Position numbers and translations under genes: made by a program. Below, one piece after another: positions 1 through 41,079 of a stretch of 41,079 nt of DNA. The notes beneath the pieces are model-generated. The model worked only from the letters and a program-made list of their open reading frames with translations. It had not been told where the DNA came from and searched no databases. Each line of letters opens with the position of its first letter. Position 1 is the stretch's first letter. The stretch covers positions 1-41,079 of the forward strand of contig CAVRCJ010000012.1 of the NCBI GenBank assembly GCA_963719515.1. Direction: 5' to 3'. This stretch comes from an uncultured cyanobacterium (GTDB lineage: Bacteria > Cyanobacteriota > Cyanobacteriia > CAKZMO01).

Positions 1-2
1 GA

Positions 3-1241
3 GGCCGTCTTTTGTTGACGGTGGGCATGTTAATTTTGGTTCGCCTCGGCATCTTTATTCCGGTTCCTGGAATTGACCGGGCTCGGTTTCAGGCCGGTAT
101 CGCTGATAGCGGCTTGGGGGGAATTGTCGGGTTCCTAGACATTTTTTCTGGTGGAGGGCTCTCTCTGCTGGGGGTGTTCGCTCTGGGGATTTTGCCTTAC
201 ATTAACGCCTCGATCATCATGCAGCTGCTGACAGCCGCCATCCCCAGTCTCGAAGATTTGCAAAAGAACGAAGGAGAAGCAGGTCGCCGCAAGATTTCGC
301 AGATTACTCGCTATGTTGCCTTGGGCTGGTCCATTCTGCAGAGTATCGGGATCGCCCTACTAGTGAGCAATTTCGCCGAGGCGGGGCAGAGCCGGCCGGC
401 CTTCATCGCCAGCACCGTTATCGCTTTGGCGGCGGGTTCTATGTTTGTGATGTGGGTGGGTGAGCTGATCACCGAGCGAGGTATCGGTAACGGCGCGTCG
501 CTGCTGATTTTTGTCAACATCGTTTCTACCCTACCCCGCTCCCTTGGCCAGACAATTGACCTGGCCCAGAGCGGCGATCGCAGTCTTGTGGGCGGCGTTG
601 TCGTTCTGATGCTTGTCTTCCTGGTCATGATTGTGGGCATTGTGTTCGTGCAAGAGGGCACGCGCCGAATTCCAATCGTCTCTGCTCGCCGCCAAGTGGG
701 CCGCCGCACTTACCAGGAAAAGAGCAGCTATCTGCCGCTCCGCCTCAATCAGGGGGGGGTGATGCCGATCATTTTTGCATCGGCCGTCTTGATCTTACCG
801 TCTTCGCTGACACAGATTTTCTCTAACGACACGCTATTGAGCGTCGTCAACGCCCTGCGTCCGGGAACCTGGATTTACGTTGTCGTTTATCTGGCACTGA
901 TTCTATTCTTTAGCTATTTTTATGCGTCACTGATCGTTAATCCGGTCGACATGTCGCAGAACTTGAAAAAGATGGGGTCTAGCGTTCCAGGAATTCGTCC
1001 TGGTAAGGCAACCAGTGAATACCTAACGCGGGTCCTAAATCGATTGACCTTCTTGGGCGCAATCTTCCTTGGACTGGTCGCTATCATTCCAACTGCAGTA
1101 GAGGGCGCGACCCGCGTCACAACCTTTCAGGGACTAGGAGCAACCTCGCTGCTAATCCTAGTTGGGGTTGCCATCGATACCGCTAAGCAAGTCCAGACAT
1201 ACGTCATCTCTCAACGGTATGAGGGCATGGTCAAGCAGTAG
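3..1241 (+). CDS. secY: Preprotein translocase SecY (5'-partial, runs off the window start)
   Basis: Motifs FALGILPYINASIIMQLL, GIGNGASLLIF, IRPGKAT and GATSLLILVGV; position in the spc/alpha operon. Confidence 0.99.
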   Translation, partial: GRLLLTVGMLILVRLGIFIPVPGIDRARFQAGIADSGLGGIVGFLDIFSGGGLSLLGVFALGILPYINASIIMQLLTAAIPSLEDLQKNEGEAGRRKISQITRYVALGWSILQSIGIALLVSNFAEAGQSRPAFIASTVIALAAGSMFVMWVGELITERGIGNGASLLIFVNIVSTLPRSLGQTIDLAQSGDRSLVGGVVVLMLVFLVMIVGIVFVQEGTRRIPIVSARRQVGRRTYQEKSSYLPLRLNQGGVMPIIFASAVLILPSSLTQIFSNDTLLSVVNALRPGTWIYVVVYLALILFFSYFYASLIVNPVDMSQNLKKMGSSVPGIRPGKATSEYLTRVLNRLTFLGAIFLGLVAIIPTAVEGATRVTTFQGLGATSLLILVGVAIDTAKQVQTYVISQRYEGMVKQ

Positions 1242-1249
1242 GTCTAGCG

Positions 1250-1279
1250 AGGAGCTCCTCTTCCCTAAAAGGAGCTCCT
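1250..1279. terminator. Inverted repeat/hairpin between secY and infA
   Basis: Self-complementary AGGAGCTCCT at 1250-1259 and again at 1270-1279; no U-tract, function uncertain. Confidence 0.35.
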
Positions 1280-1338
1280 GCGCATCCGAAACCACCTAGA
1301 GAGCAGGACTATTAATTGATCAACGGAGAGATAATCCT

Positions 1339-1566
1339 TTGTCTAAGCAAGACCTGATTGAGATGGAAGGAACGGTGACCGACTCGCTGCCCAACGCAAT
1401 GTTTCGCGTCGACCTCGATAACGGCTTTAACGTACTGGCCCATATTTCCGGCAAAATTCGGCGTAACTACATCAAAATTTTGCCCGGCGATCGCGTCAAG
1501 GTTGAGCTGACGCCCTATGACTTGACTAAAGGGCGCATCACGTATCGACTGAGAAACAAAAAGTAG
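1339..1566 (+). CDS. infA: Translation initiation factor IF-1
   Basis: [13 protein letters not shown] and [21 protein letters not shown] start with GGAG upstream. Confidence 0.99.
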
Positions 1567-1623
1567 CGCTGACTTGTTTTAGTTCATTTCCCAGAAATTC
1601 CTGCTGTCTGCCGCAGTTTTATT

Positions 1624-1651
1624 TTGAAAGCCTAACTTTTTAGGATATAAT
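1624..1651 (+). promoter_or_regulatory. Sigma70-type promoter upstream of rpmJ
   Basis: TTGAAA (1624-1629), 16-nt spacer, TATAAT (1646-1651). Confidence 0.6.
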
Positions 1652-1680
1652 AGATTGTTCTTTGTCTTGTTAAGCAGATC

Positions 1681-1794
1681 ATGAAGGTCAGACCCTCTGT
1701 CCGTAGAATGTGTGAGAAATGCCGAGTCATTAAACGACGAGGACGTGTGATGGTGATTTGCCCCAACCCTAAGCATAAGCAGCGTCAAGGGTAG
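1681..1794 (+). CDS. rpmJ: 50S ribosomal protein L36 (37 aa, not in the ORF track)
   Basis: Manual translation [37 protein letters not shown]; CxxC..C..H zinc ligands. Confidence 0.99.
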
Positions 1795-1833
1795 GCCACA
1801 CCACAGAGTTTTGGAGAAGTTTGGAGGAAAAGC

Positions 1834-2214
1834 ATGGCGCGAATTGCGGGAGTCGACCTCCCAAGGGATAAGCGAGTTGAGATTGGCCTGAGATACATCT
1901 ACGGTATCGGTCCTACGCGATCTAAGCATATTTTAGAGAAAACGGGAGTCAATCCAGATACCCGCATTAAAGACTTGAGCGATGCAGATGTGATCGCACT
2001 GCGCTCAGAGATCGATAGCTATCAGGTCGAGGGCGACTTGAGACGTTTAGAGTCGATGAACATTAAGCGTCTGATTGACATCAGCGCGTACCGGGGCCGA
2101 CGCCATCGACTGGGATTGCCCGTACGCGGCCAGAGAACGAGGACTAACTCGCGCACCCGGCGGGGCGGCGGGCGACGAACCGTTGCCGGCAAGAAAAAGG
2201 CACCTAAGAAGTAG
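1834..2214 (+). CDS. rpsM: 30S ribosomal protein S13
   Basis: [14 protein letters not shown] and [18 protein letters not shown]. Confidence 0.99.
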
Positions 2215-2284
2215 AGCATCTGCAGCTTAGGAGAGTAGTTAAAGCTTGATAGCAGTAAAAGAGGCGGCACAACAGTAGGAAACC

Positions 2285-2680
2285 ATGGCAAAGCAACCGA
2301 TGCGAAAGTCAGGGCCGAGGAAGCAAAAGCGCAACGTCCCTAACGGAGTGGCCCACATTCGCTCCACCTTCAACAACACCATCGTGACCATTACAGACGT
2401 CAGCGGTGAAGCCATATCCTGGGCCTCTGCTGGCTCCTCTGGATTCAAGGGTGCCAAGAAGGGGACGCCGTTTGCCGCTCAAACGGCAGCCGAGAGCGCG
2501 GCGCGGCGTGCGATGGATCAGGGAATGCGGCAAATAGAGGTTATGGTCAGTGGTCCCGGATCAGGGCGTGAAACAGCTATTCGTGCTCTGCAGGGGGCTG
2601 GACTGGAGATAACGCTGATTCGAGATGTCACCCCCATTCCTCACAACGGCTGTCGTCCACCAAAGCGCCGCCGCGTCTAG
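2285..2680 (+). CDS. rpsK: 30S ribosomal protein S11
   Basis: STFNNTI and [18 protein letters not shown]. Confidence 0.99.
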
Positions 2681-2855
2681 TGAGGTCTATGCTTGCCGAT
2701 GGGCGTACTAGCGGCAGCGCTTGTCCGACACAGCAAGTCCGGACCGCTCTTGACTGGAAGGGTAATGTGCCCGCGATCGCAGATTAGTTAATGAAATCGA
2801 AGCTAGGGCATTTGAGAAAATTTGCCCGCTAGCTTACACCGAGGGAGGCTGCTTG

Positions 2856-3803
2856 ATGGCACAGTTTCAAGTTGAATGCGTAGAATCAGATACTAGCCCC
2901 ACCCAGGGCCTGTTCGGAAAATTTGTAATGGAGCCGCTGGATCGAGGCCAGGGGATTACCGTCGGTAACGCGCTGCGTCGGGTGTTGCTCTCCAATCTCC
3001 AGGGTACCGCGATTACCGCTGTCCGGATCTCCGGCGTGACCCACGAATTTACCACGGTGCCCGGCGTGAGGGAGGATGTTTTAGACATCCTACTCAACAT
3101 GAAGGATGTCGTGCTAAAGAGCTACTCGGCTCAAGCACAGATCGGCCGGCTGTTGATTCAAGGGCCGGTGACCGTGACGGCAGGTCATTTGGACTTGCCC
3201 ACTGAGGTGGAGGTGGTCAATCCGTCTCACTACATCGCCACAGTTGCTGCAGGGGCCACTCTGGAGATGGAATTTCGGGTCGAAGCTGGCGTAGGCTACC
3301 GAGCGGTCGAGCGCAGCTATGACGAGACGGCGGCGCTGGATTTCATGCAGATCGACGCTATTTTTATGCCGGTCCGCAAAGTCAATTATTCTGTCGAAAG
3401 CGCCAGAGTGGGCGGCTCATTGGATCAAGATCGCCTAATTCTCGATATTTGGACCAACGGCAGCCTTACCCCTCAAGACGCCATGAGTCAGGCAGCCAGC
3501 ATCTTGGTGACGCTGTTTGACCCGCTCAAGGACGTCACGATGGTGGCCGATGAGGAGACTGATGCCCCTGAGGAGAATCCTGAGAGCCAGATTCCAATCG
3601 AAGAACTCCAGCTCTCTGTCCGGGCCTACAACTGCCTCAAGCGCGCCCAAATCAACTCTGTAGCGGATTTGCTCGACTACACTCAGGAAGACTTGCTAGA
3701 AATCAAAAATTTCGGAGCCAAGTCTGCAGAAGAGGTCATCGAGGCGCTGCAGGAGCGACTAGGGATTACGCTTCCCCACGAGAAATCGTCCAAGCCTGGC
3801 TAA
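2856..3803 (+). CDS. rpoA: RNA polymerase alpha subunit
   Basis: GITVGNALRRVLLS and LSVRAYNCLKRA; GGGAGG RBS upstream of ATG 2856. Confidence 0.99.
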   Translation: MAQFQVECVESDTSPTQGLFGKFVMEPLDRGQGITVGNALRRVLLSNLQGTAITAVRISGVTHEFTTVPGVREDVLDILLNMKDVVLKSYSAQAQIGRLLIQGPVTVTAGHLDLPTEVEVVNPSHYIATVAAGATLEMEFRVEAGVGYRAVERSYDETAALDFMQIDAIFMPVRKVNYSVESARVGGSLDQDRLILDIWTNGSLTPQDAMSQAASILVTLFDPLKDVTMVADEETDAPEENPESQIPIEELQLSVRAYNCLKRAQINSVADLLDYTQEDLLEIKNFGAKSAEEVIEALQERLGITLPHEKSSKPG

Positions 3804-3881
3804 CCCGTAGGTTTGCAGTTGCCCCTCTAAGTCAAAATCTAAGCTCAAATTGCTGTTTCTTTTCCCTTCTTTAGTAGAGTC

Positions 3882-4232
3882 ATGCGTCATAGTCGTCGTG
3901 TTCATCAACTTGGCAAACCTGCCGACCAGCGTCGCGCCATGCTGCGAGCGCTAACCACCCAGCTTATTCGCCATGGTCGCGTCAAGACCACCAAGGCCAG
4001 GGCGCGCGCCGTTCGCGAGACCGCCGATCGGATGATCACCCTGGCTAAGGATGGCTCTTTGGCAGCCCGCCGCCGCGCTATGGGTTACATGTACGACAAG
4101 GACCTAGTCCATGCCCTATTTGAGGGCGCTGCGGAGCGCTACAGCGAGCGAAATGGGGGGTATACCCGCGTCGTTCGCACCATTCGTCGGCGTGGCGATA
4201 ATGCCGAAATGGCCATCATTGAGCTGACCTAA
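3882..4232 (+). CDS. rplQ: 50S ribosomal protein L17
   Basis: MRH...GGYTR...[13 protein letters not shown]. Confidence 0.99.
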
Positions 4233-4236
4233 AACT

Positions 4237-5112
4237 ATGGTTCATGCCCCGTCCCACGACGCCTCGGCCTCTGACGGTGCTGCTTTAATCGAGCAGCACC
4301 GTCGGATTGCCTTGGTGATTCAGTACGTGGGAACGCATTACCACGGATGGCAGCGACAGCCTCACCACATCAGCGTGCAGGAAGTCATCGAGACAGTTCT
4401 CCGCGATTTTCTAGAGAATGCTGTCGTGATTCACGCCGCCGGACGTACTGATTCGGGGGTGCATGCCGCCGCTCAAATCGCTCACTTTGATGCGCCTTCC
4501 CACATACCAGCCCACCGCTGGGCCAGCATCCTCAACGGTCGTCTGCCAAAAGACATCGTCGTTCGAGCGTCTGCAGAGGTGCCTGCGAGCTGGCACGCCC
4601 GGTTCTCCGCTCTCTGGCGACGATATCGCTACACTATCTATACGGACCGCTACCCCAACCTGTTTGTGCGGCCCTTTAGTTGGCACTACTACCGTGAGCC
4701 GATCGACGCAGGGAAGATCAGCGCAGCGCTGCAGCCCCTATTGGGCCGGCACCACCTAGCCGCCTTTCACCGGGCAGGGTCAGATCGGCCTCACTCTTGG
4801 GTTGATGTTCAAGAGACCCTGTGCGAGCGCAGCGGCCCGTTTGTTCGAGTAGAGCTGCAGGCCAGCGGTTTTCTGTACGGCATGGTGCGGTTGCTGGTTG
4901 GCATGCTGGTGGATGTGGGCTGCGGGCGGCGATCGCTGGCCTCGTTCCGCGATATTTGGCAGTTCGAGCGGCGCGACCAAGTCAAGTATGCCGCTCCACC
5001 CCAGGGGCTTTGCTTGCTCAGGGTGGGGTATCCTGAGGTTCCCTTCTCTTCAGAACTTTGGTATGATACACAGCCGCTGTTCACGCTGTCCGCTCCGGTA
5101 CCGTCCGCCTAG
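4237..5112 (+). CDS. truA: tRNA pseudouridine(38-40) synthase
   Basis: YHGWQRQ, AGRTDSGVHA, WHARFSA, GFLYGMVR. Confidence 0.98.
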   Translation: MVHAPSHDASASDGAALIEQHRRIALVIQYVGTHYHGWQRQPHHISVQEVIETVLRDFLENAVVIHAAGRTDSGVHAAAQIAHFDAPSHIPAHRWASILNGRLPKDIVVRASAEVPASWHARFSALWRRYRYTIYTDRYPNLFVRPFSWHYYREPIDAGKISAALQPLLGRHHLAAFHRAGSDRPHSWVDVQETLCERSGPFVRVELQASGFLYGMVRLLVGMLVDVGCGRRSLASFRDIWQFERRDQVKYAAPPQGLCLLRVGYPEVPFSSELWYDTQPLFTLSAPVPSA

Positions 5113-5199
5113 TGGAGAGCTCTAGTCCATGACGACACTTGCCCGCAGCGATCGCTAGCTCTAACCCCCAGCCTTATTCCAACCTACACCCGTTAACCC

Positions 5200-5670
5200 A
5201 TGAATACAGCCACCCCAAACAAAACGTACACTCCCCCAGTAGATGCTTTCGAGCAAAACTGGTACATCGTCGACGCCGCTGACCAACGCTTAGGCCGGCT
5301 TGCGACCACCATCGCCAGCATTCTCAGAGGTAAGACAAAGCCTATTTACTCCCCCCATATGGATACGGGAGACTTTGTTGTCGTCATCAACGCAGAAAAG
5401 ATCAGCGTCACCGGCCGCAAGCGCGAGCAGAAGCTCTATCGTCGGCACTCTGGTCGTCCTGGCGGAATGAAGGAAGAGACCTTTGAGAAGCTGCAGGCGC
5501 GAGTTCCCGAGCGAATTATCGAGCAGGCTGTCCGGGGAATGCTTCCAAAAAATGCCCTGGGCCGTAAGCTGTTCACCAAGCTTAAGGTCTACGCTGGGCC
5601 GGACCATCCCCATGATGCTCAAAAGCCAGAGATTCTCAACGTCAACACCATTCCTACAGGAGATCAGTAA
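5200..5670 (+). CDS. rplM: 50S ribosomal protein L13
   Basis: LGRLAT...[11 protein letters not shown] and RHSGRPGG. Confidence 0.99.
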
Positions 5671-6083
5671 TGCAAGCAGAAGATAGAGCAGGGCGCGCCG
5701 TCTACTGGGGTACGGGCCGACGCAAGTCTTCAGTCGCCCGGGTGCGCCTCGTTCCAGGTAGCGGCCAGATCATTATCAACAATCGTCCCGGCGAAGAATA
5801 CCTCCAGTTCAACCACGGCTACCTTGCTGCGGCCAAAGCGCCGCTAGAGACCCTAGGACTAGAATCGGAGTACGACATCCTGGTTAACGCCCACGGCGGT
5901 GGTCTGACTGGTCAAGCCGGTTCCATTAAGCTGGGAGTCGCTCGGGCACTGTGCGAACTCGACCCAGAGAACCGCAAGCCGCTCAAAGTTGAGGGTTACC
6001 TGACTCGCGACCCTCGAGCTAAAGAGCGGAAGAAGTACGGCCTGCACAAAGCCCGTAAAGCGCCTCAGTTCTCTAAGCGCTAA
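5670..6083 (+). CDS. rpsI: 30S ribosomal protein S9
   Basis: [12 protein letters not shown] and [19 protein letters not shown]. Confidence 0.99.
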
Positions 6084-6151
6084 CCTCAAGCCCCTAGAGC
6101 TTCGGCAGCGCATCTATAAATTCTGTTCAACGATTTTCCATACCCAGACCC

Positions 6152-6451
6152 ATGCCTAAGTCAGATCTTCATCCAAAATGGTACCCAGAGGCCAAGGTTT
6201 ACTGTAACGGTGAGCTTGTTACCACTGTAGGTTCTACCAAGCCAGAGCTACATGTCGACGTTTGGTCGGGGAATCACCCCTTCTTCACCGGAACGCAGAA
6301 AATCATCGACACCGAGGGCCGAGTTGAACGCTTCTTGCGCAAGTACGGTATGGTAGACCCCTCCCAGGCTCCGCCGGATAATGCTGCTAAAGACGATGCT
6401 GCTAAAGACGATGCTGCTGAAGACGCTGCCAAAGGTGACGCTGAGTCATAG
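6152..6451 (+). CDS. rpmE: 50S ribosomal protein L31 with an acidic repeat tail
   Basis: HPKWY and DVWSGNHPFFTG...GRVERF. Confidence 0.98.
   Translation: MPKSDLHPKWYPEAKVYCNGELVTTVGSTKPELHVDVWSGNHPFFTGTQKIIDTEGRVERFLRKYGMVDPSQAPPDNAAKDDAAKDDAAEDAAKGDAES
6377..6421 (+). repeat. 15-nt tandem repeat (3 units) in the rpmE 3' end
   Basis: gataatgctgctaaa / gacgatgctgctaaa / gacgatgctgctgaa. Confidence 0.85.
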
Positions 6452-6457
6452 GCTCTG

Positions 6458-6505
6458 CCCAACGCGATCGCTCTTTCCTGTACGGTGTGGGGCGATCGCG
6501 TTGGG
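6458..6505. repeat. 14-bp inverted repeat with HIP1 in both arms (rpmE-prfA intergenic)
   Basis: CCCAACGCGATCGC at 6458-6471 and GCGATCGCGTTGGG at 6492-6505. Confidence 0.8.
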
Positions 6506-6560
6506 TCAGCTCTGCGCAACCGCTCCAATCTGACAAACTGTTGACACAAAGAGTTCTGGT

Positions 6561-7670
6561 ATGGCTGAGTCCTACATGTTGGAAAAGCTCAAGTCTGTAG
6601 AGCAGACGTTTGAGGAGCTGACGCGACGTTTGGCAGATCCAGATGTGGCCTCAAACCCAGCCGAGTTTCAGCAGATTGCGACGGCGCGGGCTTCTTTGGA
6701 GGAGACCGTAATCACCTTCAACGAGTGGAAAGCGTCCGAAGAGGAGCTGACCGGAGCGCAAGAGGTGCTCAAAGAGGCCTCAAGCGACCCTGAGCTGCGC
6801 CAAATGGCAGACCTAGAGGTGAAAGAGCTTGAGGCTCGCATTGAGCAGCTCGAAGACCGCCTCAAGCTGCTGCTGCTGCCCCGCGACCCCAACGACGACA
6901 AAAACATCATGCTGGAGATTCGCGCCGGCACGGGGGGCGACGAAGCCGGGATTTGGGCTGGCGACTTGGTGCGCATGTATTCTCGCTACGCCGAGGGCCA
7001 AAGCTGGCAGGTGAAGCTCGTGAGCGAGTCGACGGCAGACATGGGCGGCTTCAAAGAAGCCATTCTGGAAATTCGCGGCGACCAGGTCTACAGCAAGCTT
7101 AAGTTTGAAGCGGGCGTGCATCGGGTGCAGCGAGTGCCCCTGACTGAAGGCGGTGGCCGGGTCCATACCTCTACCGCGACGGTGGCCGTAATGCCTGAGG
7201 TGGACGACGTTGAGGTGCATATCGACGCGAAGGACATCGACATGAGCACGGCGCGTTCGGGCGGCGCGGGGGGGCAGAACGTCAACAAGGTAGAGACGGC
7301 AGTTGACCTGTTCCACAAGCCCACCGGCATCCGCATCTTTTGTACCGAAGAGCGATCGCAGCTGCAAAACCGGGAGCGAGCCATGCAGATTTTGCGGGCG
7401 AAGCTCTACGAACTTCAGCTTCAAGAGCAGCAGGCTGAGATTACTTCTCGGCGGCGATCGCAGGTGGGAACAGGATCACGCTCCGAGAAAATTCGCACCT
7501 ACAACTACAAGGACAACCGCGCTACAGACCACCGGCTGGGGGAGAACTACACCCTCACCAGCATTCTAGAAGGTGAGATCGACCCCGTTATTCAAGCCTG
7601 CATTTCCCAAGACCAGCAGGAGCAGCTTCAGGAGCTGGCGGCCTCTTCCACCTCACCTTCAGCGGTCTAG
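6561..7670 (+). CDS. prfA: Peptide chain release factor 1
   Basis: GGQ motif; PLT (PxT) anticodon tripeptide; SEKIRTYN. Confidence 0.99.
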
Positions 7671-7703
7671 CCCTTCCACCCCCACCTTCACCTCAAACAA
7701 GCC

Positions 7704-8960
7704 ATGGCGCGTTTTCTCCACATCGCCGACATTCACCTAGGGTTCAACCGCTACGACTGCCCCGAGCGCACCAAAGACTTTTTTTACACCCTCTACGATG
7801 TGCTGAAGATTCACGCCGTCGAGGCCCAGGTTGACTTTGTGGCGATCGCCGGGGACCTCTTCGAGCACCGCAATATTCAGCCCGCCACCCTCAACCAGGC
7901 GCAAAAATGTTTGCGCTTGCTTCAGGATGCCGATATCCCCGCCGTTGCTATCGAGGGTAATCACGACAACCGTCCCTACGGCACTAACACCAACTGGCTG
8001 CGCTACTTAGCCGACTGGGGGCTGCTAATTCTGCTAGAGCCGACGGAAGATGGAGAAACCATCTACGAGCCCTGGGCCCCCCAGACTCGGCGCGGCGGCT
8101 ACATTGACTTAAGCTGCGGCGTCAGGGTTTTGGGAAGCCACTGGTACGGCGCTGCCGCCCCCAACGCTATTGGGAAGCTGGCAGAGGCGATCGCCCAGCT
8201 TCCCAAAACCGTAGACCACACCGTGATGCTGTTTCATCATGGATTGGAGGGCCAGGTGGCTCGCTACGCCGGAGCTCTGCGCTACGGTGACCTAGCGCCC
8301 CTCAAGCAAGCGGGGGTCGACTACCTGGCTTTGGGCCACATTCATAAGCAGTACTGCGCCGAAAATTGGATCTTCAATCCCGGCTCTTTAGAGGCCAACA
8401 GTATTGAGGAGAGCGGTTATACTCGCGGCGCTTACGCAGTTGAGCTGAATTCAGAAGGGATTCAGGCGGAGCTACGGCGCAACTACCGGCAGCGAGCCAT
8501 CGTCAGATTGCAGCTGCAAACGCGGGGCAAAGAAACCGCTGACGATTTGGCCGAAGCCGCCCAGATTTTAGTGAAGGCGGCGATCGCAGACGGCAAGCTT
8601 GATCCCCAGCAGCAGCCAATCACCGAGCTGCGCATAGAAGGCGCTGTGGGCTTTGATCCCCTGGAGCTAGACGTGCGCCAGCTCCAGCAGCAGCTCCAGG
8701 AAGCCAGCCAGTCCCTAATCTTTTTGCTGCGCTACAGCGTCGATGCGATCGCTTACCACACCCCCCTGCCCGATGGCGATCGGCTGCAGATTGAGCAAGA
8801 GACCTACCGAGATTTGGTGACGGCCCACAACAGCTATAAGCGGCAGGCCGACCGCCTTGTAACCGGTTTAGTAGGGCTACAGGAACTGACCTTGGAGGAC
8901 CGCCCTGACGACGAACTTTACCAATTTTTGGACCAGCTGCTAGAGCAGCCCAGCGCTTAG
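7704..8960 (+). CDS. sbcD: SbcD/Mre11-family DNA repair exonuclease
   Basis: Metallophosphoesterase motifs DIHLG, GDLFE, GNHD, LGHIH, NPGS. Confidence 0.85.
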   Translation: MARFLHIADIHLGFNRYDCPERTKDFFYTLYDVLKIHAVEAQVDFVAIAGDLFEHRNIQPATLNQAQKCLRLLQDADIPAVAIEGNHDNRPYGTNTNWLRYLADWGLLILLEPTEDGETIYEPWAPQTRRGGYIDLSCGVRVLGSHWYGAAAPNAIGKLAEAIAQLPKTVDHTVMLFHHGLEGQVARYAGALRYGDLAPLKQAGVDYLALGHIHKQYCAENWIFNPGSLEANSIEESGYTRGAYAVELNSEGIQAELRRNYRQRAIVRLQLQTRGKETADDLAEAAQILVKAAIADGKLDPQQQPITELRIEGAVGFDPLELDVRQLQQQLQEASQSLIFLLRYSVDAIAYHTPLPDGDRLQIEQETYRDLVTAHNSYKRQADRLVTGLVGLQELTLEDRPDDELYQFLDQLLEQPSA

Positions 8961-9055
8961 CTCAGCTGAGTTGAGCCGGTTGCCCAAAATCATCATCTCG
9001 AAATGTTAAGCTGAACCCAAGTTTGGTGAAAAATAGCGGTGGGTAGAGGTAGAGC

Positions 9056-10759
9056 ATGCTGCGGTTAGAGAGCATTAGTAAAATTTATCCCACTGGCGAA
9101 GTCCTTAAGGACGTAAATTGGGAAGTTACTCCAGGAAATCGGGTTGGGCTTGTGGGCGCTAACGGTGCGGGCAAATCCACGCAGCTGCGCATTATCACCG
9201 GGGAAGAAGAGCCCACATCGGGGGAAATTATTCGCCCCAGCCAGCTGAGAATCGCCTACCTGACCCAAGAGTTTGACGTCGATCTTGAGAAGACAGTGCG
9301 CTCAGAGCTGTGGACTGTCTTTAAGCGGGCCAACCAAATTCAAGAGGGGATGGCCGACGTCCAGGTCCGCATGGAGCAGGCGGATATGAACGAGCTAGAC
9401 GATTTAATTCACCAACTCGACCGGCTGCAGCGGGAGTTTGAGGCGCTCAATGGCTACGGCTTAGAGGCCCGCATCGAGAAGATACTGCCCGAAGTAGGGT
9501 TTGCTCCTGGCGCTGGGGATCAGCTCGTGGGCTCCTTTAGTGGCGGCTGGCAGATGCGCATCAGCTTGGCTAAAATCCTGCTGCAGGAGCCCGATATTCT
9601 GCTGCTGGACGAGCCTACCAACCATCTAGATATTGCTACCGTTGAATGGCTAGAAGGCTACCTAAAAAGCTTGACCACCCCTATGGTGGTCATCTCCCAC
9701 GACCGTGAATTTCTCGATCGCCTCTGCACGCAGATTGTGGAAACGGAGCGGGGAGTCACCACCACCTATCTCGGCAACTACAGCCGCTACATTGAGCAAA
9801 AGCAGGAGCTGCGCCAGGCCCAGCTGAGCACCTACGAGCGTCAAGGAAAAGAGCTGGCCAAGCAGCAGGCCTTTGTCGAAAAGTTTCGCGCCAGCGCCAC
9901 CCGCAGTACCCAGGCGAAAAGCCGCGAAAAGCAGCTAGAGAAGATCGAGCGGGTTGAGGCTCCTGTGGGCGATGTCAAGTCCCTGCGGTTCCGCTTTCCC
10001 CCCTCACCGCGCAGCGGGCGTGAGGTGGTGACGATTGAGGATATGACCCACCTTTATGACGACAAGATTTTATTCTTAGGGGCTAGCCTGCTGATCGAGC
10101 GGGGCGATCGCATTGCCATTCTCGGACCCAACGGCGCGGGAAAATCGACATTGCTGCGGCTGATCATGGGCATTGAGACGCCGGCTGAAGGCACCGCCAA
10201 GATCGGGGAGCACAACGTTATCGCAGGCTACTTCGAGCAAAACCAGGCGGAAGCGCTAAACCTAGATAAAACCGTCTTGAGTACTATTCACGACGAAGTG
10301 CCCGACTGGCTAGACCGCGACGTTCGCAGCCTTCTAGGGCAGTTCCTATTTAGCAAAGACACGGTCCAAAAGCGCGTCGAGGCCTTGAGCGGCGGCGAGA
10401 AAGCGCGGCTCGCCCTAGCTAAAATGCTGCTGCAGCCGACGAATTTACTGGTTCTTGACGAACCGACCAATCACCTTGATATTTCTGCAAAGGAGATGCT
10501 GGAAGAAGCAATCCAGCACTACGATGGGAGCGTAGTCGTCGTATCTCACGATCGCTACTTTATTTCAAAGATTGCCAACAAGATAGTCGAAATCAGGGAC
10601 GGTGACTTTCGCATCTATCGGGGTGGGTATCAATACTATCTAGACAAAATCGCTGAAGAGAGAGAGCGTGCGAGGTTAGAGGCGCTTGAAGCGCAAAAGG
10701 CACAAAAGACCGCCGCGAAACGGGAAAAGCAGCGGCAGAAAAAAGCCTCTAAAAAATAA
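9056..10759 (+). CDS. ABC-F family ATP-binding protein
   Basis: Two ABC cassettes (GANGAGKST / GPNGAGKST, SGG signatures, DEPTNHLD twice), no TM segments. Confidence 0.95.
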   Translation: MLRLESISKIYPTGEVLKDVNWEVTPGNRVGLVGANGAGKSTQLRIITGEEEPTSGEIIRPSQLRIAYLTQEFDVDLEKTVRSELWTVFKRANQIQEGMADVQVRMEQADMNELDDLIHQLDRLQREFEALNGYGLEARIEKILPEVGFAPGAGDQLVGSFSGGWQMRISLAKILLQEPDILLLDEPTNHLDIATVEWLEGYLKSLTTPMVVISHDREFLDRLCTQIVETERGVTTTYLGNYSRYIEQKQELRQAQLSTYERQGKELAKQQAFVEKFRASATRSTQAKSREKQLEKIERVEAPVGDVKSLRFRFPPSPRSGREVVTIEDMTHLYDDKILFLGASLLIERGDRIAILGPNGAGKSTLLRLIMGIETPAEGTAKIGEHNVIAGYFEQNQAEALNLDKTVLSTIHDEVPDWLDRDVRSLLGQFLFSKDTVQKRVEALSGGEKARLALAKMLLQPTNLLVLDEPTNHLDISAKEMLEEAIQHYDGSVVVVSHDRYFISKIANKIVEIRDGDFRIYRGGYQYYLDKIAEERERARLEALEAQKAQKTAAKREKQRQKKASKK

Positions 10760-11046
10760 GGTGTATCAGCCTTTCTTACGTTGACATTACGATTGTGCTG
10801 GGATAAGCGAGATCTTCTGCTAATATCCAGTTATCTCTACCGACGTCAAGAGCTAGGTCTTCAAGCACTGAAGCTTTGAGTAAGTTGCAGCTGGAGCTAG
10901 AGGCTGACAGGGGTGCGGGGGTGCAAGGAACTGCAGGCTGCGCCAGAGCAAGCTTCTCAATATCGAGCAGTTCTCACCCTACTGAGCCCCGTTGCAACGT
11001 TTGGTATCATTGCTAAAACATTAAATCTAGAGAAGGGCCACCTGAT

Positions 11047-12642
11047 ATGGCACAAGCGCCAGTTTCTCCTGTTGTTTTGATCATTCTAGATGGCTGGGGA
11101 CATCGGGAAGATACGCAGGCTAATTCGATTAAAGCGGCTCACACCCCAGTGAGCGATAGCCTTTGGGAAGCGTATCCCCATACCTTAGTCAATACGTCAG
11201 GTAAAGATGTCGGTTTACCTGATGGCCAGATGGGAAACTCGGAGGTCGGCCACCTCAATATTGGAGCCGGCCGCGTCGTTCCTCAAGAACTCGTACGCAT
11301 TTCTGATGCCGTTGAAGACGGCTCTATCCTAGATAACAAAGCCCTTTTGGATATTTGCGATCGCCTTCGCCAAACCGGTGGAACGCTTCACTTAATTGGT
11401 TTGTGCTCCGACGGCGGCGTCCATGCGCACATTAACCATATTGGAGGACTCCTTCAGCTTGCGAAAGCGCAGCAGCTTAGCGATGTCTGCATTCACGCCA
11501 TCACCGACGGGCGAGACACTAAGCCCACTTCAGGGATAGAAAACATTGAGAGGCTTGAGGATATCATCCAGTCGGTAGGCGTGGGTCATATTGCCACCGT
11601 CAGCGGACGCTATTACGCAATGGACCGCGATCGCCGCTGGGATCGCATTGAAAAGGTTTACTCCGTATTGACGACCGACGACAGCAGCGGTCAGTCGGCG
11701 GTCGAGGTGATGAAAGCCTCTTACGACGAGGGCATTACCGATGAGTTTGTGCTGCCGACTCGAATTACGCCAGGGGCCATCAAGGCAGGCGATGGCGTCA
11801 TCTTCTTCAACTTTCGGCCTGACCGAGCTCGTCAGCTGACCCAGGCTTTTGTCGACCCCAACTTCGACGGGTTCGAGCGAGAAATTGTTGAGTCCTTAGC
11901 CTTTGCGACCTTTACCCAGTATGATCCATCGCTATCGGTAGAGGTGGCTTTCATGCCGCAAAACCTGGACAATATTTTGGGCCAGGTGATCGCAAACCAC
12001 GGACTACTGCAGTACCGCGCAGCCGAAACGGAGAAATACGCCCACGTCACCTACTTCTTCAATGGCGGTATTGAAGACCCCTTAGACGGTGAGGTGCGGG
12101 AGATGGTGCCTAGTCCAATGGTAGCCACCTACGATCAGGCTCCGGAGATGTCAGCGGACGCCGTTACTGACGTGGCGATCGCCGCCGCCCGGCGGCAAAT
12201 CTATTCTTTGATGGTGCTCAACTACGCCAACCCTGACATGGTGGGTCATACCGGCAACCAGGAGGCCACCGTTGTGGCAATCGAAACGGTGGATCGCTGT
12301 CTGGGCCGGCTATTAGAAGGAATTATTAGCGTCGGCGGCACCGCCATCATCATTGCCGACCACGGCAACGCTGAGGTGATGGAAGATGAACAGGGCAATC
12401 CCTGGACGGCCCACACCATTAATCCCGTACCGTTTATCTTGGTAGAGGGAGAGCGCCGCAAAATTGGCGGCTACGGGACAGAGGTCAAGCTGCGCTCCGG
12501 CGGTCGCTTAGCCGATATTGCTCCCACAATTCTAGATATCCTTCAGCTACCCCAGCCCCCGGAGATGACGGGCGAGTCTATCATTCAGCCCCTCACCTTT
12601 GAAGTCAGCGAGAATCGCGCCCCGGTGAGCATCTCGCTTTAG
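11047..12642 (+). CDS. gpmI: 2,3-bisphosphoglycerate-independent phosphoglycerate mutase
   Basis: ILDGWG, MGNSEVGH, AMDRDRRW, AETEKYAHVT, DMVGHTG, DHGNAE. Confidence 0.99.
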   Translation: MAQAPVSPVVLIILDGWGHREDTQANSIKAAHTPVSDSLWEAYPHTLVNTSGKDVGLPDGQMGNSEVGHLNIGAGRVVPQELVRISDAVEDGSILDNKALLDICDRLRQTGGTLHLIGLCSDGGVHAHINHIGGLLQLAKAQQLSDVCIHAITDGRDTKPTSGIENIERLEDIIQSVGVGHIATVSGRYYAMDRDRRWDRIEKVYSVLTTDDSSGQSAVEVMKASYDEGITDEFVLPTRITPGAIKAGDGVIFFNFRPDRARQLTQAFVDPNFDGFEREIVESLAFATFTQYDPSLSVEVAFMPQNLDNILGQVIANHGLLQYRAAETEKYAHVTYFFNGGIEDPLDGEVREMVPSPMVATYDQAPEMSADAVTDVAIAAARRQIYSLMVLNYANPDMVGHTGNQEATVVAIETVDRCLGRLLEGIISVGGTAIIIADHGNAEVMEDEQGNPWTAHTINPVPFILVEGERRKIGGYGTEVKLRSGGRLADIAPTILDILQLPQPPEMTGESIIQPLTFEVSENRAPVSISL

Positions 12643-12796
12643 CGGTAGGTTAGGGCGGTACAGCTGAAGCGGTACAGTTAGCGCAGCGCTACAGGCGTCA
12701 ATCAGCCGGGTTAAGATAGGAAAGCCCTAACGCGGGGTTAGCGGCAGAATTAAAGCCGTAGGAACATGGCAATGGATATGTTTAGCGTGATCCTAG

Positions 12797-12884
12797 CCCT
12801 CACCCCCGGCCCCTCTCCCAAAGTCGGGAGAGGGGAGTCTAGTTCCCTTCCCTCAGCATTGGGGGAAGGGCTAGGGATGGGGGC
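12797..12884. repeat. Structured small dispersed repeat (MITE-like) with two inner hairpins
   Basis: Hairpins CCCCTCTCCC-aaagtc-GGGAGAGGGG and CCCTTCCCTCA-gcat-TGGGGGAAGGG enclosed by an imperfect outer stem; resembles the CCCCTCTCCC..GGGAGAGGGG repeats common in filamentous cyanobacteria. Confidence 0.7.
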
Positions 12885-12965
12885 TTCCAGGACGCTAAAC
12901 AGTTACGTGCCATGTCCTATACGCATTTGCAAAGTAGTCAACAGAGCGAAACTGAAGCGGTCGTT

Positions 12966-13196
12966 ATGACAATTGTTACCCTGGTTCGAATCGTCTGGGC
13001 AGTCTCTGCCGTTGGTCTAATCACGCTGGTGCTGCTGCACAGCCCTAAAGGGGACGGTCTGGGGGGATTAGGCGGGCAGGCCCAGCTTTTTACCAGCACT
13101 AAAAGCGCAGAAACCACCCTCAACCGCGTCACTTGGACGCTGGCGGCGACGTTCTTGGGGTTAACCCTAGTGCTCAGCGCGGGCTGGTTGGGCTAG
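12966..13196 (+). CDS. secG: Preprotein translocase SecG
   Basis: LLHSPKGDGLGGLGG and SAETTLNRVTW; usual gpmI-secG linkage; ATG 12966 gives 76 aa. Confidence 0.95.
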   Translation: MTIVTLVRIVWAVSAVGLITLVLLHSPKGDGLGGLGGQAQLFTSTKSAETTLNRVTWTLAATFLGLTLVLSAGWLG

Positions 13197-13225
13197 CGGC
13201 GCGCAATTGATGTCGGGGCTATTGA

Positions 13226-13990
13226 ATGCTTAGGCAGAACTGGAGGCGATGGGGATTTATCGTCGCCGCTACAGCGCTGTGGATAACTGTTGCCTTCGGA
13301 CCGAGACTTTCCGGCGCTATGGCGGTCGATAGTGCCGCCTTGGAATCTCGGTTTGCGGCCCCACAACAGCACCCGCTGCCGGCGCAGCTTGCTGAAGCCT
13401 GTAGCGCCGCTCCCGACGTCGCCCGTCGCCCCACAGACTATTTCAGCGCCATTCGGCCGCTGCCCGTAGGCTATTTGATTTGGTCACAGTTTCCGATACC
13501 GATCTACGTTGAGCTGCTAACGAACGACCATGAATCGGTAGCGGCGCGCTGGGCTGAGGCCACAGCCCTCGTCCTTCAAGACTGGGGACAGTATCTACCG
13601 CTGCAGACTGTTTCTGACGCCGATACCGCAGCGATACGGCTCTACCCCGTTCAGCCTCCTTTTCGCTATAGCGCCGACGGAACATTTCGGGCCCAGTCGG
13701 GAGACACACGCTACGAACTCTACGTGCAGGAGTCAGGCGCTCCAGTGCTCAGACACCGGCTTGACGTGCGCGTAAAGCCCGGACAGGCCGCTCGACAGCT
13801 AGAGGCCTCCATCCGCCACGAGCTGGGCCATGCTTTGGGGATTTGGGGCCACAGCCGCAGCCCCAAAGATGCCCTCTACTACAGTCAAGTTGCAGCCCCC
13901 CCGGCTGTCTCAGCGGGTGATGTGGCGACCCTATGCGAGGTCTACCGGCAGCCCACTAGTCTCGGCTGGCCGCTTGTCGAGGCAAATTAG
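13226..13990 (+). CDS. Secreted Zn metallopeptidase (matrixin-like)
   Basis: HELGHALGIWGH (HExxHxxGxxxH); signal-peptide-like N-terminus. Confidence 0.85.
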   Translation: MLRQNWRRWGFIVAATALWITVAFGPRLSGAMAVDSAALESRFAAPQQHPLPAQLAEACSAAPDVARRPTDYFSAIRPLPVGYLIWSQFPIPIYVELLTNDHESVAARWAEATALVLQDWGQYLPLQTVSDADTAAIRLYPVQPPFRYSADGTFRAQSGDTRYELYVQESGAPVLRHRLDVRVKPGQAARQLEASIRHELGHALGIWGHSRSPKDALYYSQVAAPPAVSAGDVATLCEVYRQPTSLGWPLVEAN

Positions 13991-14008
13991 CCGCATAAAC
14001 CTGCTGTG

Positions 14009-14914
14009 CTAGGGTTTTACCCCCTCATAGGTGAGCTGATCGGAGCGGTAGCTGGGGGGCTCAATGTGAATGCTAAATCGGGCCGGGGCGTAATGTTCTT
14101 CCAGCGCTTCTTCAACCGCTTCGGTAATCTGATGGGCGGTGCGAACGTCTTCGGCACTTACAATTAGGTGCATTTCAATAAAGACCTGGCGGCCCATGAC
14201 CCCCCGCGAAGCAATATCGTGGCAATTAAGCACGCCGGGAACATCCATGACGATCCGGTGAATTGCCTCGGGGGCGATCGCCACCTGATCGACGAGCCAG
14301 GGCAAGTTAGTTTTGACAACCTGCCAGCCGCTCCCAAAGACTAAAATCGCGACCGGAAAAGCCAGCACGACGTCTAGCCAGGTATAGTTCAGCATCCAGA
14401 TACCCACCAGTCCTGCCAGTACCGCAATGGTCACCCAAACGTCGCTCATCGTATGGTGAGCATCAGCAATTAAAATTGGGCTATTGATGCGGCGGCCAAC
14501 GCGGCGCTCGTAGAAAGCTACAAAGATATTAATTCCCAAAACAACCAGCAGCAGCCAAAGCTCCAGCTCTGATACCTCAATGCTGGACTGCTCGGAGAAA
14601 AGACGCATGATGGCCTGTTGAAAAATTTCAAAGCAGGCCACCCCCAGTAGGGCCGCAATTCCTAAGGCCCCGACAGCCTCAAATTTCTGGTGTCCATAGG
14701 GATGGTCTCGATCAGGCTCTGGAGATGAGAGCTGACTGGTCACTAGGCCCAAGACGTTGTTGGCGCTGTCGGTGACGCTGTGGAGAGCATCGGCGAGTAT
14801 GCTGAGCGAGCCCGTCATCAGACCAACAACCAGCTTGATCGCCATGACCACAAGGTTAAGGACCAGGGTAATGACAAGGACTTTGCGGACTTCAGCACGG
14901 TAGTTGGCGCTCAT
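14009..14914 (-). CDS. Cation diffusion facilitator transporter
   Basis: ADALHSVTD, HPYGHQKFE, ADAHHTMSD, C-terminal IHIEP. Confidence 0.95.
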   Translation of the reverse strand: MSANYRAEVRKVLVITLVLNLVVMAIKLVVGLMTGSLSILADALHSVTDSANNVLGLVTSQLSSPEPDRDHPYGHQKFEAVGALGIAALLGVACFEIFQQAIMRLFSEQSSIEVSELELWLLLVVLGINIFVAFYERRVGRRINSPILIADAHHTMSDVWVTIAVLAGLVGIWMLNYTWLDVVLAFPVAILVFGSGWQVVKTNLPWLVDQVAIAPEAIHRIVMDVPGVLNCHDIASRGVMGRQVFIEMHLIVSAEDVRTAHQITEAVEEALEEHYAPARFSIHIEPPSYRSDQLTYEGVKP

Positions 14915-14994
14915 ATCTTATTGCGGGGGTAAAGCACGAATTGAGCTAGCTTCGTGGCTAGAATAGTGAGGCTGTGTACCTGAACGCCTCTACC

Positions 14995-15336
14995 ATGACA
15001 GATTCAAACCTTAGTCTAAACCTTGTAGAAGGGTCGGTCTCCTTTAAATTTACGTCAGAGGCCGCCAAAGCGGTGCAATCTGAACTGTCCCAACTGCTGG
15101 AAAGTCTCAAAGCAACCACAGTTCGCCCTGGGCAAGGAACAAAACCTACACCTCAGCCTGCGATGGAGTATCGTCATGCCGGGGACGTGTTTCTCGAAAT
15201 ATTTTGTAATCCCAACATCTGGCCCAGTCCCTTTGCCGCTAAGGTGCTGATCACCCTGAGGGACGATCGGATTAGATTGACGACTGAAGCCGAGCTGACG
15301 CAGTTGGTTAGCGATATCAACGAGTTTTTGTCCTAA
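14995..15336 (+). CDS. Conserved cyanobacterial hypothetical protein
   Basis: Clean ORF divergent from the CDF gene; FLEIFCNPNIWPSPFAAKVL; start uncertain. Confidence 0.75.
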   Translation: MTDSNLSLNLVEGSVSFKFTSEAAKAVQSELSQLLESLKATTVRPGQGTKPTPQPAMEYRHAGDVFLEIFCNPNIWPSPFAAKVLITLRDDRIRLTTEAELTQLVSDINEFLS

Positions 15337-15651
15337 ATGGGAAACTGGGGCAGAGCGATCGCGATTACTTCGCTGTAATTGCTGCGGCTGATGGCTCGTC
15401 CTCACGATGGGCACCACCATCGGCAAGGTGTGATAGCTTAAAGAAAAGTATTAAACCTCGTCGATGATAGAAATCAGAGTTTCTAATAGGAAGAACTCTA
15501 TTTCTGTCAACAGTTTTGGTTTGTACCGGCCCTGTTTGACAGTTCTCTTATAAGTTGTGTTCGGCTATACTCGACGCTTCAATCGCGACGCGCGACGGTA
15601 GTGATCGGTTGCCAGAAACTAAATCTTGCCCAAATTACCCTTAACAGCTTT

Positions 15652-16053
15652 ATGAACCCTGATACGCTTACTGAAACCATCCAAAAAGGGTTTCGCCTTA
15701 CCCTCGGTGCAGCTTCTTTTCTCGCAGAGACCCTCCAAGACGATCGCAAGCGAGACGAAAACCTAAGCAAGCTTAGAGTAGAAAATTTCTCTACTCTTTC
15801 CGACGAATGGGCGGTAGAGGGAGCCCAAAAGGAGCAGGAAGCCCGTAGCTTCGTTGAATCCGTCATTGGGCAGGCCGCCTCGAGCGGGCCAAACATGCCG
15901 ACTGTGTCGACGCCCCCTACCTCTTCTAGTAGTGCTGCAGCTGCAGGCGGCATTCCCACAGAAATTCAGATCGATCTAAACCTGCTTAAGAATCACCTGG
16001 CGGAGATTCGCTCTGAGTTAGAAAAATCCAATCTGGATGATAGTGTAAGCTGA
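15652..16053 (+). CDS. Hypothetical protein
   Basis: MNPDTLTETIQKGFRLTLGAAS..., low-complexity linker, coiled-coil-like C-terminus; start uncertain. Confidence 0.7.
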   Translation: MNPDTLTETIQKGFRLTLGAASFLAETLQDDRKRDENLSKLRVENFSTLSDEWAVEGAQKEQEARSFVESVIGQAASSGPNMPTVSTPPTSSSSAAAAGGIPTEIQIDLNLLKNHLAEIRSELEKSNLDDSVS

Positions 16054-16114
16054 CCTCGAGAGCCGTTCTAAAACGGTCTTGACTGGGCTAAGAACGCACA
16101 ACTTCCTAAAGCTT

Positions 16115-16142
16115 GGGCCAGAGTCTTTACCGACTCTGGCCC
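16115..16142. terminator. Hairpin between convergent genes
   Basis: GGGCCAGAGTC-tttacc-GACTCTGGCCC, perfect 11-bp stem. Confidence 0.65.
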
Positions 16143-16208
16143 TCTTGTCAGTGGGCCCGCTGCAGTGAACCAACCGTCGATTGTAGGGGGGCCACTAGGG
16201 CCGGGCCA

Positions 16209-16436
16209 CTAGTCGTTGCGCCACTCTTCATGGCTCAGCAAATCTCCGATCCGATCGCGGAGCAAAAAGCAGCTTTTCTCTAACTCTTGCTCTACCCGAC
16301 TCCATTCGCGAGCTGGAATATACTTACACAGGACGTAGATGGGCTGCTGTCGGCTGACAACGCCTCGTTCAACGAGCTGGCGAGCTTCGTCACGGATAGC
16401 GTCTATGGAATAGATCTGTTGTATAGACTGGACCAT
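16209..16436 (-). CDS. DUF4327 family protein
   Basis: YSIDAIRDEARQLV..VSRQQPIY.LC.YIPAREW..LLRDRIGDL..EEW pattern. Confidence 0.85.
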   Translation of the reverse strand: MVQSIQQIYSIDAIRDEARQLVERGVVSRQQPIYVLCKYIPAREWSRVEQELEKSCFLLRDRIGDLLSHEEWRND

Positions 16437-16868
16437 GGGTCACCCTCTTGAGTTTATAACCTCGAAAAATTGAGTCGCAAGTGAGCGTTTTAGTAATCAG
16501 CGTCTCTAGCCAAGCAAGGTGCTCTAGCCGTAGCGCAGCAGCAATGACTGGCAGGTTGTACATCACGGCCAAACTCTTGACCGCCTTTGTAACTAGAGAT
16601 ACGAAACGCTTCTTAGTTTTAAGCTAGCACACCTAAAGTTTATATTAATAAAGATTGAGAAAAGTTTCAAAACTCTGACAATCGCAGCGAATTCTAGGCC
16701 GGAGCTATATCTGCTGCAAAGTGTACAGAGGCTGCGATCGCTTTACGGCTCTATCATCGTGCGAAATAGCGGATCGAAACTTAGTTTTAACCAATCTTTA
16801 ACGTTTCCTGCAGTTGCCTCTCGACGCACCAAAAGGCTCCCTGCCTATAGAGACAGTATATATGCAAA

Positions 16869-16904
16869 CTTGAGCGAGGCTAAGTTAACTTAGCCTCGCT
16901 CAAG
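16869..16904. repeat. Perfect 36-bp palindrome
   Basis: CTTGAGCGAGGCTAAGTT|AACTTAGCCTCGCTCAAG. Confidence 0.9.
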
Positions 16905-17063
16905 AGATAGGCGGCGCCTTTGAATGCCTTGGCTTTGGCCAGGGCGAGCAGTCATGCACAGTCAGACCCTATGTCAACTGGCAGTTTAGGCGTTACGCCT
17001 CACAAAGCAGCAGTCTTCGACTCATAAATAAGAATGATTCTCTTGAGCTGCTGCTAGATTGAC

Positions 17064-19526
17064 TTACTGCGCGACGCCTGCTAAGGCTGGCACCTGCTTA
17101 CAGGTGACGCTCACTCGCTGATCCTCATCAACATCTAGGACGGCTGTGTCACCAGCGGCGATCGCCCCCGATAAGAGCGCATCGGTCAATGGGTCTTCCA
17201 CCAGCTTCGTGATGGCGCGGCGCAGCGGACGAGCTCCGTAGCTGGGATCATAGCCTTGCTCAACGAGGTGCTGCTTAAAGGCATCAGTGACCTCAATAGC
17301 AAGCTCTTGGGAAGCCAGACGGGCATTGACGTCCTGCAGAAGAACATCAGCAATCTCCATGACCTCATTCCGGTTGAGCTGACGGAAGACAATCACCTCA
17401 TCGATGCGGTTGATGAACTCAGGCCGGAAGGTCTGCTTCATCTGCTCTTGGACTTGATCCCGCATGCGATCGTACTGGGCTTCGGTGAGGGATGCATCGC
17501 TAAGCTCGAAGCCAAACCCGCGACCGCCACGCTCGATGGCGCGAGATCCGAGGTTAGAGGTCATCACCAGCAAAGTGTCCTTAAAGCTGACGGTGCGGCC
17601 TTTAGCATCGGTGAGACGACCGTCGTCTAGAATCTGCAGCATCAGGTTAAAGACGTCAGGATGAGCCTTCTCAATCTCGTCCAGCAGCACCACGCTATAG
17701 GGCTTGCGGCGTACGGCTTCGGTGAGATAGCCTCCCTCGTCGTAGCCCACAAATCCCGGCGGGGAGCCAATCAGTTTGGAGACCGTATGGCGCTCCATGT
17801 ACTCGGACATGTCAATGCGAATCATGGCCTCTTCTGAACCGAATACAGAGGCAGCTAGGGCCTTAGTCAGCTCGGTTTTACCCACCCCTGTCGGGCCGGT
17901 GAACAGCAGGCTGGCAATGGGCCGCTCAGGATTTTTGAGGCTGACCCGCGATCGCCGTACGGCCCTAGCCACGGCAGAAACAGCTTCTTCTTGTCCGACC
18001 ACCCGCTCGTGCAGGGTGTCCTCAAGGTGAATCAGCAGCGCCGACTCGCTCTTAGTAAGCCGGTTAACGGGAATGCCCGTCCAAGAGGCAACGATTTCGG
18101 CAATGTCCTCAGCGGTTACGGCACCAATGGGCTTGGCGTCAGGCGAATTAGCCTGAACTTGGGTTCGGATTTGAGCTTCTAGCTCGCTCTCCTGCTGGTA
18201 ATGAGTGGCGGCCTGCTTGAAGTCCTGGGCGGCGATCGCCTCGTCTTTCTGGGCGCGCACCTGCCGCAGCGACTGGCGCAGGTCTTGGGTCGCACCCAAG
18301 GTGCTATGGCGCAGCTTCACCCGAGAGCCCGCCTCGTCAATCAGATCGATAGCCTTGTCGGGTAGATGGCGATCGGCGATGTAGCGGTCAGATAGGGTGG
18401 CGGCAGCCTCAACAGCCTCATCAGTGATAGTGAGGCGATGGTGCTGCTCGTAGCGGCTGCGGATGCCCCGCAAAATGTCTACGGTTTCCTCTACAGAAGG
18501 TGGCGTCACCATCACGGGCTGGAATCGCCGCTCTAAGGCCGCGTCCTTCTCGATGTGCTGGCGATACTCGTTGAGAGTGGTGGCCCCGATGCACTGTAGC
18601 TCACCCCGCGCTAGGGCGGGCTTCAGCAGGTTGGCAGCATCTAGGCCGCCCTCAACGCCGCCTGCGCCGACCAGGGTGTGGATCTCGTCGATGACCAAGA
18701 TGACATTGCCCGCCTTTTGAACATCGGCGACAATCTGCTTGAGGCGCTCTTCAAAGTCACCGCGAAAGCGAGTTCCACTCAGCAACCGGCCCATTTCTAA
18801 GGAGATGACGCGCTGGTCTTGAAGGCCTTCAGGAACGTCCTGATTGACGATGCGCTGGGCCAATCCCTCAGCGATCGCTGTTTTGCCAACGCCGGGTTCG
18901 CCAATTAGCACCGGGTTATTCTTGCTGCGGCGTCCGAGAATCTGCACTACGCGCTCAATTTCCTGCGATCGCCCAATGACGGGGTCAATGTAGCCTTCGG
19001 CGGCGCGCTGGGTGAGGTCGACACCAAATTCTTCTAGCGCTTTAGCATCGCCAGAGGAGGGCGATCGCTCTTTGCGCGCGCCGACGGGAACAGCTTCTTT
19101 CAAGTTTTGGACAACAGTCTCTTCGACCACATGGGGGTCGACGCCTAGGTTTTGCATCACTTTGACGGCTACGCTGTCTTTTGTGCGCGTCAGGGTCAAT
19201 AGAATGTGCTCTGGCAAAACAGAGTCGCTGTTGAATCGACGCGCTTCCTGTAGCGCCTGCTCAAGAACGCGCTTGGTTTTTGGAGTGAGGGGAATATCGG
19301 TAACGCGAGAGGGCTGGCTTTGTCCCACCAGTTTTTCAACTTCGGAGCGGGCATCCTCTAGCACCAGACCAGAGTCCTGTAAAATTTGCGCGGCTTTGCT
19401 GGTACGGTTGCCCATTAGCCCTAGCAGCAGCTGCTCGGTGCCAACAAAGTTTTGGCCAAGCTGCCGGGCTTCTCGCTGGGCCTGAATGATGACCGCAACA
19501 GCATCACTATCGAAATACTCAAACAT
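17064..19526 (-). CDS. clpC: ATP-dependent Clp protease ATP-binding subunit (ClpC-type)
   Basis: Clp-N repeats, two Walker A motifs ([16 protein letters not shown]), short UVR-type middle domain, GFGF ClpP-docking loop. Confidence 0.9.
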
Positions 19527-19731
19527 GGGTGCTCTCCAAGGGCTGGGTCTATCACAGACCGAATGGCAATGAGCTACAAGCCTCTATAGATTCAAGGGAG
19601 TAGCCATAAGTGAACGATGTCTAACAACCTTAATTTTTGGCCACAGACTCGACGAATCTACTAATGATGGAGGCTAACGAAACTCATTGATTAACTTTCT
19701 TAAATGTATCGATTGAAACGGGAACCGCGCA

Positions 19732-19769
19732 GTAGGGAGATCCGTATGAGGAGGTGAGGTTTGGGAAAC
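19732..19769 (-). promoter_or_regulatory. Tandem degenerate K-box-like elements upstream of clpC
   Basis: Minus strand GTTTCCCAAACCTCAC and ATACGGATCTCCCTAC, 22 nt apart, each a partial match to GTTCGGNNANCCNNAC. Confidence 0.4.
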
Positions 19770-19783
19770 TGGAAGACTCACCT

Positions 19784-19960
19784 ATAGAGCGAGGCAGGAC
19801 AGCTTGACGTACTCCCCGCCCTGAAGAGCGGGGATTCTGGAATCAAGCAGCGATCGCAGGCTGAGCCTGTCTGACATCGCCTAGCCCACGGGTTGACGCC
19901 CCAACCCGTTGAATGTTTATTGCAGCATTCAAGTCTCGATCGTGATGTTCGTTGCAAATA
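19784..19960 (-). ncRNA. Predicted TnpB omega/reRNA (scaffold + flank-derived guide)
   Basis: Inferred from TnpB biology: scaffold overlaps the tnpB 3' end and RE hairpin; guide about GCTGTCCTGCCTCGCTCTAT (19803-19784); 5' boundary is a guess. Confidence 0.5.
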
Positions 19961-20967
19961 GGGCAATCCCACTGCCGTTGTTTTAGATCTAACTCCTTCA
20001 GTACGTGCCCACAACAGCTACAAGTTTTAGAGCTGGGATACCACTGGTCGATGAATGCTACGGTCTTGCCTTTTTTCTTTGCCACCCACTGAAGGATTTC
20101 GAGAAATTCAGCTAGGGCTAGGTCCGATATCTTCCGGCCCCATAGCCGCTGCATCCCTTTCAGGTTCAGCGTCTCAAAGTAGAGCGCATCGTAGGTATCG
20201 GTTAGCCGGTGGGCAAGCTTCCAAAACCAATCTCGTCGCCTATTGGCTATGGCCTCATGGCAGCGAGCTAGATTTAGTCTTGCCCTGTGCCAGTTTGCCG
20301 ACTTTTTTCGCTTGCGCGATAGGTTGCGGCTAGCTCGGCAAAGGTCTTTGAGCGATGCTTTCAGGAATTCAGGAGACTCGATTTGAGTACCATCTGACAA
20401 AGTGAGAAACGTCTTCAGTCCAAAATCAGCACCAGCGGTTTTACCCGTCTCGATGCCTTGAACTGGTTCAGCTTCCTGGTCCACCACAACGGCTAAAAAC
20501 AGCTCACCCAAAGGCGATCGCTTCACCGTGACGGTCTTAACCTTGCCCTCTATCTCCCTTGAATTCCAATACTGGTAGACCCTGCTGCCTATCTTGATAC
20601 GACCACCATTGAGCAGCTTGTATCCCGCCTGTTTTAGGGTGAACGACTTGTATCGCCTTACCTTCTGAAAGCTAGGCGGCCTATAGCCTTTGCCGTGATG
20701 CTTAAAGAACAGCTGGTATGCCTTTTCAATTCGCTGGCAGATGTCCTGCACAGCCTGAGACCCCACCAACTGCCAAAACGGATTGCGCCTCCGTAGCTTG
20801 GCAATATGAGACTGAAGTTTAGAGCAATTGAGGTGTTTGCCCCACATACGGTAGTACCGTTTGTGGAGAGCAATGCAGTGGTTCCAAATCACCCCAGCAG
20901 CATTAATAGTGCGTTTTAGGTGCCGGTTCCGCTTGTGCTCGTATATCTTAAACTTCAATGTTCTCAT
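19843..20967 (-). CDS. tnpB: RNA-guided endonuclease TnpB (374 aa)
   Basis: RuvC-I GADFGLK, RuvC-II FETLN, zinc finger CSCC..CPIC, RuvC-III DRDLNAAINI; MRTLKFKIY taken as the true start. Confidence 0.95.
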   Translation of the reverse strand: MRTLKFKIYEHKRNRHLKRTINAAGVIWNHCIALHKRYYRMWGKHLNCSKLQSHIAKLRRRNPFWQLVGSQAVQDICQRIEKAYQLFFKHHGKGYRPPSFQKVRRYKSFTLKQAGYKLLNGGRIKIGSRVYQYWNSREIEGKVKTVTVKRSPLGELFLAVVVDQEAEPVQGIETGKTAGADFGLKTFLTLSDGTQIESPEFLKASLKDLCRASRNLSRKRKKSANWHRARLNLARCHEAIANRRRDWFWKLAHRLTDTYDALYFETLNLKGMQRLWGRKISDLALAEFLEILQWVAKKKGKTVAFIDQWYPSSKTCSCCGHVLKELDLKQRQWDCPICNEHHDRDLNAAINIQRVGASTRGLGDVRQAQPAIAA

Positions 20968-21010
20968 ACTGTTTATGTTAGCATAGATGCGTAGGCATTG
21001 TGTAGGCAGT

Positions 21011-21151
21011 ATGGCAAAAGGACAGCTTAATTTAAGAGTCTCTATTAAAAGATTGCAAAAGCTTAGGGCGATTGCAAAAGAGAGGGACAAGACCATGACT
21101 CAACTGCTAGAAGATTGGATAGATCGCCTACATTTAGAGAAGCCGTCCTGA
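21011..21151 (+). CDS. Small ribbon-helix-helix (CopG/Arc-like) protein, 46 aa (not in the ORF track)
   Basis: Manual translation MAKGQLNLRVSIKRLQKLRAIAKERDKTMTQLLEDWIDRLHLEKPS: alternating beta-strand QLNLRV, helix, turn, helix. Confidence 0.8.
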   Translation: MAKGQLNLRVSIKRLQKLRAIAKERDKTMTQLLEDWIDRLHLEKPS

Positions 21152-21337
21152 AGGACGGGGCTTTAGACCCATGATTTTTGGTAAGGTAGACCGGCGCGGA
21201 GCGGAGCAGCGTAGGGCCAAATAACTTGGCGGAACATTGTTCAGATATACTTAATCTCTGTTGAACCAATTTTAACGCCGTTGGGCTTCTGCCTGCAGGC
21301 AATCTGGCTCTCTCGCAAATGAGGTTGTTTGGAGGCT

Positions 21338-23104
21338 ATGTTTTCCGACATTACGCGCCACTGGTCTAGGCAATGTGTCTTGGCCTTGTTCCGCCGCAAT
21401 CTGGTGAATGGCTATCCTGATGGGGCGTTTCGGCCCGACTGGGTCCTGACCCGGGCCGAATTTGCGGCGTTGATGACGCGGGTCTTTTCTCAACTTCCCG
21501 CGCAGCAGAGCAGTACGCCATTTCGAGATGTATTTGAGCAGCACTGGGCCAGTGCTGCTATTAGCTGGGTGAGCCAACGCAGGTTGTTCAGCGGCTTTGA
21601 GGACGGCACCTTTCGCCCTCAGCTCGCGATTTCCAGACTTCAGGCCGTTATCGTGATAGACGCCGGGCTGGGAGTGAGTCAGCCTATAGAAGCAGCCTCT
21701 ATAGAGGAGGCCAAGCGACAGTTTAGCGACGCGGCCGATATTCCCGCTTGGGCGCAAGGGGCGATCGCCGCTGCTCTAGAGCGCCAGCTCTTGGAGCAAC
21801 TCCCCGAACCCAGACCGCTGCTGCCTCAGCAGGCCATTACCCGAGGCGAAGCGACGGCGCTGCTCTGCCGCGCTCTCAATATTCCCCCCACAGAACTCAC
21901 CCACGATTACCCCGCAGCAGCAGCCCAAGAGCGGCAGGCAGTTTTTCAGCGGTTTTTGCGCCAGGAGGCCGGGTTCAACTCAGAAAAGCTGGCATTTTTG
22001 GATCGGGGCATTGAGCGATCGCTCTATCAACGTGAAGTAATAGAGTACGCGCCGCGCCTCAAAACCTTTGCTCAGCCCTCTGCGGCCATCCCAGCCCCCC
22101 TTGCCAAAACTGTGGCCTATCCTTTTAGAGGCGCTCTACCCACCATAGAGTCAAAGGGCCTGGACTTCCTCTCGCCGGACATCGTATCGGGCTGCTTATG
22201 CCTCGCGACTTTGCAGAAAGGCGAACTGCGCACCCGCTGGATGGGGCGTGCAGCACTGGACAGCCGAGAGCTGTGGAGCGCTACGAAATTTGTGCCCCTG
22301 CTCGATGTGGTAGACCGCGCCAACGCCATCGCTCCTGACATCCCCATTGACCGCTGCCGTATTCGCATCGAGGGGAGCCAAGCAGGGTATCCCTTTTACA
22401 ACTTTGCCGAGGGCATCGTCAGCTACAGCAACCGTATTGCCACCTCCAATTCCCTAGCCGTAACGGTTAAGAACTTCGCAACTCCCATCGGCCTAGAGCG
22501 CTGGCTGCGACAGCAAACGGGCAACCAGCAGCTCACCTTCCGGGGGCGTTATGGCGAGGTGCCCTTTATCCAGCGCCCTGAACTTTGGGACAGCCAGACG
22601 AGGCGGGTGCTGCTCAGGCCCTCTGGCGTACTGCATCAGGGCGAGAACTCGGTCTCGACGTACGATCTAACGCGGCTGCTAACTATGGCGGCCTGGCATT
22701 ACCCTATATCCAGGCAGGCGAATTTTTCCGCAGCACAGGGGCACAGCCTCAAGCCCGTGATTCGCGCCATGGGCGTCGACACGGCCCGCTATGGAGATGT
22801 GGCGATAGAGACCTTAGGGCTAGCAGACTACGTCACCTCCCCCGTACTGCTCTCTAAAAGTGGATTTGGCCGCAGCAGCCTGCGCGATCGCACCGAGCTA
22901 TCCTACTGCGCCCTAGTGCAGTTCAGCCTGCCCCGCCAAGGGGCGACTGACTTCACCGCCACCCATCAGCACTACGCGCTGGGCTTCACCCTGATTGCGG
23001 CCAAGGACACTGGCGACGGAAACGAGGAAGCCCGCTACGTCGACGCCCTTATGGCCGCTGAGGTGACCGAAATTCTGCGCCGGGCAGTTATTGGAGCGCT
23101 ATAA
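21338..23104 (+). CDS. S-layer homology domain protein with an uncharacterised C-terminal domain
   Basis: Three SLH repeats (GYPDGAFRPD..LTRAEFA, GFEDGTFRP, ITRGEATA). Confidence 0.9.
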   Translation: MFSDITRHWSRQCVLALFRRNLVNGYPDGAFRPDWVLTRAEFAALMTRVFSQLPAQQSSTPFRDVFEQHWASAAISWVSQRRLFSGFEDGTFRPQLAISRLQAVIVIDAGLGVSQPIEAASIEEAKRQFSDAADIPAWAQGAIAAALERQLLEQLPEPRPLLPQQAITRGEATALLCRALNIPPTELTHDYPAAAAQERQAVFQRFLRQEAGFNSEKLAFLDRGIERSLYQREVIEYAPRLKTFAQPSAAIPAPLAKTVAYPFRGALPTIESKGLDFLSPDIVSGCLCLATLQKGELRTRWMGRAALDSRELWSATKFVPLLDVVDRANAIAPDIPIDRCRIRIEGSQAGYPFYNFAEGIVSYSNRIATSNSLAVTVKNFATPIGLERWLRQQTGNQQLTFRGRYGEVPFIQRPELWDSQTRRVLLRPSGVLHQGENSVSTYDLTRLLTMAAWHYPISRQANFSAAQGHSLKPVIRAMGVDTARYGDVAIETLGLADYVTSPVLLSKSGFGRSSLRDRTELSYCALVQFSLPRQGATDFTATHQHYALGFTLIAAKDTGDGNEEARYVDALMAAEVTEILRRAVIGAL

Positions 23105-23341
23105 AACTCCCAAACTGCGATCGCCATGGGTCGCCATCGAAAAGGCTGGCTCTCTACTTTCGATGCAGGTGGCCGGGAGCCGAACAAGTATCTTGACCAC
23201 AAACTTTGCGCCCTGAGCGGGAGTGGATGAGAAGCTTATCTCGCCCCCGTGCCTTTGGGCAACGATCTGATAGGCGATGGATAGACCCATACCCGTTCCC
23301 TTGCCAACAAACTTGCTTGTAAATACATCCTTGCAGCTCAA
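23099..23341 (-). pseudogene. Orphan histidine kinase HATPase_c C-terminal fragment
   Basis: FTSK..GKGTGMGLSIAYQIV..RHGGEI (F/G2 boxes) with no N-box, G1 or HisKA upstream. Confidence 0.7.
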
Positions 23342-23411
23342 GATAACCTATTTTAAGCTCCTGGGTGCAATATACGTATTGCCAGCGGCCACGACTGCGG
23401 GCTTTTATCTA

Positions 23412-23437
23412 GCTCGCGTCTAGCGCTAGACGCGAGC
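23412..23437. repeat. Perfect 26-bp palindrome downstream of thioredoxin
   Basis: GCTCGCGTCTAGC|GCTAGACGCGAGC. Confidence 0.85.
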
Positions 23438-23507
23438 GCTCTATCCCGAGACAAGCTTGAGATAAAGCGCAGCCGTCTGTAAGCTCGGGCGATCGCCTTT
23501 TATAGAA

Positions 23508-23831
23508 CTACGCTAAGTGCTTATCCAACGCCGCACTGTACTCTTCGTAAGGCTTCTTCCCTACCAGCGTCTCTGCCACCTCGCCCTGCTTGAAAAACAT
23601 GACGGCGGGGATACTGCGAATGCTGTACCGCTTGGCAAGCTCCTTGTTTTCGTCGAGGTCTAGCTTGAAGATCTTGGCGCGATCGCCATAGGCTTCAGCG
23701 AGCTGGTCGATGAGGGGAGCCACCAGTCGACAGGGGCCGCACCAAGTTGCAGTGCAGTCGACGACAAACACAGTCTCTGACGTCAAGAGCGTCTCGAACT
23801 CGGCTTCGTTTTGGATGTAAGTAGCAGGCAT
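23508..23831 (-). CDS. Thioredoxin (probably x-type), 107 aa
   Basis: ATWCGPCRLVAP active site; start MPATYIQ. Confidence 0.95.
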   Translation of the reverse strand: MPATYIQNEAEFETLLTSETVFVVDCTATWCGPCRLVAPLIDQLAEAYGDRAKIFKLDLDENKELAKRYSIRSIPAVMFFKQGEVAETLVGKKPYEEYSAALDKHLA

Positions 23832-23927
23832 GGGTAAGCCCCGGTAAAGCTCTATTGTCTCACGGGGGTTACCTTTATCACGGCGCCAGCGAATTACACC
23901 GACCTCCACCCGGCTCGCTAGACCTAC

Positions 23928-24666
23928 TTATGCGCCGTCAGTAGAGGCAACAGGCCCGCAATCGCGGTGGGTCGTCAGCACCCGCTCCACCCGGTCTAGC
24001 TCCAGTTCATTGAGGTAATCCACCGCCCAGTTGGCCTGCCGCTGAATCATGTGATAGGGATAGGTGTTGGCCACCCCCACTACCGATAAACCCGCTGCCT
24101 TCGCCGCCTCAATGCCCGCAAAAGTGTCCTCAATGGCGATCGCCCTGCTGGCATCTACATGGGGATACTGCTTTTGTAGCTGGCTCAGACCCTTGAGGTA
24201 GCCTGCTGGGTCCGGCTTGCTGGTTCCCACATCGTCGCCGCCCACGATCACGGAAAAGTATTTGGCCAAGTCCGCCCGCTCTAGCACCTGCTTCACCTCG
24301 GCCCGCAGGGCACCGCTCACCACCGCCATAGGCACCTGGGACACCCGCAGCTTGTAAACCAAGTCCGCCACCCCCGACATAGACCGGCAACGGGTCTATC
24401 GCCTCTATCGCCTGGAGGTAGCGCTGAGACTTCCGCTGCAGAAGGTTGTCCAAGTCCGACTCTTTTAGCACTCGACCCCGACGACCAAACAGCGTTTCTA
24501 GGGAAGCGCGATCGCTCCGCCCCAAGCAAACTGTCCGATACTCCTCGGGGTTGGGGCGCAGATTTTCTTCGAGCAAAAGCTCCTCAGTCAGCGTTTGGTG
24601 AATGGACTCGTCGTTGATGATCACCCCGTTGAAGTCAAATAAAACCGCCGTCAGCCCACTGCCCAT
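23928..24666 (-). pseudogene. HAD-IA family phosphatase, frameshifted near 24370-24380
   Basis: Motif I (FDFNGVIINDE) in ORF 24130-24666; motifs II-IV (VVSGA, KPDP, IEDTFAGIEAA) in ORF 23928-24380; removing one base near the C5 run joins them. Confidence 0.85.
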
Positions 24667-25541
24667 TGCCCGCTACCCACGACGTTCCACTCTGGCGGCT
24701 GGGCCTTATTCACTTGCTCCACGCCCCGAGTCTCTCCGGCTGGAAGCGGCTTTAGCCCTTGAGTCACCTGGTGCATCCACCAAAACTCGTCGGTGCGGAT
24801 GGCGTCGAACCCAGCGGCCCCCATCCAGGCGTCGGTGCTGCCGGCAGCGTAGTCTTTGATATAGGGTTCTTCAAAAATATCGGTGAGCCAGGCGGCCTCC
24901 CGTAAAGTAGACTGGCAGCCGTCTAAAATGAGCACCTGACCGCCAGGCTGCAGCAGCCGGAACCCTTCGCGCAAGATAGCTTGGGCGATCGCTGGAGGCG
25001 TCTCGTGAAACAGCAGCGAGGCCGTCACGACGTCAAAGGACTGATCGGCATAGCCCGTCGCTTCCGCCGCCCCGTGGCGAAACGCGATCGCTAGCCTCGC
25101 CTCACGGGCCTTTTGCTCAGCCACAATGAGCATATGGGGCGATAGGTCGAGGCCGACAACCTCAGCGCTCGGAAATGCCCGCTTCAGGTGCAGGGTTGTA
25201 GACCCGGTCCCGCAGCCCAAATCGAGGATTCGCCTGGGGCTACCCGCCACCCGCTCCACCAGCGTCTGCCTCACCCAGTCTTCGTGGGGGGGGAGGGCGT
25301 AGCGGGTGATGGGGTCGTAGGTGACCGCTGCGTCGGGGGTGAGATAGCCATGGGTGATGCCGTGAAAGTTTTGGCTGAGGTAGTAGTCGGGATAGTCAAA
25401 ATCGGAGGGGCGTAGGCGATCGCTCTCGGCCTCCCAGTCGACGGCGTTGCGGTGGCGCAGCAGCGCCTCCCGGTCTAGCAGCAGGTTGCCAAAAGCAGGA
25501 GCTAGAAAGCGCTCAAATATTGTGTCTTTACCAGCGGCCAT
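24651..25541 (-). CDS. Class I SAM-dependent methyltransferase
   Basis: ILDLGCGTG, GLDLSP, FDVVT, LQPGG. Confidence 0.93.
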   Translation of the reverse strand: MAAGKDTIFERFLAPAFGNLLLDREALLRHRNAVDWEAESDRLRPSDFDYPDYYLSQNFHGITHGYLTPDAAVTYDPITRYALPPHEDWVRQTLVERVAGSPRRILDLGCGTGSTTLHLKRAFPSAEVVGLDLSPHMLIVAEQKAREARLAIAFRHGAAEATGYADQSFDVVTASLLFHETPPAIAQAILREGFRLLQPGGQVLILDGCQSTLREAAWLTDIFEEPYIKDYAAGSTDAWMGAAGFDAIRTDEFWWMHQVTQGLKPLPAGETRGVEQVNKAQPPEWNVVGSGQWAVG

Positions 25542-25643
25542 AGGTCTTCCTCATGCTCCTTCACAAAGTTTAGTGAATTTTGAAGCGCTCGTGGGGGATT
25601 CCAGCAATTTTCGCGGGTGATGCCCGGCACCGGCAAAGACCAT

Positions 25644-26522
25644 CTATCGCTTCACCGCATACTTGTTGGGCTCAATCTGAGACCCAAAGCGCCGAGCGTA
25701 CACCTGAGTCACTTCCGCCCCAAAAAAAACAATCTGAGCTGAATAGAATATCCACACCAGCAGCACGATCACCGATCCTGCCGCCCCGTAAGCAGACCCA
25801 ATGCCGCTGTTCCCCAGATAAAGGCCAATTCCAAACTTGCCCAGCGAAAACAGCAGCGCCGTCACCGCTGCTCCAAACCAGATATCTCCCCAGGCAATGC
25901 GCACATCGGGCAAAAATCGGTAGATCAAAGCGAACATCAGCGTGGTCATACCAAACGCAATGACAAAGTCGAGCAACTGCGTCATCGCGTCGAGGCCGGG
26001 CATCAGTCCCTGGAGATAGCCCGAGAACCCGGCCACCACTGAGCTGACAACCAGGGACACCAGCAGCAAAAATCCGATGCCCACAATCATTCCTAGGGAC
26101 AGCATCCGCTTGCGGACAAAGCCCATGACGCCCATGTCGGGCCGAACTTTGACGTTCCAGATAATGTTGAGAGACGTCTGCAGCTGCACCAGCACCCCCG
26201 TCGCCCCCACCAGCAGCAGCACGATCCCAACCACCGAGGCCACCCAACCTGAGCTCTCCCCAGGGCGATTAGCGTTGTCTAGCACCGTGCTCAGAGCGTC
26301 AGCGCCGCTGCTGCCGATGAGAGACTCGATCTGCTGTAAGATTTCGTCCTGGACAGTCCCTTGGTCAAAGATTAGGCTGGCGATCGCAATCACCAAGATC
26401 AACAGCGGTGCTAGGGAGAAAATGGTGTAAAAGGCCAGCGCCGCCGCCAACCGCGAAGCATCATCTTGGTTCCATTCTTGGAAGGCCTCTTTCAGCAGTC
26501 GCCAAACCTGTTTAGGACTCAT
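25644..26522 (-). CDS. YihY/BrkB family membrane protein
   Basis: LAAALAFYTIFSLAP, YRFLP, YGAAGS..LLVWIFYS..GAE. Confidence 0.93.
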   Translation of the reverse strand: MSPKQVWRLLKEAFQEWNQDDASRLAAALAFYTIFSLAPLLILVIAIASLIFDQGTVQDEILQQIESLIGSSGADALSTVLDNANRPGESSGWVASVVGIVLLLVGATGVLVQLQTSLNIIWNVKVRPDMGVMGFVRKRMLSLGMIVGIGFLLLVSLVVSSVVAGFSGYLQGLMPGLDAMTQLLDFVIAFGMTTLMFALIYRFLPDVRIAWGDIWFGAAVTALLFSLGKFGIGLYLGNSGIGSAYGAAGSVIVLLVWIFYSAQIVFFGAEVTQVYARRFGSQIEPNKYAVKR

Positions 26523-26538
26523 AGGGATTTTTGGGGCT

Positions 26539-28056
26539 TTAGGACGTGGACTTTAGATGGTCAGCAATCCGCAGCGCGTTGGCAATCAGGGTAAGCGTGG
26601 GATTCATCGCCCCCATTGAGGGGAAGAAGCTGCTGTCCACCACATAAAGATTATCTACCTCATGGGCGCGGCAGTTGAGATCGAGAACGGCGGTTTGAGG
26701 ATCGCTGCCAAAGCGGCAGGTCCCCACTTGATGCCAAAGCACCCCCACATCCATGCGCTTATGCCAAAACATATAAAAGCCGATTTCCTTAAGGTGCTGC
26801 TCTAGCACGCTGATCAGCTCTTCATGGGGCTTAAGGTTGTTGGGGGTAAAGTCGACCTTGATTTGGCCTTCGCTCGTCAGCGTGACGCGGTTGTTGGGGT
26901 CAGGCAGGTCCTCGGTCGTTACCCACCAGTCTACCGAGTGCTCGGCCATGTGCTTTAAATAGTCTTGGGGCAGTTCTGTGGGAGCCATCTTTGCCAGTCG
27001 CTGCCATTTAGCTTTGCCTGTAAGCTGAATTTGGCCCAAAGGATAGTCCTGCAGCGGCCCTTGAAAGTAGTAGTCGTGGACGGCCAGGGTCTTTTGAAAC
27101 ACGACGTCGTTGGGCTCAGATGAAACGGCAACCAGCGCCGAGTGGTTGTGCTTCATCAGGTTGCGGCCCACCTGGTCTGAACCGTTAGCTAGACCATTGG
27201 GGTGCTGCTCGCTGGCAGAGCGCAGCAGCAGCGCCGCCGTATTTACCGCACCGCAGGCCACCACCACCGTGTCCGCCGACAGGGTTTCTAGTCCCTGGTC
27301 CGTTTGAATTTCCACCCGATCGACCCGGCGACCATCCGCCGTGGTCAGCAGCCGCGTCACCAGGGTGTTGAGGCGCAGCGTCACGTTGTCGTAGGCGAGC
27401 GCCGGGTCGACGCAGGCCGTCTGAGCGTCCATCTTGGCGTCAAGCAGGCAGGGATAGGGGTCACAGGTGTCGCAGCGGATGCAGGGGCTGTTGGCCAGAT
27501 TGGCCTCGTTGCGATCGAGGGCTAAAGTGAGGTGCAGCGGCGTCAGCCCCCGCTCAGCTAGACTGTCGGCGACGGTTTGAATGCGGGGCTCATGCTCGAA
27601 GGCGGGAAAGGGATACTCCGCCGACATTGGGGGCTCTGTCGGGTCTTCACCGCGCTGGCCGTGAATTTTGAACAGGCTCTCGGCGCGAGTATAGTAAGGC
27701 TCAAGCTCATCGTAGGATAGCGGCCACGCCGGGGAAACGCCGTCTACATGCTCCAGCTCGCCAAAGTCCTCCTGGCGCATCCGCTGCAGCGCCGCCCCGT
27801 AGAGCTTCGTGTTGCCACCGACGACGTAGTAAGCCTGGGGGTCGAAGGGCTGATCTTTGGCGTCGAGCCACTGCTCATCGGCCTGGTAGCGCCCTTGGGT
27901 GAAGATCTCATCCGCGTCCCAGTTCTCTTTCTCCCGCGGTAGATAGTCCCCCCGCTCAATCAGCAGGATTCGCTTGCCCGTCGGTGCGAGACCATAGGCG
28001 AGCGTGCCCCCACCGGCCCCAGCACCAATGATGATGACGTCGTAATGTTGGTTCAT
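26539..28056 (-). CDS. GMC family oxidoreductase
   Basis: GAGAGG FAD motif, VGGNTK, GRNLMKH, HQVGTCRFG, NPTLT. Confidence 0.93.
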   Translation of the reverse strand: MNQHYDVIIIGAGAGGGTLAYGLAPTGKRILLIERGDYLPREKENWDADEIFTQGRYQADEQWLDAKDQPFDPQAYYVVGGNTKLYGAALQRMRQEDFGELEHVDGVSPAWPLSYDELEPYYTRAESLFKIHGQRGEDPTEPPMSAEYPFPAFEHEPRIQTVADSLAERGLTPLHLTLALDRNEANLANSPCIRCDTCDPYPCLLDAKMDAQTACVDPALAYDNVTLRLNTLVTRLLTTADGRRVDRVEIQTDQGLETLSADTVVVACGAVNTAALLLRSASEQHPNGLANGSDQVGRNLMKHNHSALVAVSSEPNDVVFQKTLAVHDYYFQGPLQDYPLGQIQLTGKAKWQRLAKMAPTELPQDYLKHMAEHSVDWWVTTEDLPDPNNRVTLTSEGQIKVDFTPNNLKPHEELISVLEQHLKEIGFYMFWHKRMDVGVLWHQVGTCRFGSDPQTAVLDLNCRAHEVDNLYVVDSSFFPSMGAMNPTLTLIANALRIADHLKSTS

Positions 28057-28191
28057 GTTGCGATAAATACTCTGTCTATGACGGTAGAAATGATCTAGGC
28101 CAAACACATCTTTCGTTTGACATAGATGAAGTTTTGTGTGGTATCTGAAGACTAAGGGACCTTCGCTGCTGCTACCTCAATTTCTCGACGA

Positions 28192-30874
28192 CTACGCTGC
28201 AGGCACAGGCTTGCCTGACCCGTGAGCCAGCTGCTCCACCGGCAAACTAATTACAAAGCGGCTGCCTTCACCCAGCGTAGAAACGCAGCTCAGCTGCCCC
28301 TGATGGCGCTCGACAACAATCTGGTGGCTAATTGACATTCCCAGCCCCGTGCCGCGCCCCACTGGTTTTGTCGTGAAGAAGGGGTCGAGCATGCGCTGCT
28401 TTACCGCCTCAGAAATGCCGACGCCGTTATCCATAATGGCAATGCAGATGCGATCGCCACCGTTACAGTAAGTGCTGATGGTAATTCGAGGATCATAAGG
28501 CGAGTCTGCGGCGATCGCTCTGCAAACTGGCGGCCTTTTCATCAACGGCGTCAATCGCGTTGACGAACAAATTCATAAAAACCTGGTTGAGCAGTCCGGG
28601 GTAGCACTCTACGAGCGGCAGCTGCCCATAGTGGCGCTCCACCGAAATTTTTGGGCGGCGGTTCTGGGGTTTTAGGCGATTGCCCAGGATCGTCAGGGTA
28701 CTGTCTAAGCCATGGTGAACGTCGATTTGCTTGAGATGAGCGCCACCCCGGTGGGAAAAATCCTGCAGCGCCCGAACAATTTCGGTAATTCGCTCAGCGC
28801 CTACCTCCATAGAGGCCAAGAGCTTGGGCATATCGTCGACGATGTAGTCCAGCTCCGATTCATCGCTTTGGGGCGCGGCAGGGACAAGGCCGGCTGCGGT
28901 ACCCATGGCACTAGAAACCAGCTGCGGCGACTTGGACTGCGCGATTTCCAACAGGGTTGTGGTGTAGTCCTTGAGGTAGTGCAGGTTTCCGTAGATGAAA
29001 TTGATCGGGTTGTTGATTTCGTGGGTTACTCCAGCGACCAGCTGCCCTAGGCTAGACATCTTTTCGCTGTGGACGAGCTGCAGCTGGGTCTGCTTCAGAT
29101 CCGCCAGCGTCTTCTCCAGCTGACGCGCCTTGAGGTCTTTGGCCTCTGAGGCCTGAATCGCCTCCTCGGCCCGCTTGCGCAGAGTAATGTCTCGGAGAAT
29201 CACGGCGTAGCTCCACTCCCGCCGCGTTTTGACGCGGGAGACCGTCATCTCCAGTGGAAAGGTGATTCCCCCCTGACGACGGCCCACCAGTTCGTAGGGG
29301 CAGCCGTCTTCACTGGCCTGATACAGAAGCCGCTCTAGAGCATCTACACCGTCACCGGGAAGCGTTTGGGTCTTCAGGATCTGCATCAGGGACTGCTGAC
29401 ACAGGCGCTCCTCTGACACCCCGAACGAATTGCGCACGGCTGGGTTGGCGGAGCGGATCTGCAGGCCTTGAGGGGCAACGGTAAGAATGACTTCGCTGGC
29501 CGCTGCCACAATGGCATCCGTACGCGCTAGCGCCCGCTCTAGGCGGCTAATAACGCGGTTGTAGCGGGCCGCGATTTGTCCTACGGGCGTGAACGGCTCG
29601 GCCGGGGCCCGCAGTCCCAGATCTCCCGTACGCTCCTGTCGGCGCATCACCATAAACAAATCAACCAGGTCGCTGGTGGCCCCATGTTCCGAAACGTTGA
29701 GGCCGATGTGCTCATGGCGACGGCTGACCCGCAGGGGCCAACGGCGATTGATTTGGTAGAGCAGGATAAAGGCTACCCCGAAGGTCCACAGTCCGGCCAC
29801 CCCAATGCCCAAAATCTGAGCCAGTATCTGCTCAGGGCGACTCAGCCCCGTGGTCAGGAGAGTGCGATCGCCGAAGAGCCCCACGGCTAAGGTGCCCCAA
29901 ACGCCAGCGCTCAGGTGGACCGGAATTGCCCCCACCACATCATCGATACGGCGACGCTCTAGAAAGCGATCGGTGCTCAGCATGCAGAGGCTACCGATGC
30001 CGCCGATCAAGATAGCGGCTCCGGCGGTGACGACGTGACAGCTGGCCGTAATGGCAACCAACCCCGCTAAAGAGCCATTCATCACGCCCTTAACGGAAAT
30101 TTGTCGCTGCCGCAGCACGTCTAACAGCAGGGGAGTAGTTAGCCCTGCCGACCCCGCCAGTAGCGTATTGGCGATGATGCCGGGCACCTGATCATTTAGG
30201 GCCAAGACGCTGCCGCCGTTGAAGCCAAACCACCCTAGCCACAGCAGCAGCGTCCCGAGTAAGGCTAGAGGCAGGTCATAGCCAACAATCAGCCGCCGCC
30301 GCTTATGAGAGAACCGCCCCACCCGAGGTCCAATCACCAGCACCGCCGCCAGCGCCACCCACCCGCCCACGCTATGCACCACGGTAGAGCCTGCAAAGTC
30401 CACAAACCCTAAGCTTCCCAACCAGCCGCTGCTGCCGCCGCTGTCCAATCCGTTCCAGCTCCAGTGGCCAAAGATGGGATACAGCACTCCGGACACTAGC
30501 AGCGTAATGACGAGATAAGCGCCAAAGCGAATGCGCTCAGCCACCGCCCCCGACACGATGGTGACGGCGGTGCTGCAAAACATCGCCTGAAACAGGAAGA
30601 AGGCGGCGGTCCACACCTCGCCTTGGCCCACTTCAGGCATAAAGAGCGTCGCTCCAATCCAGCCGCTGCGGGTTTGGCCGAACATCAGGCCGAATCCAAA
30701 CAGCCAAAAGCACAGGACGGACAACCCCAAATCCGCAATGTTTTTGATGACGACGTTGATATTATTTTTGCTGCGGGTTGACCCCGCTTCAAGACCCAAA
30801 AATCCAGCCTGCATCAAAAAGACCAGGCTAGCGGATATCAAAATCCAAAGAATATCTATCGACGATCGATCCAT
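28192..30874 (-). CDS. Ammonium transporter-PAS-histidine kinase fusion, frameshifted in the ATPase domain (~28510-28530)
   Basis: Amt motifs DFAGSTVVH, WFGFN, DDVVGAIPVH; PAS-like region; H-box HEINNP; N-box NLFVNAIDA; G1 DNGVG and G2 GTGLG lie in the next frame (28192-28554). Confidence 0.9.
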
Positions 30875-31140
30875 GTTTACTGCGCAAAATACTGGAGGCA
30901 AACGACTCTCCCAGAACCAGCGTCGCGATCGCTCGGTGGAGCAATCTGTCTAAAAGCTGCCAATTAGCGAGCGCTTGCTCAGCGAAAAAATTTCCCTATT
31001 TTGTTAGCAGATGCCGAATGCCCTAGTACCGCACGTTAAGGTCAAGAGTCAACAGTGCTGCGATCGCCTTGCGCTGTGCAGCACTATTTCGTTTCGAAGC
31101 CCGTTCGTAACGTTTCTTATCCCTAAACATCCCTACGATA

Positions 31141-31156
31141 GGTGATCCCCGTCACA
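31141..31156. promoter_or_regulatory. Putative CRP-family binding site upstream of the Amt-HK gene
   Basis: GGTGA-tccccg-TCACA, 9/10 match to TGTGA-N6-TCACA. Confidence 0.45.
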
Positions 31157-31208
31157 TCTGGTTGTTCAACCTGGACAAATTGCCGTATTGCATGTATGTT
31201 CTATTCGA

Positions 31209-32002
31209 CTAGCGTCGCGGCCTCAGCCGCACCGGTGCGACGCTAGCGTCAGCGATCGCCCCCAATCCCTGGGCCGTGAGTATGCTGGCAAGCTCGCCGG
31301 TATAGCTGGGGTCAACGGCGGCGAGAGTGACGAGGCGGGTGAGCATATCGTGCCAGACTCCGGCTTCTGCGTAGGCCAACAGGGCGTCAGGTGTTGCCGT
31401 AGTGTCCGCAGCAGGCGCTGTTAACTCAGAGGCGGCGGCAGGCGCTATTGACTCAGAGAGAGAGTCGCCCGGACCTCCGGTTCAACCTGGCTCAAGTAGC
31501 CGTCTCCCGCCCGCAGCAGCACCCCCGACACCTCAATATCCCGACTGCGATCGCCAGGGTCACAGACGAGGGCGAGGGTCCAGCGATAGCGGATTTCGGG
31601 CGTGAGGGAAATGTCCTCTAGCGTAATGGCGGCGATCGCGGGGCCGTATTGGTAGTCTCCTGGGGCAACGGAGGGCGGTAGCTCAACGGCTGTGGTCAGT
31701 ATTTCGGCGCGGCTGCTTTCCTCAATGACCCGTAGCTCCCCCTGTTGAGCATTATTTCGAGGGACGTAGACAAAGAGCGTGGGCTGAGCCTGAAGCGTCA
31801 CGCCGACATTGGTTTCAGGAAGAACTGCCGTTAAGGGACTTCCCCCAGAGATGGCGCAGATGCTGCGGGTTGTGGCCTCCCGACTGCCCGCAGCGCTCAG
31901 CTCGGGGAGGCTAAAGCTGAGCTGGGCCACTGCGGCGCTAGAAGTGCCTAAAAAACTGAGAAGAATAGCGGTAGCGCTAAGCAGAGAAGACGGCTTGAGC
32001 AT
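31209..32002 (-). pseudogene. DUF928 domain protein, frameshifted at (AG)5, 31455-31464
   Basis: Signal peptide, PTLFVYVP, YRWTLALVC; the C-terminal YAEAGVWHDML motif follows in another frame, restored by deleting one dinucleotide unit. Confidence 0.85.
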
Positions 32003-32066
32003 AGCTGTAGAGCAGTGTTCACCTACTTGAAAGACGCTGTAGAGTCTATCACGATCTTGCGAAAAT

Positions 32067-32483
32067 TCACTCTTGAGGCTGGGGACGCTGCGTCGCAATC
32101 CCCAACTGAATATCCTCGACGGTTCGCAGCGCGTCCATGACCGCAACCACAGTGCCGTGGCTCACCTGCTCATCCGCATTGAGCACGACTAACGTCGGCG
32201 TAGACCGCGCCCCAACGACCCCTTCCACTGCCGCTGCAAGCTCCTCAAGCGGCGTTGATACTTGGTTGAGGGCGATCGCCCCCGCAGCGTCAATCGTGAC
32301 CACCACCTGGGTTTCAGTGGAAGGCTCAGCGGTACCGGCCTCCGGGAGATTGACGGGCAACCCTTCAGAGCGAGTCAGAAACAGGCTCGACACAATCAGA
32401 AACGCCAATACCGCAAAGATGACATCGATCATCGGTACGATATTGATTTGAGCTGGAACCTCAGGTTCGTCTGGAATCTTCAC
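32067..32483 (-). CDS. exbD: Biopolymer transport protein ExbD/TolR
   Basis: INIVPMIDVIF, VNLP, NAD..V.HG.VV.VMD; GTG start. Confidence 0.93.
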   Translation of the reverse strand: MKIPDEPEVPAQINIVPMIDVIFAVLAFLIVSSLFLTRSEGLPVNLPEAGTAEPSTETQVVVTIDAAGAIALNQVSTPLEELAAAVEGVVGARSTPTLVVLNADEQVSHGTVVAVMDALRTVEDIQLGIATQRPQPQE

Positions 32484-32592
32484 GGTGCTAATTGCCTATG
32501 CATTGTCTCAACAACACAATAGTAAGTCTGATTACATTTTGCTGATTTCGCCGCTACTATGTAGCTATCTTTTTGCGGGATGCTGCGCTGCG

Positions 32593-33672
32593 ATGGCTGA
32601 CAAATTCTCTGATCGCTGGTCCTCTATCAGAGTGAGCCTGCGCTGGAAGACGCTGAGAGCCCTCAAGCACATCAATGACTTTTGGAACCACAGCAGCGGC
32701 GATTGGCACTGGCTCGTAGAAAAGCCGGTGCCGATGGCAGCCATCAACCGCGACCTGTGGCGAGCGGCTGTCCCCTCTGTGAGCTTTTGCGTCCTGTCCA
32801 CGCTCTCCTGCGCTATCTCTACCTTTGGACTGCTAGCGGGCAGCACCGCCACCGTTATCGGCGCGATGATTGTCGCCCCCCTAATGGGACCGGTCATCGC
32901 CATGGCCTACGCGATCGCTGTCGCCAACCGCCGTCTATTTCGGCGCTCTGCCCTGACGGTGCTTTGCGGCATCTTGATGACGGTGTTTATCTCTTTGGTA
33001 ATCGCCAAGGTGACCGGGCTGCAGGTGATGAATCCGGAGATCTCCTCCCGCACCCAGCCGACGCTGCTCGATTTGGGCGTCGCCATGGCGGCGGGGGCGG
33101 CGGGGGCCTATGCTAACTCGCGGCGACGGATTGCCGACGCTTTGCCTGGAGTGGCGATCGCAGTGGCCCTAGTTCCGCCGCTGAGCGTGGTTGGTATTGG
33201 TTTTGCGCAGGGCGACCAGCAGACCGGTCTGGGCGCGTTTGTTCTATTTATCACAAACCTAATCGGGATTGTTTTTAGCGGCAGCTTGGTGTTCTTGCTG
33301 CAGCGCTATGGCTCCATTCAACGCGCTAAGCAGGGACTGTTTTTTGGCGTCATCATGCTGGCGTTCTTGATGCTGCCCCTCAGCCTATCGCTCCGTAACC
33401 TGCTGGTTAAGCAGACCGTCCGCAACCAGATACAAACTTCTGTGCGCGAAGAGTTTTCGGGGTCCAACGACGTTGATATCCGCTCCATTCAAATGCGCTT
33501 TAGCCGTAAGACTCTGTTTGTAGCGGTGCAGCTCACGGCTCCGGAAGGATTTGTGTCAGAAGAAGAGGTAGGATCACTGCGGGACTTGCTGTCCGAGAAG
33601 GTCAGTCGCTCTGTTGACCTCAGGGTCCAGGTCACGCCTGTAGAAGTGTTTGATCTACCTAGCTCGCTCTAA
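32593..33672 (+). CDS. DUF389 family membrane protein
   Basis: VIGAMIVAPLMGP, SRTQPTLLDL, LPGVAIAVALVPPL; start uncertain. Confidence 0.9.
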   Translation: MADKFSDRWSSIRVSLRWKTLRALKHINDFWNHSSGDWHWLVEKPVPMAAINRDLWRAAVPSVSFCVLSTLSCAISTFGLLAGSTATVIGAMIVAPLMGPVIAMAYAIAVANRRLFRRSALTVLCGILMTVFISLVIAKVTGLQVMNPEISSRTQPTLLDLGVAMAAGAAGAYANSRRRIADALPGVAIAVALVPPLSVVGIGFAQGDQQTGLGAFVLFITNLIGIVFSGSLVFLLQRYGSIQRAKQGLFFGVIMLAFLMLPLSLSLRNLLVKQTVRNQIQTSVREEFSGSNDVDIRSIQMRFSRKTLFVAVQLTAPEGFVSEEEVGSLRDLLSEKVSRSVDLRVQVTPVEVFDLPSSL

Positions 33673-33711
33673 TGCCGATACGGCCAGTACTCATGCCAGT
33701 AGCTACAAACT

Positions 33712-34365
33712 ATGGAACCGGTAGTTAACCTCTTTTCGTCCGGCGGTGCGGTGATGGTGCCTCTGCTGCTGCTCTCGGTTGCCGCCATCACCTTTATTTT
33801 GGAGCGGCTCTTGTTTTGGAGCACCATCGTCCGCCATCAGCCGGCTCTACTGCGCAACGTGCTCTACGCCTTTCAGACCGATCCCGGCGAGGCTTTGACC
33901 CTGCTCAAGCAGCATGCCCATCTGCCCGTGGCCCGCATCCTGCTCGCCCCCTTGGAGATGCCTCAAAATATTTCGGCGCGGCTCTCCCCCGCTGGGTTTC
34001 GGCTAGCGCTGGAGAGCGCCACCCAGCGAGAGCTGCCGCTGCTCAGACGCTTTAATACCCTGTTTGACATTGTGATCAGCGTTTCGCCCCTCCTGGGCCT
34101 GCTGGGTACAGTATCGGGGTTGATCCAGTCGTTTTCGTCACTTCAGCTAGGAAGCCCTAACGCCAGCGACGCCTCGGGCATTGCGGCAGGCATCAGCGAG
34201 GCCTTGGTGTCGACGGTCGTAGGGATGGCGATCGCCATCATCACTTTGGTATTTGCCAATATCTTTCGGGGACTGTATCGGCGTCAGGTAGCGATGATTC
34301 AGGAGTATGGCAGCCAGCTTGAGCTTTTGTATCTTTGCCGCTTCCAGAAGAAGACTAGCAAGTAG
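33712..34365 (+). CDS. exbB: MotA/TolQ/ExbB proton channel protein
   Basis: SPLLGLLGTVSG and GISEALVST. Confidence 0.92.
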   Translation: MEPVVNLFSSGGAVMVPLLLLSVAAITFILERLLFWSTIVRHQPALLRNVLYAFQTDPGEALTLLKQHAHLPVARILLAPLEMPQNISARLSPAGFRLALESATQRELPLLRRFNTLFDIVISVSPLLGLLGTVSGLIQSFSSLQLGSPNASDASGIAAGISEALVSTVVGMAIAIITLVFANIFRGLYRRQVAMIQEYGSQLELLYLCRFQKKTSK

Positions 34366-34450
34366 GCCGCTACGGGCCAGCGCGGAGCACTTTAATAAAG
34401 CAAGGTGATCCGAGGGCAATTCGTCAGCCCACTGGCCACTCGCCTTCAGG

Positions 34451-35026
34451 TCAAGCCAATATCCAATCCACCGCCGCCGCCAAGTCGGCAGCCACGTGGT
34501 CCGGTTGGGTTTGATGCTGGTACCGCCCAGACAAAACGCGATCGCCATACCCCGTAGTCACCAGGACGCCACGACAGCCTGCGTTGTGGGCCAGGTCAAT
34601 ATCTGTGGCCTTGTCCCCCACCATGACGCTATGGGCAATATCCAAATCATGATCCCAAGCGGCAGCGACCAGCATGCCTGGGTTAGGCTTACGCCAGGTC
34701 GACCAAAGGGCAAATTCAGGGTCTGCCCCCCCCTCGCTGGGGCTGAGGTAGGGGCAGTAATAAAGGGCATCTAGGTGAGCCTTTGCCTCTGCCTGCAGGA
34801 GGCTGGTGAGGCGGTCGTGCAGCGCCTCTACATGTTGAACAGGATAGTAGCCTCGGGCAGGACCAGACTGATTGGATACCAGACAGCAAAACCAGCCCGC
34901 TAGGTTCAGCCGCCGCACCGCCTGGGCAGCTCCGGGAATGAGTCGTAGATCTGTGACTTGGCGGATATAGCCCGCTTCGACATTGAGAACACCATCGCGA
35001 TCAAGAAATACGGCAGGTTGGGGCAT
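34451..35026 (-). CDS. gmhB: HAD-IIIA phosphatase, GmhB-like
   Basis: FLDRDGVLN, SNQSG, RKPNPGM, VGDKATD. Confidence 0.85.
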   Translation of the reverse strand: MPQPAVFLDRDGVLNVEAGYIRQVTDLRLIPGAAQAVRRLNLAGWFCCLVSNQSGPARGYYPVQHVEALHDRLTSLLQAEAKAHLDALYYCPYLSPSEGGADPEFALWSTWRKPNPGMLVAAAWDHDLDIAHSVMVGDKATDIDLAHNAGCRGVLVTTGYGDRVLSGRYQHQTQPDHVAADLAAAVDWILA

Positions 35027-35106
35027 TGTGATACGCCAATCAAAATGGAGTCACACCGCTAGTATCATAGCCGCCTGCCGCATTCACGTCCTAACTTAGA
35101 CAGAGA

Positions 35107-35361
35107 CTATGCATCGTCGTTGGGCAAATATCTCAGCTCAGAGCAGGAGACGGTCTCCGTCAAACTCTCCTCTCCGCCATGCACGCTGTAAATGCTCGCC
35201 GTCTCGCCCGCAACTGCGCTAAATAGCAGCTGCTCTCCCGGGGAAATCTTTTGCTCAACGGTGTGCTTGCCTTGCCGAACGACACGAAGAACCGCAACCT
35301 CGCTAGACATGTTTTGATAACAGCACAAGAAGTAGCGAACCTTCTCATCGTTAAGGGTCAT
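35107..35361 (-). CDS. DUF1830-like protein
   Basis: LCCYQN..S...LRV...E..I.PGEQLLF.A...CSEL pattern; start MTLNDEK. Confidence 0.7.
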   Translation of the reverse strand: MTLNDEKVRYFLCCYQNMSSEVAVLRVVRQGKHTVEQKISPGEQLLFSAVAGETASIYSVHGGEESLTETVSCSELRYLPNDDA

Positions 35362-35465
35362 ATGGGAATAAACCACCTTTATAAACCTAATATTGTTAAT
35401 GTTTAACAGTTTAGGAAAAAAGGCTGGTTTGGTCTGTACGGTATTGGACGTAAGCGGCACTTGCC

Positions 35466-36218
35466 TCAGGCGGCGGGTTTGGCGTCACGGCTACCGGGTA
35501 GCCGAGAGAACTCTTGCTGAATCTGGTAGTAGCACTCGCAGGTTTCTTTCTCAAGGCGAGCGCGATCAAGAATCGTGATCTTACCACGGCGGTAGTGGAT
35601 AATTTTGTCGCGCTGCAGGGCCTGAGCCGCCACCGTCACGCCGGATCGCCGACTACCCAACATCTCAGCAATAAATTCCTGCGTGAGCGGCAGCTGTTCA
35701 GAACCGATGTTGGCGTTGACGTGAAGTAGCCACCGGGCGAGACGCTGCTCGATACGGTGGTGGCGATTGCAGGCGGCAAGCTGAGACACATACATGAACA
35801 TGACGCTGGTGTAAGAGAGCAGCATCTGCTGTAGTTTCCCGCCCCGCTTAAGTACGTCCTGTAGAGCGTTAGTGCTGATCTGTATACCGCCGTTGGGAAC
35901 CTGAACGATGGCTCGGTTAGAGGCTCTAGGATGACCTAAGATAACGGGTATACCCACCATTCCTTCGTTGCCAATCAGTCCAATTTCCGTCGTAGCACCG
36001 TTTTCCATCAGCGACACGATAGACACCATCGCCCGCTCAGGAAAATAAACTTGTTCAATCAGGTCACCGGGTTCGTAGAGAATCTTGCCGCGAGGCAAAT
36101 CGACCTGCTTAAGGTAGGGTTCGAGCGCCTGGTATTCTTCGTCAGGCAGCGCATTCAGCAGCCGGTTGTAGGTCCGCCTTTTAACCTTGAAGCCTGGATC
36201 ATGATTTGTCTGAACCAT
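35466..36218 (-). CDS. Crp/Fnr family transcriptional regulator
   Basis: cNMP-binding-like domain (IGNEGMVG), EQRLARWLL, HTH LTQEFIAEMLGSRRSGVT. Confidence 0.95.
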   Translation of the reverse strand: MVQTNHDPGFKVKRRTYNRLLNALPDEEYQALEPYLKQVDLPRGKILYEPGDLIEQVYFPERAMVSIVSLMENGATTEIGLIGNEGMVGIPVILGHPRASNRAIVQVPNGGIQISTNALQDVLKRGGKLQQMLLSYTSVMFMYVSQLAACNRHHRIEQRLARWLLHVNANIGSEQLPLTQEFIAEMLGSRRSGVTVAAQALQRDKIIHYRRGKITILDRARLEKETCECYYQIQQEFSRLPGSRDAKPAA

Positions 36219-36315
36219 AGCAAAATCGGCACTTTAGAACGACCTAACTGGTTGAACTATATCACAGGGCTGAGGTCTCCTTAGGGAAAATCATTATGAT
36301 GTGACACAACGTTGT

Positions 36316-36951
36316 CTATTGGCGAGATCGCCTGTTGAAGCAAAAGCGATACACCGGGTCGCGGCGCTCCAGCGTCATCGTTTCTCGCTCTGTCAAAACG
36401 GGAAACGGGCTATCGGCGGGATGCTCTAGCGGCACAAAATCGGGATGCTCGCTGAAGCGATCGCTCATCTCCAGCGCTACAGCCTCAATATCAGACTGCA
36501 GAAATACGAGGCCTCCCGGCGCTAGGTGGGATGCGATCGCCGCTACGAGCACGGGCTGAACCACCCGGCGCTTTTGGTGCCGCTTTTTGAACCAAGGGTC
36601 GGGGAACTGAATCGTCACCTGGTCTAAGACACCCTCAGGCAACGACGCCAGCAGCGGCGACAGGGACGGGGTAACGTTGCAAAACATAAAGTGCAGATTG
36701 GATAAGCCCAGCTGCTGCTGCTTGCGCAGCGCGCCGTCCACCAGCGCTGCCCTAATTTCCAAGCCCAGAAAATTACGGCGGGGCTGCTGCTGCGCCATTC
36801 CCAGCAAAAAGGTGCCTTTGGCGGAGCCAATATCGAGGAGCAGCGGCTGGGCCGGGTCGGCATACACTTCGTCCCAGTTGGGAAGTACCGCAGGCGCACT
36901 ATAGCGATCGCTGAGGGGGTTGACATGTTGCCGGACGCGGGGGAGGGCCAA
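36316..36951 (-). CDS. trmB: tRNA (guanine-N7) methyltransferase
   Basis: RVRQHVNP, GLEIR, QFPDPWFKKRHQKRR, TERE. Confidence 0.97.
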   Translation of the reverse strand: MALPRVRQHVNPLSDRYSAPAVLPNWDEVYADPAQPLLLDIGSAKGTFLLGMAQQQPRRNFLGLEIRAALVDGALRKQQQLGLSNLHFMFCNVTPSLSPLLASLPEGVLDQVTIQFPDPWFKKRHQKRRVVQPVLVAAIASHLAPGGLVFLQSDIEAVALEMSDRFSEHPDFVPLEHPADSPFPVLTERETMTLERRDPVYRFCFNRRSRQ

Positions 36952-37115
36952 CGGATATCTCCTTCGAGAAATAACGTCCTACTAGCGTAGCGGATTACTG
37001 GCGTGCAGCCTGACACCGGGCGATTGACAAGGGCACTGGCCAGGCCAGCCGGACAGCGCAATTTAACTGCACTTCTGCTAAAGCGAGAGCAGTTAAATTG
37101 CCGTCAACGCCAGCG

Positions 37116-38024
37116 TTAGGAAATCGGCGAGCCCCCCGTGACGCCAATGATCTCCCCTGTGACAAAGCCCGACTCCTGCGTCGCCAGGAACACAAAGGTC
37201 GACGCAATCTCTGCAGGTTGACCGGGGCGGCCCATGGGAAAAGAGCTGCCAAACTCCTCCAAATTATCCTGAGTTTGCCCCCCTGACGACTGGAGCGGCG
37301 TCCAGAACGGGCCAGGGGCGACAGCGTTGACGCGGATCCCCTGCTCGAGCGCCTGCTTGGCTAGTGCCTGGGTGAAGCCGCGGATGAAGAACTTGGTTGA
37401 CGAGTAGTCGAGCAATGCGGCTATTGGATTGTAGCCAACGACTGAGGTGACGTTGATGATGCTGGCTCCCGGTGGCATCAGCGGCAGCGCCGCTTTAGAG
37501 AGCCAGAACATGGCGTAGCAGTTGGTCTTCAACGTCTGGTCAAACTGCTCAGTGGTGATGTCTTGAATGGACTGCTGCATCACCTGCTTACCGGCGTTGA
37601 TTACTACAACGTCAAGTCCCCCCAGCTGCTCGGCGGCATTTTTGACTAGGGAAACGCAGAAGCTCTCCTCCATCAAGTTTCCAGGCATCGGGATGATGGT
37701 GCCGCCTTCGCTCTTCGCCAGGTCTAGCAGCGATTGCACATCGCTTTGCTCCTCCTCCAGGTAGTTAATGGCAACGCTGGCCCCTTCACGCATATAGGCG
37801 ATCGCCACGGCCCGGCCAATGCCAGAGTCCCCGCCTGTAATCAGCGCCTTGCGGCCCTTCATGCGGCCAAATCCCTGGTAGCTCTTTTCCCCATGATCAG
37901 GCTCGGGGTCCATCCTGGCAGCAAGGCCTGGCGCGTTCTGTGGCTGGCGCGGAAAGGGAGGCTGCGGGTACGCGCTACGAGGGTCAAGAATGTCGTATTG
38001 ATTGCTGATTTTTGCTGTGGCCAT
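37116..38024 (-). CDS. SDR oxidoreductase (YghA/YhdF-like)
   Basis: PDHGEKSY.G.G, TGGDSGIG, YSSTK, VAPGPFWTPL. Confidence 0.93.
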   Translation of the reverse strand: MATAKISNQYDILDPRSAYPQPPFPRQPQNAPGLAARMDPEPDHGEKSYQGFGRMKGRKALITGGDSGIGRAVAIAYMREGASVAINYLEEEQSDVQSLLDLAKSEGGTIIPMPGNLMEESFCVSLVKNAAEQLGGLDVVVINAGKQVMQQSIQDITTEQFDQTLKTNCYAMFWLSKAALPLMPPGASIINVTSVVGYNPIAALLDYSSTKFFIRGFTQALAKQALEQGIRVNAVAPGPFWTPLQSSGGQTQDNLEEFGSSFPMGRPGQPAEIASTFVFLATQESGFVTGEIIGVTGGSPIS

Positions 38025-38173
38025 AATTTTTGCTAGGTGTAGTGAGAACTATGAAGAAGTGTCTAGAGCTCTTTTCGAGTTCGCTCTTACCTATGGTGTG
38101 CCTTTGTCCGAGTTTTGAAATTGTTCAAAGGGCATAAGTCAGTCAACAGCGATAAATATCAGTAATTCTCAAT

Positions 38174-39040
38174 TTGGCGGATGACAAGGAATTGACCGTA
38201 GGGCTGCGCTTTCCGGCCCGACGCGACTATTTGCGCCAGGCCGGAGCCTATGCTTCGCGTTTGCGCAGCATCTCTAGTCGAAGGCATCGCGGCACGGTCA
38301 GGTTGAAAACTGCCAAGGTAGGAACTGCTGGCATAATCAGTCTTGTCGATTTTGTTCCGGTAAGCTTAGAGGATAGCGGAAGCTTAGCGCTGCGATGGCG
38401 AGATACGACCGGCAGCTACAGTTCTCTGTTTATTTCTGATGCCTGGCGCTTTTTTGAGCTAGATGCAGTTACCTTTGAAGACATCAATAGCGATGGCTTG
38501 GGTCCCGGTGTGGTTGCGATCGCTCAATATACTACAGGCGCTGGCCCAACGGGCGGACAGCCTTTCCCGTACCCCACTGTACTTCTCAACGACGGCAGCG
38601 ATAACGTCTATAGAGAGCCGTCCATCGAAGAATTGCTAAGCGATAGTGCTGCTACGATTGGTGACGTACGCGCAATCCTCGGCAACTCCGGTTCCGCCCA
38701 GGCTAGCCCAGGTTCAGCAGGCTCGGTGCAGTACTGCTTCCGGAACGAATATGGTACCGGGAGCGATAAGGACGTGGAAGAGCTGATAGTTAACGTTGCA
38801 GGATCTCAGGCAACGGGCGAGTATAATTGGCTTCCCGTCTTCAAAGATCGCCGCCTTGGCACGTTTGAAGGAACTTTCGCCAACGATACTATCGATGCGA
38901 GGTATACCTATCAACAAGAAGGAATGCAGAACTCGGCGCAAATCTCTATTCTTATAGGCGACAATCAGGCAGTCGTTACGGGCGACGAGCCAGCGCTAGG
39001 GCTAAGTGCAGCTTTGGCACAAGCTGGATGCCCAGAATAG
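38174..39040 (+). CDS. Hypothetical protein, start uncertain or N-terminus degraded
   Basis: 288-codon ORF; C-terminal part looks like an extracellular beta-rich protein (FEDINSDG, two Cys); no clear signal peptide. Confidence 0.55.
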   Translation: MADDKELTVGLRFPARRDYLRQAGAYASRLRSISSRRHRGTVRLKTAKVGTAGIISLVDFVPVSLEDSGSLALRWRDTTGSYSSLFISDAWRFFELDAVTFEDINSDGLGPGVVAIAQYTTGAGPTGGQPFPYPTVLLNDGSDNVYREPSIEELLSDSAATIGDVRAILGNSGSAQASPGSAGSVQYCFRNEYGTGSDKDVEELIVNVAGSQATGEYNWLPVFKDRRLGTFEGTFANDTIDARYTYQQEGMQNSAQISILIGDNQAVVTGDEPALGLSAALAQAGCPE

Positions 39041-39208
39041 CAGCTCAGAATATGCCACTTCCATCGCCGCTCAAGCAGCGGTATATGCTCTCAAAAGCGC
39101 GCTCATGCTCGGGAGGACGTAGCCTTATCTTGGAAAAGCGCGAGCTGAAAAATCTAGGCTTCGAGAGATTTTAAGGAAATTTAGCTACTAGACAGGAAGC
39201 CCCGCGCT

Positions 39209-39391
39209 CTACCCGTCAGGGTGAGCGTCGGGATGAGAGTCGCGGTCGTCGATGGGGCTCAATGCCCCGGAGACGGCCAAACTTCGGATGTACTCCTTAA
39301 GGACATCGTTGATAGTTCTTTCGGTCATCTCACAATACTTGTCAAGATGCTGCTTTTCTCTGTCAGCGGCTCTAATAGTTATTTGCTGCAT
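39209..39391 (-). CDS. Small ribbon-helix-helix (CopG-like) protein, 60 aa
   Basis: QITIRA strand, helix DREKQHLDKYCE, helix TINDVLKEYIRSL. Confidence 0.8.
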   Translation of the reverse strand: MQQITIRAADREKQHLDKYCEMTERTINDVLKEYIRSLAVSGALSPIDDRDSHPDAHPDG

Positions 39392-39424
39392 GTCGTTCTG
39401 ATGTCAATATGCTATCATTATTGC

Positions 39425-40621
39425 ATGAAAGTCACCCATCAGTACAAGTTGCGTCCAGCGGCTGAGCAAACGGTTACCATGACCCGATGGCTAGATATGC
39501 TTCGGGCACAGTACAACTGGTTGCTGGCTGAGCGATTCGACTGGTGGGAGATGAACCGCTGTTCGGTCAACGCCTGCCCACTCACCTGTAGCCTTGCGCC
39601 ACTCAAAGATAATCCTAATTACTACAGCCAGAAGGCTAGCCTAGTACCTCTCAAGCGAGAGCGACCCTGGTACAAGGATTTGCACTCACAAGCGCTTCAG
39701 GAGGTGACGAAGCAGGTAAAGCAGACGTTCGAGCGTTTCATCAAAGGTGATAGGAATGGTAAGCGTAGCGGCAAGCCTCGGTTCAAAGGCGCGGGGCGCT
39801 ACAGGACGTTCACGTTCCCGCAGATAAAACCTGACTGCATCGATGGAAGTCGTATTACCCTGCCTAAGATTGGCCAGGTGAAGCTAATCCTTCATCGCCC
39901 GATACCTGATGGGTTTACTGTCAAAACGGCCAAGGTGACTCGCAAAGCAGATGGTTGGTATGTGAGCCTGTTACTGGAAAACAATGCCGTTCCGATGCTT
40001 ACTCCGGATGTCGATAGGGCTAAGTCTGTCGGTGTTGACGTTGGGCTGAAGGATTTCTTGGTTACCAGTGACGGTGAGAGCGTTCCTATCCCTCAGTTCT
40101 TTCGACGCTCAGAGCGGCAGCTATCCAAGCTGCAGCGGCAGCTATCGAGACAGAAGAAGGGCTCTAACCGCTGGCGTAAGCAGGTGAATCGCATCGCCAA
40201 ACTGCATCTGAAGATATCGCGTCAGCGTCGTGATTTCTTTTCTAAGGTGTGGGATTGGCTGTTCTCAAAGTACGATGTTGTCGCTCATGAAAAGCTCAAC
40301 ATCAAAGGACTTGCTCGAACCAGACTGGCAAAGTCAATCGCTGATGCCGCATGGGGTACATTCTTGGAGATAGGCTCTTTCAAAGCCGCGAAAGCTGGAA
40401 AGATGACCATCGCTGAGAACCCACGCGGAACCAGCATTGATTGCTCGGGTTGTGGTGAGCGGGTACCAAAGACGCTGGCCGATCGGGTCCATAGTTGCCC
40501 GTCATGCGGCTTAACGATCTGTCGCGACCACAACGCGGCTATCAACCTATTGAATAGGGCTGTGGGACATCAAGCCCTTAATCTCTCAGGAAATGTCTCA
40601 GCAGTAACTGGGAGTCACTGA
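39425..40621 (+). CDS. tnpB: RNA-guided endonuclease TnpB (398 aa)
   Basis: MKVTHQYKLRP start, RuvC-I GVDVGLK, RuvC-II HEKLN, zinc finger CSGC..CPSC, RuvC-III RDHNAAINL. Confidence 0.95.
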   Translation: MKVTHQYKLRPAAEQTVTMTRWLDMLRAQYNWLLAERFDWWEMNRCSVNACPLTCSLAPLKDNPNYYSQKASLVPLKRERPWYKDLHSQALQEVTKQVKQTFERFIKGDRNGKRSGKPRFKGAGRYRTFTFPQIKPDCIDGSRITLPKIGQVKLILHRPIPDGFTVKTAKVTRKADGWYVSLLLENNAVPMLTPDVDRAKSVGVDVGLKDFLVTSDGESVPIPQFFRRSERQLSKLQRQLSRQKKGSNRWRKQVNRIAKLHLKISRQRRDFFSKVWDWLFSKYDVVAHEKLNIKGLARTRLAKSIADAAWGTFLEIGSFKAAKAGKMTIAENPRGTSIDCSGCGERVPKTLADRVHSCPSCGLTICRDHNAAINLLNRAVGHQALNLSGNVSAVTGSH

Positions 40622-40687
40622 GGAAGCCCGCGCTGTATGCGTAGCATCAGCGTCGGGAGGATGTCACTCGATCCGGTTATAGAGCAA
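40520..40687 (+). ncRNA. Predicted TnpB omega/reRNA (scaffold + flank-derived guide)
   Basis: Inferred; guide about TCGATCCGGTTATAGAGCAA (40668-40687); 5' boundary is a guess. Confidence 0.5.
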
Positions 40688-41079
40688 GTCGAGCGCGATT
40701 TTAAGCTACTGAATGAGCTGGATCTTACCCTTAAGGCCTGCCTAGAAACCCATATCCATGCAGACCATATTACGGGTGCAGGAAAACTGCGGGAGCTCAC
40801 CGGCTGTAGCGGCGTTGTTCCCAAAAATGCAGAGGTGGCCTGCGCCAGCCAGCACGTTGGCCACGGAGACGTCTTTAAGGTCGGCGGCGTTGAGATGCGG
40901 GTCATTGAAACCCACGGCCACACCAATAGCCACATGGCTTATCTCGTCGACGGTACGCACGCGCTCACGGGTGACGCGCTGTTTATTCGCGGCTGCGGAC
41001 GCACAGATTTTCAGGGCGGCGACGCGGGCACCCTATATGACCACGTCACTCAGCGGCTCTTCACCTTAGGGACATTCAA
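40661..41079 (+). pseudogene. 5'-truncated MBL-fold hydrolase (ETHE1/persulfide dioxygenase-like), open to the window end
   Basis: Manual translation DPVIEQVERD..ETHIHADHITGA..GHT..TGDALFIRGCGRTDFQGG; the roughly 30 N-terminal residues usual for the family are absent. Confidence 0.85.

What the first reader, a model, noticed from the sequence alone, without database searches (positions are those of the whole stretch)
19804..21180. TnpB element with a divergent ribbon-helix-helix gene in place of tnpA (first of two independent examples)
Seen: within clearly delimited IS605-type ends there is an intact tnpB (D-E-D RuvC triad) and an unannotated 46-aa ORF (21011-21151) on the opposite strand whose stop codon falls inside the left-end hairpin; there is no Y1 transposase. 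The unrelated element at 39185-40667 has the same layout. Established: divergent IS605-type elements carry tnpA at this position, and RHH proteins are small autorepressors. Inference: a recurring RHH-TnpB module in which a dedicated DNA-binding protein limits expression of the RNA-guided nuclease, mobilised in trans. Whether this has already been described cannot be determined from here.
Basis: partly seen in the sequence, partly recalled or inferred. Interest (0 to 1): 0.8.

Follow-up and report, generated by a model that had tools for sequence, protein, structure and literature searches.

The report
Arc-like repressor in TnpB transposon
A 1.4-kb jumping gene of a cyanobacterium carries an RNA-guided nuclease gene (tnpB) and, head-to-head with it, a real 46-residue DNA-binding protein gene that most likely turns down the element's own promoters; this arrangement was noted in 2023 and tested in a 2026 preprint, so it is a new example, not a new kind.

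Summary
Window 19804-21180 is a 1377-bp IS605-family element with IS608-type ends (TTAC target, TCAA end). It carries an intact tnpB (D181/E265/D345), no tnpA, and a divergent 46-aa ORF whose stop lies in the left-end hairpin loop. Nine near-identical copies sit at different sites in the genome, so it moves in trans. The ORF is a real ribbon-helix-helix (RHH) gene: dN/dS 0.07 over 33 disjoint pairs, AlphaFold pLDDT 92, RHH fold matches, homodimer score 0.45 against 0.00 for the best control. Relatives are common in cyanobacteria: 48 of 79 loci are divergent to tnpB, and none lies near tnpA. A 7-bp direct repeat at 11-bp spacing covers the predicted two-way promoter and is the likely operator. 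Repression itself is inferred, not shown here. The module is already described as 'Arc' (Zedaveinyte 2023; Moon et al. 2026 preprint, with ChIP-seq and reporter repression; arc+tnpB-only elements were in the ChIP-seq set). This scan also found it before on other DNA, including this genome. Verdict: new member of a known kind, low interest. Side leads: tnpA/RHH cassette swaps within one genome, and RHH mini-elements carrying a structured non-coding RNA in place of tnpB.

The parts
19804..21180 (-). IS605-family non-autonomous element, 1377 bp, IS608-type ends; 9 copies in the genome
21181..21184 (-). Target tetranucleotide TTAC next to the left end (host DNA). TTTAC in 7 of 9 copies, CTTAC here, TTGAC once; probable TAM of the TnpB (inferred)
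   Evidence: IS608 C_L is TTAC in PMC5934647 Fig. 1 legend
21161..21164 (-). AAAG, left guide sequence 5' of the left-end hairpin
   Evidence: same letters as IS608 G_L
21143..21158 (-). Left-end subterminal hairpin; its loop holds the stop codon of the RHH gene on the other strand
21011..21151 (+). 46-aa ribbon-helix-helix (Arc-like) gene; predicted DNA-reading strand residues Q5, N7, R9
21002..21008 (-). Direct repeat copy 1 (TGCCTAC), candidate operator half-site
   Evidence: binding inferred
20991..20997 (-). Direct repeat copy 2 (TGCCTAC), 11 bp from copy 1
   Evidence: shuffle p=0.0012 for a 7-nt run at lag 11
20975..20984 (.). Near-palindromic extended -10 box readable on both strands. 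The tnpB-side hexamer ends 7 nt before the tnpB ATG, which suggests a leaderless mRNA (inferred)
   Evidence: not found by the -35/-10 consensus scan
19843..20967 (-). tnpB, 374 aa, RuvC D181/E265/D345, zinc finger C316/C319/C335/C338
19804..19837 (-). Right end: guide GAAT (19834-19837), hairpin (19814-19833), terminal TCAA (19804-19807); 3' end of the presumed omega RNA scaffold
   Evidence: IS608 G_R and C_R
39185..40667 (+). Second element of the same layout (tnpB 39425-40621, 60-aa RHH-like ORF 39391-39209), TTAG target; its family has 17 RHH-form and 3 tnpA-form loci among 22 in the genome

Best explanation
The element is a non-autonomous IS605-family transposon. A Y1 transposase made elsewhere in the genome moves it; the likely donor is the intact tnpA of the related TTAC/TCAA element on contig C16 (inferred). 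TnpB with a guide RNA from the right end would cut the empty donor site and favour retention of the element (known for the family, not tested here). The divergent 46-aa protein is an RHH homodimer (fold and dimer predicted, gene shown to be under purifying selection). Two dimers would bind the two 7-bp repeats one helical turn apart in the 43-bp spacer. That site covers the -35 region of the tnpB promoter and the start of the RHH's own transcript, so the protein would repress tnpB and itself, keeping nuclease output low as copy number rises and repressing all copies that share the operator (inferred). This is the Arc mechanism described for IS605 elements.
For: Gene is real: 33 of 33 disjoint homologue pairs have pN<pS, pooled dN/dS 0.071, differences by codon position 115/39/328. 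Fold: pLDDT 92.4, helices 12-24 and 29-39; the leading structural rows are RHH proteins such as Arc, CopG, ParG, PutA and NikR (Foldseek all E>0.6, Arc rmsd 0.7 A over 36 columns; best Z 6.4, rmsd 1.4, 43 aligned). Dimer: score 0.45 vs best control 0.00, a mark reached by 20 of 30 solved homodimers and 1 of 23 single chains; runs agree in at least 94% of contacts, pLDDT at least 77; antiparallel contacts 5-9, 6-8, 7-7. Context: 48 of 79 named-genome loci have a divergent tnpB; no Y1 transposase hit in 113 loci. Operator: identity at lag 11 is 0.49 vs 0.256 in shuffles over 77 spacers, and the half-site changes with the strand residues (by eye). Precedent: ChIP-seq, reporter repression and mutants of strand residues 5/7/9 in Moon et al..
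Against: No binding or expression data for this protein. Sequence matches to single RHH families are below curated cut-offs (best Pfam E 0.008; best solved-structure E 0.09). The dimer pass may reflect likeness to solved RHH dimers. The lag-11 control is imperfect: the second element's spacer is not significant (p=0.24), and 1 of 4 tnpA-form spacers is (p=0.008, region extended 10 nt into tnpB), with another borderline (p=0.06). The -10 box was picked by pattern, so its conservation is partly built in; 17 of 94 spacers lacked it. Moon et al. report that some Arc homologues showed no detectable binding. Homologues were found by protein similarity, which biases dN downward, and related sequences inflate the periodicity z-score.
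Confidence: 0.8

Rival explanations
1. The RHH mainly autoregulates itself or acts on other DNA (element ends, promoters of tnpA-bearing relatives, host sites) and only incidentally affects tnpB.
For: The RHH gene persists in elements that have lost tnpB: one copy on C6 of this genome and at least 16 mini-element loci elsewhere. The repeats lie over the RHH's own predicted transcript start.
Against: The repeats also lie over the -35 position of the tnpB-side promoter, and the tnpB-less elements keep that promoter in front of a conserved non-coding stretch. The tnpA-form relative on C16 lacks the repeat (p=0.30).
Confidence: 0.09
2. The RHH is an antitoxin-like inhibitor that binds the TnpB protein or its RNA complex, as modelled for the archaeal RHH/MazE-TnpB system.
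For: Altae-Tran et al. (PMC10691335, passages) co-folded an RHH with TnpB. The best Pfam match of this protein is 'antitoxin-like RHH' (E 0.008).
Against: That system has tnpB downstream of the small gene, is non-mobile and has a rearranged catalytic site; this one is divergent, mobile and canonical. The same RHH family (45-76% identical) sits beside TnpBs from under 40% to 87% identical to this one, which fits a DNA-site partner better than a protein partner. The 46 residues are nearly all RHH core, with no antitoxin tail.
Confidence: 0.05
3. The RHH activates or tunes the promoter rather than repressing it.
For: The tnpB promoter has no recognisable -35 hexamer, and the repeats sit where an activator could bind; some RHH proteins activate (Moon et al., introduction).
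Against: An extended -10 box can work without a -35 (own knowledge). The same -10 box is shared with the tnpA-form relative that has no RHH. The tested Arc repressed.
Confidence: 0.04
4. The ORF is a chance frame or a decayed piece of tnpA with no function.
For: It is short and below all curated family cut-offs; 3 of 98 extracted homologue cores carried an in-frame stop.
Against: dN/dS 0.07; other frames carry stops in 66-94 of 94 sequences; 259 cluster representatives at E<=0.001; no similarity to TnpA at these coordinates.
Confidence: 0.02

Closest known systems
Arc repressors of IS605-family transposons (Moon, Zedaveinyte, Wiegand, Sternberg, bioRxiv 10.64898/2026.09.24.754181, parts 1-4 of 6 read; first noted in Zedaveinyte et al., bioRxiv 10.1101/2023.11.20.567912, passages read)
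   Same: Small stand-alone RHH inside IS605 ends, on the strand opposite tnpB across a two-way promoter; elements with arc and tnpB alone were among those tested by ChIP-seq; some homologues are 50 aa or less and unannotated; DNA-reading residues at positions 5, 7, 9.
   Different: The two systems named in the main text are from Petroclostridium and Clostridium, and both are autonomous (they keep tnpA); the word stem 'cyanobacter' does not occur in the main text. Here the strand is Q5/N7/R9 (theirs N5/N7/T9), the candidate operator is a direct repeat (theirs oppositely oriented motifs), and no family member was found next to tnpA. Whether this family lies in their Arc clade could not be tested: supplements are closed.
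IS608 of Helicobacter pylori (PMC5934647, Fig. 1 legend read)
   Same: Identical cleavage and guide tetranucleotides (TTAC, TCAA, AAAG, GAAT) with subterminal hairpins.
   Different: IS608 encodes tnpA; this element has the RHH gene and no transposase.
RHH-type CvkR regulators (omega-like, CopG-like) of cyanobacterial type V-K CAST (bioRxiv 10.1101/2022.05.13.491168, passages read)
   Same: Small regulator gene in a conserved position and reverse orientation next to a TnpB-derived RNA-guided effector in cyanobacteria; leaderless cas12k mRNA reported there.
   Different: No Cas12k match for this nuclease; the element is a 1.4-kb IS with no room for Tn7-like genes. Homology to those CvkRs was not tested.
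Archaeal RHH/MazE-TnpB (PMC10691335, passages read)
   Same: RHH gene next to tnpB.
   Different: There tnpB is downstream of the small gene, non-mobile, with a rearranged catalytic site, proposed toxin-antitoxin pair; none of this applies here.

Membership tests
IS200/IS605 element (non-autonomous) | Inserts 3' of a fixed tetranucleotide with no target duplication | tested here: met
   TTAC 8 of 9, TGAC 1 of 9; right flanks unrelated
IS200/IS605 element (non-autonomous) | Subterminal hairpins with guide tetranucleotides and a fixed right cleavage site | tested here: met
   AAAG + hairpin, GAAT + hairpin + TCAA, as in IS608; right end conserved in related loci
IS200/IS605 element (non-autonomous) | Mobilised by a Y1 transposase in trans | tested here: inconclusive
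   Nine copies at different sites and an intact TTAC-type tnpA on C16; which TnpA acts was not tested, and no empty site was found in four congeners
TnpB | Family profile above cut-off, RuvC D-E-D, zinc finger | tested here: met
   NF040570 258.6 bits vs 100; the narrower NF038281 cut-off (425) was not reached; D181/E265/D345
TnpB | Omega RNA expression and TAM-dependent cleavage | not testable with these tools
   Needs RNA data and a cleavage assay
Ribbon-helix-helix superfamily | Strand-helix-helix monomer matching solved RHH folds | tested here: met
   48 of 82 homologues match DUF6364 and smaller sets match RHH_10, 56B_RHH, RHH_1 or Arc at E<=0.01
Ribbon-helix-helix superfamily | Homodimer with an antiparallel two-strand sheet | tested here: met
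   Model only: score 0.45 vs best control 0.00 (20 of 30 solved dimers and 1 of 23 single chains reach the mark); may pass by likeness to solved RHH dimers
IS605-encoded Arc repressor | Stand-alone RHH inside the element, opposite strand to tnpB, short two-way spacer | tested here: met
IS605-encoded Arc repressor | Binds the native transposon promoter and represses tnpB expression | not testable with these tools
   Only a candidate operator was found
IS605-encoded Arc repressor | Falls in the transposon-associated Arc clade of Moon et al. | not testable with these tools
   Their sequences are in supplements that were not available
Archaeal RHH/MazE-TnpB toxin-antitoxin | tnpB downstream of the small gene, rearranged catalytic site, non-mobile | tested here: not met
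   Divergent genes, canonical triad, nine copies
Type V-K CAST with RHH CvkR | Cas12k effector with Tn7-like genes and CRISPR array | tested here: not met
   NCBIfam names TnpB and lists no Cas12k model at E<=1; the 1377-bp element holds only tnpB and the RHH gene

The most novel reading that the evidence does not exclude
In cyanobacteria the left end + RHH + operator + two-way promoter is an exchangeable cassette with a readable recognition code (strand residues 5/7/9 against the repeat half-site). It swaps with tnpA on the same tnpB and moves between distant tnpB lineages. It also drives tnpB-less mini-elements whose only other content is a conserved, structured RNA of about 320-430 nt ending at the right end. 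These may be Arc-regulated guide-RNA cassettes that program TnpB proteins in trans, a layout not found in the papers read here.
Probability: 0.25. Interest if true: 0.55.

Novelty: new member of a known kind. Interest (0 to 1): 0.17.

Why it matters
If the reading is right, it extends Arc-type self-repression of IS605 elements to a large cyanobacterial family and gives a specific operator prediction that is cheap to test. It also bears on how 85 tnpB loci can sit in one genome without harm, and on why RHH-bearing forms outnumber tnpA-bearing forms of the same family (17 vs 3, 3 vs 2, 9 vs 1). The concept is already in print, so the gain is incremental. The tnpB-less RHH + structured RNA mini-elements are the part most worth a separate look.

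Tried and rejected
Rfam at gathering thresholds: 0 matches in the window. On 20 loci only a tRNA and one HEARO on the far side of the RHH matched, and 0 matches at E<=0.1 on 5 loci, so the mini-element RNA was not assigned to a family. The sigma-70 -35/-10 scan found no site in 20900-21200. Sequencing runs: no RNA holder listed, which is no evidence either way. Empty-site search: four congeners match the left flank to about 19765, but none matched the right flank, so no empty site was seen. The word-indexed protein search found only 3 homologues; the profile search found 259. Foldseek gave no match at E<=0.001. Solved-structure sequence searches gave only E>=0.09. A third TnpB query was out of frame and contributed nothing; distant TnpBs were recovered by Pfam instead. 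The Y1 profile had no positive control in that call. The idea that RHH forms arise by deleting tnpA from an arc-tnpA-tnpB element was considered and not supported: in-genome tnpA forms have tnpA starting within about 20-55 bp of tnpB, with no RHH match there. Literature searches for 'TnpB + leaderless + IS605' and 'TnpB + cyanobacteria + non-autonomous + IS605 + repressor' each listed one paper, neither on this point judged by listing or passages. A search for cyanobacterial miniature IS605 RNAs listed 15 of 41 papers, seen as listings only. The look-up of earlier findings by sequence returned nothing.

Full report
Observation. The window holds tnpB on the minus strand at 20967-19843 (374 aa) and a 46-aa ORF on the plus strand at 21011-21151, with 43 bp between the start codons. 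The genome (5.28 Mb, 21 contigs) has nine copies of exactly 1377 bp that differ from the window copy at 0-22 positions; all nine keep both frames intact and the D181/E265/D345 triad. The element follows TTAC in 8 of 9 copies (TGAC once), ends in TCAA, and shows no target duplication. AAAG and GAAT precede the left and right hairpins, the same four tetranucleotides given for IS608 in PMC5934647 (Fig. 1 legend). The stop codon of the small ORF lies in the left hairpin loop. No Y1 transposase is inside the element; the nearest candidate donor is an intact 132-aa TnpA on contig C16, in an element that also uses TTAC/TCAA and is 82% identical from the -10 box to the right end. Relatives come from cyanobacterial genomes or unnamed bacterial bins by their record titles.

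Is the small ORF a real RHH gene? Single-sequence Pfam matches are weak (best E 0.008). A nine-sequence profile found 259 cluster representatives at E<=0.001, matches in 54 of 401 phylum genomes searched, and 79 loci in named genomes. After dropping 3 cores with in-frame stops, 1 off register, 2 cut by contig ends, and duplicates, 94 unique 38-codon cores remained. In 33 disjoint close pairs pN<pS every time, pooled dN/dS was 0.071, and differences by codon position were 115/39/328. The other five frames gave 1.1, 3.2, 1.1, 0.17 and 4.5, with stops in 66-94 of 94 sequences. Finding homologues by protein similarity biases this downward, but the third-position excess is plain. AlphaFold2 with 82 sequences gave pLDDT 92.4 with an extended N-terminus and two helices. 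The leading structural rows are RHH proteins (Arc, CopG, ParG, PutA, NikR, SvtR), though Foldseek E-values are all above 0.6 and the best Z is 6.4 (rmsd 1.4, 43 aligned), as expected for 46 residues. The homodimer model scored 0.45 against 0.00 for the best of 3 controls (20 of 30 solved dimers and 1 of 23 single chains reach this mark; contacts agree at 94% or more; pLDDT 77 or more), with antiparallel contacts 5-9, 6-8, 7-7. It may pass by likeness to solved RHH dimers. Language-model neighbours with a Pfam label were RHH families.

Context across cyanobacteria. Of the 79 named-genome loci, 43 had a divergent tnpB by tblastn and 5 more by Pfam, 48 in all. The other 31 include 5 with short flanks, several with broken or interrupted tnpB (judged by eye), and mini-elements (below). 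No Y1 transposase was found in any of 113 loci with flanks of up to 1.5-2 kb (no positive control; some loci were fetched twice). The RHH family pairs with very different TnpBs: mean RHH identity to the window protein is 63% where TnpB identity is 60% or more (32 loci) and 58% where it is under 40% (16 loci). In this genome 85 tnpB loci were grouped. Three families have both an RHH form and a tnpA form at the same position: the family of the second window element (17 RHH, 3 tnpA among 22 loci; tnpB side 98.8% identical, left end 86%), another family (3 RHH, 2 tnpA), and this one (9 RHH, 1 tnpA relative with a different left end). So 'RHH in place of tnpA' is literally true within one genome; the direction of the swap was not determined.

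Candidate operator and promoter. The spacer has TGCCTAC twice, 11 bp apart (20991-20997 and 21002-21008; shuffle p=0.0012). Over 77 of 94 homologous spacers with a -10-like box, identity at lag 11 was 0.49 against 0.256 in shuffles; the only other clearly raised lag was 15 (0.32) (related sequences inflate the z-score). By eye the half-site follows the strand residues: a homologue from another genome with T-N-R has nearly the same repeat as the window's Q-N-R, while R-S-R proteins have a CTACCC-type repeat. Against this, the second window element's spacer is not significant (p=0.24), and one of four tnpA-form spacers is (p=0.008), one borderline (p=0.06). A near-palindromic extended -10 box (20975-20984) reads on both strands. 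On the tnpB side it ends 7 nt before the ATG, suggesting a leaderless mRNA, as reported for cas12k in Anabaena (bioRxiv 10.1101/2022.05.13.491168, passages). The box was selected by pattern, and the standard consensus scan found nothing. On this geometry the repeats cover the -35 position of the tnpB promoter and the first 18 or so bases of the RHH transcript. Binding and repression are inferred.

What is known. Two searches returned the direct precedent. Zedaveinyte et al. (bioRxiv 10.1101/2023.11.20.567912, passages) reported Arc-like RHH ORFs with TnpB, Cas12k and homing endonucleases. Moon et al. (bioRxiv 10.64898/2026.09.24.754181; abstract, introduction, results, discussion and part of the methods read) showed by ChIP-seq that Arc binds the two-way promoter. 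They showed by reporter that one Arc represses the tnpB promoter, with strand residues 5, 7 and 9 contributing, and included elements with arc and tnpB alone in the ChIP-seq set; some homologues showed no binding. The main text does not mention cyanobacteria, but the supplements, which list the homologues, could not be seen and may include them. The archaeal RHH/MazE-TnpB system (PMC10691335, passages) differs in gene order, mobility and catalytic site. Earlier reports of this scan reached the same verdict on other DNA, including the second element's family in this genome; I had found the papers before that look-up.

Side finding. Twelve RHH loci without tnpB share a non-coding stretch that starts just after the tnpB-side -10 box and ends in a right-end-like hairpin, and four more form a second group. 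Nine of the twelve were aligned: 28 of 57 predicted pairs have a change on both sides, against 13.2 in shuffles and 3-9 in slid controls. The structure was derived from the same nine related sequences, so this is a lead and not proof; no Rfam family matched. This genome has one RHH mini-element without tnpB (C6, protein 68% identical) and 53 matches to a 393-bp miniature with the second element's ends and no RHH.

Verdict. It is a new member of a known kind: it works like IS605 Arc with probability about 0.8, while membership of their exact clade is untested. Interest 0.17.

Noticed in passing
L040, L061, L070, L078, L081, L083, L084, L111, L117, L119, L122, L123 (e.g. L111:1673-2034); second group L079, L090, L091, L093: Miniature IS605-type elements: left end, RHH of the same family, two-way promoter, then a conserved non-coding stretch (324-430 nt in 9 of the 10 loci measured, 578 nt in one) with compensatory changes that ends at a right-end-like hairpin; no tnpB, no Rfam match. 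Possible Arc-regulated guide or regulatory RNA.
   Followed up: partly
G000 C6:326324-326870 (L015): Single-copy mini-element with the ends of the C16 tnpA-bearing element, an RHH 68% identical to the window's with a different strand and repeat, and about 300 nt of non-coding DNA in place of tnpB.
   Followed up: partly
G000, e.g. C10:106405-106797: 53 matches to a 393-bp miniature element with the ends of the second window element, no RHH and no tnpB.
   Followed up: partly
window 39185-40667; G000 C10:312171-313975, C1, C5; C10:509012-510302 vs C10:164025-165850: Two further families occur as tnpA form and RHH form with a shared left end and tnpB; a third RHH (46 aa, 23% identical to the window's) with a TGCTACAA repeat at 11-bp spacing is in three copies.
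   Followed up: partly
window 20968-20983 and related loci: Extended -10 box ends 6-8 nt before the tnpB start codon in many relatives, suggesting leaderless tnpB mRNA.
   Followed up: partly
window 21107 and 21185: The window copy has a private change (residue 33 is Leu; Val in the other eight copies) and sits after CTTAC, not the TTTAC of seven other copies, so its own empty site may be a poorer TnpB target.
   Followed up: no
window 19543-19803: Parts of the region upstream of the Clp-type ATPase gene (17064-19526) are 86-91% conserved in four congeners (about 19672-19767); the element inserted about 40 bp beyond the conserved block.
   Followed up: no
L082:1657-2010: An RHH of this family lies head-to-head with a TniQ-like fragment (Pfam E 5e-4).
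   Followed up: no

Follow-up and report, generated by a model that had tools for sequence, protein, structure and literature searches.

Why would an insertion sequence that carries no transposase gene keep a gene for a small ribbon-helix-helix (RHH) protein in the place where its sister copies have a transposase? The question is raised by an element at positions 39185..40667 (+) of the window, the whole stretch of 41,079 nucleotides of DNA from an uncultured cyanobacterium that was analysed. RHH genes in IS605 elements were first noted by Zedaveinyte et al. (bioRxiv 10.1101/2023.11.20.567912), and the main text of a preprint by Moon, Zedaveinyte, Wiegand and Sternberg (Moon et al. 2026, bioRxiv 10.64898/2026.09.24.754181) reports that such 'Arc' proteins bind the intergenic promoter and repress tnpB, in tests that include arc+tnpB-only elements and some homologues for which binding was absent. 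The reading that we favour, with a probability of roughly 0.78, is that the element of the window, hereafter element 2, is a multicopy transposase-less IS200/IS605 element whose Arc-type RHH protein binds an 11-bp direct repeat and represses the arc/tnpB promoter, and whose left module is exchanged between elements.

Element 2 is a whole non-autonomous element of 1483 bp, with boundaries set by its genomic copies. The genome searched (5.28 Mb, 21 contigs) contains 72 copies with both ends, namely 16 arc-type copies of 1483-1612 bp (14 of 1483, one of 1484 and one of 1612 bp, at 98-99% identity), three of 1780-1801 bp and 53 of 391-393 bp. Each of the 72 directly follows TTAG (TTTAG in 63), which in the window lies at 39181..39184 (+), on the host side just outside the left end, and the base after the terminal TCAC is variable (24 T, 20 G, 14 C, 14 A). 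At one empty site, in a paralogous gene, the sequence matches the joined flanks of the copy at C3:646799 with no gap, so that TTAG is host target, TCAC lies inside the element and no target duplication arises. Insertion 3' of a fixed tetranucleotide without duplication, seen across the 72 copies and the one empty site, is characteristic of IS200/IS605 elements, as are the subterminal hairpins found at both ends; by the same biology, TTAG is the predicted TAM of TnpB. The left-end hairpin (39201..39232, +), a fold of single-stranded DNA and the likely recognition site of TnpA, is common to the tnpA-type copies and the 392-bp mini-elements. A second predicted DNA hairpin (39244..39278, +), also common to the tnpA-type copies, codes for the non-RHH tail of the small protein. 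The left end as a whole (39181-39280) folds as single-stranded DNA at z -4.4, with none of 200 shuffles equally stable, and the right end (40627..40667, +) comprises a hairpin at 40627-40657 (z -2.3) and the terminal TCAC at 40664-40667, its boundary again taken from the 72 copies. The other such element of the window, element 1 (19804-21180), has nine genomic copies, eight after TTAC and one after TGAC, all ending in TCAA, and its TnpB is 32% identical to that of element 2 over 309 aa. The first-pass annotation had described element 2 as having a distinct TnpB and a TTAG/TCAC pair in place of TTAC/TCAA, and the genomic copies bear this out.

It had also proposed a search for tnpA-bearing relatives with the same ends, and three exist in the genome. 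In these long copies a Y1 tnpA, with an HVH motif and a YIEQQ helix and with its 159-aa frame intact in two of the three, occupies the slot of the RHH gene, and there is no RHH. The Y1 HUH transposase, absent in cis from element 2, is thus present in trans, and from what is known of the family TnpA from these sister copies would move element 2. DNA runs X1, X2 and X4 bear out the ends, the mini-element and the tnpA-type branch, with no excision junction among them; RNA runs X8, X9, X11 and X14 yielded only relatives about 10% divergent, as contigs, with most of arc uncovered. The 53 mini-elements (for example C17:8552+ and C3:709286-) are free of protein genes and join the left and right ends of element 2 to a 247-nt middle that is unrelated to it and ends in an omegaRNA-like 3' part. 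Two copies, C9:14565 and C10:707005, have near-identical flanks on both sides and therefore reflect a segmental duplication rather than separate insertions. The right flank of element 2 (40668-41079) begins inside a gene of the metallo-beta-lactamase fold, the missing start of which is not supplied by the left flank, since that has stops in all three frames; the insertion site looks rearranged or partly deleted. A locus with the same flanks as the window, L001, has a metallo-beta-lactamase frame that stops two codons later.

The large gene, tnpB (39425..40621, +; 398 aa), keeps the RuvC residues D205, E289 and D368 and an intact CxxC/CPxC zinc finger. Its product scores 293 bits on the NCBIfam guided_TnpB model (cut-off 100), matches Pfam OrfB_IS605 and HTH_OrfB_IS605, and misses the threshold of the narrower IS200_TnpB model (236 against 425 bits). 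By family profile and the intact D-E-D triad it can be assigned to the RNA-guided nucleases. A predicted omegaRNA scaffold overlies the 3' end of tnpB and the right end (40520..40667, +; 5' limit approximate, role presumed), and the RNA fold of 40520-40687 has a z of -3.0; the region gave no Rfam match. Together, TnpB and its omegaRNA would cut empty donor sites and so keep element 2 in place.

The small gene, arc (39209..39391, -), codes for 60 aa, of which approximately residues 1-40 form the RHH domain and the remainder is read-through into the left end. It stands head-to-head with tnpB across 33 bp (39392-39424), and its stop codon falls within the left-end hairpin 39201-39232, as had been annotated. 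The arc gene is real and under selection. Its frame is uninterrupted in 17 of 18 genomic copies; pN/pS lies between 0.07 and 0.35 in 11 pairs and is 0.20 when pooled over 10 disjoint pairs (uncorrected for saturation). The interrupted copy, C13:120433 (-), is split at codon 32-33 by 129 bp of inserted DNA, the ends of which resemble inverted repeats. Together with the recurrence of such genes beside tnpB, these values uphold the earlier claim that the pairing is selected and not a one-off capture.

Family membership emerges from profiles. A single-protein search with Arc returned just three near-identical proteins, so that profiles were required to reach the wider family; a profile built from four seeds matched 110 of 401 genomes of the phylum, and among its best 29 foreign loci 22 have the gene divergent from tnpB and none has tnpA. 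Pfam RHH_1 is matched by 17 of 24 family members (E 0.01 or better), whereas Arc of element 2 itself matches no family above cut-off, its best hit being DUF6290 (E 0.004, below cut-off). Among 16 records of plasmid homologues, 14 give the protein as CopG-family RHH; for the three of the 16 that were inspected, the gene table, which is incomplete, lists no tnpB. The relatives found are cyanobacterial, and viral contigs supplied only relatives at 35%. The AF2 monomer has helices at residues 8-23 and 27-41 (pLDDT 83) and no strand; a dimer with a beta-ribbon is what the family would lead one to expect. Foldseek with this model gave none of 36 rows at E 0.001; most rows are RHH proteins (PutA, CopASO, ParG, Arc), none significant, with RHH structures appearing only at E above 3. 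A sequence-profile search of the PDB returned noise and no RHH, and Atlas matches scored 0.89, which we count against the Arc-repressor reading. At two loci (L028:1044-1508 and L029:1477-1938) an arc-family RHH is fused to a longer C-terminal domain and is divergent from a neighbouring gene. By eye we take this domain to be TOBE-like and the neighbour to be an ABC substrate-binding gene, and the fusion is presumably a molybdate regulator, a cellular relative of the Arc family.

Could the small frame simply be the decayed 3' fragment of a tnpA? The last 25-30 residues of Arc do align with the TnpA C-terminus of the sister copies (53-56% over 36 columns), and Arc ends at the position equivalent to the end of TnpA in the left end. 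However, the DNA common to arc and tnpA copies consists of the left-end hairpins, and homology stops about 108 nt from 39180. On a TnpA profile the RHH parts reach no more than 2 bits, so that the core shows no homology to TnpA; the RHH domain is under purifying selection, it also occurs as part of a larger fusion protein next to an ABC substrate-binding gene (L028, L029), and its plasmid homologues bear the CopG-family name. For Arc residues 1-35 this reading is refuted, and we give it practically no chance for the frame as a whole. The first-pass annotation had named a decayed tnpA as an outcome that would overturn its view, and the gene has proved to be something else.

If arc is selected, is it bound to one TnpB? 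The closest relatives suggest otherwise. Seven distinct foreign elements with TnpB at 69-90% identity were examined upstream: none has arc, three have tnpA (L006, L009, L134) and four have nothing in the left module (L002, L007, L008, L010); L135 (TnpB 75%) lacks arc too. Absence of the gene from close homologues had been set down as grounds for dropping the original proposal, and here it partly came true. The gene reappears at a TnpB identity of 65% (L136, with the same left end) and of 52% (L011). Among 56 loci selected by TnpB, 14 have arc, 15 a divergent tnpA, two a co-directional tnpA and 25 neither; arc and tnpA occur together in none, against 4.25 expected (hypergeometric P 0.003, a value which, like the permutation values below, is overstated since the loci are kin and not independent). 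L001 (the window's flanks), L003-L005 (the same element as L002) and own-genome loci were dropped before counting, as were L012, L019, L023-L025, L142-L144, L146, L148-L153 and L155-L158 for being partial or distant; the TnpB tree also omits L021, L068 and L092. No three-gene element was found in the 56 TnpB-selected loci, in 56 arc-selected loci or around the 11 tnpA loci of the genome, and the same three samples (0/56, 0/56 and 0/11) contain no arc co-oriented with and overlapping tnpA, the common, though not obligatory, form among IS605 elements that encode Arc.

On the TnpB tree the three states of the left module, arc, tnpA and empty, are intermixed. In this FastTree tree of 72 rows, the 17 tnpA rows require 16 label changes, and 392 of 500 shuffles are as low; the label for the RHH type of element 1 (arc1) needs seven changes for 10 rows (3/500 shuffles as low) and that for the type of element 2 (arc2) eight for 27 (0/500), arc2 rows having been picked partly by Arc search. 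On the Arc tree, which rests on only 44 columns, TnpB clades need nine changes, against a minimum of three and a shuffled mean of 16.7. The co-evolution that the first-pass annotation had proposed to look for is therefore partial: some Arc-TnpB co-inheritance, with repeated exchange. The element-1 RHH type stands beside the element-2 TnpB clade at nine of 29 loci, and the element-2 type beside the element-1 clade in nine rows. Within the genome, each of the three arc families has a sibling with tnpA and without arc. In the element-2 family the arc-type and tnpA-type copies have TnpBs about 98% identical and have tnpB polymorphisms in common beyond the first ~110 nt, and one copy, C16:12, carries tnpA-type bases at 22-33 behind an arc module, both of which are expected from recombination near the start of tnpB. 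It is likely that the left module, comprising the left end, arc or tnpA or nothing, and the promoter, is exchanged through recombination within the 5' portion of tnpB, with the result that Arc travels with its own operator and not with one TnpB.

A contrasting history, in which Arc and TnpB form an ancient vertical pair and elements with tnpA only or with an empty left module arise by repeated loss from three-gene ancestors, strikes us as highly improbable. Three-gene arc-tnpA-tnpB elements exist in Clostridia according to the main text of Moon et al., arc labels cluster on the TnpB tree beyond shuffles (arc2 0/500, arc1 3/500), and Arc similarity is weakly correlated with TnpB distance (rho 0.20-0.26). 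If tnpA or arc were lost many times over, the outcome could indeed look like swapping; yet our samples contain no three-gene element, each RHH type is found in each of the two TnpB clades, themselves 32% identical, and in the genome the two kinds of copy hardly differ in TnpB. The suggestion that the pairing is ancient and co-evolved is not supported, given the arc-less closest TnpB relatives and the presence of each RHH type in both clades. The pairing recurs and is under selection, probably by way of left-module exchange, and the earlier interpretation is right in part.

Several loci depart from this layout. Seven have arc in IS-like ends without tnpB (L084, L090, L113, L115, L116, L120 and G000 C6:326541); tnpB-less arc loci of this sort face ~300-400 nt that are apparently non-coding and have a right-end-like finish, and the starts of several resemble GGTTGTTGACCCACCC. 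At L063 and L069, a small helix-turn-helix-like gene immediately precedes tnpB on the same strand, and no IS left end can be seen within 260 nt.

What would Arc do at the promoter that it travels with? The predicted operator (39390..39407, +) is a pair of ATGTC half-sites at 39390-39394 and 39401-39405, with an 11-bp period. Next to it, at 39409..39418, extended -10 boxes read from the sequence overlap on the two strands, TG-C-TATCAT for tnpB, 6 nt before the ATG, and TG-A-TAGCAT for arc; a sigma-70 scan for -35/-10 pairs found none in the arc/tnpB intergenic region. A distance of 6 nt between the tnpB -10 and ATG is found in element 2 and in 18 of 36 arc elements, and so short a distance predicts a leaderless tnpB mRNA. 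Beside arc starts, identity at lag 11 is 0.442, compared with 0.263 +/- 0.019 in shuffled sequence, and a 7-mer repeated at this lag at 6/7 or better occurs in 12 of 38 arc elements (0.4 on average and at most 3 in shuffled sets); among lags 7 to 16, 11 alone stands out clearly. With the tnpB -10 as anchor, lag-11 identity upstream of it is 0.424 in arc elements (0.283 +/- 0.019 shuffled; 10/36 at 6/7 or better), 0.205 in tnpA elements (0/13, of 17) and 0.250 in tnpB-only elements (0/12, of 17). In element 2 the best 7-mer match is 5/7, and the homologue L011 has a perfect GATGTCA pair. Counting against the operator model, 26 of the 38 arc elements miss the 6/7 threshold and some look more palindromic.

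The repeat follows the protein. Where the Arc strand reads T-x-R, the pairs are GCCGTCA or GATGTCA, across three TnpB clades; two Arcs with N-L-R strands go with TGCCTAC-like pairs. Across 37 elements, operator similarity correlates with the Arc helices (rho 0.42) and with the three outward beta-strand residues (rho 0.32, partial 0.26), and more weakly with TnpB distance (0.26, partial 0.13). The genome holds 19 occurrences of the element-2 ATGTC pair, 17 of them in arc copies, and the tnpA-type promoter of the family is without the half-site. The tnpA copies are predicted to escape repression by Arc. Putting these together, two Arc dimers would bind the 11-bp-period repeat beside arc's start codon, bound Arc would repress the joint promoter of arc and tnpB, and expression of nuclease and guide would be capped across the ~18 copies. 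Binding and repression are known in other IS605 elements, arc+tnpB-only ones included, from the main text of Moon et al.

An alternative is that Arc binds the intergenic region mainly to regulate itself or to activate, with little effect on tnpB, so that the cassette is a promoter-supplying passenger. The repeat at 39390-39405 lies nearer the start of arc than that of tnpB, 25 of the 56 TnpB-selected loci persist although they lack both arc and tnpA, which makes arc dispensable, and some RHH proteins do activate (AlgZ, cited in the main text of Moon et al.). The repeat nevertheless covers the bases that immediately precede the tnpB extended -10, purifying selection on arc is hard to square with a pure passenger, and repression of the tnpB promoter has been measured for the homologous architecture (Moon et al., main text). 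We consider the passenger role unlikely.

For two other systems with an RHH gene beside a TnpB-type effector we draw on PMC9938897, presumably by Ziemann et al. 2023, and PMC10691335, which we take to be by Altae-Tran et al. 2023. The passages of PMC10691335 on archaeal RHH/MazE-TnpB describe putative toxin-antitoxin pairs, co-directional, immobile and with a rearranged RuvC site, for which protein-protein inhibition is proposed and an RHH blocking TnpB is modelled. By analogy, the RHH of element 2, which likewise adjoins tnpB, would act like an antitoxin, binding TnpB itself or its RNP, and Arc has a weak match to a RelB-antitoxin HMM (E 0.034, far under cut-off). But element 2 is divergent and mobile, with ~18 copies and an intact D-E-D site; one Arc subtype adjoins TnpBs of three different clades; and at least seven arc loci have no tnpB at all, judging by eye from what they face and how they end. 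We regard an antitoxin role as very unlikely, and return to Arc as a repressor at the promoter.

That repressor would not act across families. The RHHs of elements 1 and 2 give no pairwise BLASTP alignment, and the first-pass annotation had found that they share only a pattern, a QxxxR strand and a TxxxxLxxxIxxL helix. The pattern is present (Q3-I-T-I-R7 and T26-xxxx-L31-xxx-I35-xx-L38), whereas the word 'only' goes too far: the two family profiles align (hhalign 94.9%, E 4e-8, 39 columns) and 37 Arcs align with gaps at the ends only. On the strength of the profile match they are one family, so that a convergent origin of the pairing can be set aside. The pairs of element 1 and of family 3 are confined to their own nine and three copies in the genome. 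Since the 11-bp repeat tracks Arc sequence and is found at arc starts only, no cross-repression is predicted between the two elements of the window. The third arc+tnpB family (C10:509149-509012, C3:603102, C15:10010) has a 46-aa RHH, a 31-bp spacer and a promoter with a perfect TGCTACA pair at an 11-bp period, and its arc-less tnpA siblings are at C10:164537 and C10:520714.

Among known systems, element 2 resembles tnpB-only IS200/IS605 elements, for which IS1341-type is, we believe, the name, and their protein-free mini-derivatives, in its subterminal hairpins, left tetranucleotide target, lack of duplication and TnpA in trans, and differs from them in having a regulator gene in the transposase slot. 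By its architecture it would belong with the published Arc-regulated IS605 elements: as in the main text of Moon et al., a small stand-alone RHH gene (<200 aa) lies within the IS ends, divergent from tnpB, with a short bidirectional promoter between them. The worked examples in that text come from clostridia and have an arc that overlaps tnpA and runs in its direction, whereas here arc replaces tnpA (0/56 with both); its one mapped case has oppositely oriented motifs, whereas direct repeats are predicted in the element-2 family. Moon et al. propose three beta-strand residues and two dimers for Arc; their main text is silent on cyanobacteria, direct repeats, orthogonality and leaderless mRNA, and the supplements may hold cases. 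Nearer in host is the cyanobacterial type V-K CAST, which the relevant passages of PMC9938897 describe as having Arc_1/Arc_2 RHH proteins of 53-72 aa encoded in reverse orientation upstream of cas12k, itself likely translated from a leaderless mRNA. The likeness, drawn from that description, is that of a small RHH gene divergent upstream of a TnpB-derived effector; the CAST differs in being a Tn7-like transposon with a CRISPR array and a nuclease-dead effector. The literature searched, which left most subscription journals outside, gave no account of an arc-or-tnpA exchangeable cassette or of a direct-repeat code in cyanobacteria, and the supplements of Moon et al. may cover them.

As RHH repression of tnpB in IS605 elements is already published and tested, element 2 taken alone is ordinary. 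What it adds is that arc and tnpA are mutually exclusive in one slot at the loci sampled, that regulator and operator appear to move together between distant TnpB lineages, and that three families with three different predicted operators reside in one genome. A tentative generalisation, to which we give somewhat less than even odds, is that cyanobacterial IS605 elements have an exchangeable left cassette and that one RHH family has given rise to many repressor-operator pairs that are orthogonal to one another, its beta-strand residues specifying the half-site of the 11-bp direct repeat, each element family capping its own TnpB and the transposase copies left unrepressed. Cross-repression and an RHH recognition code are directly testable with proteins of ~40 residues and promoters of 33 bp. 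If the generalisation is true, such genomes would contain a natural library of orthogonal 40-residue repressors, and labour would be divided between rare mobiliser copies and abundant self-limiting ones; the same cassette may bear on the origin of the Arc-type regulators upstream of cas12k in cyanobacterial CASTs.
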